From: an uncultured Holophagae bacterium | Lineage (GTDB): Bacteria > Acidobacteriota > Thermoanaerobaculia > Thermoanaerobaculales > Sulfomarinibacteraceae | DNA: 64,000 nt | Reading direction: 5' to 3' | Assembly: GCA_963797055.1 (NCBI GenBank) | Contig: CAWCOD010000005.1 | Coordinates: forward strand, 189,995 to 253,994 | Part shown: piece by piece, positions 1 to 64,000 of the stretch | How positions within the stretch are numbered: position 1 is the stretch's first letter | Layout: the number at the start of each line of letters is the position of its first letter | Notes under the pieces: generated by a model | What the model was told of the DNA's origin: nothing | The model's database searches: none | Seen by the model: the letters and a program-made list of their open reading frames with translations, nothing else | Translations under genes and position numbers: made by a program

Positions 1-441
1 GTCGGTTACGAGCTGCATGAGGTCTTTGTCGGAGCTGATCAACACCACATCGAGTTCGTCCTCGTGGCGTTTAGCAAGGGTTCCCATGACGTCGTCCGCC
101 TCGAAGTCGTCGATGCACAGATAGGGGATGTCGAAGGCCTCGGCCACCCTCTTGAAGTGGGGCATCTGGGCTCTGAGGGCGTCCGGCATGTCCGGTCGGG
201 TGCCCTTGTAATCTGCAAACTCCCGCTCTCGGAACGAGCCGCCCTTGGGATCCCAGGTGATGGCGAGGTGGTCGGGCTTGTGGTCGCGGATCAGCTTGAG
301 GAGCATGTTGGTGAAGCCGAAGAGGGCGTTTGTGGGCAGGCCCTGTGAGTTCGACATCCCGCCGATTGCGTAAAAGGCCCGAAACGCCATGTTCGGTCCG
401 TCGATGAGGTAGAGGGTCTTGCGTGCGGGTTTTTCAGTCAT
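1..441 (-). CDS. polA: DNA polymerase I, N-terminal 5'-3' exonuclease domain (partial, gene continues past window start)
   Basis: Absent from the ORF track because it is open at the window edge. Reverse-strand translation from ATG 441-439 reads MTEKPARKTLYLIDGPNMAFRAFYAIGG...GLPTNALFGFTNMLLKLIRDHKPDHLAITWDPKGGSFREREFADYKGTRPDMPDAL...CIDDFEADDVMGTLA. This is the typical Pol I 5'-nuclease N-terminus. Confidence 0.85.
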   Translation of the reverse strand, partial: MTEKPARKTLYLIDGPNMAFRAFYAIGGMSNSQGLPTNALFGFTNMLLKLIRDHKPDHLAITWDPKGGSFREREFADYKGTRPDMPDALRAQMPHFKRVAEAFDIPYLCIDDFEADDVMGTLAKRHEDELDVVLISSDKDLMQLVTD

Positions 442-1118
442 GTGAGCCAGTTTAAACGGTGTACGGGAATCGAGGGGGTTGGAGAATTCGAAATTCGAAA
501 TTCGAAAACCCCCACCCATCCGGGGACAAGGAGCAAGGAACACCCCCCGCCCGCCCCGGTTCCAAGATGCAAGATGCAAGATCCAACCCCCGTTCCAGAA
601 CAGTTCCGAGATTCGAGTTCCGGGTTCCGAGTTTGGACTTGCCCCGCTCGGGGCACCGATACAAGGGGGAAAGGTGAGGAGGTGAGAAGGCGGAAGGACG
701 GCACGATCGGATTGACGGGTTTGGGTGTCGCTGCATTCTCCCGACTTGACCGCCAGAAACGCTGGGTTGAATTCGGACCTCATCGGGCGCAGCGTGACGA
801 CGCGACTCCCCTAAGTTCTAGGGCGCAGAGGGATCGGATGGGCGCCCACCTCTCCTTCTCACCTTCTCACCTTCTCACCTTCTCACCTCCCTATCGGACG
901 GTAGTGCTCACTGCCGAGGAGAACCGGGACTCGGGGCTCGGAGACCGGTTTGCCGTTCCAAGACCATCAATCCATCCGATTCCCGATCCCCGAGCTCCGA
1001 TTCCCATCTGCCTTTCACCAGACCGAACTATGGTTGCTCCCTGCCCCCTGCTCCCTGCTCCCTGCCTACTGCCTACTGCCTGCTTCCTCATGCTAACCTG
1101 CGGTCGACCGGGAGGGTT
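442..1118. repeat. Repeat-dense intergenic region with several 7-8 nt tandem arrays and C-rich boxes
   Basis: Read directly: (gaattcg)x3 at 484-508, CCCCCACCC box at 509-520, (gcaagat)x3 at 562-584, gttccgag-like units at 592-645, (ccttctca)x4 at 852-890, ctgctcc/ctgccta units at 1035-1087. ORFs predicted here (442..1122+, 438..704-) only translate the repeats. Confidence 0.8.
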
Positions 1119-2319
1119 ATGAAGTCTCATCTCATCGTGGTCGTTCTGTGCCTTGTCGCCATGGTTGCCGGTGGCCAGGAGGCGCTGCAGGTGCCGCGGA
1201 GTTACCTCGCAGGCATCGTTGACGATGATCCGAATCCACTGCCCCGTCATCTGGCCGAAGCGGAGCGGGCGCTCCCAATCCCGCTCCCCGAGAGCTGGCC
1301 CGAGCTCGCGCCGCCCACCGGGACGGTTTCGACTCCGGCCGAGTATGCCGAAAACGACGGGTCTCTTGATCCGGTGGGGGTCCTTCAACTCGGTGCTCAC
1401 CGAGATGACCGTTGGAATCACAACCGGTGATCCCGATGCGGTGGTCCACATCCTGGTTTCCGGCGGGTCCCAGCAGGCGAGCGCCACATCGGTGCTGCAG
1501 GGGGCGGGGGCCGACCTGGATCAGGTGGATTTCATCACCTACTCCTCCAACTCGGTCTGGATCAGGGATTACGGTCCGAGGTTCATCGAAAACGATGGCA
1601 ATCGGGCCATCGTGGACCATGTCTACAACCGGCCGCGACCGCTTGACAATGCCTTCCCCGACTTCCTGGCGGCACTTTGGGGTGAACCGGCCTACGACAT
1701 CCCCCTGGTGCACGGCGGGGGGAACTTCCACCTCTTCGCCGACCGGGACGCATTTATGTCGGATCTGATCCTCGATGAGAATCCCGGGCTGACCGAACAG
1801 GACGTCATCGACTATTACGCCAGCTACGAGAATGTGTCGCTCACCATCATGCCCGGCTTTCCCACCTGGTTCGATTCCACCCAGCACATCGACATGTGGA
1901 TGCTGCCAATTTCGGACCGCGAGGTGATCATCGGCCAGTACGAGCCGTCGGATGGCCAGCCCTATACCATCACCGAGGACGCCGTTGCCGATCTCCAGGC
2001 GAGGGGATACACAGTTCACAGAACGCCGGGCTGGAACTCGGGCGGCACCCACTACACCTACACCAACGCGGTGGTGTTCAACGAGTTGGTCTTCATTTCC
2101 GAGTTTTCGGGTTATGCGGTCCAGAATGCCCAGGCGATGGCTGTCTTCGAGGCGGCCTTCCCCGACCACCAGGTGATCCCGGTGGACTGCTCGGATATCA
2201 TCCACTCCGCCGGGGCCATCCACTGCGTGGTCATGCATGTGCCCGAGATCGGGCTGATGCCGTTCGAAGACGGCTTCGAGTCCGGCGATCTCTCCGGCTG
2301 GACTGTAACGTTCCGTTGA
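1119..2319 (+). CDS. Agmatine deiminase / Porphyromonas-type peptidyl-arginine deiminase family protein, apparently secreted; reading frame changes near 1362
   Basis: ORF 1153..2319 carries family hallmarks (WIRDYGPRF, HGGGNFH, HIDMW, catalytic GAIHCVVMH). ORF 1119..1430, in another frame, gives signal peptide MKSHLIVVVLCLVAMVAGG and ...TPAEYAENDG. That joins LLIRWGS... of the main frame if one base near 1362 is skipped. An intact alternative start is ATG 1345. Confidence 0.75.
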
Positions 2320-2326
2320 TTGGTAT

Positions 2327-2496
2327 CATTTCGAATTTTGAATTTTGAATTTCGAATTCAAAAAATGGACCCACAGCCACGGCGTACGTTAAACGTTCAA
2401 CGTTAAACGTTACACGTTTGGCTCTTGACCCTTTGCCACAAACCCAGCCCCTGACGTTCAACGTTTAACGTGTAACGTTCAACGTGTAACGACGTG
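2327..2496. repeat. Tandem arrays: tttcgaa/ttttgaa heptamers (2327-2365) and two ACGTT-centred octamer arrays (2385-2419, 2452-2496)
   Basis: Direct reading: catttcgaattttgaattttgaatttcgaattc; acgttaaacgttcaacgttaaacgttacacgtt; acgttcaacgtttaacgtgtaacgttcaacgtgtaacg. Confidence 0.85.
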
Positions 2497-3455
2497 CTCA
2501 GCGTTGTACGTGGTGCCGGTCGCCGGTCATGTAGCCGCTCGAGGGAGGCGACGGCCTGCCGCCATTCCTCGCCGGTGATCCGTCGTCGAAGCTCCGGGAA
2601 GTCGGGAGTCGTCGCCGCCAGATGTGCGGGGTGGTACTGAGCCAGAAGCGACACGGCCACATCCGGTGACAACTCGGTTGCCACCCATTGGAGGCTATCC
2701 TCGATTCCAGCGAGGCCATCGGGAAGCACCAGCATCCGGATCAAGAGGCCGCGCAGGAGGGCGCCGTCCGGGGCGAGGATCCAGTCGTCCCCGACCTGGC
2801 GGTGCATTTCGGCGAGAGCCGCCCGCGCCCTGGCGGGATAGTCCTCGACTCCCGACAGGCGGCAGCCGGTTGCGGGGTCCGCGTACTTGAGATCGGGCAT
2901 GTAGATATCCACGATCCCGTCCAACATCCGCAGCGTGTCCACCGAGTCGTAGCCGTTCGAGTTGTAGACGATGGGCAGGGCCAGGCCCCGGCTGGTGGCG
3001 ATCTCCAACGCGCGCACGAGCTGCGGCACCTGGTGGCTGGGCGAGACCCAGTTGATGTTGTGGGCGCCGCGATCCTGCAGCTCGAGAAAGATGGCGGCGA
3101 GGGTCTCGGACCGGATCTCGTGTCCCACGAAGTCGGACGGCCGCTGCGAGATGTCGTGGTTTTGGCAGAAGACGCAGCACAGGTTGCAGTTGGCGAGAAA
3201 GACCGTCCCGGAACCTCGGCGGCCCGAGATCACCGGCTCCTCGCCGAAGTGGAGGTTACAGGACGCCACCACGGCCTCGACGCCTGTGGCGCAGCTGCCA
3301 AGCTCGGCACGACGGTCGACGCGACACCCGCGGGGACAGACCGCACAATCAGTGAGCATGGCGTCGAGCTGTCGCACGCGCTGGGTCAGCACCCCGCCGC
3401 GGTGCAGCCGAACGAAGCCCGCCCGAAATGGGAGTGACGGTTCTTCGGAATTCAT
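2403..3455 (-). CDS. Radical SAM protein (PflX / COG1313-like activase family)
   Basis: CNLCCVFCQN is a CxxxCxxC radical SAM motif, preceded by a Cys-rich CAVCPRGC segment. I prefer ATG 3455 (MNSEEPSL...) over the ORF-track start 3590. The last ~30 codons (..HVERYTLNVERQ..) are encoded by the ACGTT repeat arrays. Confidence 0.8.
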   Translation of the reverse strand: MNSEEPSLPFRAGFVRLHRGGVLTQRVRQLDAMLTDCAVCPRGCRVDRRAELGSCATGVEAVVASCNLHFGEEPVISGRRGSGTVFLANCNLCCVFCQNHDISQRPSDFVGHEIRSETLAAIFLELQDRGAHNINWVSPSHQVPQLVRALEIATSRGLALPIVYNSNGYDSVDTLRMLDGIVDIYMPDLKYADPATGCRLSGVEDYPARARAALAEMHRQVGDDWILAPDGALLRGLLIRMLVLPDGLAGIEDSLQWVATELSPDVAVSLLAQYHPAHLAATTPDFPELRRRITGEEWRQAVASLERLHDRRPAPRTTLSTSLHVERYTLNVERQGLGLWQRVKSQTCNV

Positions 3456-3514
3456 GCCGGACAGGGTACGTCCCTTCCCGTATTTCGGGCAACCATGGTC
3501 GCCAACCCGCTCAC

Positions 3515-5188
3515 TCAATCCGGACGGGCGAGAGTTTCGAGACGGCCACCCCGCCAGAGGTAGGCGGGCATGCCGGGATACGCCGTCCACAGCGCCGAGT
3601 TGTCCCCGAGATCACGGGCGAAGATCAGGTCGTGGCGGCGGGGTCCGGTCATCATGCGGGACGCCATGGCCCAGTCTTGCCAGTCGTCATCGCCGAACAG
3701 GATCAGACCCCGTGCGACACCGGCATCGGCCACGGCCCGCTCGAGGGATGCGTCGACGCCGTTGTATCCGGTGTAGAGGCGGAGGCGTTCGGGCAGAGTT
3801 ACGGCGGTGGAGCCGGCAAGTACGGCGAACAAGAGGGCGGCGGCGATCCAGGTGATTGCGGTTCCGCCAGGCTCGGCCGGACATTTTTCGCTCCGGTCTC
3901 CTCCCGGGGCGATGCGGGCGAGCTCCTGGAAGCCCCGGGCGGTGAGCAAAAAGAGCGCGGCGAAGGCGTCAAAGTAATAGCGGGGGCCGAATCCGTGGAG
4001 ACCGTGGGCCTGGGTGCCCACATGGACCGCCATCAGGCAGAGGAACCAACCGGCCAACAGGATGTCCGATTTGGTGTATCGACGCAGCAGGAAGGGCACC
4101 ATCGTCAGGGCCAACGGCAGGGCGAGGATCAGCCAACCGCCGGAAAGACCCCAACCCCACCCATGGAGCGCCGGGAGGGTGGAGGCAAAAATGGCGTCCA
4201 GATTCTGGATTCCGAAGGGCACATTGGCCAGGGAGTACATGGATCCCCGGGCAAATGTGTAGGGCAGTGAGAGTGGGCTACCGGTGATGATGAGGTTCCC
4301 GATCAACAGCGGCACGGTGCCGGCGACGCCCCCGGTGATCACGGCGGCCAACCTCGCCCGAGATGATTGCCCGCGGTGGGAATTTCGGCAGTCCATCAGC
4401 AGCTGGATGCCGCACGGGACGGCCGCCGCGAGGGCGGACAGTGGCCGAATTCCGAAGGCCAAACCGAGGAGGATGCCGCCGGCCAGCGCGAGGCCGATGC
4501 CTTGTCGCCGCCTCGAGCGCTGGAGCAGGACAAGAAAGCCGAGAACGAGGGTTGCGCTGCCGGCATGGGACAGGTGGGAGCCGAAAATCACCCGCGCCAT
4601 GGGCGACAGGACACCTAGGCACGCCGCCGCACAACCCACCCGTTGGTCGTAGAGCGTGTTCCCGAGCCACCAGAGCAGCATGACGTAGAGGCCGCCGAGC
4701 AACGGAGCCACCGTCCAGGCCGCACCCGCCGCGAGCCCCGTGGCCAGCATCGCCGGCCAGCCGAAGGGATAGTGGGCGATCCAATGGCCGTCGACCACAT
4801 AGGTGAAGGGGACGTCGAGGTGTTGTTGGATGGCGGAAACCGGTGGCACGAGTCTACCGTCGAGCAGCCACCGCGCCTGGAGAAGATAGACCACGGAGTC
4901 GGGCAGGTGGGGGAGGCGCTCCAGGATTTCCTCGGCAAACCAGAGCGAACAGAAAGTGGCGGTGGCCGCCAGACCGGCGGGGATGATTGTGGCGCGGAGG
5001 CCAGTGGTCAGTGGCGGATCCGGGTGACTGGGGCGGGTGTGTCCTCCCGACCCCGGACAGTCCGAGAAAGAGCGCGATGAGCAGGGCCGCCACTGCCGCC
5101 GATTTGAGCGCGAGTGCGATTGCCGCGGCAAGGTCCCGTGCCGGTTGGGGATCGAGGCTGGTGACCGCGATCGGCACCCATCCTTCAT
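3515..5188 (-). CDS. Polytopic membrane protein, GT-C fold glycosyltransferase-like (ArnT/PMT-like); 5' end uncertain
   Basis: Many hydrophobic helices. The first-loop segment LPDSVVYLLQARWLLDG resembles the acidic loop of ArnT/PMT enzymes. The first ~50 codons of the ORF are R/S/P-rich and look out of frame. Confidence 0.55.
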   Translation of the reverse strand: MKDGCRSRSPASIPNRHGTLPRQSHSRSNRRQWRPCSSRSFSDCPGSGGHTRPSHPDPPLTTGLRATIIPAGLAATATFCSLWFAEEILERLPHLPDSVVYLLQARWLLDGRLVPPVSAIQQHLDVPFTYVVDGHWIAHYPFGWPAMLATGLAAGAAWTVAPLLGGLYVMLLWWLGNTLYDQRVGCAAACLGVLSPMARVIFGSHLSHAGSATLVLGFLVLLQRSRRRQGIGLALAGGILLGLAFGIRPLSALAAAVPCGIQLLMDCRNSHRGQSSRARLAAVITGGVAGTVPLLIGNLIITGSPLSLPYTFARGSMYSLANVPFGIQNLDAIFASTLPALHGWGWGLSGGWLILALPLALTMVPFLLRRYTKSDILLAGWFLCLMAVHVGTQAHGLHGFGPRYYFDAFAALFLLTARGFQELARIAPGGDRSEKCPAEPGGTAITWIAAALLFAVLAGSTAVTLPERLRLYTGYNGVDASLERAVADAGVARGLILFGDDDWQDWAMASRMMTGPRRHDLIFARDLGDNSALWTAYPGMPAYLWRGGRLETLARPD

Positions 5189-5723
5189 CCCAGATGAAGA
5201 TGTCGTTGTTGATCAGACCGCGCCGGAAGCTGACGGAAATCGTGGGCTTCCCCAGAAGTCTCACGATGAGGTGTTGGTGGATGCGGCCGGTGAACACCGT
5301 GGATATTTCAAAGGGTCCGGAGAGGGCAACGGGGTGGTCGAACACGGATCCATGTGCCGATTGATTATCGATCTCCCAGTCGGCAACCGGCGCCGCCGAC
5401 CCGGGAGGCAGGCGAAAGGGTGACGGTAGATCGACGATCTCCGGAGGAGACGCGCCCCGGCGGATCTCCAGCGACCGGCCGCCGGTTGGGAAAACCGACG
5501 CCCAGGTCCAGATCTCGATGCGATCCACCGACTCGATGGCCACGGGTGCGGTCAGCACCGAGTCCGCAACGATGACGCGAAGGGTGTTTCCCGAGCTGAA
5601 GATCTCCAGGCTGGTGCTGCGGTCCATGGCCCGTGCGGCCGTCCAAAGCGCCGCAGCCGCGACGATCCACAGGAGGATGCGCCCGATTCTGGCATCGCGG
5701 TGGCTGGCCCCTGCTCGGCTCAT
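4854..5723 (-). CDS. Membrane-anchored protein of unknown function; its 3' part overlaps the GT-C ORF in another frame (possibly one gene split by a frame break)
   Basis: ATG 5723 gives MSRAGASHRDARIGRILLWIVAAAALW (N-terminal TM), then a ~190-aa soluble domain and a second TM LAAAIALALKSAAVAALLIALFLGL. Beyond about 5040 this frame decays to P/R/G-rich text while the GT-C frame becomes protein-like. Confidence 0.5.
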   Translation of the reverse strand: MSRAGASHRDARIGRILLWIVAAAALWTAARAMDRSTSLEIFSSGNTLRVIVADSVLTAPVAIESVDRIEIWTWASVFPTGGRSLEIRRGASPPEIVDLPSPFRLPPGSAAPVADWEIDNQSAHGSVFDHPVALSGPFEISTVFTGRIHQHLIVRLLGKPTISVSFRRGLINNDIFIWDEGWVPIAVTSLDPQPARDLAAAIALALKSAAVAALLIALFLGLSGVGRTHPPQSPGSATDHWPPRHNHPRRSGGHRHFLFALVCRGNPGAPPPPARLRGLSSPGAVAARR

Positions 5724-5827
5724 GGGTTCATGATACGCGGTAGACCTTTTGGCGATCTCGCAGTTGGGGAATGGGATAGGATGATCGGCACGATCGACTC
5801 CAGAGGGAGTCAAAGAGGACCAGGGGA

Positions 5828-8173
5828 ATGAGTATGGTGTCGAGGGCGACTTTCGCGCTGGTGGTTGGTGTCTTGTGGGCGGGTTTTGTCATGGCCCAGA
5901 CGCAGCCGCCGCCGTTTGGCGACCGGCGTGGCGGCGAGGAGGACCGGATCCGACAACGGATCGAGTGGTTCGTCCAAACAAGAGGACTCGATCGGGTGTC
6001 GAGGGCGGATCGATTGCGCAGCGAGGCTGTGCTTGCGGTCAAGGCGGTTCGAGACGCGGACTCCGGCCGACGGTCGCCACCATGGACACCGCTGGGCCCG
6101 AACTCGATGACCATGTTGGATTGGCGGATTGAGGACGTTTCGGGCCGGGTTTCAGCCTTGGCGGTCCATCCCGAAGATGAGGACATCATCTATCTTGGTT
6201 CGGCCTCCGGCGGGCTCTGGAAGACCATCGACGGTGGCGGCTCATGGTCGCCGATCTTTGACGACGTAGGAACGCTGACCATCGGCAGCGTGGTGATCGA
6301 TCCGTCCTCTCCGGACACGTTGTGGGTGGGCACCGGTGAGCAGGGGCAGAGCTGCTGGTCGTACTTCGGGATGGGGCTTTTCCGCTCCACCGACGGGGGC
6401 GAGTCGTTCGAACCGGTCAATGGATCGGATTCTCAAACCCTGGACCTGTCTTTCATTACCGGCATCGTCGTCCATCCCGATCGTCCCGGGAACATCGTCG
6501 TGGGGGGTGAGACCTGGTGCGATGACGGTGCCTTTCTCTACGGTGGGCTCTATCGGTCCACCGACGGGGGGACCTCGTGGCAGCGGGAGATTTCGGGCGC
6601 CGTCACCGACGTGATCATGGACCCCAGCAGGCCCGACACGCTCTACAGTGCGGTAGGTCGGTGGTCGAATAACGTCAACGGCGTCTACCGCAGTACCGAT
6701 GCGGGCGCGACGTGGACCAGACTCGAGGGCGGTCTGCCGTTCGGCGCTCAAGTGGGTCGGACCCGGCTCGCCATGGCGCCTAATGACAGCGCGACGATCT
6801 ACGCCTTGATGAACCACGAATCAGGGGTGGAGTTGTACCGTTCCACCGACGGTGGCGACACGTGGGTTCTCACCAACCCCGACGCCTGCGACGGTCAATG
6901 CTGGTACAACCTGTGCCTTGCGGTGCACCCGCTCGATGCCACGCGACTTCTGCTGGGCGCGGTCCGCTTCTACGCTTCCCTCAACGCCGGGACCACGCTT
7001 GCTCCGCTGATCGACTTCTGGGGCCCCGGTCAGACGGTCCACCAGGACATTCACGTGCTGGTCTATTCACGGTTGGATCCAAACCGGTTTTGGGTTGCGG
7101 GCGACGGCGGTATCTGGCGATCCGACGACGGTGGTGTCAATTTCGAAAACCTCAACGCAAACTTGAACCTCACCCAGTATTACGACATCGCGGTCCATCC
7201 TTCAGATGCTTCGACTGTCTTTGGTGGTTCGCAGGACAACTCCTCGTCGGCCACCATGGGCGATATCAAATGGGACGTCACAGTGGTCACCGGAGATGGG
7301 TTCATCAACGTGGTGGACTCCGAAGATCCGCAGATCGTTCTTCAAACCTCGTACCCGTACGAGGGGTACCCTTCGCTCTTCCAGTCCATTTCAGGGGGGA
7401 TCCCCAACAGCTTTCAGTGGTTGTGGCTCACCGGTGTCACGCAGTACGAACCGTGGCCGTGGGTGACGCCCCTTGCGTCGTTGGCTTCGGGGAGCGGCAA
7501 CAACCATCTGTTGCTCGGATCGGACCACGTCTATCGGTCATCCACCGCCCACCCCAGCCAATGGACAAAGGTCTCGGGTGATCTCACCGGAACCAACGGA
7601 AGCCTGAGCGTGCTGCTGCCGGTGGCCAACCAGGACACGGTCATGGTCTACGCAGGGACCGGAAACGGCAAGATCCACAGAACCGACGACGTCCTGGCGG
7701 CCGCCCCCGAATGGGTCGATGTGACGGGCAACTACCCCGGAGACACGGTCACCGACATCGCCGTGGATCCCCAAGATCCGCTCGTCGTGCTGGTCACCCG
7801 CGGCCAATTCGACGCCAGTCGTCTCTACCGGTCCTCAACCGGCGGCACCGCGTGGCAGGCGGTTGGCGCCGGGTTGCCAAACGTGCCTGCCAACACCGTG
7901 GTGGTGGATCCGACGGACGGACGCCGGGTATTTGTTGGGACCGACGTGGGTGTGTTTGTCAGCACGGACCGAGGATTGAGCTTTGAGCCGATTGTGGATG
8001 GCCTGCCCTTGGGTTTGGTTGTGACAGACTTGGAGGTGGACGGCGATCCCCACGTTTTGACGGCGGGAACCTATGGTCGCGGCGCGTGGCAGCTCGAGCT
8101 CCGACCAATCGATCTCTTGGACGACGGCTTCGAGTCGGGGGATCTCTCCGCCTGGACGACCAGCTATCCGTGA
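5828..8173 (+). CDS. Secreted BNR/Asp-box repeat beta-propeller protein (sortilin/Vps10/GH74-like)
   Basis: Signal peptide MSMVSRATFALVVGVLWAGFVMAQ. Eight Asp-box-like motifs: IDGGGSW, STDGGESF, STDGGTSW, STDAGATW, STDGGDTW, SDDGGVNF, SSTGGTAW, STDRGLSF. Confidence 0.85.
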   Translation: MSMVSRATFALVVGVLWAGFVMAQTQPPPFGDRRGGEEDRIRQRIEWFVQTRGLDRVSRADRLRSEAVLAVKAVRDADSGRRSPPWTPLGPNSMTMLDWRIEDVSGRVSALAVHPEDEDIIYLGSASGGLWKTIDGGGSWSPIFDDVGTLTIGSVVIDPSSPDTLWVGTGEQGQSCWSYFGMGLFRSTDGGESFEPVNGSDSQTLDLSFITGIVVHPDRPGNIVVGGETWCDDGAFLYGGLYRSTDGGTSWQREISGAVTDVIMDPSRPDTLYSAVGRWSNNVNGVYRSTDAGATWTRLEGGLPFGAQVGRTRLAMAPNDSATIYALMNHESGVELYRSTDGGDTWVLTNPDACDGQCWYNLCLAVHPLDATRLLLGAVRFYASLNAGTTLAPLIDFWGPGQTVHQDIHVLVYSRLDPNRFWVAGDGGIWRSDDGGVNFENLNANLNLTQYYDIAVHPSDASTVFGGSQDNSSSATMGDIKWDVTVVTGDGFINVVDSEDPQIVLQTSYPYEGYPSLFQSISGGIPNSFQWLWLTGVTQYEPWPWVTPLASLASGSGNNHLLLGSDHVYRSSTAHPSQWTKVSGDLTGTNGSLSVLLPVANQDTVMVYAGTGNGKIHRTDDVLAAAPEWVDVTGNYPGDTVTDIAVDPQDPLVVLVTRGQFDASRLYRSSTGGTAWQAVGAGLPNVPANTVVVDPTDGRRVFVGTDVGVFVSTDRGLSFEPIVDGLPLGLVVTDLEVDGDPHVLTAGTYGRGAWQLELRPIDLLDDGFESGDLSAWTTSYP

Positions 8174-8275
8174 ATTTTTAATTCTCAATTTTGAATTTTG
8201 GATTTCCACCCTCCCCCCGTTTGATCCGGGCGGGTGGGGGCATAATTTAAAATTGAGATTTCAGAATTAAAAATT
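8173..8275. repeat. Foldback element between convergent genes: heptamer arm + C-box ... G-box + heptamer arm
   Basis: AATTTTTAATTCT (8173-8185) is the exact inverted repeat of AGAATTAAAAATT (8263-8275). The inner arms are imperfect. Core boxes are CCACCCTCCCCCC (8208-8218) and GGGCGGGTGGGGG (8228-8240). It may act as a bidirectional terminator. Confidence 0.75.
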
Positions 8276-8294
8276 TGTCGTCAAGGACGACCGG

Positions 8295-10130
8295 TTAGTT
8301 CCCCTGCTCGGAATCATCGACGAAATCGACCCGCTCGATCTGGTGGAGCATGTAGAGGAGGCGCAGAATCTGCTCCTCGTCCTTCTCCCGTTTGATCAGG
8401 TCGGCCGGTGTGGGCTGCTCGAGCTGGATTGCCCGCAGCAGTCGTTGCTGACGACCCGAAAGTTGGAGATCGGATGGGAGGTCGTTGCCGGTGGCGATCA
8501 GGCGGTGACGGAGCTGGGCCTCCAACTCCCGCCGGATGACCACCAGCGGCACCCTGTCCTGGACGCCCTCGTGGATGAGGGTGAAGGTCCTCAGATTCAG
8601 GGGCATTCCGGGCTCCGGCGGGAGCACGCCGCGATAGTAGGCGTAGGTGCCTCCGGTCCACGAGAAGACCTCCAGGATCCGGTCGCGGATCTGATCGGCC
8701 AGGTACCGGTACATTGAGTTTGGCGACAGGGCCTTCATGGCCAGGGTGGCCTCCATGAAGCGCAGCCCGTGTTTGGCCGCCCGATCGAGAACGGCGCCGT
8801 GTTGCTCTCTGGTGAGGGCGCCCCTCGCCACGAGGTACTCACCAAAGAACTCTCGTTCCACATTCGAAACCGCAAAGGTCGGCTCGCCGTCCTCGAAAAA
8901 AATCGTCTTGCGCACCGGATCGCGAATGAGATCGAGCTGGCCCGTCTCCCGGGCTTCTCGCAGGCGCTTGAAGAGCCGGGCCACCGGCAGGTGGAGCAAA
9001 TCGCCGTCCATGTCGGGTCTGGGTGCGACGTCCCGGGCCCCCTGGGGGCCCACCGGGACCTTGGGGACCCCGGGAAGATTGAGGGCCAAAGGGTTCCCTC
9101 GGTCCGGCGGCGTGACCTGTTGTTCGGTGGAATCCGGTGAGGTCGCCGAGCTCGCCTGGTGCATGACCTCGTCTCGCGACATCTGCTCCGCCTGCAGCTC
9201 GCTCTCTCGTTCGGCTTCGATCTCGTTGGCGTAAAGATGTTCCATGAACATCCTGAGTTCCACGTCGGACATGGGTCGGCTGGCGTCGTCGACGCTCCGG
9301 AGAAGGTCCTCACGAAAGGCATTGGCGTCCGGATAGCGGTGGGCCGGGTCCGCAGCCAGAACCCGTTCCAGAACCCGCTGGATCGGCTCGGGTAGGTTTG
9401 CGATCCGGCTCCGGTCGAATCCGCCCTGCCGGATGTCGAGCAGCATGGCCATGTCGTTGGGAGCCTCTCGAAAAGGGGCCATGGTCAGCATCTCGGCGAG
9501 GACCACGCCGAGGGAGTAGGTGTCGCTGCGGCCGTCCACCCGGGCGCCGGCCGCTCCCTCCGGGCTGATGTACCGCACCTTGCCCTTAATCACGCCGAGC
9601 TCGGTGTGTTCTTCGCGGTTCTTGGCGCGTGCGATGCCGAAGTCCGTGAGCTTGACCTCGCCCGAGTAGGAAATCAGGATGTTGCGAGGGCTCACGTCTC
9701 GATGAACAATCTCCTGCGGCTGGCCGTCAAGCGAGCGGAATTCATGGGCGTAGTGCAACCCGGCGCAGGTCTCGGCGATGACCCGAGTGGCGAGGCGCCA
9801 CGGGCAACGCTGTTGTTGGGAGACCAGCCGTTGGACAACGCGGAAGAGGTCGCGGCCCGCCACGTACTCCATGGCGATGTAGGGCATCCCGTCTTCCTCG
9901 CCGAGATCGTAGATCTGGACCACGTTGGGGTGCATCAACCTGGACGCGATCTTGGCTTCGTCGGTGAACATGCGCAGGAATCGTTTGCGCTCGAGCAGAT
10001 GGGGGTGGATCCGTTTGATCGCAATGGTTTTTGTAAAACCCCGGATGCCCACCAGCTTGGCACGATACACATCGGCCATGCCGCCGGTGGAGATCTTGTC
10101 CAGAAGAAGGTATTTCCCGAATCTTTTCAT
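8295..10130 (-). CDS. Ser/Thr protein kinase (Hanks type) with C-terminal DUF4388-like domain
   Basis: GGMADVYRA...AIKRI (ATP-binding Lys), HRDVSPRNIL catalytic loop, DFGIA. The C-terminal ~250 aa (LPVARLFKRLREARETGQLDL..IFFEDGEP) resembles DUF4388. Confidence 0.85.
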   Translation of the reverse strand: MKRFGKYLLLDKISTGGMADVYRAKLVGIRGFTKTIAIKRIHPHLLERKRFLRMFTDEAKIASRLMHPNVVQIYDLGEEDGMPYIAMEYVAGRDLFRVVQRLVSQQQRCPWRLATRVIAETCAGLHYAHEFRSLDGQPQEIVHRDVSPRNILISYSGEVKLTDFGIARAKNREEHTELGVIKGKVRYISPEGAAGARVDGRSDTYSLGVVLAEMLTMAPFREAPNDMAMLLDIRQGGFDRSRIANLPEPIQRVLERVLAADPAHRYPDANAFREDLLRSVDDASRPMSDVELRMFMEHLYANEIEAERESELQAEQMSRDEVMHQASSATSPDSTEQQVTPPDRGNPLALNLPGVPKVPVGPQGARDVAPRPDMDGDLLHLPVARLFKRLREARETGQLDLIRDPVRKTIFFEDGEPTFAVSNVEREFFGEYLVARGALTREQHGAVLDRAAKHGLRFMEATLAMKALSPNSMYRYLADQIRDRILEVFSWTGGTYAYYRGVLPPEPGMPLNLRTFTLIHEGVQDRVPLVVIRRELEAQLRHRLIATGNDLPSDLQLSGRQQRLLRAIQLEQPTPADLIKREKDEEQILRLLYMLHQIERVDFVDDSEQGN

Positions 10131-10228
10131 TCAATGCCGCCCATCTGGGCCCTCGGGAGCCAAGTCTAGCCGGTATTGGCCACGAGGTCGAGGCGCTCAG
10201 ATGATCCAGATCACGGTACCATGAGGCA

Positions 10229-10723
10229 TTGGAGGGGTTTGTCGTGGCATATGGACGAATCGTGGTTGCCGCCGCACTACAGCGCTATCTGGACATGACG
10301 CCCATCGCGATTCGAATTCGTGATCTGGGTCGTGTGATCGCCGTCGCACACGGTGCGCCGATTCACCTGTTGTCGGTGGATGCGCCCGTCGACTTGCTTC
10401 CCGGCGTCGAGACCACTGCGGAGAAACTCGAGCGCTACGCTGACCCACTTCGCTCGCAAGGACTCGAGGTCGAAACCGAACTCCGGCAGGGGCGTCCGAG
10501 CCGTGCCATCGAGGAATACGTGCGTGATGTGGACGCCGATCTGCTCATCATGGGCAGTCACAGCAAGCGCGGTCCGATTGATGTCGGACTGGGAAGCACG
10601 GCCTCGGCGATTTCGCGCGAGCTGGCGGCAACGGTTCTTCTGGTTCGACCCACTGAGATCGAGCAGGAACAGGCCCAGGAGCTCATGATTCCCAAGTACC
10701 CGCTGGTCTTTCCCTATGGATAA
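10229..10723 (+). CDS. Universal stress protein family (UspA-like)
   Basis: C-terminal nucleotide-binding-like motif LLIMGSHSKRGPIDVGLGSTA..VLLVRP. The start could also be GTG 10244. Confidence 0.7.
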   Translation: MEGFVVAYGRIVVAAALQRYLDMTPIAIRIRDLGRVIAVAHGAPIHLLSVDAPVDLLPGVETTAEKLERYADPLRSQGLEVETELRQGRPSRAIEEYVRDVDADLLIMGSHSKRGPIDVGLGSTASAISRELAATVLLVRPTEIEQEQAQELMIPKYPLVFPYG

Positions 10724-10771
10724 ACCGAGAACTGTCTGCAGAATGCGGAGCAACGGACCCGGCGAGGAGGC

Positions 10772-11137
10772 ATGGTGACCACCCACGACCTCGGCTACTT
10801 CCGCGTGGTGATTGAAATGGCGCTCGAGGAACCGATGGACATTGTGGACGACGACGGGGGTGACTCGCCGGGTCGGGCCAACGGCTACTACCAGGCATTC
10901 AGCGTGACCGCTGAGAGCTTCTCCCAGGCTGTCGCTTTCGTCGAGGAAGCCCTCGCTGACCTCGTCACCGAGGAGCCGGAGATCGCCGGGTGGCTGGTAC
11001 AAGTCGAGGTGGATACCTGGTCCGAACCGTCGGTGGATCCCGCTGATGAGTTTCTTCAGGATCCTCGGGAAGGCGGCGTGCACTTCATTTCGGATCGCGG
11101 GTTCTTTCTCGCGATGGAGGAAGAGGCAGGGACCTGA
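10772..11137 (+). CDS. Hypothetical acidic protein
   Basis: 121-aa ORF with protein-like composition and no family I recognise. Confidence 0.45.
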   Translation: MVTTHDLGYFRVVIEMALEEPMDIVDDDGGDSPGRANGYYQAFSVTAESFSQAVAFVEEALADLVTEEPEIAGWLVQVEVDTWSEPSVDPADEFLQDPREGGVHFISDRGFFLAMEEEAGT

Positions 11138-11204
11138 GGTCTTGAAACCGCAAACCCCCACACGGCCCTCGTGACGAAGTCCTTCGCTCCTCGTGCCGTC
11201 GACC

Positions 11205-11372
11205 ACCAGCGAGGTGAGAAGGTGAGAAGGTGAGAAGGAGAGGTGGGCGGGGGCTCCGACTTCGCGTTTCGCTACGCTGTGACACGTCTCCCATCTTGAA
11301 TCTTGCATCTTGCATCTTGCATCTTGGATCTTGGATCTCTGGATCTTAGATCGGGTGGGTGGGCGCCCGTTT
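11205..11372. repeat. Tandem arrays (ggtgagaa)x3 at 11212-11238 and (atcttgN)x8 at 11293-11350, each followed by a G-box
   Basis: Direct reading. G-boxes are ggtgggcggggg (11242-11253) and gggtgggtgggcg (11353-11365). The same unit types occur in opposite orientation at 562-890. Confidence 0.85.
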
Positions 11373-11398
11373 GCTAGAGTACGTGGCTGAGGATTCTG

Positions 11399-12133
11399 AT
11401 GGTCATTCTCCGGTCTGTGGTGTTTCTGATGCTCGCCGCGCTGGTCGCCCCGGTAACGGCTCGAGCCGAAGCCGATGTGCAGCTGATCAGTCAGGGGCGT
11501 GCGGTGGACATGGAACGGCATCTGGTGCCCGGAAAATTCGTGGTCTTCGATTTCTACGCCGATTGGTGTGCTCCGTGCCGGATCCTGACGCCGCGGCTGG
11601 AGAGCCTCGCCGCCCAGCATCCGGACCGCCTGGCCCTCCGCAAGGTCGACGTCATCAACTGGGACAGCCCGGTGGCGCGTCAGATGAGGATTCCGGCTCT
11701 GCCCTATCTCGTGCTCTTCGACCCCGACGGTCAGCAGTTGGAGGCAGGAGATGCGAACCGGGTGCTTCACATCCTCGGCAACGAACTCGGCGGGGGAGAT
11801 CATCGGGTGCGTTCGGCGGGATCGGGGGTGCCCACATGGGTGTGGGTCACGTTGTCGGCGCTGCTCGTGGGCGGGAGTCTGGCCATCTGGGCACGAGGCC
11901 GAGGATCGGAGGCCCCGGCCGACCCGCCGGCCGAACGTCCCACTCGGGATGTGGCCGACGTCGGGCAGCCGAGAATCTGGTTCGTCATGATGGGTGAACG
12001 TCTGGACGGGCCGTTTTCCATGACTGACCTGGGTGATTTCAGGCGATCCGGCGAGCTGGGGACTGGTACCCGCATCCGGCGCAGGGGCGACATCGAGTGG
12101 CGTTCGCTCGACGACGAACTGGGCGCCGGCTGA
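11399..12133 (+). CDS. Exported thioredoxin-domain protein with a TM helix and a C-terminal GYF_2-like domain
   Basis: Signal peptide MVILRSVVFLMLAALVAPVTARA, WCAPC active site, TM WVWVTLSALLVGGSLAIW, C-terminal WFVMMGERLDGPFSMTDLGDFRRSGELGTGTRIRRRGDIEWRSL. Confidence 0.8.
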   Translation: MVILRSVVFLMLAALVAPVTARAEADVQLISQGRAVDMERHLVPGKFVVFDFYADWCAPCRILTPRLESLAAQHPDRLALRKVDVINWDSPVARQMRIPALPYLVLFDPDGQQLEAGDANRVLHILGNELGGGDHRVRSAGSGVPTWVWVTLSALLVGGSLAIWARGRGSEAPADPPAERPTRDVADVGQPRIWFVMMGERLDGPFSMTDLGDFRRSGELGTGTRIRRRGDIEWRSLDDELGAG

Positions 12134-12152
12134 ACTCGAGAGTTGGCCGGTC

Positions 12153-13418
12153 GTGAATCGTCGTGATGCCCCCGGTTTCCGCTGGTTTCGCCTGACGTGG
12201 ATTGGGCCGGGGTTGGCGGTGGCGGCAACGGGCGTGGGCGCCGGCGACCTCCTGGCAGCCATGCTCGCAGGAGCCGGTTTTTCCGCCACTCTGCTGTGGG
12301 TGATCATCGTCGGCGCAGCCCTGAAATTCACCCTCAACGAGGGCGTGGCGCGCTGGCAGGCAGCCACGGGTACGACCCTATTGGAGGGATGGTGTCTGCA
12401 TTTGGGGTCATGGTTTACCGGCGGTTTTTTGGCCTACCTCGTGCTTTGGTCCTTTATCGTCGCCGGAGGCTTGATGAGCGCGTGCGGCGTCGCGGCTCAC
12501 GCCCTGGCGCCGATGGTGGGCATCAAGACCTGGGCCGTCTCGCAGTCCCTGCTCGCGGCCACCCTCGTGCTGGTGGGAGGATACGGCCTTTTCGAGCGGG
12601 TCATGAAGCTGCTGATCGGGATCATGGTACTGACCCTGCTGTTCAGCGTTGTGATGGTGGCGCCGGATCTGATGTCGATGTTACGTGGTCTGGTGCCGAC
12701 TCTGCCACCGGGCTCCGCCGCCGCGACCTTGAGCCTTATGGGAGGTGTGGGCGGCAGCGTGACCTTGTTGTCCTACGGATATTGGATCCGCGAGAAAGGC
12801 TGGGCAGGGGTTGGGGCCATGGAGAGGATTCGCGTGGATCTCGGTTTGGGCTATGCGCTGACCGGGGTGTTCGGCATCGCCATGCTGCTGCTCGCGGCAA
12901 CCGCCTTGGCCGGGGCGGGAGGCATGCCCGCCGGCAGCCAGGGCTTGGTGGTGTGCGCCGACGCGATCCGGGACTCGACGGGACAGAGGTTGGGGCCGGC
13001 TGCCGGTCAGGCCGTTCGACTCATCTTCCTGGTGGGCGTTTGGGGGGCTGTGTTCACCAGCACCCTGGGCGTATGGCAGGGAGTGCCGTACCTGTTCGCG
13101 GATTTTCTCGGCATCCTCCGCGGCCGCGGGACCGAGCCGGTGGATACCTCTGGCTGGACCTATCGCGGCTACCTGCTCTTTCTGGCGGTTCCACCCCTTG
13201 TGTTGGTGTTTTTCGGTCGACCGATCTGGGTCATTACGGTCTATACCTTGACCAGCGGCTTGTTCATGCCCGTGCTTGCGGCCGCCCTGCTGTGGCTGAA
13301 CTCGCGGAAACGCCTGGTGGGAGATCTTCGCAACGGCCGCCTCGTCACCGCGGCCTTGCTGCTGGCGTTGGTTCTGTTTGGAGCCATCGCCGTGAGGACC
13401 GCGATTGATCTGTTCTGA
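12153..13418 (+). CDS. NRAMP-family (MntH-like) membrane transporter, divergent TM1 motif
   Basis: IGPGLAVAATGVGAGDLLAAMLAGAGFSATLLWVIIV aligns with the NRAMP TM1 region, but the canonical DPGN reads GAGD(L). I chose GTG 12153 because the ORF-track start 12033 overlaps the upstream gene (stop 12133). Confidence 0.7.
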   Translation: MNRRDAPGFRWFRLTWIGPGLAVAATGVGAGDLLAAMLAGAGFSATLLWVIIVGAALKFTLNEGVARWQAATGTTLLEGWCLHLGSWFTGGFLAYLVLWSFIVAGGLMSACGVAAHALAPMVGIKTWAVSQSLLAATLVLVGGYGLFERVMKLLIGIMVLTLLFSVVMVAPDLMSMLRGLVPTLPPGSAAATLSLMGGVGGSVTLLSYGYWIREKGWAGVGAMERIRVDLGLGYALTGVFGIAMLLLAATALAGAGGMPAGSQGLVVCADAIRDSTGQRLGPAAGQAVRLIFLVGVWGAVFTSTLGVWQGVPYLFADFLGILRGRGTEPVDTSGWTYRGYLLFLAVPPLVLVFFGRPIWVITVYTLTSGLFMPVLAAALLWLNSRKRLVGDLRNGRLVTAALLLALVLFGAIAVRTAIDLF

Positions 13419-13455
13419 TATCCCTTCGCCCGCCGAACCAGCGACTGTCCGCCCG

Positions 13456-13645
13456 GTCGAAAGCCCAAAGTCGAAAGTTGAAAGTCCCCACCCTCCCGTT
13501 GCGAGGGGGCGCGAAAAGCGGGCGTGCCGTCTTCGGGCGCATTGCGAACGCGCTCACCCGGTGCCAGGCACCGTCGAAATCAAATCGTAGTACGAGGTCG
13601 ACACATCTGCAGCGGTGCCTGGCACCGACACGAATTTCGAATTGG
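13456..13645 (+). repeat. Intergenic composite: gtcgaaag units, GC 5' box, GGTGCCAGGCACC hairpin cassette (copy B1), heptamers
   Basis: GAACGCGCTCACCCGGTGCCAGGCACCGTCGAA (13546-13577) pairs with GCGGTGCCTGGCACCGACA (13612-13630). It is preceded by GGGGGCGCGAAAAGCGGGCGTGCC. Confidence 0.8.
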
Positions 13646-13649
13646 ACCG

Positions 13650-14036
13650 CTACCCGCCCTGACGCAACAGGAGGATCGGTCCCTCGCCGCGGAGGACAAA
13701 ATCGTCCATCGAGTCCAGCAGGGTGTCGAGCTCGATGCCGATGACCCGCCTCGGGTAGGGCGCCACCATCGTGCGTGTCTGTTGGGCGATCTGGCGAGCG
13801 CCGCGCACCTTGCGTGCCTGCCGGGCAACCACGGCAGTGACCGCGTTGGACAGTCCCTGATAGAGACGTTTGTGGGCATCGGTGGCTTCGAGCCACAAGT
13901 CCTCAGCCACCTCCTGTGCTTCGTCGTAACGGCCTTGGTTCAGCAACAGCTCGAGGCGGAGCAGCTGGCGGCGGTCATCTTCGGCAAGATGTCCGCGATC
14001 TTCGGGAATCGATGCCGGATCCATAATGGTCATCAT
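13650..14036 (-). CDS. DUF309 domain protein
   Basis: LLLNQGRYDEAQEVAEDLW...YQGLSNAVTAVVARQ matches the DUF309 helix pattern (FN.g.Y.eaHE.lE.lW ... GLIq.A). Confidence 0.65.
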   Translation of the reverse strand: MMTIMDPASIPEDRGHLAEDDRRQLLRLELLLNQGRYDEAQEVAEDLWLEATDAHKRLYQGLSNAVTAVVARQARKVRGARQIAQQTRTMVAPYPRRVIGIELDTLLDSMDDFVLRGEGPILLLRQGG

Positions 14037-14174
14037 CGCGGTGATTCTACGTGATCGGCCGTTTGGAGGGAACGCAGTCGAGGACGGGCTGGTTACCCTT
14101 GGTGCATAACATTACCGTGGGTTTCCTCGTATGTTCTTGCGCGGCCCTGACGGCCATTGGGTGATTGATCGGAT

Positions 14175-16010
14175 GTGGAGGGTTGGTTGGCTCATCGTGT
14201 TCTGACTGTGTTGGCGAGCGCCCTTGTGATCCTGTGGGTGGGGAATGTGGCGGGTCAAGAAGCGACAGCGATTCCCGAGCCCGTGGCGGTCGTTGATGCG
14301 CCGGTTGTTTCAGAGGTAGTTGTCGAGGGCTCGGAGGAGCCGCTGCCGGTATTCGTGGGCGAAGTGGATGTCAGCCTGATCGGTCTGTACGTCAGCGTTG
14401 TGGATTCCAAGGGGCGACCAGTCGCCGGGCTCACCAAGGACGACTTCGAGGTCTTCGAGGGTGGTGATCCGGTGACCATCACCAACTTCGAGGCGATTGA
14501 TCGCCAGGAACTCAAAGCACTGGACATTGACGGCGCCAAGCCTGCGCAGGGTGAAAGTCCGGAGGGTCGTTCCGTCGTCATTCTGTTCGACAGCCCGAGT
14601 CTCGAGCGTAAGACGCGGAAACGGGTCATCAAGGCGCTCCGAGAGTTTATTGCAGAGGGTCTGCGGCGGGGCGACCAGTACATGATCGCGGTCAACACCG
14701 GCCAGCTCGAAATCGTAAGGCCATTTTCCACCGACGAGGTGGCCCTCCACGCCGCGCTCCAGGTGGTTGCCGACAGCCCGTGCGGCGGTGATTCGAGGAA
14801 ACAGAGCAATCGTTATCTCAAGCGAAATATATATGGCGAGAACATTTATGACGCCCCAATGATGCCGGGGACGGCGAATCCCAGTCTTGCCGCGTCGGCG
14901 ATCATGAGGGCCAACAGACTGTTGGCCGGGATCGAGAGCATGCGGCGGATCGAATACGAGCGGATCAATCAGGCCCTGAGTGTGACCGACGAGATGTTGC
15001 GGGCGATGGCGGGAATCGAGGGTCGCAAGACGGTCGTTTGGATTGGTGAAGATCTCGCGATTCAACCCGGGTACGACGTCTATGCGGTGTGGTACAGCAG
15101 GGTGCAGCCCCTGGCGGCTGTGATGCCGGTGGATCAGCCCCATATCTGGGGCTCTCAGCTGCAACTCGATCGCCAGTTCGCCACGGTCGCCGCCAACGCA
15201 CAGGCGGCGGGGGCCACGATCTACGTTGTCGACGCCAGCGACCGCGATCGAGAGATGGCGACGGCAGATTTCTCACCATCGAATGCAACGTCCTTGTTGA
15301 TGGCCGAGTCGGGCGGTTCAGCCTGGACACCCGGCGTCGATTTTGCCGCGGTTCGAAACCTCACCGAGGGTGGCGAGTTCATGGCGGTGGCCACGGGGGG
15401 CGCGGCCTTCGGAAACACCAGGAACATCCCGAGTATCCTGGATACCCTGGCGGACTACGTGTCCACCTACTACTACATCGGGTATCGCAGGGAGGGACCG
15501 CCGGACGGCAGGCGCCACAACATCAACGTCAAGGCAAAGGGTCAGGGAATGCGAGTCCGTCACCACGAACAGGTTTTGGACAAGACGGCACCGCAGAAGT
15601 TGGCGGACCTTGCGATGTCGAGGCTTCGACTGAACCTCGGCGACAACGGGCTCGACCTGGCGGTTCAACTCAACGAACCCGAACAGTTGGACGGCAAGAC
15701 CTTCGTGCTCCCGATACAGCTCACCATGCCAGTGGACAAACTGGTGCTTCTGCCCGATTCGGACAACCACATCGGCCAGATCCTGGTGGCGGTGGCGGTG
15801 CTCGACGATGACGGGCGGACCGCTCCGGTCCGACTCATCCGGCTGCGCCTGACCATCCCGTCGGAGCGGTACAACGAAGGCGCGATCGCCAGTCAACCGA
15901 TCCGTTTGAAGCTCGGCGAAAAAACCCAGCGGATCTCGATCGGTGTTCGCGACGAGGTGTCCGGTTTGGAGGCATCGCTGGCAATTCCCGTCGCGGATCT
16001 CCAGCTCTGA
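14175..16010 (+). CDS. VWFA-related Acidobacterial-domain protein (TIGR03436-like), exported
   Basis: GTG start, N-terminal hydrophobic signal. VDVSLIGLYVSVVDSKGRPVAGLTKDDFEVFEGGDPVTITNFE and SVVILFDS fit the family layout. Confidence 0.75.
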   Translation: MEGWLAHRVLTVLASALVILWVGNVAGQEATAIPEPVAVVDAPVVSEVVVEGSEEPLPVFVGEVDVSLIGLYVSVVDSKGRPVAGLTKDDFEVFEGGDPVTITNFEAIDRQELKALDIDGAKPAQGESPEGRSVVILFDSPSLERKTRKRVIKALREFIAEGLRRGDQYMIAVNTGQLEIVRPFSTDEVALHAALQVVADSPCGGDSRKQSNRYLKRNIYGENIYDAPMMPGTANPSLAASAIMRANRLLAGIESMRRIEYERINQALSVTDEMLRAMAGIEGRKTVVWIGEDLAIQPGYDVYAVWYSRVQPLAAVMPVDQPHIWGSQLQLDRQFATVAANAQAAGATIYVVDASDRDREMATADFSPSNATSLLMAESGGSAWTPGVDFAAVRNLTEGGEFMAVATGGAAFGNTRNIPSILDTLADYVSTYYYIGYRREGPPDGRRHNINVKAKGQGMRVRHHEQVLDKTAPQKLADLAMSRLRLNLGDNGLDLAVQLNEPEQLDGKTFVLPIQLTMPVDKLVLLPDSDNHIGQILVAVAVLDDDGRTAPVRLIRLRLTIPSERYNEGAIASQPIRLKLGEKTQRISIGVRDEVSGLEASLAIPVADLQL

Positions 16011-16015
16011 TCTGG

Positions 16016-17958
16016 CTACATCCCGAGCCGCTTCCGAGTCAGCGCCTCGAGCCCACCGGCCAGCACCAGATCCTGGGCGGCGGGGCCGAGGGGTGACAGT
16101 CGAAACTCCTCGCCACGCCAGGTGGCCACCGAGCTGCGAAAATCCACCGACAGATCGCCGGCAGGGATGGTCTTCGACCCGTCCTCCGCTTCCTTCTGAA
16201 ACGCCGTTCGGATCGCCTGTGACAGGGCCGGGCTCTCGAGGCAGATAAAGGCGTTGTTGAAGGCGTTCCGCAAGTAGGTTTGGGAAAAGCTGGCGGCGAT
16301 GACCATGCGAATGCCCCGGTACTTCAGCGCGGTGGCGGCCTGCTCGCGGGAGGAGCCGGTGCCGAAGTTGCGACCGGCGATGATGATGTCCCCGTCGTCG
16401 GCGATCTCTTGAAAGTCGGGATCGTAGTTGGCCATGGCGAACCCCGCCATCTGCTCCGGCGTGAGATCGTCCCGGTACGTCACATCCTTGCCGTAGACGC
16501 CGTCGGTGTTCAGGTTGTCCACGGGCAGCAACAGGGCGCGACCGTGCAGTTGTTCTGGAAATCCCTCGCGGATGTCGACAGATCGGGCGGGGGACGTCCA
16601 TCCGAGATCGGTGAAACTGTAATCGGGGACAGAGTCTCCGAGGTCAACCGGTCCGGTGATGCGTCCGGCGATGGCCGAGGCGGCCACAACCGCCGGGCTC
16701 GCCAGATAGGCCTTGGCGTCTCGGGAACCCATGCGGCCCTTGAAATTGCGGTTGGTAGCCGAAATGCCCACCTCGCCAGCTTCGAGAAGACCCACACCGA
16801 GTCCGATGCAGGCACCGCAGCCCGGCGGCAACGTCTTCGCCCCGGCATCCACGAGTGTCTGCCAAACACCCTTGGCCTCCGCCTCCCGCTGGACCTCCGC
16901 CGACGCGGCGGCGACATAGAGCTCGACGCCGTCGGCGACGCGGTGGCCGCGCAACACCTCTGCCGCCTCGAAGAGGTCGTCGAAGCGGGAGTTCACGCAG
17001 GACAACAAATAGGCCTTGTTCACCGCCACAGGCTCGGCGTCGAAGACGGCCACGGGGCGGGCTACCGCCACCGAGTCGGGACCCGCCACATGGGGCGAGA
17101 CCCGGCCGAGGTCGAGGTGGATCTCGGCGGCGTACTCGGCTCCGTCATCGGGCGTCGGTGGGTGCTCGTCCCAACCCGCGATGTGGTCGCGGGAGAGTCG
17201 CTCCGGGAAGCCCTTCGACGCCAGCCTCGCCTCCCGTTCGCGGAGGTACATGCAGTGACGTCGTCGTAGGGGAACCATCCCACAAGCGCACCCCATTCGG
17301 TGGTCATGTTGGCGACGGTCATTCGCTCAGAGATCGACAGCGTGCCGATCCCCGGGCCGTGGAACTCCACCGCGGCGTTGAGCACCTCTCCGGAGGAGTA
17401 GAGACTGCACAGGGTGATGATCACGTCCTTGCCCACCACACCGCCCCGTAGCCGCCCCTCGAGAACCACCTTCACCGACCGCGGGACCTGCCACCAGGTG
17501 GTGCCGGTGGCCCAGATCGCGGCGGCGTCGGTGCGCACGACCGGCGTGCCCACGGCCGCCAGCGCGCCGTACATGTTGGAATGGGAGTCCGAGGCCACCA
17601 CCAAGCTACCTGGGTGAACGAAGCCATTCTCCACCATCAGTTGGTGCCCGATTCCGGCTCCCGCCGGGTGAAAGACGATGCCCTGATCGCGGGCAAAGGC
17701 CTCGATGGCACCGTACTTGGCGAGGTTGGCGTCGGTGGTGTCCTGGACGTTGTGGTCCAGGGCGAAGATGGGCTGGGCGGGATCCGCCACCCGGACGGCG
17801 CCGATGGCCCTGAACTTGGGCAGGATGGCACCGGTGTTGTCGTGGGTCATCACATGGAATGGACGGATGGTGACCATGTCGCCGGCGCGGACCTCCTGCC
17901 CGGGTGTCAGATCGACCGCGTGGGACTGAGCGATTTTTTCGGTGATGGTCTGCGGCAT
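16016..17958 (-). CDS. Aconitase-family dehydratase, fused large+small subunit (homoaconitase / 3-isopropylmalate dehydratase-like); frame break near 17250
   Basis: ORF 17062..17958 (ASDSHSNMYGALAAVG, MTTEWGALVGWFPYDDVT) continues as ..YLREREARLA.. in ORF 16016..17296 (CGACIGLG, ATNRNFKGRMG, swivel-domain GRNFGTGSSREQAA). The span of 1943 nt is not a multiple of 3. Confidence 0.8.
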
Positions 17959-17974
17959 TTACAATTCCCTCCGG

Positions 17975-18138
17975 GAGATTCCAGATTCCAAATATCCACC
18001 CACCCGCCCGGCCCAAATTTCAGATTTCAGTTTATTCCGGAATACAGGGTGGGAGGGGGAATCTGCAATCTGCAATTTGCAACCAAGAACCTGCAATTGT
18101 CAGCACCCAATTCAAAATCCAGAATTCAACATTCAAAA
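17975..18138. repeat. Heptamer arrays flanking an inverted C-box/G-box pair
   Basis: attccagattccaa; CCACCCACCCGCCCGGCCC (17996-18014); atttcagatttcag; palindrome attccggaat; GGGTGGGAGGGGG (18047-18059); aatctgcaatctgcaatttgcaa (18060-18082); aattcaaaatccagaattcaacattcaaaa. Confidence 0.8.
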
Positions 18139-19512
18139 CTACGAGGTCACAACAAGCTGTCCCATGAACTCACGGACGTCGTCGTACTCCTCGGTGCGGG
18201 CGATGGCGGCCTGCATTCGGAGCACGTCCCCAGGTGTGGCGATGCCCTCGGCCAGGGCCGCGAACTTGCCGGCGATCTCGGCGTCGGTGAGCGGATTTCG
18301 GGGGTCGCCCTTGGGGTAGTCGAGCTGGGTGGAGAGGCTCCGGCCGTCGGTCGTCGCGATCTCCACCCGCACCCTCTGCAGCTCTGGAAACACGGCCTCG
18401 ATCTCGGGATCGGCAATCACCTTCACCTTGTCCAGCTGGGCGCGGATTCTGGGGTCCATGATCTTGGCGTCGGTGAATTGAAGGGGGGTCACCTGACGCT
18501 CCGCCACGGCCGCTGCGATGACGTACGGCAGCGAGTGGTCGGCGGTCTCCTTGGTGCGCGGATCGTACTTCGACGGGTCGGCCAGGATGTCCGCTGCGCG
18601 AGCCAGTGAATGGATGGTCACGGTGGCGATCTCGTCGGGATCGAGGTCGTTGTCGATCACCAGATCCAGGGTGGCTGAGATGGGGGCGTGGGTGAGGGCC
18701 TCGGTGGGGAAGAACTTCATGCCGCACTGCAGGATCCGCCAGGAATCGCCGAGGCCGTCGGTGAGGATGTGGAATTGCCAGTCGGTGTCAAAAACGTGAC
18801 TGAAACCCTCCTTGCCGTCGAGGACGTGCTCGGGTCCTGTGTAACCCTGTTCTGCGAGCAGCGCAGCCAGGACGCCGGACTGGGTGGCCATGGGATCCAC
18901 CGTGTTTTTCATCATCGTGAGTTTGCCCGCCGTTACCGACCCGGTGGTGCAGTGCCGCGAAGCCGATATTCCGATGGCGTGCTGGATTTGCTCGGCGTCG
19001 AGGCCGAGCATGCGTCCCGCTGCGATGGGGGAGGCCACGGCGGTCAGGGTCGCGTGGTGCCAGCCGATCTCCCGGACTCCGGGGTGGGAGACTTCACACA
19101 GTCGCTGCTCAAACTCATAGGCCAGCGCGGTGCCAAGGATGAGGTCACGTGCCGAACCCCCCGCCCTCTCGGCGGCTGCCATGGCAGCCGGGATGATGTC
19201 CGATGGGTGGGAAGGGTCCTGCTTCCAGTAGATGTCGTTATAGTCCATGACGCGGATCATCAGCGCGTTCAGCAGTGACGCCGACACGGGATCCCACCGT
19301 TCGCCTGTGACCAGCACGGTGGCGTCGCCGGAACCGGCAACCTCCGTCAGCACCCTCCTGGCAAGGGCGACATCGTGCTGCTGGGCTCCGCCCAGAGCAC
19401 AGCCCACGGAGTCCATCAGATACCGCTTGACCTCGTTGACGACATTCGGCGGCAGATCCTCGAATCTCGTCGCTGCGGCCCACTCGGCCATGGTTCGGGT
19501 CACGTTGGGCAT
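18139..19512 (-). CDS. MmgE/PrpD family protein (2-methylcitrate dehydratase-like)
   Basis: Family-typical N-terminus: MAEWAAATRFEDLPPNVVNEVKRYLMDSVGCALGG. I prefer ATG 19512, which follows GGAGGA by 5 nt (rc reads atGGAGGAatctATG). The alternative is ATG 19524. Confidence 0.8.
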   Translation of the reverse strand: MPNVTRTMAEWAAATRFEDLPPNVVNEVKRYLMDSVGCALGGAQQHDVALARRVLTEVAGSGDATVLVTGERWDPVSASLLNALMIRVMDYNDIYWKQDPSHPSDIIPAAMAAAERAGGSARDLILGTALAYEFEQRLCEVSHPGVREIGWHHATLTAVASPIAAGRMLGLDAEQIQHAIGISASRHCTTGSVTAGKLTMMKNTVDPMATQSGVLAALLAEQGYTGPEHVLDGKEGFSHVFDTDWQFHILTDGLGDSWRILQCGMKFFPTEALTHAPISATLDLVIDNDLDPDEIATVTIHSLARAADILADPSKYDPRTKETADHSLPYVIAAAVAERQVTPLQFTDAKIMDPRIRAQLDKVKVIADPEIEAVFPELQRVRVEIATTDGRSLSTQLDYPKGDPRNPLTDAEIAGKFAALAEGIATPGDVLRMQAAIARTEEYDDVREFMGQLVVTS

Positions 19513-19677
19513 AGATTCCTCCATTGCGTGGTGATCCCCCGTCGGCGCGAGGGCGGGGAGATTGTATCTCATACCCCCGCCCCATCCGGTGTGGAAAATC
19601 TGGGCCCGTCCCCCGACCCACCGGGTTGGCAGAGGAAACCAATTGCCCTGATGCCGTCATGGCCCCATAGCCGGCGC

Positions 19678-19704
19678 GGGCGGGTGGGTGGGTGGGTATA
19701 TCAT
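19678..19704 (+). promoter_or_regulatory. G-quadruplex-type motif (GGG-N1)x4-GGG abutting TATATCAT, 18 nt upstream of cinA
   Basis: gggcgggtgggtgggtgggTATATCAT read directly. A promoter role is inferred only from position. Confidence 0.35.
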
Positions 19705-19721
19705 TCGGTACGGAGGAATCA

Positions 19722-20978
19722 ATGAACAGAGGCTTGTCCGCCGCCTGTATCGCCGTGGGTTCGGAGTTGCTCGGCGACAACCGCGTCGACACCAATTCGC
19801 TGAAGGTCACGCAGGGTCTGGCGGGGTACGGCGTTCCGGTTTTGGAGAAGCGGGTGATCGGCGATTCGGTGGAGCGATTGTCCGAGTCCATCGGCGAGCT
19901 TCTCGATCGGGTGGACGTACTGGTTGTCACCGGAGGACTCGGTCCAACGCGCGATGACGTCACCCGGGAGGCGGCTGCAGACGCCCTGGGTCGGGAATTG
20001 GTGTACAACCCGGAGGTGGAGGATTGGGTGCGATCCCGGTATGAGGATCTGGGGAGGCCCATGCCCGAGCTGTGCCGGAAGATGGCTCATGTCATCCGCG
20101 GGGCGTCGGTGTTGCCGAACCCCAGGGGCGCCGCTCCCGGTCAGATGATCTCCACCCGAAACCGTCTGCTGGTCCTGCTGCCCGGAGTGCCGTGGGAGAT
20201 GGAGGTCATGCTCGAGCGCGAGGTGCTACCCGAGGTCGCGACGCGCAGTCCCGGCATTCGCGTCCATCAGCGGACCGTGTTGTTGGGGGGGGTCTTCGAA
20301 TCGGCCGTGGAAGAGCGCCTGGACTCGTTCTACGAGCGCTTCGGGCGAGAGCATCTCTCGGTGCTTGCGAGCTGTGGCGTGGTTCGACTGGTGCTCACCC
20401 TGGCCGGCGCTGATGCCGCGGTGGAGATGCGATTCTCCGAGATGGAGTCTGTGCTGCGGGAAACGCTCAGAACCGATGTGGCGGGCGTTGATGTGGGTGG
20501 TCTCGAGGAAGCGGTGCTGACCCGTCTGTCGGCGGCCTCTCAGACCCTCGCCGCTGCGGAGTCGTGCACCGGCGGCCTGCTGGCGGCCAGGATCACCGAC
20601 GTACCCGGGGCCTCCGATGTCTTTCTTGGTGGCGTCGTGACCTATTCCAATCAGGCCAAGGAGGACTTCGTCGATGTGCCCCGCGCCCTCCTCATCGACA
20701 ATGGCGCTGTCTCTGAGCCGGTGGCGCGGGCCATGGCGACCGGAGTTCGGGCGCGGTTTGGATCGGACTGGGGACTGGGCATCACAGGGATTGCCGGGCC
20801 ATCGGGTGGAACCGAAGACAAACCGGTGGGGCTGGTGCACTGGGCGGTGGCGGGACCGGTGGACACGTTTTCGGAACACCGTGTCTTCCCGGGCGACCGT
20901 GCCGCTGTGCGATCGTGGAGTGTGAATTTGTCGTTGGATCTTCTGCGGCGCCGGATGGACCTGGTGAACTTGGAATGA
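19722..20978 (+). CDS. cinA: CinA family protein (competence/damage-inducible; nicotinamide-nucleotide amidase PncC-like)
   Basis: MoCF-biosynthesis-like N-domain (VLVVTGGLGPTRDDVTREA) plus C-terminal CinA domain (AESCTGGLLAARITDVPGAS). GGAGGA lies 5 nt upstream of ATG 19722. Confidence 0.85.
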   Translation: MNRGLSAACIAVGSELLGDNRVDTNSLKVTQGLAGYGVPVLEKRVIGDSVERLSESIGELLDRVDVLVVTGGLGPTRDDVTREAAADALGRELVYNPEVEDWVRSRYEDLGRPMPELCRKMAHVIRGASVLPNPRGAAPGQMISTRNRLLVLLPGVPWEMEVMLEREVLPEVATRSPGIRVHQRTVLLGGVFESAVEERLDSFYERFGREHLSVLASCGVVRLVLTLAGADAAVEMRFSEMESVLRETLRTDVAGVDVGGLEEAVLTRLSAASQTLAAAESCTGGLLAARITDVPGASDVFLGGVVTYSNQAKEDFVDVPRALLIDNGAVSEPVARAMATGVRARFGSDWGLGITGIAGPSGGTEDKPVGLVHWAVAGPVDTFSEHRVFPGDRAAVRSWSVNLSLDLLRRRMDLVNLE

Positions 20979-21538
20979 CGGAGTCCCTCCGTGCATTCGT
21001 GGCTCTCGAGATTCCCGACCGGGTCAAGGTCGAGATTCGGCGGGCCCGGGAGCCGATTCAAGCCGAGATGCCCCGCGCCCGCTGGGTGAAGATCGCGAGC
21101 CAACACCTGACGCTGAAGTTCCTGGGAGAGACCCCGAGAGCGACGATCGACGGACTCGCGACCGAACTCGCGCCTGTCCTGGCCGGTCTGGGGGCCGTCC
21201 GCGTCACTCTGGCGGGCTCGGGTTTTTTCCCGTCTGAGAAACGACCCCGGGTCGCTTGGCTGGGGGGGACGGCTGACGGCATCGACCCCGTTGTCGAGGC
21301 AGTGGAGAACGTGGCGGAGGGTCACGGATTTCCACGGGAACGCAGGGCGTGGGCGCTGCACCTGACGCAGGCCAGGCTCGATCGGCCGTGGCCCCCGGAG
21401 GCGGTGGCCGGCTTTATAAAATGGGGCCGGACCGTGGTGCTTGGAGAATTTGTGGCCCGCGACGTGGTGCTGTTCTCCAGTCGTCTCCAGCCGGGGGGCG
21501 CCGTGTACACTGCGTTGGAGAGGATGTCATTGGCATGA
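20975..21538 (+). CDS. thpR: RNA 2',3'-cyclic phosphodiesterase (2H phosphoesterase, LigT/ThpR)
   Basis: Two H-x-T motifs (HLTLKF, HLTQAR). ATGA overlap with the cinA stop. Confidence 0.8.
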   Translation: MTESLRAFVALEIPDRVKVEIRRAREPIQAEMPRARWVKIASQHLTLKFLGETPRATIDGLATELAPVLAGLGAVRVTLAGSGFFPSEKRPRVAWLGGTADGIDPVVEAVENVAEGHGFPRERRAWALHLTQARLDRPWPPEAVAGFIKWGRTVVLGEFVARDVVLFSSRLQPGGAVYTALERMSLA

Positions 21539-22134
21539 TCTGGGAACTGGCTCTGGTCATCGCAGCCTATCTTCTGGGTGGGATCCCGTCCGCCTTGTTC
21601 GTAGTCTGGATCGCCACCGGCAAGGATGTCCGACAGGAGGGGTCGGGCAACGTGGGAGCAACCAACGCGACCCGGATCGGCGGTCTGGCGGTGGGCGCCG
21701 TCGTGACCCTGCTCGACGTGCTCAAGGGCGCCGTGCCCATGTGGCTCATGTCGGTGTTGAATCCGGCCAGCGGCTGGATTGCGGCGGTTCTGGTGGCGGT
21801 GGTGGTGGGCCATTGCTACCCGATCTGGCTCAGGTTCCACGGCGGCAAGGGCGTGGCGTCGGCATTCGGCGCCTACCTCGTTCTGGCGCCGTGGGCGGCG
21901 GCTGTGGCCCTTGGAGTGTGGGTTGTGGTGTTGGCGGTGGGGCGGAGGGTTTCGTTGGCGTCGGTGGTGGCCACCGCCGTCTTTCCGGTTTCGCTGGCGC
22001 TCATGTATCACCCATCTCCAACGATCCTGGCGGCGGTCAGTGGGGTGTCGACTCTGATCATCTTCCGCCACCGGTCCAATATTCGCCGTCTGATCGACGG
22101 CACCGAGCCGACGATCGGCGGCCGGGAGGAGTGA
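21535..22134 (+). CDS. plsY: Glycerol-3-phosphate acyltransferase PlsY
   Basis: GSGNVGATNATR, HCYPIWLRFHGGKGVA. ATGA overlap with the thpR stop. Confidence 0.9.
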   Translation: MIWELALVIAAYLLGGIPSALFVVWIATGKDVRQEGSGNVGATNATRIGGLAVGAVVTLLDVLKGAVPMWLMSVLNPASGWIAAVLVAVVVGHCYPIWLRFHGGKGVASAFGAYLVLAPWAAAVALGVWVVVLAVGRRVSLASVVATAVFPVSLALMYHPSPTILAAVSGVSTLIIFRHRSNIRRLIDGTEPTIGGREE

Positions 22135-23135
22135 TGAGAATCAGCGTCATGGGAGCGGGATCGTGGGGTACGGCTCTGGCGCACCAAATTGGCCGGCGAG
22201 GCCACGACGTCAGGCTCTGGGCGCGGGAACAGGAAGTCGCCGACGGTATCAACCGGAATCATCGGAATCCTCTGTTTCAGAGCGACATGGACGTCAATCG
22301 GGCGGTCGTGGCTGATACGGACGTGGTTGCGGTCGGGGAGTTTTCCCAGGTGTGGGTGTGGGTAGTTCCGGTCCAATTCAGCCGGGCGGTCATGAAGGAC
22401 CTTCGTGCTGTTGCCGGGAGCGACGTCGTGGTGGTGTCTTCGTCCAAGGGAATCGAGACCGACACTCTGCGGCGAATGGACGAGGTGGCCCGGGATGTCA
22501 TGGGCATTCCGGGTGAGCGGTTCTGTTGTCTCTCGGGACCAACGTTTGCCCGCGAAGTCCTCCGCGGAGATCCGTCGGCCGCGGTGCTGGCGTGCCCGGA
22601 CATCGAACAGGCCACCCGGCTCCAGGGTGAGTTTTCCGACCATCATCTGCGGCTCTACGCCGGGTCGGACCTCGTGGGAGTGGAATTGGCCGGAGCGTTG
22701 AAGAACATCATCGCCATTGCCGCCGGGATGATCGACGGGCTGGGCTTCGGGGCCAACACCCAGGCGGCGCTCATGACCCGTGGGCTGCACGAGATCACAC
22801 GCCTCGGGGTGAGCCTCGGGGCGGATGTCACCACCTTCCGCGGTCTCGCCGGGATGGGCGACCTCGTGCTCACCTGCACCGGGGGCCTGTCGCGCAACCG
22901 TCAGGTGGGGCAGCGACTCGGCCGGGGGGAGGAGCTCGGCGAGATCCTCGACTCCATGCGTGAGGTTGTCGAGGGCGTGCGGACCGCGCCCGCCGCCGCC
23001 ACACTGGCCCAACAACAGGGCGTGGACATGCCCATCACCGACGCGGTGGCCGCAATCCTCCGTGGGGAGATCGATCCTCGCAGCGCTCTCAAGGAACTGA
23101 TGCTCCGGGACCTGAAAGTCGAAACCCACCTGTAG
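22134..23135 (+). CDS. gpsA: NAD(P)H-dependent glycerol-3-phosphate dehydrogenase
   Basis: MRISVMGAGSWGTALA Rossmann motif, GALKNIIAIAAG, TCTGGLSRNRQVG. The start overlaps the plsY stop by 1 nt. The ORF-track start 21441 is an upstream read-through. Confidence 0.9.
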   Translation: MRISVMGAGSWGTALAHQIGRRGHDVRLWAREQEVADGINRNHRNPLFQSDMDVNRAVVADTDVVAVGEFSQVWVWVVPVQFSRAVMKDLRAVAGSDVVVVSSSKGIETDTLRRMDEVARDVMGIPGERFCCLSGPTFAREVLRGDPSAAVLACPDIEQATRLQGEFSDHHLRLYAGSDLVGVELAGALKNIIAIAAGMIDGLGFGANTQAALMTRGLHEITRLGVSLGADVTTFRGLAGMGDLVLTCTGGLSRNRQVGQRLGRGEELGEILDSMREVVEGVRTAPAAATLAQQQGVDMPITDAVAAILRGEIDPRSALKELMLRDLKVETHL

Positions 23136-23152
23136 CGCCAGTCCACCTACCC

Positions 23153-23430
23153 CATTGCGAATTGCGAATTGCGAATTTCAGATTACAGATTGCAGATTGC
23201 AGATTCCGCCCGCCCACCCGGAGGGAGGAGGGTGCGTCTGGCGGGCGTGCGACTTTTGACATTGTTCGGATTCTCATCGCCGAAGGTACTGAGACAGGGG
23301 TCCGAACAATGTCAAGGGTGGCAACCTCGGGGAGCGCGTTAGGGAGAGGGCCACGCTGAAATCTACATGTCGAATCGAACGCGCTCACCCTGTGCCTGGC
23401 ACCCACATGGAATTTCGAATTCAAAATTCG
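23153..23430 (+). repeat. Composite intergenic element, copy A1: heptamer arrays + C-box + TTGACAxTGT hairpin element + half GGTGCC cassette + heptamers
   Basis: Heptamers 23153-23205; core 23206-23362 with stem ttgacattgttcgga (23256-23270) / tccgaacaatgtcaa (23301-23315); gaacgcgctcaccctgtgcctggcacc 23376-23403; ggaatttcgaattcaaaattcg. Confidence 0.85.
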
Positions 23431-23487
23431 TCACGGCTGGGCGGGTCGACCTCATACCTCATGACCCAAACTCCGGGGGTGGGGGGG

Positions 23488-24081
23488 CTATCCCGAGTTG
23501 TACTCGTTCTTGGGAACCCGCATGCCCGGTATGAGAAGCCGTTCGGCAACCACCGTGATCGCCTTGGGCTCTTCGGGACAGGCCTGTTCGCACAGGCCGC
23601 AGCCGGTGCAGGCACCCGACCCGATCAGCGGCCGGCCGCCGATGATCATGATCGCGCGGTCGGGATATGGGCACGTCCGATAGCAGTGGTCGCAGTGCTG
23701 GCCTTTGAAGGTGACGCAGCGTCTGGGATCGACCTTGGCGATTCCGATCCGCACCCGTTCGGGCCCTCCGGAAAAGACCAGGGCTCCGTCGGGGCACGCG
23801 GTGATGCAGGGCAGATCGTCGCACAGCACACAGGCCGTCATCGACGGCGAGATGGCGGGGACTTCGCAGGCTCCGCCAATTTCCATCATGAAGATCGCCT
23901 TGGGTGGACACACTTCAGCGCAGTCGGCGCAGCCGGTGCACGCCTCGAGGAACGCCTCGTCCGGCGCCAGGGCTCCCGGTGGTCGGAGGACCGTCCCGGA
24001 GTCCGGACCTCTCGGCGCCGCCGACCGGAATTCACTGAGGAATCCGAACAACAGTTCTCGCCGGGAACGGCGCCGATCCAT
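23488..24081 (-). CDS. Tat-exported ferredoxin-type protein with four [4Fe-4S]-like Cys clusters (NapG/MauM-like)
   Basis: Twin-arginine signal MDRRRSRRELLFG. Cys clusters: CTGCADCAEVCP, CVLCDDLPCITACP, CVTFKGQHCDHCYRTCP, CTGCGLCEQACP. Confidence 0.75.
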   Translation of the reverse strand: MDRRRSRRELLFGFLSEFRSAAPRGPDSGTVLRPPGALAPDEAFLEACTGCADCAEVCPPKAIFMMEIGGACEVPAISPSMTACVLCDDLPCITACPDGALVFSGGPERVRIGIAKVDPRRCVTFKGQHCDHCYRTCPYPDRAIMIIGGRPLIGSGACTGCGLCEQACPEEPKAITVVAERLLIPGMRVPKNEYNSG

Positions 24082-24084
24082 CGA

Positions 24085-25296
24085 TCAGTCTCCGGCGCCC
24101 GGTGGGAGCGCCACCTCGTCCCATGACTGAGTGTCGCTGGTGGACATGATCTCGGTGGCTTCCACCGCGCTGCGCACGAGGGCCTCCACATCCAGCGCCT
24201 GCTCGGCCCTCGCCAATTCGTCGGCCCTCGACTTCGTGGCCGGGTTGTCGGGCATCAGAAAGGAGCAGCAATCCTGGTGGGGTTCGATGGAGATGTCGAA
24301 GGTGCCAATAGCGCGAGCCCGCGAGATGATCTCCTGTTTGTCGAAGCCGATCAGTGGTCTCAGAACCGGCATGTCGGTCACCGCCTCCACAGCCGCCAGA
24401 TTTTCGATGGTCTGGGAGGCCACTTGACCAAGCGCCTCACCGGTCACCAGGGCGCGGCTGCCGAATCTACGGCTCAGAACCTCTGCGATGCGGAGCATGA
24501 AACGGCGGTAGAGGAGTACGCGGTACTCCTCCGGGCAACGCGCAACGATCAGCTCCTGAATGGACACCAACGGCACCGACGCGATTCGCGCGGAGTGCTG
24601 GTACCGATTGAGGATCCAGATCATCCGGTGGACCTTCTCGATGCTGGCCGGGTTGGTCCTCGGCACCGAATGGAAGTGGATGAAGTCGAGCCGCATTCCC
24701 CGTCTGAGCATGGCCCACGCGGCCACCGGTGAGTCGATACCGCCGGACAGCAGACTGGCGGCGCGACCGCCAACCCCCACCGGCAACCCACCGGGCCCCG
24801 GCACGCCACGGGTCCAGAGATAGAGCCCCCTGTCATCCACCAGGATGCTCACTGTTAGCCCCGGTCTGCGCAGATTCACCGGCCACCCGGTGCGCTGCTG
24901 GACAAAGGTGCCGATCTCGCGCTCGACCTCGGGTGACGTCAACGGGAATCGTTTGTTCGACCTGGTGCATCGGACCGCGAAGGTATCCGTTTCCAAAGAT
25001 TCGAGTCTGGGGCTCAGGGCCTTCTTGAGATCGTCAAGGGTGTGGCCGGTAAACTGGACAGGTCGAATGGACTTCAGTCCGAAAACAGTCACAAGCCGCC
25101 GAGCAGCGTCCTCGAAGATCACTTCTTCGGAAAAGGTAATCAGCACTCGCCAGGCCGGACGTTGGATCGCCTCGACCGGCAGATCGGCCAGTGCGGTCCG
25201 GATGTTGTCGGTGAGCTGCCGCTCGAACCACGGGCGGTTACCGCCCTTGAGGCTGATCTCGTTGGTACTGGCGAGGATCATGGTCACCCGGTCCAT
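24085..25296 (-). CDS. thiI: tRNA 4-thiouridine synthase ThiI
   Basis: NEISLKGGNR N-terminus, THUMP region, PP-loop SGGIDSPVAAW. I chose ATG 25296 because upstream ORF-track codons translate repeats (ICNLQSAICNL). Confidence 0.85.
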   Translation of the reverse strand: MDRVTMILASTNEISLKGGNRPWFERQLTDNIRTALADLPVEAIQRPAWRVLITFSEEVIFEDAARRLVTVFGLKSIRPVQFTGHTLDDLKKALSPRLESLETDTFAVRCTRSNKRFPLTSPEVEREIGTFVQQRTGWPVNLRRPGLTVSILVDDRGLYLWTRGVPGPGGLPVGVGGRAASLLSGGIDSPVAAWAMLRRGMRLDFIHFHSVPRTNPASIEKVHRMIWILNRYQHSARIASVPLVSIQELIVARCPEEYRVLLYRRFMLRIAEVLSRRFGSRALVTGEALGQVASQTIENLAAVEAVTDMPVLRPLIGFDKQEIISRARAIGTFDISIEPHQDCCSFLMPDNPATKSRADELARAEQALDVEALVRSAVEATEIMSTSDTQSWDEVALPPGAGD

Positions 25297-25328
25297 AGCC
25301 CCAGACTTTAACATTCGATGAGATCGTG

Positions 25329-25638
25329 GCAGATTGCAGATTGCAGATTGCAGATTGCAGATTCCCCCGCCCACCCGGAGGGAGGAAGGCGCGATGGGCG
25401 GGCGTGCCGTCTTTGACAATGTTGGAGGTTGAGAGTTACACGGTCGTAGAACGTCCCGACATTGTCAAAGGGGGCAACCTCGGGGAGCGCGTGGGGAGAG
25501 GGGCGCGACGAAATCGGCTGATCGTGCCAAAGATCTTCTGAAGAGCGGCCGCACCGCGGTCCCCGACCCGGGCAGGGTGGGGGACATTCAAATCTGCAAA
25601 TCTGAAAATTCAATAGCCGGGTGGGCTGGAGGGTAGGT
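25329..25638 (+). repeat. Composite intergenic element, copy A2, with inverted heptamer + C/G-box termini
   Basis: (gcagatt)x5 at 25329-25364; core 25366-25516 with stem tttgacaatgttgg (25412-25425) / ccgacattgtcaaa (25456-25469). The right end GGGTGGGGG + attcaaatctgcaaatctgaaaattc (25577-25614) mirrors the left end. Confidence 0.85.
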
Positions 25639-25639
25639 G

Positions 25640-26643
25640 TCAGGGTGAGATCCAGATCGGACGCGGCGAAAAGCTGAGCACGAAGATGACCAGTGCCAAC
25701 CAGCCGACCCATTTCCGCCGGTCATCCAGCGGGCGATGCTCGTCGAGCACCCTTGGATGACGGGGCCCGAGGACCATGATGATCACCGACCAGACCCACC
25801 AGCCCGGCCACAGGAATCCGAGGCGACCAGCGCCGCCACCAGTGGCCACGCCGCGATCTGGTGGAAACGTCCGAATAAAGCGTAGGTCACGTGACCCCCA
25901 TCGAGCTGAAAGAACGGGAGCATGTTCAGGGCCGTCACGAAGAGGCCGAACCAAGCCGCCCACGCCGTTGGGTGGAGCATGATGTCCTCACCGACGCCGA
26001 GTTCACCAAAAAACAGGACTCTGGCGACGAATCTGAAGAGGATCGGCTCGCCGAAATAGACCGCTGTGGAGTCGGGTACCGCCTGCACGCCGGAGGCGGC
26101 CACTCCGAGAACGAGGAATGGCAGCAGGGTGACGAAACCGGCAATCGGTCCCGACGCGCCAACATCCATCAGTTGACGGCGACTGCGGATGGGGTCCTTG
26201 ATGCGGATCACGGCGCCAAGAGTGCCCGGGCTGAAGAGCAGCGGAACCGGCATGGGTAGAAAGTAGGGAGGCGTGGCGCGAAGACCGTGCCGCCTGGCCG
26301 CGAAGTAGTGGCCGAGTTCGTGGGCGAGCAAGATCGTCATCAGGGGTAGGGAGAATTTGAGGCCTTCCACGACCAGTCGAGGATCGGTGACCCGATCCAA
26401 GAGATCGGGGCTCGGGAGCCAACCGTAGTAGAGACCACCGCAGAAGGTGGAGGATGCCAGGGTCAGCGCGAAAAGGAGCCCGTGCAGCCACCACCGGGGT
26501 GGACGGGGCGGCGGTGGTTCGTGGAGTTCGAATGGAAGGGGAATCTCGTCCGCCGTCCGAACCGTGGAATGTGGCGGACGAGAATTCGCCCCGGCGGGGT
26601 CACCGCCGGGGCGATTGGGTTGTGTGAGATTGTCGCGGTCCAC
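25640..26643 (-). CDS. Site-2 protease family (peptidase M50) membrane metalloprotease; frame break near 25830
   Basis: HELGH zinc motif and NMLPFFQLDGGH. ORF 25783..26643 ends ..AAWPLVAALVA, and the protein continues as LGFLWPGWWVWSVIIMVLG.. in ORF 25640..25963. The span of 1004 nt is not a multiple of 3. Confidence 0.75.
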
Positions 26644-26645
26644 GC

Positions 26646-26915
26646 CTACTGCATATTGCGCAGTGACTTACCAGGCTTGAAGCGGATGGTTTTGCCGGGA
26701 GGAATCTCGACTTCGTGGCCGGTCTTTGGGTTGCGGCCGATGCCACGCTTGCGGTCCTTTACAAGAAAAACGCCGAATCCCCGAAGCTCGATGCGGTCAC
26801 CCCTGAGAAGGGCCTCTTTCATGCCCTCGAAGAGAGCGTTGACCGCCTCGGTGGCCTTTGGTTTTGGGAGGTCGGCGGCCTCCATGACCCTTTCGACGAG
26901 ATCCGATTTGATCAT
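26646..26915 (-). CDS. Integration host factor / HU family DNA-binding protein (IHF-like)
   Basis: MIKSDLVERV...RIELRGFGVFLVKDRKRGIGRNPKTGHEVEIPPGKTIRFKPGK is the IHF/HU fold signature with a beta-arm. Confidence 0.85.
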   Translation of the reverse strand: MIKSDLVERVMEAADLPKPKATEAVNALFEGMKEALLRGDRIELRGFGVFLVKDRKRGIGRNPKTGHEVEIPPGKTIRFKPGKSLRNMQ

Positions 26916-27024
26916 CCCCTAACTCCTTCCCACGACAGGATCAGAAAACATAGCCTCAAGTCCTACCTGTGTCAAGGGATTGCCGACGCAGCCGCCGGAC
27001 CCCACCGTCCCAGGCCAGGATGAA

Positions 27025-27429
27025 CTAGAACGGAACATCGTCCACGTCGTCGGGATACCCCTGGGAAACGGACCCGTAGTCGCTCCGCGAACCGCCCGAA
27101 TCGCCCTGGCGCGAGCCGAGCATTTCCATAGTCGACGCGTGGATTTCGGTGAAGTATTTCTTTTGGCCATCCTGCTCGTATGTTCGGGTCCGAATCGATC
27201 CCTCGATATACAGCTGCTTGCCTTTGGTGACGTAGCGATCGCAGATCTCGGCCAGCTTTCCCCAGGTCACGATGTTGTGCCACTCGGTCCTGGGGTTGCC
27301 GTCCTCGTCCTTGGATCGTTTGTCGGTCGTGGCCAGTGAGAACTTGCAGAGGTGAGTTCCGCTCGGCAGTGATTTCATCTCCGGGTCACGGCCGACGTTG
27401 CCCACGAGGATGACTTTGTTGATGCCCAT
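27025..27429 (-). CDS. ssb: Single-stranded DNA-binding protein
   Basis: MGINKVILVGNVGRDPE OB-fold N-terminus, acidic tail DDVDDVPF. AAGGAGA lies upstream of ATG 27429. The ORF-track extension to 27633 translates repeats. Confidence 0.9.
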   Translation of the reverse strand: MGINKVILVGNVGRDPEMKSLPSGTHLCKFSLATTDKRSKDEDGNPRTEWHNIVTWGKLAEICDRYVTKGKQLYIEGSIRTRTYEQDGQKKYFTEIHASTMEMLGSRQGDSGGSRSDYGSVSQGYPDDVDDVPF

Positions 27430-27491
27430 GAGTTGTCTCCTTGCCCGCGTGGACGGGGGAACGACGATCTTAACATGGCGCGCGTCGACGG

Positions 27492-27515
27492 ATGATACCG
27501 CCCTCCCGCCCTCCC
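27492..27515 (-). promoter_or_regulatory. G-quadruplex-type motif followed by TATCAT (minus strand), ~62 nt upstream of ssb
   Basis: The minus strand reads GGGAGGGCGGGAGGGCGGTATCAT. On the plus strand this is ccctcccgccctccc at 27501-27515 and atgata at 27492-27497. Confidence 0.3.
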
Positions 27516-27592
27516 ATTTCGAAAGTCGAATTCGAAGTACCCTACCCATCCGGAAGGCACCTCGCCCTTTTGCCCCAGATCGAGCGGGGACA

Positions 27593-27630
27593 ATCCGCAA
27601 TTCGCAATTCGCAATTCGCAATCCGTAATT
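27593..27630. repeat. Heptamer array (caattcg)x4
   Basis: ccgcaattcgcaattcgcaattcgcaatccgtaattc read directly. Confidence 0.85.
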
Positions 27631-27713
27631 CATAGTTGGCGGGAGCCGTATTGCCTCACGATCGCCATACGGCAGCCCTATCCGCCCGAAGTGCTGGTGG
27701 TACTCTTCGAGGG

Positions 27714-29282
27714 ATGAGTCAGGAGCGCCGGATCGTCAGACACGCGTCGAGGATGGCCGTGGTCACTCTGTTCTGCCGGGTGACCGGCTATCTCCGCGAC
27801 AAGGCGCTGTTTTCGGTGGTCGGCGCTGGGTTTTTGTACGACGCCTACCGCACCGCCAATCGCATTCCGAACGCGTTTCGGGGCCTGTTCGCCGAGGGGA
27901 CCCTGCATGCCGCCTTCGTGCCCACACTGGCTCAGATGGTGGCGCGGGACGAAAGGTCCGAGGAGTCGCGTGAGCTCTTCCGAGGGCTCTTGGCCGTGCT
28001 GATCCTGGTCGTCGGACTCGTCGTCGCGCTGGGAATCGTGCTGTCGCCGTGGCTGGTGGCGCTGTATGCGAAGGGCTTTTCCGCGACCCCGGGCAAACTG
28101 GAGACGACGGTTCTGATGAACCGGATCATGTTCCCCTATCTGCTCCTGATTTCATTGGCGGCGCTGCTCCAGGCGGTGCTCAACAGCCACGAGCGCTTTC
28201 TGTTGGCGGCCTCCACACCGATGTTCTTCAACCTCACGGTCGCCGGGGTCGCCTGGGCGGTGGTGCCGCGGGTCAAAGACCCCGCACCGGTGCTGGCGGT
28301 GGCGGTGCTGGCCGGCGGTGTTCTCCAATTCGCGGTCCAGGCGCCGGCTGTCCGCCGCCTCGGTTACCGGCTGACGCCCCTGTGGAAGGGAATCCGTGAC
28401 CCGGCGGTCCACCGGGTGCTCCTGCTGATGTTGCCCGGGATCCCGGTGCTCGGCATCAACCAGTTCAACCAGCTGATCTCCAACCGGTTCGCGTCGTTTT
28501 TCGATGGCGGGGTCAGCTACACCTACGGCGCCTACCGTGTCACCGAACTGGTGTTCGGCGCCATCGTGGTGCAACTCACCACGGTCCTGCTTCCGGTGTT
28601 GTCGAAGGAACTCAAGGAACGCCCCGATCGTGCGCCGGTGACTCTGCTCAATACCATGTCTCTGGTCAGCTTCGTGACTCTGCCCGCCGCCGTGGTCATG
28701 GCCGCACTTTCGGGACCGATCATCGGCCTGCTCTTTGGAGGCGGCCGTTTCAACTCACAGGATGTGGCGATCACTGGAGCGACGCTCTTTGCCTATGCGT
28801 TTTCGCTGGTGGGAACCGGGCACGTCAAGGTCATGGCCAGCGCCTTCTTCGCCCAAAAGAACACCAGGACGCCCATGTGGGGGAGCCTGGTGGCGTTGAT
28901 CATCTTCACCACGGCGTGTTGGCTTTTTGTGAAGCCGCTTGGGGTTCCCGGGCTCGGCTGGGCGAATACCGTGGCCATGACGGTGTTTGGCGTGTTCCTG
29001 ACCGTGCTGTACGCAGTGACGTATGGATTCGAGGGCGCAAACCTCTGGCCGACGGTGGTCGCGGTTGTCCGGCAAGTCGTCGCCGCAGCGGTGATCGGGG
29101 TGGGGCTGGTCTGGGTCGCCCCGCGACTCGGCGTCATCGACCACACGAGTCTCAACGGCGCCTTCCGACTGTTGGCTGTGCTGCTTCCAGCGGGGTTGGC
29201 CTACGTGGCGTTGGTGACGGCCCTCGGTGGTCGCGAACTGGCCACGGTCGCGGCCACGTTCAACGGGGGAGGAGAGGAGTGA
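27714..29282 (+). CDS. murJ: Lipid II flippase MurJ (MviN family)
   Basis: N-terminus VTLFCRVTGYLRDKALFSVVGAGFLYDAYRTANRIPNAFRGLFAEGTLHAAFVP is typical of MurJ, with ~14 TM helices. Start is ATG 27714. Confidence 0.85.
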   Translation: MSQERRIVRHASRMAVVTLFCRVTGYLRDKALFSVVGAGFLYDAYRTANRIPNAFRGLFAEGTLHAAFVPTLAQMVARDERSEESRELFRGLLAVLILVVGLVVALGIVLSPWLVALYAKGFSATPGKLETTVLMNRIMFPYLLLISLAALLQAVLNSHERFLLAASTPMFFNLTVAGVAWAVVPRVKDPAPVLAVAVLAGGVLQFAVQAPAVRRLGYRLTPLWKGIRDPAVHRVLLLMLPGIPVLGINQFNQLISNRFASFFDGGVSYTYGAYRVTELVFGAIVVQLTTVLLPVLSKELKERPDRAPVTLLNTMSLVSFVTLPAAVVMAALSGPIIGLLFGGGRFNSQDVAITGATLFAYAFSLVGTGHVKVMASAFFAQKNTRTPMWGSLVALIIFTTACWLFVKPLGVPGLGWANTVAMTVFGVFLTVLYAVTYGFEGANLWPTVVAVVRQVVAAAVIGVGLVWVAPRLGVIDHTSLNGAFRLLAVLLPAGLAYVALVTALGGRELATVAATFNGGGEE

Positions 29283-29746
29283 AGCTGGTGATCCAGCGAA
29301 CGTCCCGAGCAGAGGTGCGCGTGGACGGGGAAACCGTGGGTCGGATCGGCGTGGGGCTGGTCGTCCTTGTGGGGCTCGAACGGGGCGATACCGAGGTCCA
29401 ACTCGAAAGCGCGGCGCGCAGGTTGGCGACACTGAGGGTCTTCGAGGATGACGACGGCAGGATGAACCGCGGGCTCGACGAGGTCGGTGGCGCGGTGCTC
29501 GCGGTTTCACAATTCACTCTCGCAGCGTCGATCCGCAAGGGACGGCGTCCCGGATTCGACCGGGCCATGCCGAGTGGACAGGCAGAACCGCTCTTTGGCC
29601 TCTTCATCGAGAAACTGCGGGCGCACGGTCTATCGGTGGAGACCGGGGTCTTTGGTGCGATGATGGAGGTGGACCTGGTCAACGACGGGCCGGTCACGCT
29701 CCTGTGGCAGGATCCACCCACCGACCACCCGAGAGTCGAGAGTTGA
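29279..29746 (+). CDS. dtd: D-aminoacyl-tRNA deacylase
   Basis: (M)KLVIQRTSRAEVRVDGETVGRIGVGLVVLVG..., SQFTL motif. GTG 29279 overlaps the murJ TGA (GTGA). Confidence 0.85.
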   Translation: MKLVIQRTSRAEVRVDGETVGRIGVGLVVLVGLERGDTEVQLESAARRLATLRVFEDDDGRMNRGLDEVGGAVLAVSQFTLAASIRKGRRPGFDRAMPSGQAEPLFGLFIEKLRAHGLSVETGVFGAMMEVDLVNDGPVTLLWQDPPTDHPRVES

Positions 29747-30123
29747 AGGTTGAAAGTTGAAAGTTGGGTTCATCCGGGAAAGCGTGAGGTGGGGGTGTCT
29801 GCCCGTCCGTCCCCGCTTGCCACGGCGTAAGCCGTTGCGAATCCGGGTGTCCGGGCCCGAGAGGCAGCGTTCAGCGACAGCGGCTGGGTGCAGCGAGCAG
29901 GGACAGTCATCAGGGGCAGCGATCAGTTGCTTCCGCGGCATGGAATGGGTCACCTCCGGGTCGTTCCATGGGATGAATAGCCGGTGGCCAGCCGATGTCA
30001 AGGGCAAGCCGGGCCAGAGGCCCGCTGGCGCTGGTTGCTGACGCTGCCATCTGTCCCGGATCGCTGTCGCTGCCGCTGGCATCGGTATGCGGGCCCCCGC
30101 GTTCGCTTCGATTGACTCATTTC

Positions 30124-30311
30124 GAGGCGCCCATCTCCCCGAGGCGCTCTCCGAGGTTGCCGCCTTTGACAATGTTGGGACTTCTGAGGCCGAGTGAATC
30201 AGCTGAATGGACCCAACATTGTCAAAGACGGCACGCCCGCCATACCCGCCCACCGCGCTCCGGGTGGGCGGAGAAATCTGCAATCTGCAATTCGCAATTT
30301 GCAATTCGTAA
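30124..30311 (-). repeat. Composite intergenic element, copy A6 (reverse orientation) with heptamer array
   Basis: Stem tttgacaatgttggg (30166-30180) / cccaacattgtcaaa (30212-30226); GGGTGGGCGG 30262-30271; aaatctgcaatctgcaattcgcaatttgcaattcg 30273-30307. Confidence 0.85.
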
Positions 30312-30326
30312 TGGACGGGCGGGGGT

Positions 30327-32027
30327 CTATGACTGGCCGTTGACGTCCTGCCAGGCCTCCCACATCCCGTCGGCATCGGGCATGTACTCCATCACAGCCT
30401 GGATTTGGTCGTCGGCCGTGATGGCCTCGCGATAGCCGGCCTCCAGCCCGAGGACGGCATTCAGGATCTCCACATGGATGCCCCGGGCCACATCGCCCGT
30501 GGCGAGCTCATCGCCGCGGACCACGTTGAGTTCGTCATCGGTCATGATCTCCTCGTCCACGACCCACTGAAAGAACCCGTCGAGGGTCTCCTGGGTGGGT
30601 TCAAAGGCGAGGGCGTACGCTTCCTGCTCGCCCTCAGGGACCTCCTGCAGCAGCTCCACGCCATACCTGAAGAACGCCGTCGCGCCGTAAAGCCGGGCCA
30701 CCTCCTCGGACAGGAAGCGACCGGTGATCTCCACGTCGGGCGTGATGCCACCCCCGCCCAGCACCGTGCGGCCGGCGTCGGTCTCGAAGATCTCGGCGTC
30801 CTGGTCCTCGGGTCCGGTGCCGTTGCGATGGGTGATGTAGTCGATGAAGGAGTCATAGTCGCGCTGGATGCTGCGTCCGGCCGGTGTGTAGTATCGGGCC
30901 GTGGTCAGGGCCAGACCCGTATCGCGCACTGTGTACACGGTCTGCACGAGCCCTTTGCCCCAGGTCACCTCGCCCAGCACGATCCCGCGGTCATGATCCT
31001 GAACCGCCCCGGCGACGATCTCCGAGGCTGATGCCGAGCCCTCGTTGACCAGGATGATCAGAGGGCCCTTGAACGGCTCGCCCCGTCCGGGGGCGCGCAA
31101 TGTGGAGTTGTTTTCGGGCGTGCGACCCCGCGTCGACACCACGAGCTGGCCTTCATTCAGGAACGTGTCGGAGACCCCCACCGCGGCGTCCAACGGGCCA
31201 CCCGGGTTATTGCGGAGATCCAGTACCAACTTGGTCATGCCCTGGAGTTCGAGCGCCTCGATCGCGTCGAGAATCTCTCGCACACTCGTATTGGTGAATT
31301 CTGAGAGCCGGATATAACCCACCTCAGGTCCGAGCAAGAATGCGAACCGGACCGAGTCCTGGGGTATTCGTGCTCGGGTGATCTCCACGTCGAAGGTCTC
31401 TGACAGTCCCGGTCGTAGAATGGTCAGCAACACCGGGGATCCCTCCGGGCCCCGAACCGTGTCCACAACCTCGTCGAGGGTTCGTTCTTCGGTTTCAATG
31501 CCGTCCACCGCTGTGATGACGTCGCCGGTTCGCAGGCCCATCTGAGCGGCCGGTGTCCCGGCCATCGGGGCGATCACGGTGACCTTCCCGTCGCGTCTGG
31601 AAATGATGATGCCGATACCGAAGAAGGACCCTTCCTGGCGTGACCGCATTCGTTGAAACGAGCGTGGATCGAGGTAGTTGGAATGGGGATCCAGGACCTC
31701 GAGCATGCCGTGGATTCCGTCGTAGATGATGTCCTCGGCGTTGGTCTCCTCCGGCAGCCAGTCCATGAGGTCGTTGACGATGCGGGATGTCCGCAGCACG
31801 ACTTCGGACTCGCCTTCGGGCACGGCGCGCTCTCCGAAGATGACACCGGCCGTCATACCCGCGATGACGATTCCGATGGCGATAAAAGCGATCTGCGGTG
31901 GCCGCAAGGATGAGTTTTTCAATTTTGACGGCTCCTGTCCGTTCATCACTTGGAGAACTGTATCGGAGTCACGATATAATCCCAAGTCATTCGGGACCCA
32001 GACCGACCTCTCGACGGAATTCGTCAT
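30327..32027 (-). CDS. Carboxyl-terminal processing protease (peptidase S41) with PDZ domain
   Basis: PDZ region (GIGIIISRRDGKVTVIAPMAGTPAAQMGLRTGDVI); S41 core LDLRNNPGGPL, GSASASEIVAGA, TWGKGLVQ. Alternative start at ATG 31946. Confidence 0.85.
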   Translation of the reverse strand: MTNSVERSVWVPNDLGLYRDSDTVLQVMNGQEPSKLKNSSLRPPQIAFIAIGIVIAGMTAGVIFGERAVPEGESEVVLRTSRIVNDLMDWLPEETNAEDIIYDGIHGMLEVLDPHSNYLDPRSFQRMRSRQEGSFFGIGIIISRRDGKVTVIAPMAGTPAAQMGLRTGDVITAVDGIETEERTLDEVVDTVRGPEGSPVLLTILRPGLSETFDVEITRARIPQDSVRFAFLLGPEVGYIRLSEFTNTSVREILDAIEALELQGMTKLVLDLRNNPGGPLDAAVGVSDTFLNEGQLVVSTRGRTPENNSTLRAPGRGEPFKGPLIILVNEGSASASEIVAGAVQDHDRGIVLGEVTWGKGLVQTVYTVRDTGLALTTARYYTPAGRSIQRDYDSFIDYITHRNGTGPEDQDAEIFETDAGRTVLGGGGITPDVEITGRFLSEEVARLYGATAFFRYGVELLQEVPEGEQEAYALAFEPTQETLDGFFQWVVDEEIMTDDELNVVRGDELATGDVARGIHVEILNAVLGLEAGYREAITADDQIQAVMEYMPDADGMWEAWQDVNGQS

Positions 32028-32042
32028 ATACTGAACGCGGAG

Positions 32043-32360
32043 GTGCCGGTGTTTGGTCCCCTGGGCATGCCCGAAATCATCCTCATCTTCGTGGTGGCGT
32101 TGCTCTTGTTCGGTCCACGGAAGATGCCGCAGATCGGTCGCTCGGTCGGTCGGGCGCTTGGTGAATTCCGGAGAGCCTCCAACGATTTCAAGCGAACCAT
32201 CGAGGACGAGGTTGCAACCGAGGAAATCCGCGACGTCGAACGGGACCTGAAGGAGATCCGGGCGGTGGGCCGGGACGTCCTCAAGGACACCACCGGAATC
32301 GGGGATGCCACCGCGACCCCGAGCGGCGCGCCGGACACCAAGGAGCAGGAGTCGAAGTGA
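32043..32360 (+). CDS. tatA: Sec-independent translocase protein TatA/TatB family
   Basis: FGPLGMPEIILIFVVALLLFGPRKMPQIGRSVGRALGEFRRA is the TatA/B signature. The start may be GTG 32049. Confidence 0.85.
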   Translation: MPVFGPLGMPEIILIFVVALLLFGPRKMPQIGRSVGRALGEFRRASNDFKRTIEDEVATEEIRDVERDLKEIRAVGRDVLKDTTGIGDATATPSGAPDTKEQESK

Positions 32361-33130
32361 CGTCGGCTGATCCTGAGCTGACGGGACGCGGTGAGGAGGG
32401 TGAAGAACTCCCGCGGATGACGCTGCTCGACCACCTGGACGAGCTCCGACGCAGAATCACCCACTCGGTTGTGGCACTGCTCGTGGCCTTCATGGTCTGC
32501 TGGTATTTCTCGCCACTGATCTTCTCGTGGCTCGAACGGCCCATCATGGACGCGTTGCCCGAGGGAGATCAGCTGGCATTCACCGATCTCGCCGGCCCGT
32601 TCATGCTCTACATCAAGGTCGCCCTCCTGGCCGCTGTGTTCGTCTGTGCGCCGTTTCTGCTGTTCCAGGTCTGGTTGTTCATCCGTCCGGGGTTGTACAA
32701 GAAGGAGCGGCGGCTGGCCGTGCCGTTCGTGGTTTTCACCAGTGCCTTCTTCGTCCTCGGTGGATATTTCGGCTACAGGATCGCGTTCCCCATGGTGGTC
32801 CGCTTCCTGCTTGGTGTCGGTGAGAACTTCAAACAGGTCGTCACCATCCAGGCCTACTTCTCCATGATGACCAAGATATTGCTCGGGCTCGGGCTGGTCT
32901 TCGAAATGCCGATGCTGATCTTCTTCCTGGCGCGGCTCGGGATCGTCTCGGCGCGAGACCTCATCAAGTGGTTCCGATGGGCGGTTCTCTGCATTTTCGT
33001 GGTGGCGGCCATCATTACCCCAACGCCCGATGTGGCCACGCAGACCGTCTTCGCCGTGCCCATGATCCTTCTCTACCTGCTCGGAGTGGTCGTGGCGGCC
33101 ATCTTCGGTACCAAAAAGGACGAGGAGTAA
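32357..33130 (+). CDS. tatC: Sec-independent translocase TatC
   Basis: MTLLDHLDELRRRI..., six TM helices, FLLFQVWLFIRPGLYKKERR. GTGA overlap with the tatA stop. Confidence 0.9.
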   Translation: MTSADPELTGRGEEGEELPRMTLLDHLDELRRRITHSVVALLVAFMVCWYFSPLIFSWLERPIMDALPEGDQLAFTDLAGPFMLYIKVALLAAVFVCAPFLLFQVWLFIRPGLYKKERRLAVPFVVFTSAFFVLGGYFGYRIAFPMVVRFLLGVGENFKQVVTIQAYFSMMTKILLGLGLVFEMPMLIFFLARLGIVSARDLIKWFRWAVLCIFVVAAIITPTPDVATQTVFAVPMILLYLLGVVVAAIFGTKKDEE

Positions 33131-33141
33131 ATCCAATCACG

Positions 33142-33762
33142 ATGACCGAGTCCAACAACGACGATTCCTGGGAAGCCTCCTGGGAGGTTGAGTTTCCGGC
33201 GACAAACCGAGAGGAACTGCTGCTCGCGATGGTGGTCCGCGATCTGCTCCACGGCGCGTCATTCGACGTCGAAGCTGCGGCCCCACGGGGCGGTGACCTC
33301 GCTTTGGATTACGCTGCGGGCGACGAGATCGACGGCCAAGGATATATCCTGCTGGTGACGGTGGACGTGACCGGACCGCGAGAGCACGAGACGGTTCAGG
33401 AGGTCACGGAACAACTGTTGGAGCAATTGGTGGACGAGGCCGAGGAGTTGGTGGGTCAAAGGCAACCCCTTGGTACGGCACCACTCGACGAGGTGGTCTT
33501 CAGGGCGATTCCGGAAGAGGAAGAACGTTGGGATCTGGTTGTGGCCGATTGGCTTGCTCCGGACGGCGCCGCAGTGCCCTTCGGATTCCGGCCGTTTGAG
33601 GGGAAAAGCGGCGATCCGTGGCCGGCAAATCGTGATTTGGATTCCCATGGCCGGATCGTGGCGGTTCCCTTTGCTGGCCAACTCCATCTCTTCGCCATTC
33701 CCGCTCCGGTGGCCGACACCGAGGATGATCCGGCACCGGGGGCGCTTCCTGTTCTGCCTTGA
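33142..33762 (+). CDS. Hypothetical acidic protein
   Basis: ATG 33142 ([18 protein letters not shown]...). Protein-like composition, no family I recognise. The ORF-track start 32968 overlaps tatC. Confidence 0.5.
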
Positions 33763-33822
33763 TCTCCGATCGAGCGAGGCATCTTGGTTCGTTGTCCTTC
33801 GATCTTCGATCAGCCGACCTGC

Positions 33823-33851
33823 TTGCTCCACCCGACAAAGCTGTGTATACT
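33823..33851 (+). promoter_or_regulatory. Candidate sigma70-type promoter for rplS (TTGCTC-17-TATACT)
   Basis: ttgctc at 33823-33828, 17-nt spacer, tatact at 33846-33851, 57 nt upstream of ATG 33908. Confidence 0.35.
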
Positions 33852-33907
33852 TCGCGCCCTTGGGGGGCGGTGTGAGTCGTCTCCCTATTTCCTTGGAGGC
33901 AATCGAG

Positions 33908-34258
33908 ATGGACCTCATCCGAGAAGTGACGTCCGAGTATTTGAAGACCGACATCCCGGAATTTCGTTCCGGTGATAACGTGAAGGTCCACGTTCGCCTC
34001 AAAGAGGGCGAGAAGGAACGCATCCAGATCTTCGAGGGTCTGGTGATCGCCCGCAAGCATGGCGGCGTTTCGGAGACATTCACCGTTCGCAAGATTTCGT
34101 CCGGCATCGGCGTGGAGCGGACTTTTCCGCTACATTCGCCGTCCATCGCCAAGGTCGAGGTCTCGAGGCGTGGCCGGGTGCGACGGGCCAAGCTCTACTA
34201 CATCCGGGGGCTGCGCGGCAAGGCGGCACGGATCAAAGAGCGCGCCAGGGTGAATTAG
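33908..34258 (+). CDS. rplS: 50S ribosomal protein L19
   Basis: [53 protein letters not shown]..., 116 aa. GGAGG lies upstream. Confidence 0.92.
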
Positions 34259-34276
34259 CCCGAACGTCTGCTGTCG

Positions 34277-34887
34277 ATGCGGCGGAACGCCCTGGGATCC
34301 AAAGACCGAAACATCCTCAAGAGTGCCGCGCGAGTCGTCGGAGTGGACGAGGTGGGACGTGGCTGCCTTGCCGGGCCGGTCGTCGTGTGCGGCGTAGCTT
34401 TCGAGCAGATCCCTGCAAATCCCCTGATCCAGGACTCGAAGATCCTCACCGCACGCCAGCGGGAGCGGGCTGCGGAATGGACCGTCGAAAACTGCCGTGA
34501 TTGGCTGGTGTTGGAAGTGTGGCCCGAGGTGATCGACAGAATCAACATCCTCGAAGCGGTACGTCTGGCCATGCGGGCGGTGGTCACCGTCCTCGCGGAG
34601 TCTGGCACGGTGGCGGTCATCGACCAGGTCGATCTGGGGCCTATGGAGTGCCCGGTCCTGGCGCAGCCGAAGGCCGATGCCGTTTTTTTCAGTGTCGCCG
34701 CCGCCTCGGTGGTGGCAAAGGTCCACCGGGATCGCCTGATGGTGGACCTGTCCAGAAACCACCCACTTTGGGGCTGGCCGACAAACAAGGGATATGGCAC
34801 CGTCCGAACACCGCGAAAGCCCTTGAAAAGCACGGCCCCAGTTACATCCACCGCACGTCCTTCCGGTGGTCTCCTGTGCTACCATGA
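34277..34887 (+). CDS. rnhB: Ribonuclease HII; frame break(s) at about 34800-34822
   Basis: VVGVDEVGRGCLAGPVV metal site, DSKILT. After NKGYGT the conserved C-terminus appears in other frames: SEHRE, then ALEKHGPSYIHRTSFRWSPVLP ending at TGA 34885-34887. In the given frame the ORF reads through into the TPR gene. Confidence 0.8.
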
Positions 34888-34915
34888 AGTGGCCCTTGAG
34901 GGCGATGGGAGAGGT

Positions 34916-37441
34916 ATGGCCGCACGACGGGACAAGATCCTGAAAGATGCCGAAAAACTTGTCCAGAAGGGCAAGATAGATCAGGCGATCAAAGAGTACG
35001 AGAAGGTCCTTAAACAGACTCCAGCCGACGCGAACACCATCAACAAGGTCGGAGATCTATACGGCCGGATCGGACAGGTCGATCGCGCGATCGAGCTGTA
35101 CGAACGCATCGCCGAGCATTTCACCCAGGACGGATTCACCACCAAGGCCATTGCCATCCTCAAGAAGATCAACCGACTGGATCCACAGCGGCTGGACATT
35201 TTCGACAAACTCGCTGAGCTCTACATCCAACAGGGCCTGGTGGTCGAGGCCAAGAATCAGTATCAGATTCTCGCCGATTGGTATTCGAAGGCCGGTGACC
35301 ACGAACGGGCTGTGGACACCCACCGCAAGCTGGTTCAACTGGATCCTGGCAATCACATGGCCCACCTCCGGCTGGCGGATCTTCTCATTCAAAAGGGAGA
35401 GGCCGAACTGGCGATCGAGGTCTATGACCGTTTGGGGCGCGTGCTGCTCGAGCGCAAGAAACTCGACGAGGCCGAACGGTTGTACCGTCATGCCCTCGAG
35501 CAGCAGCCGCCTCAGGGCGAATTCGCGGTGCCGCTGTGCGATGCCCTGCTGGAATCCGGGAGGGATGCCACCGCTCGCGAATTCCTCGACGCGGCATTCG
35601 CGATCTCGCCAAACTCCTACGCCCTCCAGTCGCTCAAGGTCAGAACCCACCTCCGCTTCGGCGAGGCTGACGAGGCGTTGGACCTCGCCAACGAGGTCGT
35701 CCAAACACGTCCCGAAGACCCCTTGGCCCGCACCCTTCTCGGCAGGGCGTTGCTGCAGATCGACAGACATGCGGAGGCGCTGGAGACCCTCGCGCCGGCT
35801 GGCGAAGACCTGGTCAAGAGCGGCGAGTTCGCGGCTGCCCAGGGAGTTGCGGACGAGTTGAGGGAGGTCTTTCCGGAGGACCGGCGGGTCCTCATCCTGA
35901 CCGTCCGCGCCTATCGCCACACGGCCGATCAAGAGAAGTTGCACGAGTTGATCATGCAGCTTGCGGATTCCCATTTCGAAGCGGGCGAGGAGGATCAGGC
36001 GCAGCGTCTCTACATGGATGTCCTTCGCGCCGACGGCAGCCATGATGCGGCCCGAAAACGACTCGCCGAACTGCAGCAGGTGGATCCCAATAAGGTCACG
36101 ATCGCGCCGGACGACAGTGAAGACGACGTCCCCGAGATCGTCGAGGTCGATGCGCCAGAGATCACCGAAGTGGCGCCCGCGGCCGACGGCGACTTCCAAC
36201 CGGAGGAGCGTCTCAACGAGGCCAAGGTCTTCGCCAAATACGGTCTGTTGGATAAGGCAGTAGCCCATCTCGAGGAGATCCTCGATCACTTACCGGATCA
36301 TATGGAAGCGCGTCAGAGTCTCATCGATCTCAACCTGGATCGCGGCGCTTCCGAGGCTGCACACGAGGCGGCTATTCCGCTTTATAAACACTACGCCGAG
36401 GTCGACAACAAGGAGGCCTTGGCCAGGCTGGTGTCGTTGATCCCCGCACTCGCTGGTGGCGCGGCCCAGACGACGACCGATCTCGAAGACGAGGTGATCA
36501 TCCTCGACCTCGACGACGAAATCGGGCCGTTGGCAGAGGTCGTGGAGGCCGCCGCCGATGGAGTCGCTGAGGACGCGGCGTTGGTCATCGACCTCGACGC
36601 CGTGGGTGTGGAGACGCACCAGGAGCCTGAGCCGGATACGATCGAGTCAGCCGAGCCGCATGTGGAACCCGAGGAGGTCGCGGCGGCCGAATCCGACGAA
36701 CCGATTCCCTTCCAAACCGATCTCGATCAACTTGATCTTTTCATCGAACAGGACCTCCACCAAGATGCCATTCGTCTCTTGGGTCAACTCGAGAGCGACT
36801 ACCCCGGGCACCCGGAGGTCATGGATCGCCGGACCCAGCTGAAAGCGAAGGGCGTCCTCCTGGAAGAGGTGGTCGCGGTGGTCAGCCAGGGCCCGGAAGA
36901 GCTCTTTGCCGACGAGGAAGAGTCCTTTATCGATTTGGCGAAAGAGCTGGAGGAGGAACTGGCCGAGGAAGAAGCCATGGTCGAAGAGGCCACCGGCCAG
37001 GGCAAGGAAGAGGCCATCCTCGAAGAGGTCTTTCGCGAGTTCCAAAAGGGCGTACAGGAACAACTTTCCGAAGAGGATTCGGATACCCATTTCAACCTCG
37101 GCATCGCCTACAAGGAGATGGGGCTTCTGCCCGAGGCGATCCGAGAGTTCCAGGTGTCGTCCCGGAATCCGGAACTTTTTGTCGAGTGCTGTTCCATGAT
37201 CGGCGTCTGTTTCATGGAGCAGGGGATGTGGACTCAGGCGGCCGAGTGGTATGAAAAGGCCCTGGGAGCCCCGAACCTCGCGCCGGAGGCGGAGCTGGCC
37301 CTGCGATATGATCTGGCGTCGTCCTTCGAGTCCGCCGGTGAACTGGAGCGGGCGGTGGACGTCTACCAGGAGGTCGTTGCGCTCAACCCGGGATACCGGG
37401 ATGTTTCCAGCCGGCTCGACCAGTTGGCCGAGAGCGGCTGA
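34916..37441 (+). CDS. TPR repeat protein (~841 aa) with a central acidic region
   Basis: ATG 34916 follows GGGAGAGG. Repeated TPR-like helices (AIKEYEKVLKQTPADANTINKVGDLYGRIGQVDRAIELYERIAEHF...), and C-terminal TPRs (HFNLGIAYKEMGLLPEAIREFQ). Confidence 0.75.
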   Translation: MAARRDKILKDAEKLVQKGKIDQAIKEYEKVLKQTPADANTINKVGDLYGRIGQVDRAIELYERIAEHFTQDGFTTKAIAILKKINRLDPQRLDIFDKLAELYIQQGLVVEAKNQYQILADWYSKAGDHERAVDTHRKLVQLDPGNHMAHLRLADLLIQKGEAELAIEVYDRLGRVLLERKKLDEAERLYRHALEQQPPQGEFAVPLCDALLESGRDATAREFLDAAFAISPNSYALQSLKVRTHLRFGEADEALDLANEVVQTRPEDPLARTLLGRALLQIDRHAEALETLAPAGEDLVKSGEFAAAQGVADELREVFPEDRRVLILTVRAYRHTADQEKLHELIMQLADSHFEAGEEDQAQRLYMDVLRADGSHDAARKRLAELQQVDPNKVTIAPDDSEDDVPEIVEVDAPEITEVAPAADGDFQPEERLNEAKVFAKYGLLDKAVAHLEEILDHLPDHMEARQSLIDLNLDRGASEAAHEAAIPLYKHYAEVDNKEALARLVSLIPALAGGAAQTTTDLEDEVIILDLDDEIGPLAEVVEAAADGVAEDAALVIDLDAVGVETHQEPEPDTIESAEPHVEPEEVAAAESDEPIPFQTDLDQLDLFIEQDLHQDAIRLLGQLESDYPGHPEVMDRRTQLKAKGVLLEEVVAVVSQGPEELFADEEESFIDLAKELEEELAEEEAMVEEATGQGKEEAILEEVFREFQKGVQEQLSEEDSDTHFNLGIAYKEMGLLPEAIREFQVSSRNPELFVECCSMIGVCFMEQGMWTQAAEWYEKALGAPNLAPEAELALRYDLASSFESAGELERAVDVYQEVVALNPGYRDVSSRLDQLAESG

Positions 37442-37445
37442 TCGT

Positions 37446-37623
37446 CCACCCTCTCCCCCAGTAAATAGAAAATTTGAATAGTAGATTAGGGGATTCATCT
37501 CTCCAGCAGGGGGGTGGCGTTCCGTACGTAACCCCGGCCCTCCGCCCACTATTCACCATTCACCCTTCCCATTCACTATGTGCCCCCGCCTCCTGCCTCT
37601 CTGCCCCCTGCCCCCTGCCCCCT
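37446..37623. repeat. Intergenic repeats: C-box, AT-rich units, G-box, (cattcac)-type and (ctgcccc)x3 arrays
   Basis: ccaccctctccccc; agtaaatagaaaatttgaatagtagatt; caggggggtgg; cactattcaccattcacccttcccattcactatg; ctgccccctgccccctgccccctg. Confidence 0.7.
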
Positions 37624-37624
37624 G

Positions 37625-38302
37625 TTATCTGTACCGGGTGACTCCAATGCGGGGACAGACATCATCGAGCGGGCACCCGGTGCATCGCGGCGACGTGGGG
37701 TGACAGCGATTCTGTCCGAATGTCACCAGCAGGTCGTTGATCGGGATCCAAAGGTCGCGTGGCAGCACGTCTTTCAGGGCCCCCTCCGTGGCGTCGGGGG
37801 AGTTGGTGGTGACCAGTCCCAAACGGTTCGAGATGCGGTGGACGTGGGTGTCGACGCAGATCGCCGGAATGCGGAATCCGAGACCGAGCACCAGATTGGC
37901 CGTCTTTCGTCCGACGCCGGGCAAGGCCAGGAGGTCGGGTTCCGACTCGGGTACGTCGCCGAGGTGCCGGTCGCAGATGATCTGACCGATGGCGCGCAGT
38001 TGCCGTGCTTTGGTGTTGTAGAAGCCGGCCGGATAGATCGCCTCCGCAATGGTGCGTTCGGGGAGTGCCGCGAGCTCCGCCGGACCAGGGGCGAGCTTCA
38101 GCAAGCGACGGCTGGCGTGATGGGTGACCTCGTCCTTGGTCCGCAACGAGATGACGCACGAGACGAGCAGCCGAAAAGGCGAGCGGGCTTTTTGCTGGAC
38201 CTCGACCAAAGTGGTGGGCCGGCAGGTCGTGCGAAACCCCTCCAGCCTCGAGACCAGATCACGGACTGCATCCTCGTTCCATGAGGCGGAACCTTCGTTC
38301 AC
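37625..38302 (-). CDS. nth: Endonuclease III (HhH-GPD DNA glycosylase/AP lyase)
   Basis: LPGVGRKTANLVL helix-hairpin-helix, CVDTHVHR, [4Fe-4S] loop CHPTSPRCTGCPLDDVC. Confidence 0.9.
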   Translation of the reverse strand: MNEGSASWNEDAVRDLVSRLEGFRTTCRPTTLVEVQQKARSPFRLLVSCVISLRTKDEVTHHASRRLLKLAPGPAELAALPERTIAEAIYPAGFYNTKARQLRAIGQIICDRHLGDVPESEPDLLALPGVGRKTANLVLGLGFRIPAICVDTHVHRISNRLGLVTTNSPDATEGALKDVLPRDLWIPINDLLVTFGQNRCHPTSPRCTGCPLDDVCPRIGVTRYR

Positions 38303-38793
38303 GTTGGGCTCCCCGGCGGATCGTCTCCCGGTTCAGCCACCACAAACCAATCCACGAGATGGTGCCGGTCGGCATCTCCTTCGGGCGGCGCCCAGGCTGC
38401 AAAATCCTTGTCCGAGACCGGGCTGTAGGGACCGGGTTTGAGCTCGAACAACACGGTCTCGGGCTCCAGTGCCGTGACCGTGTGCCAGGAGCCACCGGCA
38501 ACTTCCACAGCGATCTCGGGTCCTTCGGGCGAGATTTCGGAACGCTGGGCCACCCGTCCCCGACGATCGAATTCGAGGACAGCGGCTCGGCCGGAGATCC
38601 CCACAAAAACCTCCCACCGCGGCGGATCGGTGTGGCGGTGGGGGCGGACGTAGCTGCCGGGTTCCATGATGTTGAAGAAACGCTGGATGGGGTCATCCAG
38701 GCTGGGGTGGAGGTTGTGGTTGATCCGTCCCCGCTCGTGGCCTGCCGCCTGGATGGAAAGGGCGGCGAGAAATTCCGCTGAAACCGTCTTCAT
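38299..38793 (-). CDS. WbuC family cupin-fold metalloprotein
   Basis: IQRFFNIMEPGSYVRPHRH...GSWHTVTALEPETVLFELKPGPYSPVSDKDFAAWAPPEG. ATG 38793. 4-nt overlap with the nth start. Confidence 0.75.
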   Translation of the reverse strand: MKTVSAEFLAALSIQAAGHERGRINHNLHPSLDDPIQRFFNIMEPGSYVRPHRHTDPPRWEVFVGISGRAAVLEFDRRGRVAQRSEISPEGPEIAVEVAGGSWHTVTALEPETVLFELKPGPYSPVSDKDFAAWAPPEGDADRHHLVDWFVVAEPGDDPPGSPT

Positions 38794-38846
38794 GGACCAG
38801 TCATACCAGATCCGGACGGGGGATGCCCATCGAGGCTGAATCTCAT

Positions 38847-38875
38847 TTGACGGGTTCCTGAACGCGAGGTAACCT
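38847..38875 (+). promoter_or_regulatory. Candidate sigma70-type promoter for metK (TTGACG-17-TAACCT)
   Basis: ttgacg at 38847-38852, 17-nt spacer, taacct at 38870-38875. Confidence 0.3.
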
Positions 38876-38896
38876 TGCCAGCCGCAAGGAGGGATC

Positions 38897-40049
38897 ATGG
38901 CACCCAAAGGCACCCATGTCTTCACCTCGGAATCGGTCACCGAGGGTCATCCGGACAAGATCGCGGATCAGATTTCGGACGCTGTCCTGGATGCGGTTCT
39001 CACTGATGATCCCAACGGCCGAGTGGCCTGTGAGACCCTGGTGACCACGGGTCTGGCCTTCATTGCCGGCGAGATCAGTACCACAACCTATGTTGATTTT
39101 CCGGCTCTGGTACGGGAGACCATTCGCGAGATCGGATACACCCGCGCGAAGTTCGGATTCGATTCTGAAACCTGCGCCGTGATCTCGTCTATCGATCCTC
39201 AGTCACCGGACATCGCGCTGGGTGTGAACACCGGCGGTGCCGGCGACCAGGGTCTGATGTTCGGTTACGCCACCAACGAGACCGACGAGTTGATGCCGAT
39301 GCCGGTGATGCTCGCCCACAAGCTCACCATGCGGCTCTCCGAGGCCCGAAGACAGGGCACCATCGACTGGCTGCGTCCGGACGGCAAGAGCCAGGTTTCG
39401 GTGGAGTACGAAGGGCCAATGCCCCGCCGCATCGAGGCGATCGTGATTTCGTGCCAGCACGCCGACGAAGTGGAGACCGATGAGCTCCGGGCAGTGGTGC
39501 GAGAGGAGATCATCGACAAGGTATTGCCCCAGGAATTGATCGATGAGGCAACCAAGATCTACATCAACCCAACCGGGAGATTCGTGATCGGGGGACCCCA
39601 GGGTGACTGCGGTCTGACCGGGCGCAAGATCATCGTCGATACCTACGGTGGTGTGGGCTCCCACGGCGGTGGCGCATTCTCCGGCAAGGACCCCTCGAAG
39701 GTCGATCGTTCGGCCTCGTACATGGCGCGGCATGTGGCGAAGAACATCGTCGCGGCCGAGCTTGCGGATCGGGTGGAGGTTCAACTCGCCTACGCCATCG
39801 GCGTGGTGGATCCGGTTTCCGTGATGGTCGACTCCTTCGGCACCGGGCGGGTTGCGGATGAGACGATCACCAAGGCCGTCCGTGAGGTATTCCCGCTGTC
39901 GCCCGAACGGCATCATCGAGGACCTCGATCTCCTGCGGCCGATCTTCAAGAAGACGGCGGCGTTTGGACACTTCGGCCGGATGGACCCGGATTTTACGTG
40001 GGAACGGACCCATCGGGTCGCTGACTTGCGGTCCGCCAGCGGCGTTTGA
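38897..40049 (+). CDS. metK: S-adenosylmethionine synthetase; frame break near 39903
   Basis: [47 protein letters not shown]. After ..VREVFPLSP the conserved tail [25 protein letters not shown] lies in ORF 39852..40049. The span of 1153 nt is 3n+1. Confidence 0.88.
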
Positions 40050-40086
40050 ACGCGGGGACCGCGCGAAGGACATCGGTTTGGCTTCA

Positions 40087-41440
40087 ATGGTCTCCAGGGT
40101 GCTCGGCGAACCGGGTTCGCTGCAGCGTCAGTATTCGCTTGCCACTGCCTTGTTCGCGGTGATGGTGCTGGCGATCATTTTGCTCTACGGTCATTTCATC
40201 GCGCAGTCATTATCCCGGAGGTACCTGGAGGACGTGTTGATCACCGGCCGCGAGGAGGCGGAACGGATCGCTGATGACCTGGGTGGCGAAAGCGCCACCG
40301 AGCTTCTCGATGTGGTGGAACGGCGGCGAGAGATTCTCAGGCGAACCCTCGAGGGTCTTCCCCAGCGGGAAATCTACGAGACCGTAGAGGTTCGCGATGC
40401 CAACGGCGAGGTCAGGTACTCGTCTCAGTTCCGCGCCACCGAGGACCTTCCCGACGAAGTCGCCACCGACTTCGAACTCGGTGGGACGTTGTCGGACCAG
40501 GAGGTCACCGAAACCGAGAACAGCTATCAGTTGGTGGTTCCACTCGGCGACGTCGGGGAGGTGGTGGTCAGCGTCTCGAAGGCGCGGGTGGCAGAGCGGG
40601 TCGGCCGCCTGCGCACCGAACTCCTGTCCCGAACCGTGGCGGCCGCCGTTCTGACGGTTTTGACGCTGGTGGTGGCTTTTGTGTTGGTGTGGCATCTGAT
40701 CCAGAGGACCAGACGGCTCGAAGTCAGAAACCGCGAGGCGCAGGAACTTGCCGCGTTAGGGACCCTTGCCGCCAACCTGGCCCATGAAATCCGAAATCCC
40801 CTGAACTCCATCAATCTGAATCTCGAGTTGCTCGAGGAGGATGTGGAGGGTCAGGTTGACGGAATTGCCGCGTCTTTGGCGACGACCCGTCGCGAGGTTG
40901 GCCGGCTGGCCCGACTGGTGAGCGACTTTCTCTCCTATGCGCGACCCTCCGAACTCGATCTGGAGGAGGTTCGCGTGATCGCGGTCTTCGAAGAAGTCCT
41001 CGCATTCCTGCGCGCGGAGGCGGCCAGCCTGGGTGTTCATCTCCGGCTCGCTCCGGATATGTGAAGATGACACCATAGTGACCGATGACGGGCAGCTTCG
41101 CCAGGTTCTGCTCAACCTCGTTCTCAACGCCGTCCAGGCGGTGGCGGGGCTGGAAGCGGACCGGAGAGTGGTGGAATTGAAATCGGTTCGAACACAATCG
41201 GGATGGATCGACCTGGTAGTGCGTGACCGGGGTGACGGGGTGCCCGAGGAGGAGTCTGCCACGGGTGCGGGCCGCGTTCTACACACGCGACGCGGAGGCA
41301 CGGGCCTGGGTCTGGCCATCGCAGAACGATTTGTGACCTCCCAGGGGGGGCGAATCGACCTGGTGAACCTGGAACCGTGTGGCTTCGAAGCCCGGGTCGT
41401 CTTGCCGGACGACCCGCGCGATGTCAAGATGAGCGAGTGA
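40087..41440 (+). CDS. Sensor histidine kinase; frame break near 41060
   Basis: N-terminal TM, H-box LAANLAHEIRNPLNSI in ORF 39964..41064. The HATPase_c part (QLRQVLLNLVLNAVQA, GGTGLGLAIA) lies in ORF 41033..41440. Confidence 0.8.
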
Positions 41441-42573
41441 CGGCCCCGAGTCGGCTGTCGATACGGAGGTTTGAATGTCGACACCTTCAAGGTGGTGTAG
41501 GGTTGTTGATCGCAATGATACTGGCCGCATTGCCGGCCGCGGCGTCGTGGCAGGCTGCGGAACTGATCTACATACCGGCGGTGGCCCAGACCGAGGGTGT
41601 AGGGACAAGTGAATGGCGGACCGACCTCTACATCACCAACATGGACGATGTGGACATCGACGTCGCCATGGTCTATTTGCCGTCCGGGCTGATCGACAAC
41701 GGCTCCCGGGTGTCCGACCGGAGCACCTGGCTCGGTCCCAGGGAAGACCAGGGATTCGGCTGGGTCAACGAAGAACTGGCCGACATCCCGCCCAACGGCA
41801 CGGTGGTTTTGCGCGACGTGGTTGGGGAGTACTGGGTCGAACAGGCGGGCCTCAACGGTCTCGGAGCGATGATCGTCTTCGCCTACGAGGCCGGCACGCT
41901 CGAGGATGACGGATCACGAGTCGACGCCCTCGCCATCGCCAATGCGAGGATCTTCAACGACACGACCTTCTGGCTTCCCAACCCCGACGGCCACGGTTTC
42001 ATCGAACAGCCCGCGACCTTTGGTCAATCCATGCCTGGAGTCGCTTGGTACAACCTCGCAGATCCGGCCGCGGTGACCGACGAGGTGGATTACTCATACA
42101 TGGTTCTGGTCGCAGGCGAACAAACTCCCGGCTATCGGTTCAATCTCGGGGTGCTCAACGGGTCCGATCCGCAAACCACGATCACGATCGCGATTCAGCC
42201 CTTTCAGCCGAACGGTGAACCGTATCTGGATGAGAATGACAACCAGTTGATCACCATTCAGACCGTACCGCCGTTGGCTCACCTCCAATTCTTCCGCATC
42301 TTCAACGCAGCGTGGGGTCTCGAGATGGTCGAAGGCTCTATGGTCAAGGTGTCCTTCTTGGCGTGGGCGTCGAACAGCCCCGACCCGGTGCCAGCGTTCG
42401 TCACGTATGGATCGTTGGTCGACGATGTTTCCGGTGATCCGACCACGATCATGGGTTCATTCGCGATGCCGTACGATGTGGACTGCGTGTGGCCCGACGG
42501 GGGGGAGGGGGCAGGGACCCTGGTCGCGCCGGACCGTAGGGCGAGATATCCCTTGGAATTCCCGCCAAGATGA
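41437..42573 (+). CDS. Secreted hypothetical protein
   Basis: GTG 41437 overlaps the kinase TGA (GTGA). Signal-like GLLIAMILAALPAAASWQA. No family I recognise. Confidence 0.55.
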   Translation: MTAPSRLSIRRFECRHLQGGVGLLIAMILAALPAAASWQAAELIYIPAVAQTEGVGTSEWRTDLYITNMDDVDIDVAMVYLPSGLIDNGSRVSDRSTWLGPREDQGFGWVNEELADIPPNGTVVLRDVVGEYWVEQAGLNGLGAMIVFAYEAGTLEDDGSRVDALAIANARIFNDTTFWLPNPDGHGFIEQPATFGQSMPGVAWYNLADPAAVTDEVDYSYMVLVAGEQTPGYRFNLGVLNGSDPQTTITIAIQPFQPNGEPYLDENDNQLITIQTVPPLAHLQFFRIFNAAWGLEMVEGSMVKVSFLAWASNSPDPVPAFVTYGSLVDDVSGDPTTIMGSFAMPYDVDCVWPDGGEGAGTLVAPDRRARYPLEFPPR

Positions 42574-42593
42574 CTCCGGACTTCGCGAACAAA

Positions 42594-42621
42594 TTGACAT
42601 GGTTTGCGCCTGTGGTAGCAT
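42594..42621 (+). promoter_or_regulatory. Candidate promoter for the small ferredoxin gene (TTGACA-16-TAGCAT, TG-extended)
   Basis: ttgaca at 42594-42599, 16-nt spacer ending tgg, tagcat at 42616-42621. Confidence 0.35.
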
Positions 42622-42675
42622 CTGCCGAACGACGCGGCCGGGCGTCCGACCGTGAAAGAAAGGGAGAACAGTTCC

Positions 42676-42906
42676 ATGGCAGATGTTGACGACAAACTCG
42701 AAGACAACGTAGCAGGTAAGTACTACGTCGACTCCAGCTGCATCGACTGCGATGTGTGCCGTACTACCGCCCCCAACAACTTCGCCGCCAACGAAGACGA
42801 GGGCTATTCCTACGTGAGCAAACAGCCCGAGAACGACGACGAGATCGCTCAGGTCGACGAAGCCATCGAGAGCTGTCCCGTTGAGGCCATCGGCGACGAC
42901 GGATAG
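42676..42906 (+). CDS. Small ferredoxin (single-cluster, Fer4_13/15-like)
   Basis: KYYVDSSCIDCDVCRTTAPNNF...AIESCPVEAI. ATG 42676 follows AAGGGAGA. Confidence 0.75.
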   Translation: MADVDDKLEDNVAGKYYVDSSCIDCDVCRTTAPNNFAANEDEGYSYVSKQPENDDEIAQVDEAIESCPVEAIGDDG

Positions 42907-42929
42907 CACGAGCCCCTGACGCGATACCG

Positions 42930-42962
42930 ACGGCCGGCGCACTTCGCCGGCCGTTTTTCTTG
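42930..42962 (+). terminator. Rho-independent terminator after the ferredoxin gene
   Basis: Stem acggccggcg (42930-42939) / cgccggccgt (42945-42954), loop cactt, then tttttctt. Confidence 0.65.
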
Positions 42963-43054
42963 AACAAAGAACGAAAAACGAAGATCAAAGACCCACCCAC
43001 ACCGGGTGGCTGGGTATCCCGCCCCGCTCATCTTGGATCTTGCATTTTGTATCT

Positions 43055-43083
43055 GGGTGGGTGGGCGGGGGCTCTGCTATCAT
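43055..43083 (+). promoter_or_regulatory. G-quadruplex-type motif followed by TATCAT, upstream of trpS
   Basis: gggtgggtgggcggggg (43055-43071), ctctgc, tatcat (43078-43083). ATG at 43107. Confidence 0.3.
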
Positions 43084-43106
43084 CCGCCCGCTACAGGGAG
43101 GCTTTC

Positions 43107-44072
43107 ATGCGCGTTCTCTCGGGCGTCCAGCCGTCTGGTGCGCTGCACATTGGAAACTACTTCGGCGCCATCCGCCAGTTTATCGAGCTCCAACAAGAGC
43201 ACGAGTGCTACTACTTTATCGCCGACCTTCACGCCCTCACCACGGTTCACGACGCCGAACTCATGTCCAGACTGGTGCACGACGTGGCCGCGGGCTTTCT
43301 GGCCCTCGGACTCGATCCCGAGCGCAGCGTGCTTTACCGGCAATCGGATCTGCCGGAGATCCCGGAGCTGACCTGGTACCTGTCCACCGTCACCTCCATG
43401 GGCTTGCTCCAGCGGTGCCATTCATTCAAGGACAAAGTCGCCCAGGGCGTGATCCCCAATCACGGGCTTTTCGCCTACCCGGTGCTCATGGCCGCGGACA
43501 TCTTGATCGTCCGCTCGGACCTGGTGCCGGTTGGAAGGGACCAGAAACAGCATCTCGAGGTCACCCGGGACATCGCGCTGTCGTTCCACGCCACCTACGG
43601 CAAGGAGGTCTTCACCCTGCCCGAACCGATCATCAAGGATGAGGTGGCCGTTGTTCCAGGCCTCGATGGCCGCAAGATGAGCAAGTCATACGGCAACACC
43701 GTAGAACTCTTCGGTCCGGAGAAGGCGGTCCGCAAGGGAATCATGTCCATTACCACCGATTCGACGCCGGTTGAGAAACCCAAACCCAAGAAGGACAGCG
43801 GACTGTATGAATTGCTCAAGCTCTTTGCCCCGGCCGGGGAGAGGGAGTGGGTGGAGCGGGCCTTCGACGAGGGCGGCACCGGTTACGGCGACATGAAGAA
43901 GCGGCTATTCGAATTCTACATGGACACCTTCGGGATTGCCCGCCAGCGGTTCGAAGAACTCCAGGCCGACCCCGTCGAGGTCGAGAGGATCCTCACGGAT
44001 GGCGCGGCCACGGCCCGCGAGACCGCGGCGCCTCTGATGGACGACGTGCGGGCCGCTGTTGGCATTCGCTAA
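43107..44072 (+). CDS. trpS: Tryptophan--tRNA ligase
   Basis: SGVQPSGALHIGNYFG (HIGH-class motif), KMSKS, VGRDQKQHLE. GGGAGG lies upstream of ATG 43107. Confidence 0.92.
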   Translation: MRVLSGVQPSGALHIGNYFGAIRQFIELQQEHECYYFIADLHALTTVHDAELMSRLVHDVAAGFLALGLDPERSVLYRQSDLPEIPELTWYLSTVTSMGLLQRCHSFKDKVAQGVIPNHGLFAYPVLMAADILIVRSDLVPVGRDQKQHLEVTRDIALSFHATYGKEVFTLPEPIIKDEVAVVPGLDGRKMSKSYGNTVELFGPEKAVRKGIMSITTDSTPVEKPKPKKDSGLYELLKLFAPAGEREWVERAFDEGGTGYGDMKKRLFEFYMDTFGIARQRFEELQADPVEVERILTDGAATARETAAPLMDDVRAAVGIR

Positions 44073-44112
44073 ACCGTTAGAGGTCCAACGATAAACGTTG
44101 AACATATGACGT

Positions 44113-45594
44113 TTAACGTGTTCGTTGTACCGCGGCGAGCATGGCCGCTTTGGGTGGCAGCCGGGTCGTGAAGGCCGCGAACTGGGCAAAGCCCTGGTGG
44201 GCCAGCATGCCGCGGCCGTCGACGAAAGTCACTCCCGCGTCCTGAGCCACCAACTCGAGCGGCGTCGGTTGATCGGCGTAGACCATGTCGACCACGGCGG
44301 CGGCGCGGGCCACCTCATCGGCCGGGAACGGACTCTCGCCGTCGGGGTCCGAGCCCAAGGGCGTGGCGTTGACCAGGATGGCATCTTCCGGGACCGGGCC
44401 GCAGCTGCGGGCCGGCTTGACGCCGATGGCCCCGGCCACCTTCGCGGTGTGGCCATCGTCACGACCGCGAATGGCGGCTTCGGCCCCGGCCAGGTGAAGC
44501 CCCACCGCTGCGGCACGGCCGGCGCCTCCCGTTCCCTGGACCACGGCTGCCCGGCCTTCTGGATCGACCCCCGCCGCCATTAATGAACTCACAACGCCAT
44601 CGGCGTCGGTGGTGTCAGCCGCCAACATAGAGGCGCGGAGCACCAGGGTGTTGGACGAACCGCAGCGCTCCACACGGGGCGCCCGGAGCGTGGCCGCGGC
44701 AGCAGCCGCATCCTTGTAGGGCGTGGTCACGGCCCATCCCGAAGCGGGCAATCCAACGCGGTCAAACAGGGTCTCACCGGCAGGTGCGAAGAGCAGAGGA
44801 AGTTCCTCGATGTCCGGCACACTCACCGGTATAAAGAGATAGGGGAGGTCCAGTTCGCGAAATCCGGCTGCGTGCATCACCGGGCTCAGGCTCGAGGTGA
44901 CGTCCCGGCCCACGATGCCGAAAAGGCGCTGCGGAGGGGCTTCGAGGTGACCGGCGATGGCCGTCATCCTGGCAAGCGGCATTTGGCCCGGGGCCGCCGC
45001 GGCATTCTCGCGCCAGGCCGCGAAGGTGATGGGCGAGCCGAGCAACGGCCCGATGATCCTGGTGGGCATGCCCACGACGCCCATGGCGAAGGCGATGATC
45101 CTGCGCCTGTTCCTGCCGGCGGCTGGGAAGAGACTGAGCACGGCCTCCACGTCGGCCAGACGGTTGGCGGTGGGGACGATCTTGAGGTGGCCTGCGGAGC
45201 TGGCCGCCATGGCCGTCGCCAGCTCGAGAAGATCGTGCGGCGTCCCCGCGGGATCGTGCCACGACATCACCATCTGCTCCGGGGCGATGCCGAGTCGCTG
45301 TGCAGCCTCCCGGTCGCGGGCAAATTCCACGTCGATCAGCGCCGCGCCGGAGTCTCGTGCCGAGGCGAGAATGGCGGCCCGTGTTTCTGGATCCACTGCC
45401 CCCGATCCGCCCTCGGTCTCCGACCTGTAGGTGATCAGCACCGGCAGCGGGCAGGCTGCCACAGCCGTCCGGAGATCCAGATCGGGCAGGAGGTCGGCCC
45501 GGATCTCCACAACGGACGCCCCCTCCGGCGGACTGGCAAGGGCAGCGAGCGGATCGTCGGCCACCTCGGGTGTCAGGGTCACGATGGGTTCCAT
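44113..45594 (-). CDS. Bifunctional 3-dehydroquinate dehydratase (type I) / shikimate dehydrogenase
   Basis: N-terminal AroD-like region (VVEIRADLL..., LIDVE). C-terminal AroE-like region (LFGIVGRDVTSSLSPVMHAAGF, TTPYKDAA, VQGTGGAGRAAA Rossmann). Confidence 0.8.
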   Translation of the reverse strand: MEPIVTLTPEVADDPLAALASPPEGASVVEIRADLLPDLDLRTAVAACPLPVLITYRSETEGGSGAVDPETRAAILASARDSGAALIDVEFARDREAAQRLGIAPEQMVMSWHDPAGTPHDLLELATAMAASSAGHLKIVPTANRLADVEAVLSLFPAAGRNRRRIIAFAMGVVGMPTRIIGPLLGSPITFAAWRENAAAAPGQMPLARMTAIAGHLEAPPQRLFGIVGRDVTSSLSPVMHAAGFRELDLPYLFIPVSVPDIEELPLLFAPAGETLFDRVGLPASGWAVTTPYKDAAAAAATLRAPRVERCGSSNTLVLRASMLAADTTDADGVVSSLMAAGVDPEGRAAVVQGTGGAGRAAAVGLHLAGAEAAIRGRDDGHTAKVAGAIGVKPARSCGPVPEDAILVNATPLGSDPDGESPFPADEVARAAAVVDMVYADQPTPLELVAQDAGVTFVDGRGMLAHQGFAQFAAFTTRLPPKAAMLAAVQRTR

Positions 45595-45610
45595 GGGCGC
45601 AGAGTAGCAG

Positions 45611-45687
45611 CCCCCACCCGTTCATTACGAATTACGAATTGCGAATTTTTACGAATTGCGGACTTTGGGTTGCAGATTGCAGATTGT
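45611..45687. repeat. C-box plus heptamer arrays (attacga / gcgaatt / gcagatt)
   Basis: cccccaccc; cattacgaattacgaattgcgaatttttacgaattgcg...ttgcagattgcagattg. Confidence 0.85.
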
Positions 45688-45739
45688 CGCCACCGAGGAC
45701 TTTGATATCGAAAGTTGAAACGGGGTGCTTGGGCGGGGC

Positions 45740-45768
45740 AAAAAAATTGGCTCCGGGGCAGGAGCCAA
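45740..45768 (-). terminator. Candidate rho-independent terminator (minus strand)
   Basis: The minus strand reads TTGGCTCC-tgcccc-GGAGCCAA followed by TTTTTTT. The A-runs on both sides could make it bidirectional. Confidence 0.4.
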
Positions 45769-45873
45769 AAAAGGAGGAGTGTGATGAAGGTCGTTGTTGA
45801 TGGTCCGGCGTTGACGCCGGTACTCGTGCCTTCAAGGGTGTATACGGTTGCAGGGGCGGATTGGTTACAGAAC

Positions 45874-46185
45874 AGGGTATGGAAGGTATGGCAAGTGTGG
45901 AGGGTGTGGAAATTGTCAAAGATGAACGTTGAACGTTACACGTTAAACGTTTGCCCCCCCCCAAAAAAAACACCTCAACCGAAGCAAGGGGGCGGGATGG
46001 GCGGGCGTGCCGTCCTCACGCGCTCCGAGAACGCGCTCACCCGGTGCCAGGCACCGTCGAACTCGCATCGGAGTACGAGATCTATACATCTGCGGCGGTG
46101 CCTGGCACCGACATGGAGATCGGAATACGAGGGTGGCTCCCTCGGGGAGCGCGGTTGGGAGATAGGCGCGTCGAAATCAGCGAAT
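45874..46185 (+). repeat. Composite: ggtatgga/gtgtgga units, ACGTT array, C9A8 tract, and GGTGCCAGGCACC cassette (copy B2) between the same 5' and 3' boxes as the A elements
   Basis: acgttgaacgttacacgttaaacgtt at 45926-45951. 5' box ggcgggatgggcgggcgtgcc; arms ccggtgccaggcaccgtcgaa (46041-46061) / gcggtgcctggcaccgaca (46096-46114); 3' box ggtggctccctcggggagcgcggttgggagataggcgcg. Confidence 0.8.
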
Positions 46186-46256
46186 CGAAGCGCGGCCACG
46201 GGCTGCATGGGCTGGGATCCTTGAGGTTGATCCTCCAGTGTTTCCTGACACCAGTT

Positions 46257-46505
46257 TCAGCGGTCCGGGGCCCGGCTCCGGACTCGAACGCTTTTGATGA
46301 GCGCCACCGACATCACCACCGAAGCGATGCCCAACGCGATGGTGACCACCACGCGGTATGTGGGCGCTGGGGTCGTCAGAACCAGCCGGAGGTACTCGAC
46401 AAAAAGACCGCAGGCAAGGGCGGTGACGACCCATTGTGGCCACAACGGTACGCCCAAAAGACTCCATCTGCCCATCTTTGACCCCCAGGAGAACGGCTCC
46501 AGCAT
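46257..46505 (-). CDS. Small hypothetical membrane protein (two predicted TM helices)
   Basis: WPQWVVTALACGLFVEYLRLVL and YRVVVTIALGIASVVMSVALI. No family I recognise, so coding status is uncertain. ATG 46475 is possible. Confidence 0.35.
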   Translation of the reverse strand: MLEPFSWGSKMGRWSLLGVPLWPQWVVTALACGLFVEYLRLVLTTPAPTYRVVVTIALGIASVVMSVALIKSVRVRSRAPDR

Positions 46506-46657
46506 TTCATCGAGTTACGTGGGACGCGACCGAGGGGTTGCATCGCGCCGGTCCCTTTCAACCCCGTAACTTGAAACTTCCAAACCTGAACCATCCGCTC
46601 GGGCACGGAGACGGAGACGGGCGTGGAGACGGGTTCAGGTTCCGCGAACTGAGGGTC

Positions 46658-47842
46658 TCAATCTGTTGGGGGTGGCTCGAACGCCGGAATCCCAGTCAAA
46701 TAGTGGCCCAGCACCAGGGTGTGGATGTCGTGCGTTCCCTCGTAGGTGACGACGGTTTCCAGGTTCATGAGGTGCCGCATGATGGGGTACTCGTTGACGA
46801 TGCCGTTGGCGCCGTGAATCTCGCGCGCGGTCCTGGCGCACTCGCGGGCGACCCAGACGTTGTTGCGTTTGGCCAGCGAGACCGCCTCGTGGCCGGCCCG
46901 GCCGCCTTCCTTGAGACGGCCGAGTTGGAGCACCAGCAGCTGGCCCTTGACGATCTCGGAGTACATGTCGGCCAGCTTCTGCTGTTGGATCTGGTGGGCC
47001 GCGATGGGTTGCCCCGAAAACTGGATCCGGCTGGTGGCGTAGTCCAGCGCCGCGGAGAAGGTGGCCATGGCTGAACCGAGGGCGCCCCAGGCGATGCCGT
47101 AGCGGGCCTGGTTGAGGCACATGAGTGCGTTCTTGAGCCCGGTGGTGCCGGGAAGAACGTTCTCCGCCGGGATCCGGCAGTCCTCAAAGACCAGTTGCGA
47201 GGTGACCGAGGCCCGCAGCGAGTACTTGCCCTTGTGCTCCACGGTAGAGAAGCCGGGGCGGCCGGCCTCCACGAGAAAGCCGCGGATCCCGTCGGGAGTT
47301 CTGGCCCACACCACCGCCACATCGGCGATGGAGCCGTTGGTGATCCACGCCTTCTCGCCGTTGAGCAGCCATCCGTCGCCATCGGGTTCGGCGCGGGTCC
47401 GCATGCCGCCCGGGTTGGAGCCGAAGTCGGGTTCGGTGAGCCCGAAGCAGCCCACCGCCTCACCGCCGGCCAGGGCCGGGATCCAGCGATCCCGTTGTGC
47501 GTCGCTGCCCCACTGGAGGATTGGGAACATCACCAGACTGGTCTGTACCGAGACAAAGGACCGAAGGGCCGAGTCGCCGCGCTCGAGTTCCTGGTTGATC
47601 AGGCCGTAAGCGACGGGCCCCAGCCCCGGCAGGTCATAGGCATCGTACGGCGCGCCGAGAAGGTCGAGTGAGGCCATCTCGGACACCAATTCCCGGGGGA
47701 AGACACAGTCCCAGGCCCACTGTTCGATGTGCGGCAGAATGCGCTGCTCGACCCAATTTCGGACCGCGTCGCGGACCCGGCGTTCGTCTTCGGTCAGCAG
47801 ATCGTCAACGTGGTACAGATCGAAGTTGTCATAGCGTCGCAT
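46658..47842 (-). CDS. gcdH: Acyl-CoA dehydrogenase, glutaryl-CoA dehydrogenase-like
   Basis: GCFGLTEPDFGSNPGGMRTRA, WITNGSIADVAVVWA, YEGTHDIHTLVLG. ATG 47842 follows GAGGGAGAG. Confidence 0.85.
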   Translation of the reverse strand: MRRYDNFDLYHVDDLLTEDERRVRDAVRNWVEQRILPHIEQWAWDCVFPRELVSEMASLDLLGAPYDAYDLPGLGPVAYGLINQELERGDSALRSFVSVQTSLVMFPILQWGSDAQRDRWIPALAGGEAVGCFGLTEPDFGSNPGGMRTRAEPDGDGWLLNGEKAWITNGSIADVAVVWARTPDGIRGFLVEAGRPGFSTVEHKGKYSLRASVTSQLVFEDCRIPAENVLPGTTGLKNALMCLNQARYGIAWGALGSAMATFSAALDYATSRIQFSGQPIAAHQIQQQKLADMYSEIVKGQLLVLQLGRLKEGGRAGHEAVSLAKRNNVWVARECARTAREIHGANGIVNEYPIMRHLMNLETVVTYEGTHDIHTLVLGHYLTGIPAFEPPPTD

Positions 47843-47921
47843 GAACTCTCCCTCGGTATGCCCAACGAGCACCGGTGGCGTCAGATTTCGTCAGCCGGGC
47901 CGATCGAGGTAACATCAGTCT

Positions 47922-49073
47922 GTGGAACGATTCTGGACCGCGGCCGGAGGATGGTACCACGCTGTTCTGCTGGCGGTTCTGCCCTGGTGCGCGGCACTGC
48001 GGCCGCAGTGGGCGCCGGCGGTCGCAGGATTGCTGGTGGTGCTCGTTCTCATTACCGGGCGTCCGCGCTGTGAAGGCCCCTGGCCATGGACGGCGGTTGC
48101 AGCGTCGTCACTGGTTCTCATCGTCACGCACGGCGACTGGGACACAGCCGCCGGCTGGTTGTTGGTGGCCGCTGTGGTGGCCGGGCTCACCTGGATCGGT
48201 TCGAAGCGGTCGTGGCTGGACACGAGGGCCGCGTTACTGGTGGGACTCACGGCGTGGGCCGTGGCCTTCGTGGTCAAACCCGATCTGCTGATCCACGGTG
48301 GGAGTTGGCTGGCACCTGCGGTTCTGCTGGCTGCAGCCCGGCAGGCAGTCATCGCCACGGTGGGGTGGCGCGCCGTTGGAGGAGTCTTGCAGCCGCCGAG
48401 CCGAGAGGTCCGCGGCACGCTCAGCCTGCGGTCGGTGGTGGCCACCGGCCCTGACGGATTACCCAAGACCGTACCCCTCGACCTCGAACTTCGCGCCGGC
48501 CGATCGCTGGCGGTGCTCTGCGACTCGGTCGACGATGGCGAGGCTCTCCTCGCCGTCTTTTCGGGCCGCCGTCCATCGGCGGCGGGGTCGGTGGCGGTGG
48601 ACGGGACGGCTCTCAAACCCGGTGATCGGCTGGTGGCGGTGGTGGCTCTGGGCGAGCCCTTTGTGGCGGGCGACCTGGAAATGAACCTCTCGGTACTGTG
48701 CGACGAGTTCCCCGACCGCGACACCATTGTCGCCGTGGTGGACGCCTGTTCCTTGGCCGAGGCCGTGGATCATCTGGGAGGAGGTGCCATGGCGGTGGAT
48801 GGGGCCCCGCTCACCACCCCGGAACGACTTCACGTGGTCGCGGCGCGGATTCTCCCGTCGAACTACCGGGTGATGGTCGTGCTCGATCCCATGCCGTGGT
48901 CCAATGCGGTTCGCGGCGAGCTCTGGAGATCCACTGTTGTCCGTGCCTCCGTGGGACGGACCGCGGTGTGGATTACGGCGGATCGCGGCCTGGCGGAACG
49001 GGCCGATGACGTGGTGGCCTTCCGAAACGGAGCCCTCCGTGCGTTGGATCGCACCGTCGGGCACGGCATGTAG
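47922..49073 (+). CDS. Membrane protein with a C-terminal ABC-ATPase-like domain lacking all catalytic motifs
   Basis: GTG start, ~5 N-terminal TM helices. The C-terminal domain follows ABC NBD order, but Walker A reads CDSVDDGEA, the signature reads PLTTPE, Walker B reads VMVVLDP and the H-loop reads ITAD. Confidence 0.6.
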   Translation: MERFWTAAGGWYHAVLLAVLPWCAALRPQWAPAVAGLLVVLVLITGRPRCEGPWPWTAVAASSLVLIVTHGDWDTAAGWLLVAAVVAGLTWIGSKRSWLDTRAALLVGLTAWAVAFVVKPDLLIHGGSWLAPAVLLAAARQAVIATVGWRAVGGVLQPPSREVRGTLSLRSVVATGPDGLPKTVPLDLELRAGRSLAVLCDSVDDGEALLAVFSGRRPSAAGSVAVDGTALKPGDRLVAVVALGEPFVAGDLEMNLSVLCDEFPDRDTIVAVVDACSLAEAVDHLGGGAMAVDGAPLTTPERLHVVAARILPSNYRVMVVLDPMPWSNAVRGELWRSTVVRASVGRTAVWITADRGLAERADDVVAFRNGALRALDRTVGHGM

Positions 49074-49126
49074 TGTAGGATACACAGACAGAACGAGCCT
49101 CGGAAGGTGTTGGAGGGGATGCAGTT

Positions 49127-49405
49127 ATGGGCCAGTACATGGGGGGATCGGCACCCGCGATGGCGAGGCAGATCTGTGACGGATACATTCTACTGTCGCC
49201 GGTCATCCTGAAGCGCTTGGACGTCAGTCAGATGGAACAGCTGCAATTCGAGATGGACAAACGTCTCCGCGAGACCCGCGGCGAGGCGATGGACCTCGAG
49301 GACCAGGAGGGGTTGCAGCAGCGAAATCGGAGGCTCTCCCGAATCGAAGGCGGGCTGCGTACCCTCCGCCACGCGATGCAGCAGAAGCGCATGGGCCGTC
49401 TGTGA
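49127..49405 (+). CDS. Small hypothetical protein (coiled-coil-like)
   Basis: 92-aa ORF. Its stop overlaps the next gene's GTG (GTGA), which suggests translational coupling. Confidence 0.45.
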   Translation: MGQYMGGSAPAMARQICDGYILLSPVILKRLDVSQMEQLQFEMDKRLRETRGEAMDLEDQEGLQQRNRRLSRIEGGLRTLRHAMQQKRMGRL

Positions 49406-50295
49406 TTCGGCCCTCCAGCTGCGGCAGCGGCTGGGAGGCGCTTCGCGGAGACCCCCTGCCTTGGCTGTTGGATGAGCATCGACCGAACCTCCACTGGCGG
49501 GTTCTCGTGGAGCTGGTTGGCCGGCCGGTGGACAGCCCGGCGGTGCGTCGAGCCCGGGGAGGTGCCAGCGCGGCGCAGCCCGTGGCAACCCTTCTCGAGG
49601 ATCTCCAGCCCGACGGAACGTGGGCGACGGCCATCAGCCCATGGCGACGTTACGGTGGTCCGGGATGGCGGTTTGTCACCGCCGTCTCCTGGGGTGCCGA
49701 CCCGACCGATCCCAGGCTCGGGACCGCGGCACAGAGGTTTCTGGAGGAGTCATCGGGCGAGGGGGGATTCTCGACCAGCCAAGGCCGGCAACCGTCACCA
49801 TTGGTGACAGCTCGTTTTGTGCAGGCTCTGGCGGCGATCGGATTCGGCCATCACCTCAGGGTCCAGGAAGCGCTGGCCTGGTTCGAGGAGGAGTCTTCGG
49901 CGTGGCCGGAGCGCGGGTCTGTTCGGGCGGTGGTGGCTGCTGCGCTGCTCGAGGCCGTGGCCACGATCGAGCCGCGGCGTCGCCGCCTGCAGCGGCGTCT
50001 CCTCGACGCTCTGGAGTCCGCGGTTCGGGGCCACGGCAGGGCATTCTCTTCACTGGGATTCCCGAACCTAGGCCGGACCGATTTGGGAGAGATATTCGCT
50101 GCGCTGGCCCTCGGCGGGACGCCCTATGCGCGATGGATGGAGGCGCCGCTGACGCGTTTGCAGCGGCTCCAGCAGGACGGTGGACGTTGGCCCCGAAACC
50201 ACCCGCGCCCGGTCTCGCTGCCGATCCCGGCCGCGTGCCGAGGACACCGTGGTGATCTCTGCCGATGGCTCACGTTCGAGCCGTGGTCGCCATGA
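49402..50295 (+). CDS. Hypothetical protein, possibly alpha/alpha-toroid (prenyltransferase/terpene-cyclase-like repeats)
   Basis: Recurring LQPDGTWA / GEGGFS / QQDGGRWP segments resemble the DGGW-type repeats of that fold. The functional call is weak. Confidence 0.45.
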   Translation: MIRPSSCGSGWEALRGDPLPWLLDEHRPNLHWRVLVELVGRPVDSPAVRRARGGASAAQPVATLLEDLQPDGTWATAISPWRRYGGPGWRFVTAVSWGADPTDPRLGTAAQRFLEESSGEGGFSTSQGRQPSPLVTARFVQALAAIGFGHHLRVQEALAWFEEESSAWPERGSVRAVVAAALLEAVATIEPRRRRLQRRLLDALESAVRGHGRAFSSLGFPNLGRTDLGEIFAALALGGTPYARWMEAPLTRLQRLQQDGGRWPRNHPRPVSLPIPAACRGHRGDLCRWLTFEPWSP

Positions 50296-50420
50296 ATTCC
50301 TATGCCGCAGACGCCGGGCTGCCCAGGTTCTTCCCACAGAAACCGGAATAGGGTCTGAGGCTGGAAGTTACGAGTTTGACGTTAAACGTTAGGTTCATCC
50401 GGGATTCCGTGAGATGGACA

Positions 50421-50592
50421 GTGGTTGAATTCGGAATTTGAAGACCCCGCCCACCCGGAGCGTGAGGGCGCGATAGGCGGGTGTGCCACTTTTGACATTG
50501 TTCGGGTCCTCATCGCTGAAAAATCTGAGACTGGGGTCCGAACAATGTCAAGGGTGGCAACCTCGGGAAGCGCGTGGGGAAAATCGGCGCGA
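50421..50592 (+). repeat. Composite intergenic element, copy A3
   Basis: gttgaattcggaatttgaaga; core 50446-50592 with stem ttgacattgttcggg (50492-50506) / ccgaacaatgtcaa (50538-50551). Confidence 0.85.
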
Positions 50593-50654
50593 CGGCGCTG
50601 TGCAGTGGATTCAGTCGCGAACCTGAAAGTACTTGGAGGACCTGCGGAAAGCAT

Positions 50655-51618
50655 TTAGTGCCGGGAGGGCTCGACGTCAAGGGGTAGTTGCGGGTCGGGT
50701 CCAGAAACCGTGGTGGTGATCCTCAGGATGGCGCCGATCAGGAGCGCAGCGCCCACCCACTGCCACCCGCCGAGCACCGAGCCGTTGATGAGGTAGTCGA
50801 AGACTACGGCCGACAGCGGAAGACAGAGTTCGCAGATTGCGGCCACGCTGGCCTTGACCCGGGTGAGCCCGTAGTAATACAGAAAGAGGGCCCCGCTGCC
50901 GGTGGTCAGCGAAATCACCAGGACAATCATCCATTCTTTTGGCGTGACCTCTGCGAAGGGCAGACCCGCGCCGCTGACGAGGGTATAGCCGAGGGCCATC
51001 ACCGCGGTCATGCCGTAGCGGCCGAAGGTGGCATCCTTGAAGTCGAGCGATCCGAGCAGCTGCTTGCCAAAGACGGTGGCCGAACCGAAGGCCGCCGCTG
51101 CGATCAGGGCCAGGGTTGCCGCCGTGACTGTGCCGTCGCCGGCTGTCACGTCGGGCAGCGCAAGCCCGAAGGCCAGCAGGTAGGCTCCACCGAACGCGAC
51201 GGCGGCCCAGCCGAGGAAACGCCAGGTGTGATCCGTTCCCTCAAAAGCACCGCCGCGAGTGAAATCGCGAACAGTGGCTGCAGCTTCTGCAACAGAACCA
51301 CAACGCTGAGCTGGTCGAAGTTCACCAGGAAGAGCGCTTTGACGATGGCCAGGGTGCCCACCAGGCCACCGGTGAGGGAGACCAACGCGAGGACCCACCA
51401 TCCTCGCCGCTCCATTGCGCCCTGAGGGCCCGCCAGCTTCGTCTCATGAGCGGCAGCATGATGGCGAAGGGCACTGCGTGCAGAAGGAAAACCACGAACG
51501 GGACCGGCAGGCTGATGGAGCCGCGGGGTCAAGACAACCCCGTCGAGACCCCAGGCGATGGCGGACAGACAGATCAGCAGTCCGCCCAGGGTTTGGAACG
51601 GTTGGTTGGCTGTGTCAA
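50655..51618 (-). pseudogene. EamA/DMT-family transporter disrupted by about four frame breaks
   Basis: Family-like TM segments sit in three frames: (TTG 51618) MTQPTNRSKP / LGGLLICLSAIAWGLDGVVLTPRL / SISLPVPFVVFLLHAVPFAIMLPLM / RRGWWVLALVSLTGGLVGTLAIVKALF..LLRERIT / WRFLGWAAVAFGGAYLL...GLTRVKASVAAICELCLPLSAVV. Breaks fall near 51590, 51500, 51415 and 51228. Confidence 0.65.
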
Positions 51619-51637
51619 CGGCAGAGGCCCCGCCGGC

Positions 51638-52487
51638 TCACAGCTCGACGCCAAGGGGGCCCTTCAGTGCCACCGCGATCACCATGGTGAGCAGGAAAAA
51701 GACCACCATCCAGGCGTAGGAGTTCCGGACGCTCCAGCCGCCCAGTGAGACCGTGCCCTCGGGGTACCCCAGGTTGATTTCCTTGATCGAGGTGTCGGTA
51801 GCCAGCGGTGCCTCGGATGGCCATTCCAGCTGGCCGAAAAATGGACCGGTCGGGACGGGTGGGGGAGAGACGAACGATGGAGTCGGTGACCGTCAGTGTC
51901 TTGCCGATGACTTCTTCGCCGAGGTGAAACTCGAGCTCGTAGTCGCCCCAGTTCTCGGCGGCGATTTGCCAACTGAACTCGCCCAGCTCCGGAACCCAGA
52001 CCGCTGGAGTGATGGCGTGCAGGCCATCCGGCAGTTCGAGCTTCAACGGGCGGACGTTCACCGTCCCAACGGTCGCGCCAGTCGGAGTCCATGACCGTCG
52101 TCAACATGGCCTCGCCCCCAGGTTCGATGCCGCTGAATCCGTAGAAGCTGTGGAGCTGGACCATGACCAGCACCAGCGGAGGCAGGATGAAAATCATGGG
52201 AATCAGGGCCAGACCCTGGTAGTGCACCACGTGACGGAGGATTTCACCCTGGGCCCTGATGATCGCCCGGATGTCGTCGTTGAAGAGCCTGATCTCGAAC
52301 AGGCAAGCGTGGATCTTGGACTTGACCGCCGAGATCCGTTCCTGGTTCGAGGTCTTTTTGAAGACCCAGAGGGCGAACAGGGACACGGGTATCGACCAGA
52401 CCACGATTCCCACCAGCGCCGGCAGCCCGCGAAGGGCGCCTGGAGCAGGTCGAAGATGGGACGAAGCAGCGAGTTGATGGTGGACAT
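51638..52487 (-). pseudogene. Membrane protein of unknown family disrupted by about three frame breaks
   Basis: ATG 52487 MSTINSLLRPIFDLLQAPFA / LPALVGIVVWSIPVSLFALWVFKKTS..IRLFNDDIRAIIRAQGEIL..IPMIFILPPLVLVMVQL / NVRPLKLELPDGLHAITPAVWVPELGEFSW..TVTDSIVRLSP / PVPTGPFFGQLEW..GGWSVRNSYAWMVVFFLLTMVIAVALKGPLGVEL, stop at 51638-51640. Breaks fall near 52425, 52075 and 51860. Confidence 0.55.
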
Positions 52488-52496
52488 CAGACCGCT

Positions 52497-52692
52497 CTAC
52501 GACATATAGTCCGAGGCCCTTGAGCCGTTTCTTGATCTCTTCCTCGTCCTCCGCATCCTCGAGCAGGGCGAGCTCTTTTTCGAGGGCGTGCGTGATGAAC
52601 TCCTCGGGCGAGGAGTAGCCGGCGATCTCGGCGTACTTCCGGATCCGATCGACGATGGATTTTTCGAGTTTGACCTTGGTGTATGAAAACAT
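52497..52692 (-). CDS. Small ribbon-helix-helix-like (Arc/MetJ/CopG-like) protein; frame break 4 codons before the likely stop
   Basis: MFSYTKVKLEKSIVDRIRKYAEIAGYSSPEEFITHALEKELALLEDAEDEEEIKKRLKGLG. Skipping one base near 52510 gives ..GLGYMS-stop (TAG 52499-52497). As given, the ORF reads through into the next gene. Confidence 0.5.
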
Positions 52693-52803
52693 CTCAGATT
52701 CCTCTCGTTGTCACGATGTCGCCCCGGTGGCGGGCGCGGGCCGTGGTCTGCCGTGGCCCATGTTCCTTTCGTGTTGTACATGCCGTCTCCCACACTCCGG
52801 TGT

Positions 52804-54925
52804 TCACGCCGCTCCTTTGAACCGGTTGATATCGAAGATCGGGCGGCCGTCCATGTGGGGGGCGGGCGCCACTCCGAACAGAGTCAGCGCCGTCGGCGCG
52901 AGATCCACGATGTGGGGGTCCTCGGCGTCGATGGGATGGCTCGACAACACGATGCCCGGCACGATCCGCGGGTCCACGATATGGTCGCCGCTCCACGCCT
53001 TGACGTTGTCCTCGAAGACCGGACCGGCGACCACGCCGGCCGCGCAGCCCCAGGAGATGCGGTAGCCGTGGTTGTATCCGATGAGCAGGTCGGGTGCGTT
53101 GCCCTTGTACGGACCCCGGTAGAGGGTGTCGGTGTCCCAGATCTGGTTGATGGCCACCGTCTCCTCCTCCGCGTCCATCGACCCACTCAGTTTGGAGATC
53201 AGCTCCTGCTTCAGCGCGGCGGCCTCCTCGCCCGGTTGGACGATCCCGTGGTTCTCGCGACCGGCGAGGTTGAGGAAGATCCCGACCAGGCCAACCGCAT
53301 AGGCTCGGGTCTTGGACCAGTCCACCGACTGCAGCCACTCCTCCGACCCGTCGGCTCCCTCCTTGAGGGTGAGATAACCCTCTGAGAGGAGCCAGGCGTT
53401 GAGGTTGACGCCCCGACGGAACGAGGTGCAGCCGTGGTCCGACAGCACCACCAGGACATCATCGTCGCCAAGCCGGTCCATGACCCGACCGACGATGGCG
53501 TCGTTCTTGCGGTACTGGTCCTCGATGGCATACCGGTACTCCGGGTTGTCGACGCCGCGAGCCGCCGGGTGGCCGTCCTCACGATACCGCCAGTACATAT
53601 GGTTGACCCGATCGGCAGCGTCGAAGACGGTCACCATGGCGCCCGAGCGCAGCCGGTCCAGCGCGGCATGGAACATCTTCTCCCGCTCGCCGTCGATGTC
53701 CGACGTCTGGGTCCAGAAGGTCCGGTCGTCGGTGATCTTCTCATTGAGGGCCCACGTGTCCTCGGCCAGCCCGAGAGTCGCGTAGGGGCCGAGCTTCTTA
53801 CTCAGGTAGGACGAGTAGTAGGAGGGATGGGAAATCGGCATTGCCGGTTTTTCGGGCTGGATGTTGATGGGAGAGACATAGAGTGAGACATGTTCGTCCA
53901 TCTCGGTGATCATGATGACGGCAGATGCCGTTAACCTTGATCTTGGCGATGGCGGGGAACTCGAGGGTCACCCAGTCGCTGAGTTCGCCGGTCTCAAGCT
54001 CGAGTCTCCTCGCCACCCGCAGTCACCTTGGCGCGACCCGCCGTTCGGTCGAGTTCCATGGCGAGTGGCAGCTCCATGGAGGGACTGGCGTCCAGAAACG
54101 AGTTCTCCGGACCTTGGATGGTGCCGCTGAAGCGATCGGCGCCGTCCGGCGTCAGATCGAATCGCAGGCCGCCCTCCTGGAAGGCGGCTGGTATCCGGCC
54201 GGGTGGTGAAGAACAGGAAGGTGCCCTGGGTCCCGAGCAGGTCGGGGATGCACATGGCGCCGAGCTGGGCGCCGTAGAACTTGTCGGGAGGAAAGGTAAT
54301 CGGCACCCGGATGATGGTGCTCCAGATGTTGTGCTCGCCGAGGATCGTCCACCACGGCTTGGATTTCCTGAGCAGCCGGATGTCGGGCTTGGACAGCGGG
54401 ATCCGCAGCTTGCCGATCTTCAACGTCCGATCAACCGATCCGATATGGGCCGAAGACAGCCGCGGCAGATAGGTTCGGGGATCGCGGTCGAGAAAGTCGA
54501 AGATGTTGTGGCGTCCGGGGTTTGTGCCGGTGGAGAAACTCGACCAGGCCACCGGTGTCAGCGAGGGATAGGTGGTGCGCAGCCTCCGATACCCGCCTTT
54601 GGCGGCCAGCTTCGAGAAGTTGGGCAGCTCGCCGGCCGCCATCATGCTCTCGGTGATGGCGGCATCCTGACCGTCGAAACCGACAAAGATCAGCCGTTTG
54701 ACGAGGGGTTTGCTCTTGCGACGATGGCGGATCATCCGCCACAGGGTGCGAAAGGGCCACGCCAGCAAGGCGAATCCGGCCACCAACGTCGTGCCGAACA
54801 GCACTGCAAAGGAGCCGAGCACGGCGAAACCCGCGCCCGGGCCGATGTAGGCCTCGGCCGGCGATGGCCAGGACGCCAGTGCCGCCAACGCCAGCCGACG
54901 CCACGACGGCGCGTTCTGTGACCAT
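52804..54925 (-). pseudogene. Alkaline phosphatase superfamily protein (type I phosphodiesterase/nucleotide pyrophosphatase family) with a membrane N-terminus, disrupted by 3-4 frame breaks
   Basis: Pieces in successive frames: AYIGPGAGFAVLGSFAVLF..LIFVGFDGQDA..TTYPSLTPVAWSSFSTGTNPGRHNIFDF..GTQGTFLFFTTRP / PAAFQEGGLRFDLTPDGADRFSGTIQGPENSF / LELETGELSDWVTLEFPAIAKIKVNGICR / MITEMDEHVSLYVSPINIQPEKPAMPISHP..VLVVLSDHGCTSF. Breaks fall near 54200, 54010 and 53915, and possibly 54895. Confidence 0.7.
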
Positions 54926-55182
54926 GTTTGATTTCGCTCTCCACCCGTTTCCCTCCGGCGTGTTGACCGTGCGAGTGGGTGTCCAGCGACCCCATCCTCG
55001 GACGTCTCATATTTAACCGTATGGCGGCTCTGAGATTTCCTTCTGCCACGACAGCTGGCCGCCGGCCGTGTAGTATATGGATCGGCCGCCGAGCATGGCA
55101 AGGCGGCTCGTTCATACTCGAGTCCGTAACTGTCGGGAACAAGAAGATTTCAAGCCGCCCGAACGCGGGTTCCCGAACGGAG

Positions 55183-55814
55183 ATGAACAGGATGTCGATT
55201 TTTTCGGATGTGTTGCGGCGATTGAAGTATGGCCGGCCGGTGGTCGTGGTCTCGGGGCTGCCGAGATCAGGAACCTCCATGGCCATGAAGATGCTCGAGG
55301 CGGGTGGTCTCGATGTGGTGACCGACAAGGTCGGACCCCGGACGAGGACAACCCAAAGGGTTACTACGAGGACGAGAGGGTCAAGGACCTCGCTGAGATG
55401 GACGACAAGGAGTGGTTGCGGGATGCGCGGGGCAAGGTGATCAAGATCGTGTCCTTGTTGCTGCAGTACCTCCCCGACACCAACTTCTACAAGGTCGTCT
55501 TCATGCGGCGACATCTGCAAGAAGTGCTGGCCTCCCAGGCGAAAATGCTCGATCGGCGAGGGGAAGCGTCGGAGACCTCGGACGAAGAGATGCTGCAGAT
55601 GTACGGCGGCCACCTCGACAAGATCCAGTTCCAGCTGCGGTTCAGGGACTATTTCGACGTCTTGTACGTGGACTTCCGTGATGCCCTCGAGGACCCTGTG
55701 CGCGAGGCAAAGAGAATCAACAATTTCCTCGGGGGCGGTCTGGACGAGGGAAAGATGGTGGAGGTCGTGGATCCGGAGCTGTACCGCAATCGGATTGCCG
55801 AACTCAGTGAATAG
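55183..55814 (+). CDS. Sulfotransferase family protein; frame break near 55335
   Basis: PAPS-binding 5'-PSB loop VVVSGLPRSGTSMAMKML in ORF 54979..55440. It continues ..TPDEDNPKGYYEDERVKDL..KVVFMRRHLQEVLASQ in ORF 55077..55814. Confidence 0.7.
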
Positions 55815-55911
55815 TGAGTGGTGAATAGCGAATAGTGAATAGAAGTGGAGCGCTTGGTTGCCAAGAACGACTGCAGCTCGTAGACGCTGCAGACGATTCC
55901 TATTCACTATT
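55807..55911. repeat. gtgaata/gcgaata heptamer array, small hairpins, and inverted ctattcactatt
   Basis: gtgaatagtgagtggtgaatagcgaatagtgaatagaagtgg; cttgg-ttg-ccaag; ctgcag..ctgcag; ctattcactatt. Same unit type as 37547-37580. Confidence 0.75.
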
Positions 55912-56394
55912 TACATTCTCTTGATGAGTCCCTGGTAATCGCCAGGTGGCGGTGTGCTGGAAGATCAACCGGGTCTCGATGCGGTCCACCTCGCCTCGCG
56001 TTGTGAACGAGTCCAGCGCCAGATCGCGGAGGTGCTGGGTGTCGCGCACCGCAACGTGCACCAGGAAATCGTCCGCTCCGGCCACATGGTAGATCTGGAG
56101 CACCTCGGGGAGGGTCAGGACGTAGTCGATGAACGAGTCCACCAGGTCCCTCGAGTGTTCGGCCATGCGGACGCCGATCATGGCCTCGGTGGCCACCTCG
56201 AAGGCATCCAGATCGATATCGGCGTGAAAGCCGTGGATGATGTCCAGAGTGCGGAGTCTCCGGACCCTCTCGAGACAGGTGGAGGGTGCCAGCCCCACCA
56301 GTTCGGCGAGGGCCTTGTTGGAGATTCGCGCATTGGCGCGGAGGGCGGCCACGATGGCCACGTCAAAACGGTCGAGGTCGGTTCCGGAGCGCAT
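55900..56394 (-). CDS. Lrp/AsnC family transcriptional regulator
   Basis: LDRFDVAIVAALRANARISNKALAELVGLAPSTCLERVRRL (HTH) plus a C-terminal RAM-like domain. ATG 56394. Confidence 0.85.
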   Translation of the reverse strand: MRSGTDLDRFDVAIVAALRANARISNKALAELVGLAPSTCLERVRRLRTLDIIHGFHADIDLDAFEVATEAMIGVRMAEHSRDLVDSFIDYVLTLPEVLQIYHVAGADDFLVHVAVRDTQHLRDLALDSFTTRGEVDRIETRLIFQHTATWRLPGTHQENVNSE

Positions 56395-56440
56395 GGCCGA
56401 ATGATATTCGAATGAACATCCTAAAGTCCACCGATTGAGT

Positions 56441-56615
56441 GAGAAAATTCGAAAATCGAAATTTGAAATTCGAATGCCCGTTTTGGCCAAGGTTGTTTCA
56501 GCGCGCCCTTCTCCTCACCGCGCTACCCGAGGTTGCCCCTTGACAATGTCGGGACTCCAAGAGCCGGGCGACTCAGCCGTAGAGCCCCAACATTGTCAAA
56601 GAGGGCACGCCCGAT
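56441..56615 (-). repeat. Heptamer array plus composite element copy A7 (reverse orientation, lacks the C-box end)
   Basis: gagaaaattcgaaaatcgaaatttgaaattcgaat at 56441-56475. Stem ttgacaatgtcggg (56540-56553) / ccccaacattgtcaaa (56585-56600). Confidence 0.8.
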
Positions 56616-56671
56616 CATCGCGGCCAAACGCTCTGGATCGTTGGGGGCAATAACCCGATGGCCCCTAGGCC

Positions 56672-57871
56672 CTAGCTCCATCCGACGGGCTTCAGCGCCA
56701 GAGCATCGGCGTGGCGTGCGAGCGCTGTTCGTGCGGCCTCTCTGGTGGTCGGCGTGTCGGGTTCTTCTATGTGGAGGGACAGCACGTGGAGCCGTCCGGC
56801 CGCTCGGTCGGCCTTGAGGTCGAATCGGGCCACAAACTGATCGCCGGCGAGCACCGGCAGGCAGTAATAGCCGTAGATCCGTTGCTCAGCGGGTTTGAAG
56901 ATCTCCAGAACCTGGTGGAATCCGAACAGGGCTTCGACCCTCTGGCGGTCCCACAGGAGCGGGATCGAAGGGTGACAGCAGGATCCCCCGATCGCGCCGG
57001 GGACGGACGCGTTCCAGACGATCTGCCAGTTCCAGATCCTCGCCGCGAATCCAGCCGAGATGTTCCCGCCGTCCTCCGGCACCACCTTGCACTTCCGGAT
57101 GCGGCCCGACGCCTCCAGGGTCGCGAGCGCGTTTTTGATCTGCCCCTGACGCCGAGCTAGGCGCCAGGTTTGGGTCAGGGTGCCGGTGGTGGCCCATCCG
57201 TGGCCCTCGAGGGCCAATATCAGCAGGTTTTTGATGGCCTCCGACTCGGGCACCGGGTCGGAGCGCCAGCGCTCTGGAATCACCCGATCGGCGAGGTCGT
57301 AGGATCTCTGGAAGGAGCGGCGCTCTCGGATGGCGAGCTCGCCGGAGGACCACAGTGCGGTGGCGACCTTTTTTGCAACCTTGAGGTCCCACCAGCCTTG
57401 GCTCCCGCTCCCCTCCATGTCCACCGACCGCAGCGGCCCCTCGTCCCGGATACGCTTCACAAGCCTGTCCGCCACGCCTGGGTTCCGCCCGACGATGTCT
57501 CCCCACCATGGGTGGTGCCGAAACTCCCGCCTGCGAAAGTCAAAGATCGGGTAGAGATCCATGGGCAGCCAGCTCGCCTCGTGGCCCCAGTACTCGAAGA
57601 GCGGTTCGCCGGGACGGAGCAGCTCCTCGCCGAGTGCGGGGTCCATCCCGTCGATGCGCGACATCAGGACGATGGCGTGGCTGCGGGCCCCGGCCACCGA
57701 TACGGTGTCGAGCTGGAGGTAGCCGAAGCGTTCAATGACCCTCTGGGCCGCCGTTCTGGCGCGGGCGCCGCGACCGGCGGCCCTGACGGGCATCCCGGTC
57801 CACTCGGGTTTGAGCAGACCGCCCCGCGCCAGCGCCAGTCGCCGCGCCGCCCTGACCGACAGGGTGTCCAT
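56672..57871 (-). CDS. Winged-helix DNA glycosylase-like protein (YcaQ/AlkZ, DUF1006 family) with an out-of-frame internal segment
   Basis: FGYLQLDTVSVAGARSHAIVLMSR, LLWDRQRVEALFGF..IFKPAEQRIYGYYCLPVL..RFDLKADR. The conserved HLGWIRGEDLE..GILLSPFDP segment is readable only in the frame of ORF 56886..57509, between about 57060 and 56959. Confidence 0.75.
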   Translation of the reverse strand: MDTLSVRAARRLALARGGLLKPEWTGMPVRAAGRGARARTAAQRVIERFGYLQLDTVSVAGARSHAIVLMSRIDGMDPALGEELLRPGEPLFEYWGHEASWLPMDLYPIFDFRRREFRHHPWWGDIVGRNPGVADRLVKRIRDEGPLRSVDMEGSGSQGWWDLKVAKKVATALWSSGELAIRERRSFQRSYDLADRVIPERWRSDPVPESEAIKNLLILALEGHGWATTGTLTQTWRLARRQGQIKNALATLEASGRIRKCKVVPEDGGNISAGFAARIWNWQIVWNASVPGAIGGSCCHPSIPLLWDRQRVEALFGFHQVLEIFKPAEQRIYGYYCLPVLAGDQFVARFDLKADRAAGRLHVLSLHIEEPDTPTTREAARTALARHADALALKPVGWS

Positions 57872-57914
57872 TGGATGATGATCTCATGTCGTTGGGGAGG
57901 GAGCAGGGAGCAGG

Positions 57915-58258
57915 CCCCGCCCACCCATTACGAATTACGAATTACGAATTGCAGATTGCAGATTGCAGGTTGCAGATTCCCGCCCACCGGAGCGAGGTTG
58001 CGGGCGTGCAGAATTCGCGAGGATGTGCGAGATGCAGAGTCCTCCGCCCACCCGGAGAGAGGAGGGCGCGTCTGGCGGGCGTGCCACTTTTGACATTGTT
58101 CGGAGGTTTCGATGCAGCCGAAGGTACCCGAGGACAGGGAGTCCGAACAATGTCGAAGGGTGTGGCAACCTCGGGTCGGCGCGTTAGGGAGAGTGGCCAG
58201 CGCTGAAATCTACGATGTCGGATCGAACGCGCTCACCCGGTGCCAGGCACCGACATGG
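57915..58258 (+). repeat. Composite intergenic element, copy A4: C-box, heptamers, solo 5' box, full core, half GGTGCC cassette
   Basis: ccccgcccaccc; (attacga)/(gcagatt) arrays 57927-57979; solo box cccgcccaccggagcgaggttgcgggcgtgc 57979-58009; core 58043-58210 with stem ttgacattgttcgga / tccgaacaatgtcgaa; gaacgcgctcacccggtgccaggcaccgaca 58225-58254. Confidence 0.85.
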
Positions 58259-58300
58259 TGGGCCTTCCGGGCGGGTGGGGGATCTCGGATCTTCACCCGA

Positions 58301-58732
58301 TCAGGAGATGTCTCGATACTTCTCCAGCTTGGGACTGTCGCTGTCGATCTTGGGCAGCCCGTCCGTGCAGCGGAACCACGGCACCCGGTGGTCGTGGAAG
58401 ACGTGGGCTTGCGGTTCGCGGTCGATGGGGTCGTCGATGGCCGCGAGCACGACGTGGATCTCGCCCGGCGACAGGCTCGAGGTGTAGAACAGCGTGGTGC
58501 CACAGATCGAGCAGAATCCCCGCCGGCTCTGTTCCGAGGAGTCGTACCAGGTGAGTGCGTCCTCGCCCGCGGTGAAGGTAAACCGGTCATCCGCAGCCCC
58601 GACCCAGGTGACAAACGCGGCCCCGTGCGCGCCACGGCAGTAGCGGCAGTGACAGTGGGCGCAGAACAGCGTCGGCCCCTCGATTGAAAATCGGACGGCT
58701 CCGCAGAGACATTGACCGTGGTAGGCGCTCAT
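58301..58732 (-). CDS. GFA family protein (glutathione-dependent formaldehyde-activating enzyme / CENP-V fold)
   Basis: MSAYHGQCLCGAVRFSI..CAHCHCRYCRGAHGAAF..RGFCSICGTTLFY are the zinc-binding Cys patterns of the family. ATG 58732. The ORF-track extension translates repeats. Confidence 0.8.
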   Translation of the reverse strand: MSAYHGQCLCGAVRFSIEGPTLFCAHCHCRYCRGAHGAAFVTWVGAADDRFTFTAGEDALTWYDSSEQSRRGFCSICGTTLFYTSSLSPGEIHVVLAAIDDPIDREPQAHVFHDHRVPWFRCTDGLPKIDSDSPKLEKYRDIS

Positions 58733-58788
58733 GACTCGGACCTCCCTGGGTGTTCTTGCACCATGGTAGGCGGGTATGTCGTCGGAGG

Positions 58789-59200
58789 GAATTGAAAATG
58801 TGAAATGAGAAATGAGAAATGAAGGAAGTGAAAATTCGAACACCCCCACCCGCCCGGAGCGTGAGGGCGCGATAGGCGGGCGTGCCACTTCTGACACTTT
58901 CGGGAGGATGGGCGGCGATGCCGTCGGTGCCGTCCGGTCCCGAATAGTGTCAGGGGTGGCAACCACGGGGAGCGCGGTCGGGAGAGGGGCGCGCGGAATC
59001 GACAGATCGAATCGAACGACAGGACCCCCGTGGATCGGCCGTCCCGGCTGCAATCTCCGAGTTGTTGGATCCCACGATTGCAGGCGGGACGCCTGCTCCA
59101 CAATGCAGGCCCCAGGCTGCGCTACAACGCCGTGCCGGGCGGGTGGGCGGAACGTTTAACGTTCAACGTTCAACGTTTACACCCTCCACACCTTCCACAC
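58789..59200 (+). repeat. Composite intergenic region: gaaatga units, element copy A5, G-box, ACGTT array, ccacac units
   Basis: gaaaatgtgaaatgagaaatgagaaatgaagg; core 58843-59000 with stem ctgacactttcggga (58891-58905) / tcccgaatagtgtcag (58938-58953); gggcgggtgggcgg 59137-59150; aacgtttaacgttcaacgttcaacgttt 59151-59178. Confidence 0.8.
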
Positions 59201-59214
59201 TGGGCTGAGGGGAG

Positions 59215-60642
59215 CTAGCTCCTCACCCCCGGCAGATAGAAACAGACCACCTTGGGTTCGGTCATCTCCTGCAGCGAGAACCGGATCCCCTCCTTGCCGA
59301 GCCCCGAATTCTTGACACCGCCGAAGGGCATGGAGTCCAGCCGGTAGTCGGTGGAATCGTTGATGATCACGCTGCCGGAGTCGAGGCCCTCAGCCATCCG
59401 GTGGCAGACGGTCACATCGGAAGAGAACCCTGCCGAGTGGAGACCGAAATCCACGCTGTTCGCCTTGGCGATGGCCTCGTCGAGTTCGTCCACCACATAG
59501 AGGTTGACGGCGGGCCCGAAGACCTCGTCGTGGTGGATGGTGGCGTTCTCAGGGACATTTTCCAGCACGGTGGGCTCCATCAGCGCTCCGGTACGGTTGC
59601 CACCGGTCAGGATGGTGGCCCCGAGATCCCGGGCCTCCTCCACCCAGCGCTGGACGCGCTCGGCCTCGCCTTCGGTGATCATGGGACCCATGTTGGTCGC
59701 CTCGTCCATCTTGTCGCCGATGACGTAGTTCTTGGTGCGCTCGACGAAGAGGTCGCGGAAACGGTCGTAGACGTCCCGTTGGACATAGATGCGCTGGACC
59801 CCGATGCAATTCTGACCGGCGGCCCAGAAGGCACCGCTCACACAGGTCTCGGCGGCCCACTCGATGTCGGCGTCGGACCAGACGACGACCGGAGAGTTGG
59901 AACCCAGCTCCATGCCGATCTTCTTCAGGCCTGAACGGTTGGAGATGTGCTCGCCAGCCTCCAACCCGCCGGTGAACGAGACCATGCGCACTCTCCTGTC
60001 GGACACCAGGCTGTCGCCAAGAACAGCGCCGTGACCGGTGATGCACTGCAGCACACCGGCCGGCAGCCCGGCCTGCATAAAGGCATCGGTCAGCTTGAGT
60101 GCCGACAGCGGGGTCACCGTGGCCGGCTTGAGGATGACGGCGTTGCCGCCCGCGATGGCCGGTCCGAGCTTGTGGGCGACCAGGTTGAGGGGGTCGTTGA
60201 AGGGGGTGATGGCGAGCACCACGCCGATCGGTACGCGCTCGAAATATCCGCGCCGCGCTTCGCCGCCCGGGAAGCTATCGAAGGGGATGGTCTCGCCGGT
60301 CAGGCGCTTGGCCTCCTCGCCGGAGATGGTCAGGGTGTTGACCGTACGTCGCGCCTCGCCCCGCGCTTCGTTGATGGTCTTTGAACCCTCGCGGGCGATG
60401 GTGCGGGCGAATTCCTCCAGATTGTCGGCGACGATGGCCGCGGTCTCGAGCAGAATCTGCGATCGCTCATGGGTGGTCAATCTCCGTGCGGTCTCACGGG
60501 CCGCATCGGCGGTGGCGAGCGCGGTCTGCACGTCCTCGGCGGTGGCCGACGGCACGGTGTCGATGACGGAGTTGTCGAACGGGTCGCGAACATCGATCGT
60601 CTCATCGCGGTCGACCCAGGTGTCGCCGAGCAGCATCTTCAT
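59215..60642 (-). CDS. NAD(P)-dependent aldehyde dehydrogenase family protein
   Basis: MELGSNSP (catalytic Glu region), AAGQNCIGVQR (catalytic Cys), EVFGPAV. ATG 60642 overlaps the upstream stop (ATGA). Confidence 0.85.
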   Translation of the reverse strand: MKMLLGDTWVDRDETIDVRDPFDNSVIDTVPSATAEDVQTALATADAARETARRLTTHERSQILLETAAIVADNLEEFARTIAREGSKTINEARGEARRTVNTLTISGEEAKRLTGETIPFDSFPGGEARRGYFERVPIGVVLAITPFNDPLNLVAHKLGPAIAGGNAVILKPATVTPLSALKLTDAFMQAGLPAGVLQCITGHGAVLGDSLVSDRRVRMVSFTGGLEAGEHISNRSGLKKIGMELGSNSPVVVWSDADIEWAAETCVSGAFWAAGQNCIGVQRIYVQRDVYDRFRDLFVERTKNYVIGDKMDEATNMGPMITEGEAERVQRWVEEARDLGATILTGGNRTGALMEPTVLENVPENATIHHDEVFGPAVNLYVVDELDEAIAKANSVDFGLHSAGFSSDVTVCHRMAEGLDSGSVIINDSTDYRLDSMPFGGVKNSGLGKEGIRFSLQEMTEPKVVCFYLPGVRS

Positions 60643-61661
60643 GACTGCCTCCAGATGGTCAGGAGATCGTTGAGCAGGGAGAAACCGGTTTCCACACGGC
60701 CTGCCCCGGGGCCGACGATGGTCACGTCGCCCAGAGTGTCGGTTGTAATGGTCATGGCGTTTGTGGCGCCGCCGACCCCGGCCAGAGGATGGGAGAGATC
60801 CATCAGCTGGGGTGAGACGGATCCGTGAATCTGTTCGCCGTCGCGCCACACCCGGCCGATGAGTTTGAACCGCTTGCCATCGACCCGCGCCGCTGCGATG
60901 TCGTCGGGCGTGATCTCGGTGATGCCGGTGCACGGACTGTCGGACGGGGCCAGTTCGCCGCCGAAGACGGTGTTGGCGAGGATCGTGACCTTGGCCAATG
61001 CATCCCAGCCGAGCACGTCCGCATCGGGCACCGCTTCGGCGTAACCCAGCTCCTGCGCCTGTGCGAGGGCGGCCGCATAGTCCATTCCGCCCTCCATCTC
61101 GGTCAGGATGTAGTTTGTGGTTCCGTTGAGAATTCCCTTCATCTCGCTGATGTCCGCCCCGGCGAGGGTTTCCCGGATCAGGTTGAGCAGGGGAGTTCCG
61201 GCCATCACGGTGCCCTCGTAGAGGAACTGGACGCCGCGGTCGGATGCCAGATTCGCAAGTTCCGAGGAGTGGAGGGCCACCGGACCCTTGTTGGTGGTGG
61301 TGACGTGCATGCCCCGTTCGAGGGCGGCGCGGATGTGGTCGGTGGCTGGCTGGCCGGTCTCGATGTCAGTGTAGGTGGCCTCGAGCATGACGTCGGCGTC
61401 GGCCTCGGCGATCATGGTCGGGGCGTCCCAGTCGCGACCGACGCCGGGCCAATCGGACAGCGACTCGCCGCGATCGACGCGGGCCAGAGCCTCGGCGAGA
61501 TCGAGACCGTCGGGATTGTAGGCGCTACCCTTGAGCATGTCGGCGATGCCGACCACGGTCCAATCAAGCTCGTACATGGTTCGGAGTTCGTCTTTCTTGT
61601 CGAGTAGGAGATCGGACAGGCCCTGTCCGACCGTTCCAAAACCGATGAACAGCAGTTTCAT
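60639..61661 (-). CDS. hom: Homoserine dehydrogenase (no ACT domain)
   Basis: MKLLFIGFGTVGQG Rossmann motif, VTTTNKGPVA, GILNGTTNYILTEM, LGYAEAVPDADVLGWDAL. Confidence 0.85.
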   Translation of the reverse strand: MKLLFIGFGTVGQGLSDLLLDKKDELRTMYELDWTVVGIADMLKGSAYNPDGLDLAEALARVDRGESLSDWPGVGRDWDAPTMIAEADADVMLEATYTDIETGQPATDHIRAALERGMHVTTTNKGPVALHSSELANLASDRGVQFLYEGTVMAGTPLLNLIRETLAGADISEMKGILNGTTNYILTEMEGGMDYAAALAQAQELGYAEAVPDADVLGWDALAKVTILANTVFGGELAPSDSPCTGITEITPDDIAAARVDGKRFKLIGRVWRDGEQIHGSVSPQLMDLSHPLAGVGGATNAMTITTDTLGDVTIVGPGAGRVETGFSLLNDLLTIWRQS

Positions 61662-61670
61662 TGCAGCCTC

Positions 61671-63044
61671 CTAGATTTTCGCCAGTGCCTGATCGAGGTC
61701 GGCGATGGTGTCGTCCGGGTGCTCTGCGCCGACGCACAGCCTCACCATGGTGGGGGAGATCCCGGCGAGCTTGCGCCCCTCCTCGCCCTGTTGCTGGTGG
61801 GTGGAGATCGCCGGGATGGTTGCGACCGATTTGATGCGTCCCAGATCGGTGGCGCGATAGGTTCGTAGGAGTCCGTCGAAGAAGCGGCGAGCGTCGACGG
61901 CATTGCCCTTGATGTCAAAGGACATCAGGTGCCCGAAGGCGGGTGTTCCGTCGTCCACCACGTGCATGTGGCGGGTCGCGAGATCGTGCAACGGGTGGTG
62001 GGGGAGACCCAGATAGTCCACTTTCTCTACCCGAGGATGCTGCGACAGGAATTCGGCCACCGCCATGGTGTTCGCCGACATCTGGGCCACCTTGAGCCGC
62101 AGGGTGCGGACCTCGTTGAGGAGATAGTGGGCGGTGGCCGGACCCATGCACGGCCCGGAGTCGCGGAACGGCCACAGCTTCATCCACAGGGCGTAGTCGG
62201 CCCGTTGCTCGTCGTCAAGATGTTTGGAGATCAGGTCATGGCGGGCGATGATGCCACCGGCGATGGCGTCGCCGCCGGCCCCCGCCGTCTTGGACAGGGA
62301 GTGGACCACGATGTCGGCGCCGTACGCCAGCGGTCGCATCAGCGCCGGAGTCGCGATGGTGGCATCGACGATCAGTGGAATGTCATGAGCGTGCGCGAGA
62401 GCCGCGATGGCGGCGATGTCGAAACAGGCCTGTTGGGGATTTGACGGCATCTCCGCATAGAGAAACCGCGTGTTGTCGTCGATCAGCGGTCCCCAGGCTT
62501 CGATCCGCCACGGTTCGGTCACCCAGCGTACGTTGGCGCCACGCTCGGCCATCCGCAGATTGAAGAGTTGGAAGGTGCCGCCGTAGACCTGAGCGGCCGA
62601 CACGAAGTTGATCGGTTCTTCGCCGGCCGTGCGCTTCGCCAGCAGCGGCTCGGTGGCCTGCTTGATGGCGGCCATGCCCGACGACGTGCACAGCCCGGTG
62701 GCGTCAGTGTCACAGCCGTAAGACTCGAGCAAGGCGAGGGTCTCCTCCAGGTAGAACACGCTCGGGTTGTGGATTCGCGAGTAGCACCACGTTGGGATTT
62801 GATAGGAGAGCGCTGCCTCCATCTCATCCGAGTCGCGGTAGGCCTGGGAGGTCGAGGCGAAGATGGGTTCGATGATGCCGCCCTGTCCGCCGGCAAACGC
62901 CTCCTCCATGCTGTACATGCCGTGCACCGCGATGGTGTCGAATTTGAGCCGGCGGACCCGTGCTCGGTGCGCCGCCCGTGCGGCCATGGCTTCGCGCGCC
63001 TGCTCGATATACCTTTCGACTCCTGATGACGTGGTCGTGGCCAT
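61671..63044 (-). CDS. metY: O-acetylhomoserine/O-succinylhomoserine sulfhydrylase-like PLP enzyme (Cys/Met metabolism family)
   Basis: YSRIHNPS, LIVDATIATPALMRPLAYGADIVVHSLSKTAGAGGD (PLP Lys), VATIPAISTHQQ. Confidence 0.8.
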   Translation of the reverse strand: MATTTSSGVERYIEQAREAMAARAAHRARVRRLKFDTIAVHGMYSMEEAFAGGQGGIIEPIFASTSQAYRDSDEMEAALSYQIPTWCYSRIHNPSVFYLEETLALLESYGCDTDATGLCTSSGMAAIKQATEPLLAKRTAGEEPINFVSAAQVYGGTFQLFNLRMAERGANVRWVTEPWRIEAWGPLIDDNTRFLYAEMPSNPQQACFDIAAIAALAHAHDIPLIVDATIATPALMRPLAYGADIVVHSLSKTAGAGGDAIAGGIIARHDLISKHLDDEQRADYALWMKLWPFRDSGPCMGPATAHYLLNEVRTLRLKVAQMSANTMAVAEFLSQHPRVEKVDYLGLPHHPLHDLATRHMHVVDDGTPAFGHLMSFDIKGNAVDARRFFDGLLRTYRATDLGRIKSVATIPAISTHQQQGEEGRKLAGISPTMVRLCVGAEHPDDTIADLDQALAKI

Positions 63045-63321
63045 AGGACCTCCCTCATGGTATGGGGCCGTCTGATGCCCCTGTTCGGTCAGTGTGAGGC
63101 ACTTTTTAAACCACCAGAGGTGCCACGATCAACTCCCCGAAATTTATTCGAATGTCCAGGATTGGTGGGGCCAAATCCGGAGATTATTCTGTATTTCGCG
63201 CTCAGGTCGCCGATAATACTCTTGCGATCTATTTTCATGTGGCTTTTTCGACAACGGTGTTCTTCGCACACCGCCGATCCATGATCAGATACAATACGAC
63301 GCTGCCGAAGGGAGAACAGAT

Positions 63322-64000
63322 TTGAACCATCTCAACCCAGCCTATGGGGGGACTCTGGTTGATTTGATGGCCGACGCGGCGGCGCGGATCGACCTCCAAA
63401 ATGCCTCGAAGGATTGGCCGTCGCTGGATCTCGGACCTCGCGAACTCAGCGATCTCGAACTGCTCATGGGCGGTGGCTTTTCTCCGCTCACCGGATTCCT
63501 GGGGCGGTCGGACTTCGACGCGGTGTGCTCATCCATGCGGCTGGCCGACGGGACATTGTGGCCCCTGCCCATCACTCTCGGTATCGGAGGTGATCTTGCC
63601 GAGAGCCTCGCCGCCGGGCAGAAGGTGGCGCTGCGTGATCCCGAAGGCGTCATGTTGGCGGTCCTTACGGTGGACGGAGTTTTCAAACCGGACCGCTCCG
63701 CCGAGGCCGCGGCCCTGTTCGGCACCTCGTCCGCGGATGATCCGAGGGTGGAGGCCTTTCTCCGCCACCAATCCCGATGGGCGGTGGCCGGCCCGGTGGT
63801 GGGCGTCCAGCCTCCCGTTCACTATGATTTCAGGGAGCTTCGACTGACGCCCGCGGAGCTGCGTCACAAGTTCGCTCAGCTTGGCTGGCGCCGGGTTCTG
63901 GCCTACCAGACCCACCAGACCATGCACCGCGCACACCAGACCCTGACCCAGGATGCGGCCGGGGCTTTGGGCGCGAATCTGCTGATTCACCCGGCGGTGG
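63322..64000 (+). CDS. sat: Sulfate adenylyltransferase (ATP sulfurylase), partial, runs off the window end
   Basis: Absent from the ORF track (open at the edge). TTG 63322 follows AAGGGAGA. Translation: LNHLNPAYGGTLVDL..LSDLELLMGGGFSPLTGFLGRSDFDAVCSSMRLADGTLWPLPITL...HYDFRELRLTPAELRHKF..VLAYQTHQTMHRAHQTL...LLIHPAV. Confidence 0.8.
   Translation, partial: MNHLNPAYGGTLVDLMADAAARIDLQNASKDWPSLDLGPRELSDLELLMGGGFSPLTGFLGRSDFDAVCSSMRLADGTLWPLPITLGIGGDLAESLAAGQKVALRDPEGVMLAVLTVDGVFKPDRSAEAAALFGTSSADDPRVEAFLRHQSRWAVAGPVVGVQPPVHYDFRELRLTPAELRHKFAQLGWRRVLAYQTHQTMHRAHQTLTQDAAGALGANLLIHPAV

Follow-up and report, generated by a model that had tools for sequence, protein, structure and literature searches.

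A 19-residue tail ending many exported Acidobacteriota proteins looks like an undescribed address tag

Small C-terminal sorting signals consist of a motif, a transmembrane helix, and a cluster of Arg residues, in that order (10.1101/2023.06.07.544157), and the cargos of the GlyGly-CTERM and MYXO-CTERM signals are exoproteins that diderm bacteria retain at their surface (PMC11980579, PMC12889589). The T9SS CTD, by which Sec-exported hydrolases are extended at the C terminus, has no membrane anchor. T9SS cargos include the gingipains and the Porphyromonas PPAD, which carries a C-terminal sorting domain. To our knowledge, every known short C-terminal sorting signal requires a membrane-spanning segment, and we know of no linear C-terminal signal without a membrane anchor that has been established for Sec substrates of diderms. 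Protein secretion and display in the Acidobacteriota, which are abundant in soils, sediments, and sponges, are as far as we know almost unstudied.

Here we describe a tail found at the C terminus of two proteins encoded in a 64-kb window, as we call the whole stretch of DNA that was analyzed. The motif DGFESGDLSxWT followed by four residues forms the shared C terminus of a deiminase and a BNR/sortilin propeller. Since the same tail ends many exported proteins of the Acidobacteriota, it appears to be an address or anchoring tag that has not been described before.

The two tailed genes and the closest described signals

The main ORF of the PAD_porph-type deiminase lies at 1153..2319 on the + strand (Pfam PAD_porph, 2.7e-27), and its catalytic domain ends in ...AGAIHCVVMHVP. 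This first tailed ORF terminates in ...MPFEDGFESGDLSGWTVTFR (...HVPEIGLMPFEDGFESGDLSGWTVTFR), with the D of DGFE at 2269 and the stop codon at 2317-2319. The 19-residue C-terminal tail unit, PFE-DGFESGDLSGWTVTFR (positions -3 to 16), occupies 2260..2316 on the + strand, directly before the stop. The 5' part of the gene (1119..1366, + strand), which includes the signal peptide (MKSHLIVVVLCLVAMVAGGQEA...), is encoded in another reading frame than the remainder. In tblastn, residues 1-83 of an intact 399-aa orthologue, P0122, match this part in frame +2 of the excerpt with 88% identity, and alignment to P0122 places the signal peptide MKSHLIVVVLCLVAMVAGG... in the other-frame ORF 1119-1430. The frameshift lies near 1362-1367, and homology of the main ORF to its orthologues begins at about 1368. 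The public annotation likewise breaks the gene in two, giving products of 103 aa (P0495) and 304 aa (P0121), the latter 100% identical to the main ORF. The nearest solved relative of the deiminase is the Porphyromonas peptidylarginine deiminase 4YT9 (E = 2e-27).

The second tailed ORF, at 5828..8173 on the + strand, encodes a BNR/Sortilin-Vps10-type beta-propeller of 781 aa (Pfam Sortilin-Vps10/BNR, 3.8e-22; stop at 8171-8173). It begins with a Sec-type signal peptide, MSMVSRATFALVVGVLWAGFVMA followed by Q, at about 5828-5896 and terminates in ...DLLDDGFESGDLSAWTTSYP (...LELRPIDLLDDGFESGDLSAWTTSYP), with the D of DGFE at 8123. Its 19-residue tail unit, LLD-DGFESGDLSAWTTSYP, lies at 8114..8170 on the + strand, directly before the stop, and has Leu at position -2 in place of the usual Phe. 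The tails of the two window proteins are identical at 11 of the 12 motif residues, belong to the "GDLS" subtype, and show a D-to-stop distance of exactly 16 codons in both genes. A six-frame scan of the 64-kb window revealed no further copies of the motif. Since Pfam places one protein in PAD_porph and the other in Sortilin-Vps10/BNR, the two are unrelated, and the first-pass annotation was right that two unrelated proteins share a C-terminal motif, which can be read directly from the ORFs. It had also credited both proteins with an N-terminal signal peptide; this holds outright for the propeller, whose signal peptide is of the plain Sec type, and for the deiminase only across the frameshift, in the other frame.

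The tail resembles LPXTG/sortase, PEP-CTERM/exosortase, GlyGly-CTERM/rhombosortase, and MYXO-CTERM/myxosortase signals in being short, in lying at the extreme C terminus, and in occurring on proteins with signal peptides. Like these tripartite signals, it is found on many unrelated cargo families, several per genome, and is restricted in lineage. Both window proteins combine a signature near the C terminus with an N-terminal signal peptide (in the deiminase via the bridged frameshift). Unlike the tripartite signals, however, the tail has neither a transmembrane segment nor a basic cluster, and it usually ends in Val-Pro. The motif is followed by VTFR or TSYP and then the stop in the window proteins, with no hydrophobic transmembrane segment, and elsewhere 67 of 103 tails among the matches listed end 5 residues past the Trp. 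The consensus end, x-x-V-P, contains no basic cluster, and no hydrophobic segment was seen to be encoded in the sequences after the tail stops. Given that both the transmembrane segment and the basic cluster are absent, the tail is not a sortase- or exosortase-type signal; with no transmembrane segment and an end 4 residues past the motif, it cannot be held in the membrane for an intramembrane or membrane-bound transpeptidase.

The likeness to the T9SS CTD extends from the anchorless C-terminal position to the cargo, since the two repertoires are strikingly close (PAD_porph, Peptidase_C25, S8, M14, M28, FG-GAP, and PKD). Whereas the T9SS CTD of Bacteroidota is a folded beta-sandwich of ~70 to 100 residues, the tail has 19 residues, is predicted to be unstructured, and occurs in Acidobacteriota; Por_Secre_tail/TIGR04183, the T9SS CTD model, gave no match on the tail. 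Dockerin- and PPC-type modules, like the tail, are interchangeable C-terminal add-ons at the same junction, although they are folded domains of 45 to 200 residues. Dockerin_1, a duplicated Ca-binding loop-helix of ~60 to 70 residues, gave no Pfam match on the tails. Type I secretion substrates lack a Sec signal peptide, whereas both window proteins and 61 of 76 tagged proteins have signal-peptide-like N termini, which argues against a type I secretion signal.

None of the Pfam-A or NCBIfam 20.0 models matched the tail at E values up to 1-10, either in the two whole proteins or in isolated tail peptides, and the PEP-CTERM model, which served as positive control in the same run, matched a Fimbriimonas protein at 1.5e-5. 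Given the lack of a model match, the successful control, and the absence of a hydrophobic or basic end, we conclude that the tail is neither PEP-CTERM nor LPXTG nor a T9SS CTD, none of which the first-pass annotation had recognized in it. No PDB chain containing the tail was found, and nothing relevant emerged when the literature was searched, in full text, for the motif strings or for sorting signals of Acidobacteriota. The tail appears to be uncatalogued in the model libraries and literature searched.

Recurrence, cargo, and conservation of the tail

The pattern D-G-F-E-[ST]-G-D-x-[ST]-x-W was back-translated into a degenerate DNA pattern, and one genome per species was scanned (596 Gb). More than 118 loci were observed, relative to the ~4 to 5 expected by chance in 596 Gb by our own calculation, and the tail motif recurs far above chance. 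Among the matches listed, a stop codon lay no more than 20 codons downstream in 100 of the 127 in-frame matches that run into a stop, and the commonest spacing from D to the end was exactly 16 residues (67 of 103 tails). Several positions were conserved among these matches even though they lie outside the search pattern, namely, [LIV] at -3, F at -2 (94 of 103), T8, A10, S12, and V15, while a terminal Pro (P16) was present in 58 of the 67 listed tails with a spacing of exactly 16. The resulting consensus is [LIV]-F-x-D-G-F-E-[ST]-G-D-[T/L]-S-A-W-[ST]-x-x-V-P-COOH. Since conservation includes positions -3 and -2 and continues through P16, the unit comprises 19 residues; it follows a variable stretch rich in Pro, Gly, and Ala.

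In a second search, which used no word filter, the 19-position profile was compared with 1.84 billion representative proteins and gave 4665 matches at E ≤ 1e-3. Among the best 150 of these 4665, a C-terminal copy was present in 92 proteins, with a spacing of exactly 16 in 75 of them, and 55 proteins had internal copies only, spaced 180 to 300 residues apart. Tandem double tails occurred in 13 proteins from the same best 150, and the tandem copies show that the tail behaves as a discrete unit. A profile search of a third large protein set returned short gene fragments only. The comparative search proposed in the first-pass annotation came out in its favor, given that many exported families were tagged, almost always at the C terminus, and that signal-peptide-like N termini were enriched. 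It had missed, however, that the motif is not unique to tails, as the motif also forms strand 1 of a jelly roll in other phyla and in phages.

When 88 tail-bearing proteins were compared with Pfam, they fell into at least 59 families. The tagged peptidases included S8, C25, M14, M28, and trypsin-like enzymes; the other tagged families included FG-GAP, InhA-like MAM, BNR/sortilin, reelin-B, and CarboxypepD_reg proteins, together with beta-helix, PKD, Calx-beta, cadherin-like, and Chlamydia-PMP repeats and PAD_porph. To judge from these assignments, the repertoire is typical of secreted or surface proteins. Signal-peptide-like N termini were found in 61 of 76 tagged ORFs (80%), relative to 168 of 364 neighboring ORFs (Fisher P = 3e-8), by a crude heuristic for a hydrophobic N terminus that has a background of 46%. 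Based on record titles, 92 of the 102 tail-type matches among those listed came from Acidobacteriota, mainly from Thermoanaerobaculia (including Candidatus Multivoradales) and also from Holophagae and unclassified members. The remaining hosts were a few sponge MAGs, single Myxococcota or "Deltaproteobacteria" bins, and one Bacteroidota bin. Several MAGs had 4 to 5 tail loci each among the matches listed.

The 67 canonical tails use both TCN and AGY codons for Ser and differ synonymously in their codons for Gly, Asp, Glu, and Phe; their pairwise nucleotide identity is 0.72 at the first codon position, 0.77 at the second, and 0.54 at the third. This pattern shows that the peptide, rather than the DNA, is under selection. 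In 94 PAD orthologues (57 to 84% identity), the tail residues F382 and W394 never vary, and conservation reaches at least 90% at D384, F386, E387, and G389. The conservation of the tail in these orthologues matches that of the catalytic residues, and the linker is free to vary.

The junction with the cargo and the relation to a jelly-roll domain

The fold of the propeller ends in ...GTYGRGAWQ. Among its 120 best homologues, 21 carry the full tail and 26 carry a short tail (IFADGFE plus 2 to 8 residues); the others have no tail or have long extensions, such as PKD-type domains, that do not open with the motif. The two short-tail homologues with a named source come from Rhodanobacteraceae and Dokdonella. 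The tail is present in 99 of the 120 closest PAD homologues, the DGFEDGTTDAWSAVVP variant included, and the variants DGTTDAW and SGTLGAW were also seen. PAD members from Planctomycetota have an Asp/Asn-rich extension of 45 to 70 residues in place of the tail. A reading of the alternative extensions as dockerin-like, made by eye, found no Pfam confirmation at E ≤ 0.01.

AlphaFold2 models built from deep alignments had a mean pLDDT of 88.7 for PAD, with 52 to 54 in the tail, and of 90.2 for the propeller, with values of 55, 50, and 38 for the last 21 residues. Since the pLDDT of the tail is low and the bodies of the cargo proteins are modeled confidently, the tail is an appended flexible unit that lies outside either fold; the models predict that it is unpacked in both cargo families. 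We also considered an intramolecular strand or cap and rejected it, given that the preceding folds differ, that some orthologues have no tail, and that AlphaFold models the tail with little confidence.

In other phyla and in phages, the motif and its upstream [LIV]-F open a concanavalin-like jelly-roll domain of ~190 to 240 residues. This domain is located right after the signal peptide, at the N terminus of the ORF, or after a linker, and it is often repeated. It was found in Chloroflexota, Actinomycetota, Armatimonadota, CPR bacteria, Archaea, Vicinamibacteria, and a few Thermoanaerobaculia, as well as in 27 of 35 phage-contig matches. Its Pfam matches are weak (Polysacc_lyase [PF14099], CBM_4_9, Laminin_G_3, and 3keto-disac_hyd) and fall below the cut-off bar one, a phage protein that passes the PF14099 cut-off with 31.1 bits versus 29.9. 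Two residues into the motif, this match begins at profile position 1, and in domain-type proteins the motif also aligns, below the cut-off, with the start of CBM_4_9. The motif is therefore assigned to the first strand of a concanavalin-type jelly roll.

The window tails carry the N-terminal strand motif of the PF14099/CBM_4_9/LamG-like class, F-x-D-G-F-E-x-G-x(4)-W, and the signature that the tail shares with strand 1 of these domains is [LIV]-F-x-D-G-F-E-x-G-x-x-x-x-W. The beta-sandwich of ~130 to 210 residues that would follow strand 1 is absent, however, from the window genes and from most acidobacterial matches, in which the stop lies 16 codons past the D. The tail differs from the domain in three respects: the buried Phe8 is replaced by Thr, the S-x-x-V-P end is conserved, and nothing follows the strand. 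Thr occupies position 8 in 78 of 109 tails, whereas 41 of 52 domain copies have a hydrophobic residue there, mostly Phe (P = 8e-14). Judged by these residues, the tail form is more than a mere truncation of the domain and has a signature of its own.

How the tail might be read

All ORFs in 118 flanks of 8 kb each were clustered in two ways, and no recurrent family of sorting enzymes, proteases, or modifiers was found; Ser/Thr and His kinases, the sole recurrent untagged family in these flanks, were dismissed as ubiquitous background. No sortase-, exosortase-, or rhombosortase-like gene was found among the window genes examined (six neighbors scanned against Pfam). The first-pass annotation had proposed either a sorting or anchoring tag or a recognition tag for a protease or modifier. 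Its modular tail at a fixed position stands; since no family of such enzymes recurs in the flanks, the function of the tail is one that we infer. The window neighborhood comprises PolA, PAD, a radical-SAM protein, a polytopic membrane protein, the propeller, a Ser/Thr kinase, and Usp, and it is syntenic with that of a 70%-identical relative (contig L119). In both, the polytopic membrane protein is encoded between the two tagged genes. It has a weak likeness to putative GT-C glycosyltransferases (NF047440, 1.5e-13, below the cut-off; archaeal STT3, 0.003), which lends slight support to a modification hypothesis.

Several other explanations have to be weighed against an address tag. A classical tripartite signal cleaved by sortase, exosortase, rhombosortase, or myxosortase would account for the C-terminal position, the many cargo families per genome, and the signal peptides, but it is extremely unlikely, given that only 4 residues follow the motif, with no hydrophobic helix and no Arg cluster (10.1101/2023.06.07.544157), and that no CTERM model matched while the PEP-CTERM control was positive. 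AT-rich heptamer arrays lie 3' of both window tail stops, and the window assembly contains at least two frameshifts, near 1362-1367 and at about 4850-5190, as might be expected if coding end, stop, and arrays were united in a DNA-level repeat or mobile cassette or if the tails were an assembly artefact. We regard this as next to impossible, since third codon positions are free to vary, orthologues at 60 to 90% identity inherit the tail together with the gene, and in other genomes an AT-rich stretch follows only 4 of 101 tail stops. The array motif is present elsewhere in the window too, and the arrays, to which the tail had initially been tied, are unconnected with it; a mobile cassette of tail plus arrays was rejected in view of the codon variation and of the flanks in other genomes. 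Alternatively, the tail could be a functionless vestige, namely, strand 1 left over from a lost C-terminal jelly-roll domain. Full domains that open with the identical motif do occur in Chloroflexota, Actinomycetota, Archaea, and phages and in some Acidobacteriota, and the propeller family contains progressively shorter tails (IFADGFE plus 2 to 8 residues). Yet the length and the terminal V-P are uniform over at least 59 unrelated families, the tail is conserved like catalytic residues in PAD orthologues, the Thr8 signature is specific to tails, and the long extensions of propellers do not begin with the motif, all of which makes a vestige very unlikely.

Two further explanations would give the tail a function other than that of an address. 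It could be a self-sufficient sticky mini-module, an acidic and aromatic hairpin-like peptide (D, E, and D plus F, F, and W) that binds envelope or matrix polysaccharide, possibly via Ca2+, and so keeps exoenzymes associated with the cell or matrix without dedicated protein machinery. The derivation of the motif from strand 1 of carbohydrate-binding or lyase-type jelly rolls, the avidity that tandem tails would add, the lack of a partner gene in the flanks, and a cargo made up mainly of degradative exoenzymes and adhesin-like repeats are all consistent with such a module. A lone jelly-roll strand, however, does not make up a sugar-binding face, and the conservation of V-P-COOH (58 of 67 tails among the matches listed) suggests that a protein recognizes the terminus, so we consider a self-sufficient module unlikely. 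The tail could also be a site of modification or processing, either through O-glycosylation of Thr/Ser by a periplasm-facing GT-C-type transferase or as a propeptide cut by a C-terminal protease. Although T8, S9, and S12 are conserved and the GT-C-like polytopic membrane protein lies between two tagged genes, this gene order is merely conserved between close relatives, no GT-C-like family recurs beside tagged genes in the 118 other loci, and the DGTTDAW and SGTLGAW variants alter the hydroxyl pattern. A modification or processing site is decidedly unlikely on this evidence.

We favor, with moderate confidence, the address tag over these explanations: the tail is an autonomous peptide module on Sec-exported acidobacterial proteins and most likely a post-Sec address tag that is read by binding. 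A short variable linker joins the tail to Sec-exported proteins of many unrelated folds. In sequence the tail matches jelly-roll strand 1, but it now stands alone, with its own signature and a defined free C terminus. The analysis establishes that the tail is conserved, fixed in position, modular, taxonomically restricted, selected as a peptide, and not packed onto its cargo, and it establishes the cargo repertoire. Sec export would bring the tagged cargo to the periplasm, where the flexible tail would then be recognized by binding rather than by a sortase-like transpeptidase, and recognition would lead the cargo to cross the outer membrane or to be kept at the cell surface. Both the address or retention role and the noncovalent reading are what we infer here; the kinship of PAD with Porphyromonas PPAD, a T9SS cargo, was counted for the address tag by analogy. 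The tail may also have a purely structural or adhesive role, since the motif is an ordinary domain strand elsewhere and, in rare cases, lies near N termini or forms linker repeats.

One specific form of recognition would be strand donation, in which the tail acts as an orphan donor strand that completes, in trans, an incomplete PF14099/CBM4_9-like jelly-roll receptor at the surface or in a secretion pore. We consider this form distinctly improbable. If it were true, dozens of unrelated exoenzymes would dock by beta-strand complementation, and a principle like that of cohesin-dockerin or chaperone-usher systems would be contained in a 19-residue tag, a new class of diderm sorting or anchoring.

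More generally, a sorting tag without a membrane segment would imply a different principle of recognition. The tail groups peptidases, glycoside-active propellers, adhesin-like repeats, and deiminases into one coherent cargo class and offers a precise handle for phylogenetic profiling of the machinery, as well as a candidate portable tag for surface display. The 19-residue profile suffices to predict the tagged secretome from sequence.

Repeated, shortened and phage-borne forms of the tail

The tail unit is not confined to a single copy per protein. In P0246, P0253, P0259, P0260, P0266, P0277, P0285 to P0287, P0292, P0301, P0323 and P0339, two complete tails stand in tandem at the C-terminus, 21 to 24 residues apart. 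In P0270 two copies of the unit directly follow the signal peptide, and in P0274 and P0275 the unit serves as an internal linker repeat.

Shortened forms were found at the ends of orthologues of the BNR/sortilin propeller (among them P0022, P0025, P0049, P0064, P0070, P0077, P0102 and P0105), which finish with IFADGFE or IFRDGF and then a further 2 to 8 residues. The source organism is named for two of these alone, P0077 (Rhodanobacteraceae) and P0105 (Dokdonella), and the core [LIV]-F-x-D-G-F-E may be in use outside the Acidobacteriota too.

The motif is also common among phage contigs, with 35 matches in the viral loci L120 to L154. There it mostly sits at the N-terminal end, or close to it, in jelly-roll proteins of ~220 to 420 aa (PF14099/CBM4_9-like matches), and the tail form is present on eight of the contigs, of which seven have a G+C content of 57 to 71% and one (L137) a G+C content of 45%.

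A membrane protein between the tagged genes, and two frameshifts

Between the deiminase (PAD) and propeller genes lies a gene for a polytopic membrane protein (window 3515-5813, minus strand), with a counterpart at 7484-9781 (minus strand) of L119, the contig of a syntenic relative. The protein had no Pfam match; the LA_3751/LA_3752 putative glycosyltransferases gave a sub-threshold similarity (1.5e-13), as did archaeal STT3 (0.003). Judged from sequence, it is possibly a periplasm-facing GT-C enzyme.

This gene is frameshifted in the window: residues 12-190 and 238-728 of its single 765-aa L119 orthologue align to different frames. The PAD gene is likewise broken, near 1362-1367, into pieces of 103 and 304 aa, such that 5 kb of the window holds two frameshifts. 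These reflect either indel errors in the assembly or decay of both genes.

Intergenic repeats and a hairpin

Two kinds of heptamer array occupy window 2320-2500, 3' of the PAD stop: a TTTGAAT-type array at 2325-2360, and AACGTTn-type repeats in two blocks, one at about 2385-2415 and the other at about 2455-2495, with a GC-rich spacer between them. Related copies of AATTTTGAATTT occur at 491, 8187 and 23417 (6 matches versus 0.02 expected). Since a tail stop in a Holophagae MAG (L005) is followed by three copies of GTCAAAA, such arrays may be an acidobacterial intergenic feature of broader occurrence. L119 has a Transposase_20 gene and two genes of the 23S_rRNA_IVP family (12749-13120 and 15914-16285); the corresponding window positions hold intergenic repeats only.

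The propeller and kinase genes converge on a near-perfect hairpin of 107 nt (8171-8277), which has a GC-rich core with AT-rich heptamer arms on either side and a folding energy of -42.4 kcal/mol (z = -5.3). The hairpin probably represents a bidirectional terminator or a REP-like element.

Follow-up and report, generated by a model that had tools for sequence, protein, structure and literature searches.

A 103-bp foldback between two convergent genes belongs to an apparently undescribed, lineage-specific family of hairpin-forming repeats in uncultured Acidobacteriota

The DNA analysed here, a 64-kb stretch of an uncultured acidobacterial genome that we refer to as the window, carries two convergent genes separated by little other than a foldback. 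The first, on the + strand, encodes a BNR/sortilin-like protein (5828-8173); the second, on the - strand, encodes a Ser/Thr kinase with Pkinase and DUF4388 domains (8295-10130). The 103-bp foldback between them (8173-8275) had been described, in a sequence-only reading of this DNA, as filling the gap exactly. The fill is in fact near but inexact, since 102 of the 121 bases between the genes belong to the element. At one end it overlaps the final base of the TGA of the BNR/sortilin-like gene (8171-8173); at the other it stops 19 nt from the stop codon of the kinase gene (8295-8297), and in this remainder, just past the kinase stop and outside the repeat itself, lies a small separate hairpin, GTCGTCcttGACGAC (8277-8291, - strand), which was picked up by a terminator scan.

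The termini of the foldback are 13-bp inverted repeats, AATTTTTAATTCT at 8173-8185 and AGAATTAAAAATT at 8263-8275, which are exact reverse complements. The left arm (8173-8205) consists of about 4.6 heptamers (AATTTTT, AATTCTC, AATTTTG, AATTTTG and GATTT), is T-rich on the + strand (18 T to 9 A) and falls within a period-7 array of 5.0 copies that Tandem Repeats Finder reports at 8171-8205. It is followed by a C-box, CCACCCTCCCCCCG (8206-8219, with CCACCCTCCCCCC at 8206-8218), identified through sequence, repeat search and fold as the 5' half of an inner GC hairpin, by an apical loop, TTTGAT (8220-8225), placed by the fold, and by a G-box, CCGGGCGGGTGGGGG (8226-8240, with GGGCGGGTGGGGG at 8228-8240), which forms the 3' half and recurs unchanged as the right end of a composite element at 58267-58281. 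The right arm (8241-8275), which includes the second terminal repeat, comprises five heptamers phased on ..AATT and is A-rich on the + strand. According to the repeat search, the arms pair over 32 nt with 81% complementarity, in addition to an inner C/G stem of 10 nt. The architecture first read off the letters (perfect 13-bp termini, heptamer-like arms, C-box and G-box) is therefore borne out by the sequence, and the palindrome is predicted to be stable: the + strand RNA folds at -43.9 kcal/mol (z -5.1, with none of 200 shuffles equally stable), the - strand RNA at -35.0 kcal/mol (z -3.0) and the DNA at -23.3 kcal/mol (z -4.5).

No part of the window matches Rfam at the gathering score, and at E<=10 all that the element matches are plant miRNA-precursor hairpins, by chance, with scores of 16-24 bits where 83-90 are required. 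We also considered and rejected a G-quadruplex or i-motif reading of the two boxes, which have no more than three G or C tracts and are paired with each other. Canonical four-tract motifs of this kind occur elsewhere in the window, at 19678, 43055 and 45988.

How has this site fared in related genomes? We compared the window with related genome loci and metagenome contigs, designated by L-numbers; the host group is recorded as 'Holophagae' MAGs, and kinase homologues from relatives bear the names Thermoanaerobaculales or Ca. Sulfomarinibacter. An exact search with the protein sequence of the window's kinase matched no record, and one with the window's HU protein matched only contigs shorter than 1.5 kb. 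In the relative L001, the element at the kinase site differs from that of the window by four substitutions. Note that this 96% identity is no evidence for selection, because the element sits in a 900-bp recombination tract (window 7500-8399) that is 95-100% identical between the two genomes, coding flanks included, against a background of about 85%. The relatives L178-L180, whose kinase is 96% identical at the amino acid level, carry a homologous foldback with about 70% identity that nevertheless folds at -33.1 kcal/mol (z -4.7), its terminal stem having undergone two compensatory double substitutions, from T-A to G-C and from C-G to T-A. The palindrome has thus been retained while its sequence drifted. 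Since a homologous copy resides downstream of the kinase gene in three species-level lineages, recent mobility at this site is not demonstrated. Lineages with 79-86% kinase identity have other arrays, C-boxes or cores at the same site.

On the opposite side of the element, L178-L180 lack the BNR/sortilin-like gene cassette; their copy lies in a tandem rather than a convergent context. One junction of this 2.4-kb cassette indel falls 5 nt from the end of the element, an example of such repeats at rearrangement breakpoints. We rejected an attC-like, integron-cassette reading of the indel because only a single foldback flanks the cassette.

The foldback is not confined to the kinase site. Using nhmmer with a profile built from four copies, we find at least 13 full-length copies of 92-119 bp, scattered over unrelated intergenic positions in metagenome contigs and in the genomes of relatives. 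The window element itself matches the profile at 8162-8283 (E 2.5e-37), and further full-length matches lie in L063, L169 (two), L084 (two), L124, L102, L156 (two), L120 and L145, with E-values from 1e-19 to 7e-7. All copies have (AATT+3 nt)n arms, inverted around a GC-rich centre, and most end in termini of the AATTCTC...GAGAATT type. Across 14 copies AATT at a fixed 7-nt phase is the most conserved feature, the intervening three nucleotides varying freely. Eleven of 13 copies fold with z-scores of -4.5 or below (down to -11.9), the other two reaching -1.8 and -2.6, and 7 of 20 consensus pairs in the family alignment show double changes that preserve pairing. G-U pairs (about 17) are roughly as frequent in that alignment as A-C mismatches (about 15), so that there is no single-strand bias and the folding energies are uninformative about any RNA strand preference. 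The window holds only one intact copy. A decayed paralogous copy follows a PAD-like gene at 2328-2358, where the gene-proximal (AATTTYG)n arm alone is left; L001 has a complete foldback (17647-17761) at the orthologous site.

Taken together, these observations suggest that the element belongs to a lineage-specific, apparently undescribed family of hairpin-forming repeats in uncultured Acidobacteriota. We think it probable that the family consists of dispersed non-coding foldbacks of a MITE/REPIN-like kind (about 100-120 bp, with two inverted arrays of four to five AATT-phased heptamers each around a GC-rich hairpin) and represents putative selfish or structural intergenic DNA. The initial description of the element as a MITE-like foldback is largely upheld by the 13 or more homologous copies at unrelated intergenic regions and by the derived AGTT/AACT variant common to both copies in L156. 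In the flanks of 13 copies there is neither target-site duplication nor a common target nor a conserved sequence, the ORFs of the window include no autonomous parent or mobilising enzyme, and related repeats have no recurrent neighbour gene; MITE likeness is for these reasons a resemblance rather than demonstrated membership.

An alternative that deserves careful consideration is that the element works at the ends of the genes it separates. In this scenario, it would be a selected bidirectional terminator, or a 3'-end stabiliser, of two convergent genes, and the family would be a set of hairpins that gene ends have recruited. Like intrinsic bidirectional terminators, the element has a GC-rich hairpin with AT-rich flanking tracts between convergent genes, and the hairpin is strong on both strands. 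Six of 12 independent family sites are convergent spacers, against 19% expected from the same loci (binomial p about 0.015-0.03), an excess that a selected 3'-end function would also explain, and copies fill the stop-to-stop gap almost exactly in L063 (2459-2560), L120 (8132-8243) and L156 (2245-2355). Every orthologue of the kinase spacer has some hairpin, compensatory changes preserve the one studied here, and the L002 and L003 spacers contain CTCAAAAAGC, a C-rich loop and GCTTTTTGAG followed by TTTTT, with CCCGCGGG plus T6 in L003 as well. Moreover, scans of the window give no over-representation of canonical terminators with hairpin and T-run (11 where 12.8 are expected, 19 where 12.4 are and 15 where 13.0 are), so that other termination signals may be needed.

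Several observations argue against this model. A canonical intrinsic terminator is a GC-rich stem-loop followed by a U-tract. Whichever way they are read, all 13 copies have the opposite polarity, with the T-rich arm before the GC hairpin and the A-rich arm after it. No U-tract follows the inner hairpin, beyond which the sequence reads CAUAAUUUAAAA on the + strand and AAAUCCAAAAUU on the - strand, nor the full hairpin, which is followed by UGUCGUC and CACGGAU. The terminator scan misses the element and calls only the small neighbouring hairpin, and this call is at chance level, as the scan of the region returned two terminator-like sites against 2.2 expected. The kinase transcript would run through that hairpin, GTCGTCcttGACGAC, and then through the element's U-rich arm, AAAUUUUUAA, and the two might possibly act together as a weak composite terminator. 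Three of the 12 sites are divergent, promoter-side spacers (the remaining three being tandem), the L178-L180 homologue of the element has tandem rather than convergent neighbours, and drift in the primary sequence is close to the neutral rate. A bidirectional terminator in the canonical sense, as initially proposed, is therefore not supported, and selection for termination or 3'-end stabilisation more broadly strikes us as unlikely, although the convergent-junction excess would be compatible with a non-canonical role at 3' ends.

To understand what the foldback might be instead, it helps to consider the repeats that surround it. The window contains 35 period-7 arrays, about tenfold more than control loci; the window and L001-L003 have 5.0-5.5 of them per 10 kb, compared with at most 1.9, and mostly 0-1, in 49 other loci. 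C-box motifs adjoin heptamer arrays all through the window, and 22-24% of array ends have a C/G box no more than about 20 nt away, where the background rate is about 3.4%. A strict rule by which a C-box follows an array does not hold, boxes occurring on either side of arrays and in either orientation. The recurrence of the element's layout elsewhere in the window is confirmed at both places originally named, 17975-18090 and the outer ends of 25329-25638. A second short foldback at 17975-18090, between tandem - strand genes, has (AGATTCC)n and (AATCTGC)n arms, a C-box, a 33-nt interior and a G-box, and a composite relative at 25329-25615 consists of (GCAGATT)5, a C-box, a structured core, a G-box and an array of (AATCTGC) type. 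In such composite relatives, the position of the TTTGAT loop is taken by an interior of up to about 280 nt that includes a structured core of about 110 nt, laid out as CGGGCGUGCC, a long hairpin and GGCAACCUCGGGGAGCGC.

The suggestion that the 8173-8275 element is the minimal form of this repeat system gains support from the C-box and G-box motifs that also bound composite elements of about 310 bp, and from two orthologous sites where short repeat modules alone in one genome face the core in the other. At 13399-13631 the window has composite modules, where L001 has only an array, CCCGCCCACCCGG, 14 nt, a G-rich box and an array; at 11141-11363 the window has an octamer array and L001 the full core. 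The element is thus the short, cargo-less form of a modular system whose array and C-box ends also bracket the core, and whose modules and array lengths change from one species to the next. Across related genomes, one and the same site can hold short repeat-only, composite or different modules, providing an evolutionary series.

The core itself is present in at least 120 metagenome stretches and shows covariation along with a strong bias of U-G over C-A, which indicates a strand-specific RNA or single-stranded DNA structure. Two composite copies gave no meaningful Rfam match at E<=10, and a search of a plasmid database with the composite element returned a Nostoc heptamer array as its sole match. 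A sigma-70 or sigma-54 promoter within the composite core was rejected, given the lack of a conserved -10 box or correct spacing and promoter scans at chance level. As a candidate new structured RNA or single-stranded DNA motif, the core deserves a study of its own.

Might the foldbacks be docking sites, empty of cargo, of a modular mobile system that has yet to be described, with the core as that cargo? The core would then enter and leave the hairpin tip via a single-stranded intermediate, and the element at 8173 would be a footprint or landing pad that needs no transposase gene nearby. Pfam finds no transposase or integrase domain in the roughly 52 ORFs of the window, and no RAYT gene (Y1/HUH transposase) in its 64 kb; nor does the window contain tRNA or tmRNA genes. 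We regard this docking scenario as quite doubtful.

We attach even less weight to a third model, in which the arms are an array of sites bound by a protein with affinity for DNA or RNA, for instance a nucleoid-associated protein or an AT-hook or minor-groove binder, that recognises AATT every 7 bp and treats the inverted pair as a bipartite site. The phased AATT, AT-rich islands conspicuous against a genome of 62-63% GC, an HU gene in the window (26646-26918) and the proposal that paired inverted arrays in Geobacter metallireducens are IHF/HU-type sites (PMC2700814) are all compatible with such a role, but a 7-bp period mismatches the helical repeat of DNA, there is no association with promoters or any gene class, no candidate protein was identified, and the arms co-vary to preserve pairing, which a duplex-binding site would not require.

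Finally, a purely local origin, with arrays generated by replication slippage, palindromes by template switching at the GC hairpin, and similar elements arising convergently without mobility, would account for the absence of target-site duplications, for the many distinct heptamer units in the clade, for differences in copy number between window and L001 arrays at orthologous sites (8.4 versus 3.4 for ATCTTGN, 3.3 versus 4.4 for TTTCGAA) and for inverted array pairs, including the unit GCAGATT, in a Nostoc plasmid, but is similarly improbable, because the narrow length range and shared AATTCTC...GAGAATT termini indicate a common origin, the L156 copies have a derived variant in common, and the L063 copy, at a non-orthologous locus between fumC and a rimI-like gene, has arm motifs and a centre (CCACCCTCCCCC...CCGGGCGGGAGGGGGC) nearly identical to those of the window element. 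Keep in mind, when reading the profile scores, that dispersed copies are only about 65-80% alike and that the AATT-phased arms, a feature that might in principle originate in place more than once, contribute much of the score.

We therefore return to a dispersed, MITE/REPIN-like foldback family as the most satisfactory explanation. Such repeats would behave as non-autonomous elements, spreading or maintaining their symmetry through a hairpin (single-stranded) intermediate that leaves no target-site duplication, and slippage would alter the copy number of their arms. They may build up where insertions do least harm, chiefly between convergent gene ends. A transcript from either flanking gene would be expected to fold into an AU-rich stem of about 40 bp with a GC tip, more plausibly a barrier at the 3' end or an RNase III-type processing site than a canonical intrinsic terminator. 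As the elements abut or overlap stop codons, they are relevant for the annotation and assembly of MAGs.

Palindromic repeats of the REP, MITE and STRR kinds shape bacterial intergenic DNA and have been characterised in few cultured groups; the present family adds a well-delimited case from uncultured Acidobacteriota in which the arms are phased heptamer arrays. Proteobacterial REPINs (REP-BIMEs) are inverted doublets of about 100 bp that form a long hairpin and are extragenic, dispersed and free of target-site duplications (Bertels & Rainey 2011, PMC3116915). The foldbacks are likewise inverted doublets, here of two array-plus-box modules, that are about 100 bp long, form a long hairpin and are dispersed between genes in mosaics with other short motifs, and for REPINs, too, it is debated whether they are selfish DNA or have been co-opted for functions such as termination or mRNA stability (PMC3116915). 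Unlike REPINs, however, their halves are a heptamer array and a C-rich box rather than imperfect palindromes of 20-40 bp with a GTAG/CGTC head, they have no RAYT gene in the window, and their host belongs to a different phylum.

Correia/NEMIS and ERIC MITEs are non-coding elements of about 100-150 bp with terminal inverted repeats that are scattered between genes and form hairpins when transcribed. The foldbacks resemble them in all of these respects, and in their many copies at unrelated loci, but differ in showing no target-site duplications and, in the window, no related insertion sequence with the same ends, and in having internally repetitive arms (with a 7-nt period) whose unit sequence varies between copies. 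In cyanobacteria, STRR heptamer repeats reportedly occur along with small dispersed repeats. Here as there, lineage-specific tandem 7-nt units are confined to intergenic DNA, and small conserved motifs are embedded in them or adjacent; arrays in inverted pairs are also found in the Nostoc plasmid spacer, where (GATTGCA)n faces CAATCTGCAATCT. As STRRs are defined in cyanobacteria, the likeness is one of analogy, not membership: the foldbacks come from another phylum and a GC-rich genome, have a defined form of 100-120 bp around C/G boxes, and are made of arrays that also bracket a core of about 110 nt.

A further parallel comes from Geobacter metallireducens, where paired inverted hepta- and octanucleotide arrays have been annotated as putative global regulator binding sites of classes 1-3 (PMC2700814). 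These are known from one genome annotation only, are read as IHF/HU sites and have no C/G-box centre described, and ISGme8/9 insert at a fixed distance from them (PMC2700814), whereas we see no association with insertion sequences here. In both cases, three to five tandem units of 7-9 nt form opposite-strand pairs at variable distance in dozens of genome-specific copies, and the ATTCTGA units in L001's copy of the element fit the consensus MTYCTGA given for class 3 (PMC2700814). The family thereby connects dispersed elements that form hairpins with the tandem heptamers of cyanobacteria and Geobacter, which have long lacked an explanation.

The foldback at 8173-8275 (103 bp) reads, from left arm through C-box, loop and G-box to right arm, AATTTTTAATTCTCAATTTTGAATTTTGGATTT-CCACCCTCCCCCCG-TTTGAT-CCGGGCGGGTGGGGG-CATAATTTAAAATTGAGATTTCAGAATTAAAAATT. 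Its termini, 13 nt each, are exact reverse complements, as the sequence-only reading had stated, and the heptamer arms around C/G boxes described there stand as well: the 32-nt arms are 81% complementary, the 10-nt inner C/G stem 90%, and the left arm forms an array of period 7. Folding energies bear out the palindrome, with -43.9 kcal/mol for the + strand as RNA (z -5.1, 0/200 shuffles), -35.0 for the - strand (z -3.0) and -23.3 as DNA (z -4.5). The AT-rich element is conspicuous because the genome has ~62-63% GC. Its G-box has exactly the sequence with which a larger composite element ends on its right, at 58267-58281, and the complementary strand carries CCCCCACCCGCCCGG, which a second composite copy, at 58843, has as its left end. 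The element was also said to fill exactly the gap between two convergent genes. It nearly does, covering 102 of 121 intergenic bases between a BNR/sortilin-like protein gene (5828-8173, +), whose TGA shares one base with it, and a gene for a Ser/Thr kinase with DUF4388 (8295-10130, -), which ends 19 nt past it; those 19 nt hold a small separate hairpin.

None of the ~52 ORFs in the window carries a transposase-like domain. The unrelated PAD-like and BNR proteins end in a common C-terminal motif, DGFESGDLS(A/G)W (at 2270-2319 and 8120-8173), and the same (AATTTTG)n arm follows both genes. Two other genes, for aconitase (16019-17958, split 17065-17326) and a 735-aa protein (3518-5723, break near 5068-5142), contain apparent frameshifts, which could reflect errors of long-read assembly or mark pseudogenes.

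Kinase orthologues occur in "uncultured Holophagae" MAGs (L001 94%, L003 85% and L002 83% amino acid identity), and remoter homologues carry the name Thermoanaerobaculales or Ca. Sulfomarinibacter in their source records. At the orthologous site in L001 the element is present with four substitutions. This near-identity was ruled out as a sign of constraint, since the element lies inside what looks like a recent recombination tract: positions 7500-8399, spanning the BNR gene 3' end, the element and the kinase 3' end, are 95-100% identical between the two genomes, compared with ~85% elsewhere. In three further contigs (L178-L180; kinase 96% identical in protein, ~88% in DNA) the kinase is followed by a homologous foldback of just ~70% identity, a divergence at roughly the neutral rate. 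It nonetheless folds (-33.1 kcal/mol, z -4.7), and paired substitutions at two positions (T-A to G-C, C-G to T-A) keep its terminal stem perfect. These contigs are without the BNR gene, the next gene running in the same direction as the kinase; the BNR cassette is a ~2.4-kb indel (window ~5745-8168) with one junction 5 nt from the element, directly after AAAATTCACGG. In lineages at 79-86% kinase identity, the spacer is occupied by different arrays, by hairpins of C-box and loop with T-runs, or by the structured core described below. Other orthologous spacers differ likewise: a ~350-bp repeat block of the window is missing from L001, a full foldback in L001 faces a single arm left in the window, and at two sites one genome has short repeat modules only where the other has core-containing ones, the short version in L001 being a minimal one in which two arrays enclose a C-box, a short loop and a G-rich box.

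The element belongs to a dispersed family. Scanning metagenome loci for C-box/short loop/G-box hairpins gave further short foldbacks with varied arms, among them one (L063, 2459-2560) that shares the arm motifs, is almost identical in its centre and occupies all 102 nt that separate fumC from a rimI-like gene convergent with it. An nhmmer profile built from four copies found full-length copies in L169, L084 and L156 (two each), L124, L102, L120 and L145, with E values from 1e-19 to 7e-7. Family copies range from 92 to 119 bp; of 13, 11 fold at z <= -4.5 (to -11.9), the weaker ones being L169 423 (z -1.8) and L084 5833 (z -2.6). In the alignment AATT recurs at a fixed 7-nt phase in both arms while the triplets between vary; AGTT/AACT is common to both L156 copies. 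Double changes preserve pairing at 7 of 20 consensus pairs. Since there are about as many G-U as A-C cells, neither strand is favoured.

Could these foldbacks be dedicated transcription terminators, or otherwise serve gene 3' ends? Among 12 independent family sites, 6 are convergent, a class that accounts for 19% of the spacers of those loci (22% by length; p ~0.015-0.03 by our own binomial estimate); several copies adjoin both stop codons, and the window shows no enrichment of classical terminators, which also speaks for such a role. Against it, each copy, whichever strand is read, has its T-rich arm ahead of the hairpin and its A-rich arm after it, with no U-tract beyond; three of the sites are divergent; and a terminator scan picks up nothing but the small hairpin next to the element, no more than chance would give. 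The bidirectional terminator first suggested is thus not upheld in the canonical sense, and for these reasons we rank a dedicated terminator below a dispersed small palindromic repeat. The few classical terminators in the window include 45740-45775 (AAAAAAA-TTGGCTCCGGGGCAGGAGCCAA-AAAAAA, bidirectional by shape) and 42929-42965 (GGCCGGCG...CGCCGGCC followed by TTTTT).

The small palindromic repeat sits within a larger repeat system. The window contains 35 period-7 arrays of many different units (for example 485-1081, 2328-2491, 11212-11352, 23154-23205, 27591-27631, 45624-45951, 57927-57978 and 59151-59177) and a few octamer arrays. Most units consist of AATT and a further three bases or include short palindromes (TTCGAA, AACGTT, TGCA, GATC). 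Arrays often adjoin a C-rich box (CCCCCNCCCNCCC) or its G-rich complement, and such boxes stand beside 22-24% of array ends against ~3.4% expected; the arrays occur alike in convergent, tandem and divergent spacers, and orthologous arrays differ in copy number between the window and L001. Per 10 kb, the window and L001-L003 have 5.0-5.5 period-7 arrays and 49 other loci, other Acidobacteriota included, at most 1.9 and mostly 0-1, the window exceeding control loci about tenfold; the system is therefore specific to the window's clade. The ORF of a radical-SAM gene extends into an (AACGTTN)n array (2403-2500) and its C-terminus is unlike that in L001; the ends of genes seem to be rewritten by repeats. 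Between genes, beside arrays, are four-tract G-quadruplex motifs of canonical form (e.g. GGGTGGGTGGGCGGGGG) at 19678-19696, 43055-43071 and 45988-46005.

Larger composite elements of ~200-310 bp are present in seven full copies, with cores at 23209-23380, 25364-25533, 30119-30271(-), 50445-50616, 56496-56622(-), 58041-58210 and 58843-59018, and two partial ones (13486-13533, 45991-46187); several have an array and C-box on one side and a G-box and array on the other. A palindrome pair, GGTGCCAGGCACC / GGTGCCTGGCACC, is a recurrent module (13550-13640, 46040-46110, 58240-58260) also seen in metagenome copies. The ~110-nt core consists of CGGGCGTGCC, a long covarying hairpin and GGCAACCTCGGGGAGCGC; its pattern, GTCARRGGNGGCWMCCWCGGRNAGCGC, matched at least 120 metagenome stretches. 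In a consensus from 106 distinct aligned copies the short helices GGGCG/GCGC and GCC/GGC are invariant, the 11-nt internal loop (AACCUCGGGGA) is conserved, and the long hairpin covaries (CG 53/UA 45; AU 66/GC 36; AU 52/UA 30/CG 14). The excess of U-G over C-A pairs (~161 versus ~5) points to a structure that one strand in particular forms, either as RNA or as single-stranded DNA. The core matches no Rfam family, shows no orientation bias relative to its neighbours and has no gene recurrently next to it.

How does the element compare with known repeats? A MITE-like foldback, the other initial suggestion, fits the dispersed copies with inverted ends, but no flanking duplication, the target-site hallmark of MITEs, is visible at family copies; nor do they carry the GTAG/CGTC-headed REP of REPINs. 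Neither an autonomous parent, as MITEs have, nor a RAYT gene, the partner of REPINs, turned up in the window. We therefore place the element in neither family and file it as a variant kind of small palindromic repeat outside both. It most closely resembles REPINs and BIMEs (PMC3116915), bacterial MITEs, the STRR and small dispersed repeats of cyanobacteria, and the heptanucleotide arrays that occur in pairs in Geobacter metallireducens (PMC2700814). A spacer of the Nostoc sp. TCL26-01 plasmid (NZ_CP040301, 26089-26200), where (GATTGCA)n faces an inverted CAATCTGCAATCT array, shares with the window's GCAGATT arrays the same heptamer unit, the inverted pairing and the foldback layout.

Follow-up and report, generated by a model that had tools for sequence, protein, structure and literature searches.

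We describe a large, earlier undescribed family of hairpin repeats from a group of uncultured soil Acidobacteriota. Seven copies lie in the window, the whole 64-kb stretch of DNA analysed here. The element is probably (at a probability of about 0.6) a selfish or mobile, or recombinationally spreading, intergenic repeat that forms a lineage-specific modular family of the BIME/REP/BOX kind. Taken together, the observations speak more for repeated or mobile DNA than for a conserved RNA gene.

Results

A repeat search, extraction of the sequences and alignment with MAFFT gave seven copies in the window. A degenerate pattern of 24 nt matched exactly seven times, with 0.00 matches expected. This bears out the coordinates and strands of the seven copies listed in an earlier annotation made from the letters alone (the sequence-only reading). 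The three-part order described there holds as well: CCGCCCACCC..GGCGGGCGTGCC is followed by the TTTGACA hairpin and then by GGCAACCTCGGGGAGCGCG..GGGAGAGGGGCGCG. In the window's genus the modules run in the order M1 hairpin, core, M3 hairpin, linker and GGTGCCWGGCACC palindrome, where M1 is a hairpin both C-rich and G-rich and M3 reads GGGGAGCGCG..GGGAGAGGGGCGCG; the composite unit measures 150–330 nt. Many copies run 25–50 nt or more past the 3' ends given earlier, through the linker (ATCGAAGCGAACGCG..) and then the GGTGCCWGGCACC palindrome.

Copy 1 (23198..23372, +, 171.9 bits with the covariance model, CM) consists of the M1 hairpin, a core hairpin of subfamily a and the M3 hairpin, and its neighbours are the convergent gpsA (+) and a 4Fe-4S ferredoxin gene (−). 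The 3' continuation of this copy (23373..23410, +), made of the linker ATGTCGAATCGAACGCGCTCACC and the near-palindrome CTGTGCCTGGCACCC (repeat family D9), is predicted to base-pair with M3 when the element folds as RNA, and it recurs behind many copies at other loci. Copy 2 (25356..25524, +, subfamily b, 159.2 bits) has the start of thiI (−) on one side and the stop of an M50 peptidase gene (−) on the other, being antisense to both, and copy 6 (30109..30282, −, subfamily b, 172.4 bits) is placed between the convergent dtd (+) and an S41 peptidase gene (−). Copy 3 (50436..50608, +, subfamily a, 163.5 bits) is bordered by a gene of unassigned function (+) and an EamA transporter gene (−). Copy 7 (56485..56655, −, subfamily b, 139.6 bits), located between genes for an AlkZ-like glycosylase (−) and an AsnC regulator (−) and sense to both, had been thought to lack one end; its first module is diverged but present, and the model matches it at full length. 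Two antisense copies follow: copy 4 (58033..58258, +, subfamily a, 144.9 bits), which also carries the linker and a GGTGCCAGGCACC palindrome, in the spacer that separates the start of the AlkZ-like gene (−) from the stop of a GFA gene (−), and copy 5 (58835..59009, +, subfamily c, 142.3 bits) in the one that separates the GFA start (−) from the stop of an aldehyde dehydrogenase gene (−).

Three partial relatives in the window are absent from the earlier list. The one at 45979..46186 (+), identified by the repeat families D6 and D3, by nhmmer and CM matches and by its sequence, joins the M1 end and M3 around another cargo, a long hairpin of two GGTGCCWGGCACC palindromes. That at 13481..13639 (+; repeat search, nhmmer and sequence) combines M1 with the GGTGCCWGGCACC double-palindrome hairpin and has no M3, and in both of them the central hairpin differs from that of the seven copies. 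The third, a solo M1-like mini hairpin CCCGCCCACCGGAGCGAGGTTGCGGGCGTGC (57979..58009, +), lies within a heptamer array upstream of copy 4.

Among the copies, which are clustered and have their modules shuffled, we found modules exchanged, duplicated, interrupted or missing; M1 and M3 enclose different cargos, and M1 frequently stands in tandem ahead of a full copy. A ~125-nt module is found at the same junction, between GGCAACC and T, in eight of the nine matches to its start motif, and is bordered by AACC on both sides irrespective of the preceding sequence; at the ninth match (L046) the start is the same and the segment is different and longer. M1 and M3 share the direct motif GGGAG(G)AGGGGCGCG, and by eye M1 matches neither M3 nor the linker end in reverse complement. 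Other genera hold the same core within different flanking modules. The core is the ancient part of the element.

At its 5' end the element meets heptamer arrays. An (ATTGCGA/ATTGCAG)n array at 23151..23207 (+), detected by TRF and a period-7 scan, abuts copy 1, and arrays of the same type abut copy 2 (25327–25365), copy 6 (30273–30312, − strand) and copy 4 (57927–57982). A period-7 array stands at most 42 nt upstream of 44% of the copies and downstream of 0%, compared with 6% for random spacers. The arrays are also present at orthologous sites that are empty of the element and, together with CCCACCC-type boxes, at most gene ends whether the element is there or not. The 5' end is placed polarly against pre-existing heptamer arrays.

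The conserved core is a hairpin of ~76 nt with a ~30-nt loop and a 23-bp stem, in which TGCCACTTTTGACATTGTTCGGA pairs with TCCGAACAATGTCAAGGGTGGCA, rather than the 14–15 bp proposed earlier. It is flanked by the feet GGGCGTGCC (5') and GGCAACC (3'), with GGCGGGCGTGCC as the clamp on the 5' side. The stem contains an invariant TGACA/TGTCA box and, at its foot, two to three positions with a fixed wobble or mismatch. We count at least five arm subfamilies, where two loop subfamilies and three arm types had been described. Double changes are seen at 11 of the 18 upper-stem pairs; in the alignment of 81 copies, pairing holds for 89.6% of the cells, and double changes affect 24 of 42 pairs. Covariation scores 0.230, a value reached by 0 of 500 shuffles, compared with 0.135 for shuffles and with at most 0.064 for slid partners, in support of the idea that the stem is maintained by compensatory change. 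The compensatory change lies mostly between a handful of subfamilies and thus represents few events, inherited by many copies. Such covariation supports a conserved secondary structure, and it is equally expected for DNA repeats that depend on a hairpin.

According to the RNA reading, the + strand of the element would give a multi-copy structured RNA, either a small regulatory RNA or a module that acts on the stability, processing or termination of neighbouring transcripts; covariation and G·U pairs would then be a sign of RNA folding, and ribosomes or pyrimidine-rich partners could be contacted by the GGAGG-like, purine-rich loops of M1 and M3. We consider this unlikely, although several observations point in its direction. 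Besides the significant compensatory changes, these include the conservation of the core across genera and the concentration of G·T wobbles on one strand, with 195 G·T against 16 A·C in the core hairpin and 89 against 13 in M3, which agrees with the strand specificity that the sequence-only reading had ascribed to the T-G wobbles. The arm mismatches are T-G, as stated there, but some copies also contain G-G and other mismatches. However, most wobble cells stand at three fixed positions inherited from the founders, and in M1 the asymmetry is reversed (26 G·T against 64 A·C). The + strand is predicted to fold better than the − strand in 52 of 54 copies, and a predicted fold z-score of −4.2 fits a structured RNA, but the opposite strand is computed to fold as significantly (z −4.17). 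A consensus scan detected neither a sigma-70-like promoter nor an intrinsic terminator at copies 1 and 2, and, as read from the sequences, neither strand has a conserved −10 box to go with the TTGACA of the stem, which again speaks against an RNA gene.

The Rfam search points the same way. In the 64-kb window no family matched at its gathering score, and at E ≤ 10 three stretches gave chance-level matches only, the best being miRNA models and ar14 on the opposite strand. The ar14/'cuckoo' sRNAs of alpha-proteobacteria, known for CCUCCUCCC loops, recall the element in that the reverse-strand loops of M1 and M3 are rich in CCUCC-like runs, and cmscan aligned ar14 weakly over the whole element (E = 2.4). 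We rejected the identity because its 13.7 bits stay below the gathering score of 58.8, the strand is opposite to the wobble-favoured one and the phylum is a different one. There is no Rfam match, no GTAG/CGTC tag and, by eye, no terminal inverted repeat (TIR), in support of the earlier view that the element does not match a described REP/BIME, MITE or Rfam family.

Further copies are numerous. A CM search of related MAGs, a check suggested with the original observation, yielded at least 81 full copies in ~0.6 Mb, that is 81 full-length matches at E ≤ 1e-14 in 616 kb (window and related MAG loci), a number from which slightly fewer independent copies remain since a few loci overlap (L012 with L079). 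A genome pattern scan detected the core in at least five Thermoanaerobaculia/'Holophagae' MAGs; single pattern matches in one Planctomycetota MAG and one Cytophagales MAG were not borne out by the CM. In viral contigs the core pattern gave 0 matches, and hence no sign of phage carriage.

We also compared insertion sites, which proved to be polymorphic: in genomes that are 80–87% identical, the orthologous sites are filled, empty or rearranged, and the copy content differs widely between close relatives. The lack of further copies and of polymorphic sites, either of which the sequence-only reading had named as grounds for its refutation, is thus not what we observed. Copy 6 is absent from the spacers at the orthologous position in L079 (122 nt) and L080, and the sites of copies 1 and 2 are likewise empty in L080, the third genome. 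The copy 2 site in L079 has become a rearranged multi-element cluster with a half-copy and newly added elements, the ortholog being ~80% identical and disrupted. In L078, a diverged copy 3 lies at the matching place together with an extra thioredoxin gene, and the copy 7 spacer holds M1 and M3 pieces in opposite orientation that are unalignable. Copy 4 is conserved less than its flanks: it differs from its L078 ortholog by a 49-nt solo module and many small indels, the surrounding tract being otherwise ~99% identical. The solo M1-like hairpin is missing from the ortholog. These missing, broken, replaced or indel-filled orthologs are difficult to reconcile with a conserved RNA. Among the available genome pairs, which are too diverged or too rearranged, the main element showed no clean filled/empty junction and no target-site duplication could be established.

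Copy 1 behaves differently. It is 98–100% identical to its ortholog in a sister MAG, loop included, between genomes whose flanking genes are ~80% identical, and no other 200-nt bin in 18 kb is like it. This near-invariance counts in favour of a structured RNA, and a selfish insertion in neutral decay would not be expected to show it, unless recent conversion or a short tract of recombination is responsible. Copy 5 and its L078 ortholog are 100% identical; as the ~99% identical recombination tract around them also covers coding DNA, we do not accept the identity as functional evidence. The JBFELO/JASFPU pair is ~50% identical. Extreme orthologous conservation as a general proof of function was thus rejected, being contradicted by copies 2, 4 and 5 and by this pair, which leaves copy 1 as the single exception.

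None of the 110 copies examined (0/110) lies in a predicted gene, so that the claim of a purely intergenic element stands. Their contexts were 33 convergent, 32 antisense co-directional, 21 sense co-directional and 13 divergent, against 22% convergent and 22% divergent among background spacers, counts that rest on a home-made codon-bias gene finder which misses some genes and on loci that in part overlap. Copies thus occur in every orientation relative to genes, and this lack of bias between sense and antisense, together with the copies in divergent spacers, argues against a structured RNA. Non-autonomous elements of the IS200/IS605 type would be biased in orientation relative to replication, as they insert into the lagging-strand template; here, judged at the level of single loci, the coding GC skew of the element strand is positive in 66 loci versus 43, and the element runs along the strand of most genes in 53 cases versus 57.

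The enrichment between convergent genes and the depletion between divergent ones could also be read as a sign of DNA sites maintained by the host. The hairpins would then be intergenic 'punctuation', bound by nucleoid, topoisomerase or termination factors and forming a lineage-wide set with the C-rich boxes and heptamer arrays, and recombination would spread those copies that are useful at gene ends. Copies stand systematically next to CCCACCC-type boxes and heptamer arrays, both features of most gene ends, which fits this proposal, and the invariant TGACA/TGTCA box of the stem suggests sequence-specific recognition. Nevertheless, we regard such sites as quite improbable: the element is missing from many orthologous gene ends, close relatives differ widely in copy content, and the same distribution is expected of selfish elements that are purged from promoters. 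Least probable of all, to our mind, is that M1–cargo–M3 units, C-rich boxes and heptamer arrays form a lineage-wide functional system of single-stranded scaffolds, as RNA or extruded DNA, whose hairpin cargos would be swapped site-specifically at the fixed junctions GTGCC, GGCAACC and AACC; if true, this would account for how nearly perfectly copy 1 is conserved between diverged genomes and would amount to a cassette system of non-coding hairpins for transcript-end processing or regulation.

Discussion

For a selfish, mobile repeat, a plausible mode of spread can be outlined. New copies would arise via a single-stranded intermediate of the element's + strand, and the hairpin with its conserved feet would be recognised by a structure-specific enzyme, for which HUH/Y1 transposases such as those of the RayT/IS200 type are the foremost candidates. 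If only hairpin-competent variants can found new subfamilies, the covariation would be explained. The mosaics may have arisen by later homologous recombination and gene conversion among copies.

Several known systems resemble the element. BOX of Streptococcus pneumoniae has the structure boxA-(boxB)n-boxC, and ERIC, RUP and Correia/NEMIS are similar modular intergenic repeats. With these BOX-type repeats our element shares, as judged by description, a size of ~100–300 nt, an intergenic location, a fixed module order with variable internal content, a strong predicted secondary structure, more than 100 copies and the lack of coding capacity. RUP and Correia are MITE-type elements with terminal inverted repeats and target-site duplications, neither of which we saw in the element (TIR judged by eye). 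We know of no polar association with heptamer arrays in the BOX, ERIC, RUP or Correia families, and no likeness in sequence to them was recognised in the sequence-only reading.

Palindrome-associated transposable elements are non-autonomous derivatives of the IS200/IS605 family. They have in common with our element the lack of a TIR (by eye here), a strand-specific structure, variable cargo between constant ends, and direct-orientation hairpins near both ends that are partly similar, here by the motif shared between M1 and M3. In contrast to them, no copy of tnpA or tnpB is found between M1 and M3, and no conserved 4–5 nt target was evident 5' of the left end; the AACC repeat was seen at the separate ~125-nt module alone. 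We also found no autonomous copy, i.e. no M1..M3 pair more than 300 nt apart and no M1..ORF..M3 arrangement, and no IS whose ends match the element; all these searches covered ~700 kb, a sample picked for core-hairpin content and not a whole genome.

The likeness to the BIME/REP (PU) mosaics and REPINs of Enterobacteria and Pseudomonas extends to the extragenic location and high copy number, to imperfect palindromes that fold as single strands and combine with other motifs in mosaics or clusters, to sites at gene ends and between convergent genes, to variation between related genomes and to a gene for a RayT-type Y1 transposase, here in a sister genome. However, REPs measure 20–40 nt, compared with a core hairpin of 76 nt in a composite of 150–330 nt, and the modules of our element follow in direct order, unlike the alternating orientation within BIMEs. 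[quoted passage not shown] This tag is not conserved here: CGTC appears in subfamily b only (GCCGTCTTTGACA), and the feet are GGGCGTGCC and GGCAACC. Furthermore, in a REPtron the RAYT gene is flanked by its own repeat, whereas RayT is here flanked by separate short GT(A/G)G REPs.

The search for a RAYT/IS200-like transposase with matching ends, proposed together with the first description of the repeat, succeeded as far as the gene is concerned and failed for the ends. A Y1_Tnp/RayT-like gene (L067:2069-2755) was located in a sister MAG with a probe sequence and then confirmed by Pfam (PF01797). At a distance of 110 nt, the other strand carries one copy of the element, and the same arrangement is seen in L088, which is probably the same orthologous locus and hence no independent association. 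The gene and its homologs in L081, L086 and L087–L089 are flanked by short GT(A/G)G-tagged REPs unlike the element in sequence, in the L067 context a GTGGAGCAGGCGTCCCGCCTGCA REP. As the flanks of the gene and of five homologs carry this different REP, a role of this RayT as the mobiliser of the element is unproven, and the proximity to the one copy may be due to chance. Many of the RayT homologs are found on ~1-kb contigs. The inverted-repeat motif of acidobacterial TIRYTs is GGGGWSAS (PMC3733652). It is present in M3 as GGGGAGAG, which we treat only as a lead since an 8-mer is concerned within G-rich sequence.

With its covariance model and module grammar, the element provides a defined repeat family for a widespread uncultured lineage of soil and sediment Acidobacteriota. 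Repeats of this sort fragment short-read assemblies, act as seeds of recombination and interfere with the annotation of intergenic regions and the discovery of RNA motifs. The polar docking on heptamer arrays may help to show how hairpin repeats choose their targets. Should the RNA or the 'punctuation' explanation be true instead, the family would represent an unknown mode of gene-end organisation. The coexistence of GT(A/G)G REPs and RayT may in turn show whether one Y1 transposase services several kinds of hairpin. The same short GT(A/G)G REPs are also found in the window itself, at 59079–59125.

Results and Discussion

The element belongs to a genuine, previously undescribed family of a known kind, the modular intergenic hairpin repeats. 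All seven copies that the sequence-only reading had located in the window (copies 1–7) were borne out: a repeat search returned them as repeat families D1, D3, D8, D12 and D15 together with the inverted pairs I1–I4, I6 and I10, the degenerate 24-nt pattern CGGGYGTGCSNYYTYTGACANTKT, which runs from the last part of the first module into the beginning of the hairpin, gave exactly 7 matches in the window versus 0.00 expected, and MAFFT aligned the copies with a mean column identity of 70% and 62 invariant columns. Three partial relatives at 13481–13639, 45979–46186 and 57979–58009 had been overlooked, however. Copy 7 was thought to lack one end, but its first module is diverged rather than absent, and the covariance model finds it at full length at 56485–56655. 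At the 3′ side, several copies are also longer than first proposed and go on to a conserved linker followed by a GGTGCCWGGCACC palindrome.

RNAalifold lengthened the hairpin of the seven copies to a stem continuous over 23 bp, in which TGCCACTTTTGACATTGTTCGGA pairs with TCCGAACAATGTCAAGGGTGGCA, and added two smaller flanking hairpins, M1 on the 5′ side (CCGCCC..GGCGGG stem, GGAGGGAGGAGGG loop) and M3 on the 3′ side (GAGCGCG..CGCGC stem, GGGAGAGGGG loop). According to positional information content, the 10 nt CGGGCGTGCC directly 5′ of the hairpin and GGCAACC.CGGGG directly 3′ of it are near-invariant anchors, and conservation tails off ~35 nt upstream and ~65–70 nt downstream of them. In the stem, TGACA/TGTCA is invariant and the adjoining pairs covary. 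On the + strand, M1 and M3 each carry three or four runs of 3–4 G (23206–23250, 23320–23355 and their equivalents), in the patterns GGG AGGA GGG .. GGG C GGG and GGGG AGCGCGT GGGG AGA GGGG; judged by these runs, G-quadruplexes could form. The opposite strand of both modules has CCUCC-rich, anti-Shine–Dalgarno-like loops.

A genome scan with the 24-nt pattern yielded at least 77 eight-kb stretches, the window not among them. The majority of those listed come from the MAG "uncultured Holophagae bacterium MFD09964.bin.1.27" (CAVQBD01), the window's nearest relative, with ~80–87% nucleotide identity in syntenic genes. Further source MAGs among the matches listed are Ca. Sulfomarinibacteraceae JBFELO01, CAWAUY01, Holophagae JASFPU01 and Thermoanaerobaculia CAZXMW01. 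One pattern match each in a Planctomycetota and a Cytophagales MAG was negative with the covariance model and was set aside as chance. Searched with nhmmer, the 77 loci and the window together gave 77 full copies and 60 partial ones. In the proposed covariance-model search of related MAGs, the model built from the window copies (R1) gave 81 full-length matches (E≤1e-14) in 616 kb, slightly fewer being independent because a few loci overlap (L012 with L079). By extrapolation from 7 copies per 64 kb, a 5-Mb genome would hold several hundred.

That the hairpin is kept by compensatory change, as had been claimed, is confirmed by the 81-copy R1 alignment, which was itself fitted to the structure. 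Standard pairs make up 89.6% of its cells, and changes at both sides occur in 24 of 42 pairs, with double changes in 11 of 18 pairs of the upper stem. The covariation score is 0.230 versus 0.135 for shuffles (0 of 500 reach it), and sliding the partners by 1–3 columns lowers it to ≤0.064. One stem pair, for example, is UA in 31 copies, CG in 25 and AU in 17, another GC in 40 and UA in 23. Direct arm pairing in 54 copies separates discrete subfamilies, with the arms TTTTGACATTGTTCGGA (a), CTTTGACAATGTTGGGA (b), ..ACATTGTTGGGA (b2), TTCTGACACTTTCGGGA (c) and ..AATTTCGGGA (c2); a further arm, ..ACATTGTGCCGA, comes from JASFPU01. We conclude that the covariation is real and perhaps goes back to about seven to ten events that were passed on to many copies.

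The two strands are not equivalent. G·T cells outnumber A·C cells in the core hairpin (195:16) and M3 (89:13), with the opposite asymmetry in M1 (26:64), and 52 of 54 copies have a hairpin that folds more stably as the + strand than as the complement (means −42.8 vs −35.2 kcal/mol). Three fixed positions at the stem foot account for most of the wobble cells, which reflect a trait of the family, not a series of separate changes. Compared with shuffles, extended copy 1 folds far better on either strand (z −4.24 and −4.17). The asymmetry says that one strand is the relevant single strand, be it RNA or DNA. A role as structured RNA would agree with the G·T excess. According to Pfam, three copies lie between convergent genes: copy 1 has gpsA and a ferredoxin gene as neighbours, copy 6 dtd and an S41 peptidase gene, and copy 3 a gene of unknown function and an EamA gene. 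Copy 7 lies in sense between AlkZ-like and AsnC genes, and copies 2, 4 and 5 are antisense to both neighbours. With a custom codon-bias gene finder, which recovers the Pfam-supported genes and misses some others, none of 99 copies fell inside a gene, in line with the earlier claim that all are intergenic. Of these, 33 were convergent, 32 antisense co-directional, 21 sense co-directional and 13 divergent, compared with 22% convergent, 22% divergent and 56% co-directional background spacers (chi-square ~9.6, 2 df, hand calculation). The missing sense bias argues against a cis-acting leader, terminator or 3′-UTR element, and a consensus scan revealed no promoter-like or terminator-like sites at copies 1 and 2. 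We consider a structured-RNA role unlikely.

Only GGCGGGCGTGCC–hairpin–GGCAACC is common to other genera. In JBFELO01 copies the left half of M1 is replaced by a GGTGTCAGATGGTCGA..GACAGCGCC module, while the JASFPU01 and CAZXMW01 copies are without M3 and have different flanks. As the core is shared across genera and the flanks are not, the hairpin with its feet represents the old core, and all other modules, M1 and M3 among them, are lineage-specific. A full unit in the window's genus is made up of M1, core hairpin, M3, linker (ATCGAAGCGAACGCGCGGGCC or ..CGCGCTCACC) and one or two GGTGCCWGGCACC palindromes. Its parts are exchangeable: at 45979–46186 a double-palindrome hairpin replaces the core between the usual M1 and M3, and full copies are often preceded by M1 plus a mini hairpin (GTGCCACTCCGGGCAC) and then an (ACGTTNN)n array. 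A ~125-nt GC-rich module (TGCCGGCGGCAGCG..GGTGACGGCTGGTCACC..GGCCGCGAGTAACC) sits inside M3 at L021, L033, L049, L056, L061, L072, L078 and L079. In these eight of nine start-motif matches the junction is fixed, GGCAACC/TGCCGGCGGCAGCG...GCGAGTAACC/TCGGGG, with AACC at both sides; the ninth (L046) starts identically and continues with a different, longer segment. The module can follow a hairpin (subfamily a, b or c), the palindrome module or M1 itself. It represents either a small element inserted site-specifically or an M3 domain that is optional.

Orthologous sites were compared in syntenic 21-kb stretches, found by protein searches, from CAVQBD01 (L078, L079) and from L080, a third and more distant genome of the same sample. 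At the copy 6 site, the window's dtd–S41 spacer measures 581 nt, and those of L079 (122 nt) and L080 (189 nt) contain heptamer arrays and a small hairpin only. Copy 1 is present in the window and L079 and absent from L080, where both flanking arrays remain. At the copy 2 site the window has a single copy and L080 no copy; L079 has the first half of the ortholog (~80% identical) and next to it a second, full copy from a different subfamily, then a palindrome module and M3 with the 125-nt module. In L078, the copy 7 spacer is unalignable and contains M1 and M3 pieces in opposite orientation, and the copy 3 site has a diverged copy and an extra thioredoxin gene. A 1.7-kb tract with ~99% identity between window and L078, coding sequence included, contains both copy 4 and copy 5. 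Copy 5 is identical to its ortholog. Copy 4 is set apart from its own by about a dozen small indels and an inserted solo M1 of 49 nt, and the ortholog is closer to copy 1 (92%) than to copy 4. The more distant pair JBFELO01/JASFPU01 has copies at the same position that are only ~50% identical. Such behaviour is that of mobile, recombining and dispensable DNA, and a host "punctuation" role, to which the convergent spacers might point, seems very unlikely. At odds with the mobile pattern, copy 1 plus linker is 98–100% identical to its ortholog, the sole such 200-nt bin in 18 kb at ~80%; recombination over a short tract, a recent conversion event or genuine constraint could be the cause.

Three smaller observations concern these loci. 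A thioredoxin-family gene lies between the EamA gene and the element at L078:17343–18127 and is missing from window 50592–50655, a gene gain or loss directly beside copy 3. Copy 4 alone (58033–58220 vs L078:9715–9887) has a hairpin damaged by about a dozen 1–4-nt insertions and substitutions within its ~99% identical surroundings; paralog conversion, local decay or an assembly/polishing error in the repeat could be the cause. Tracts with 96–100% identity to L078, including coding sequence (57400–59130, 59800–60200, 61600–62000; background 80–87%), suggest recent recombination between species-level lineages, or MAG cross-contamination or chimerism.

The element resembles BIME/REP mosaics and BOX elements in being extragenic, modular, hairpin-based, clustered and variable among relatives. 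It does not have the size, GTAG/CGTC tag or REPtron that define REPs, and no Rfam family matches it, in line with the earlier reading, which recognised no described REP or Rfam family in it. Viral contigs lack the element, and the literature searched contains no description of repeats in this lineage. Most likely, with a probability of roughly 0.6, we are dealing with selfish or mobile DNA. It would propagate through a single-stranded hairpin intermediate, and recombination would afterwards reshuffle the copies.

Hairpin-plus-foot architecture and strand asymmetry suggest Y1/HUH as the candidate class of mobilising enzyme. Inspection by eye gave no terminal inverted repeats, and the ~700 kb sampled contain neither an M1..M3 pair enclosing an ORF nor a tnpA-bearing full-length copy that would mark the element as an IS200/IS605 derivative. 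The proposed search for a RAYT-like transposase did find a gene in the sister MAG, but its flanks are different REPs. An approximate E. coli RayT query, taken as a lead, matched one ORF by phmmer, L067:2069–2755, which is Y1_Tnp by Pfam (30.5 bits vs cut-off 23) and whose homologs carry the JGI name "REP element-mobilizing transposase RayT". At 110 nt downstream of this ORF, the opposite strand carries an element copy. Short palindromes with a GT(A/G)G tag, for instance GTGGAGCAGGCGTCCCGCCTGCA, flank the gene (at L067:2770–2850) and its homologs in five other contexts (L087, L088, L081, L086, L089); they are of the classical REP type (PMC3733652) and distinct from the core hairpin. A doublet of them (GTGGAGCAGGCGTCCCGCCTGCA and GTAGCGCAGCCTGGGGCCTGC, − strand, 59079–59125) also occurs in the window beside copy 5. 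Alongside the larger element there is thus a canonical REP–RayT system.

Docking on heptamer arrays is, together with the conservation of copy 1, most worth following. The window contains 28 period-7 arrays, nearly one per spacer (for example 485–510, 2328–2485, 8173–8205, 11293–11341, 27591–27634, 29738–29766, 45624–45689 and 59151–59179), often bordered by CCCACCC/CCCGCCC boxes, which read GGGTGGG on the other strand. The A/T-rich units (AATTCGA, ACGTTNA, ATCTTGN, GAAAGTT, GCAGATT and others) vary from site to site and between orthologs, and in convergent spacers paired arrays can be reverse complements around a small hairpin (L079:11994–12116). In 44% of copies an array is present in the 42 nt that precede the element's 5′ end, as against 0% downstream and 6% for random spacer segments. 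Since empty orthologous sites have arrays too, the arrays were there before the element, which docks at their inner end or is retained there. The nearest literature describes TAACTGA heptamer arrays in Beggiatoaceae and Cyanobacteria (PMC4679880). Finally, a PF05635 gene ("23S rRNA intervening sequence protein", L067:1645–2019) directly precedes the RayT-like gene and is placed between two mutually complementary heptamer arrays.
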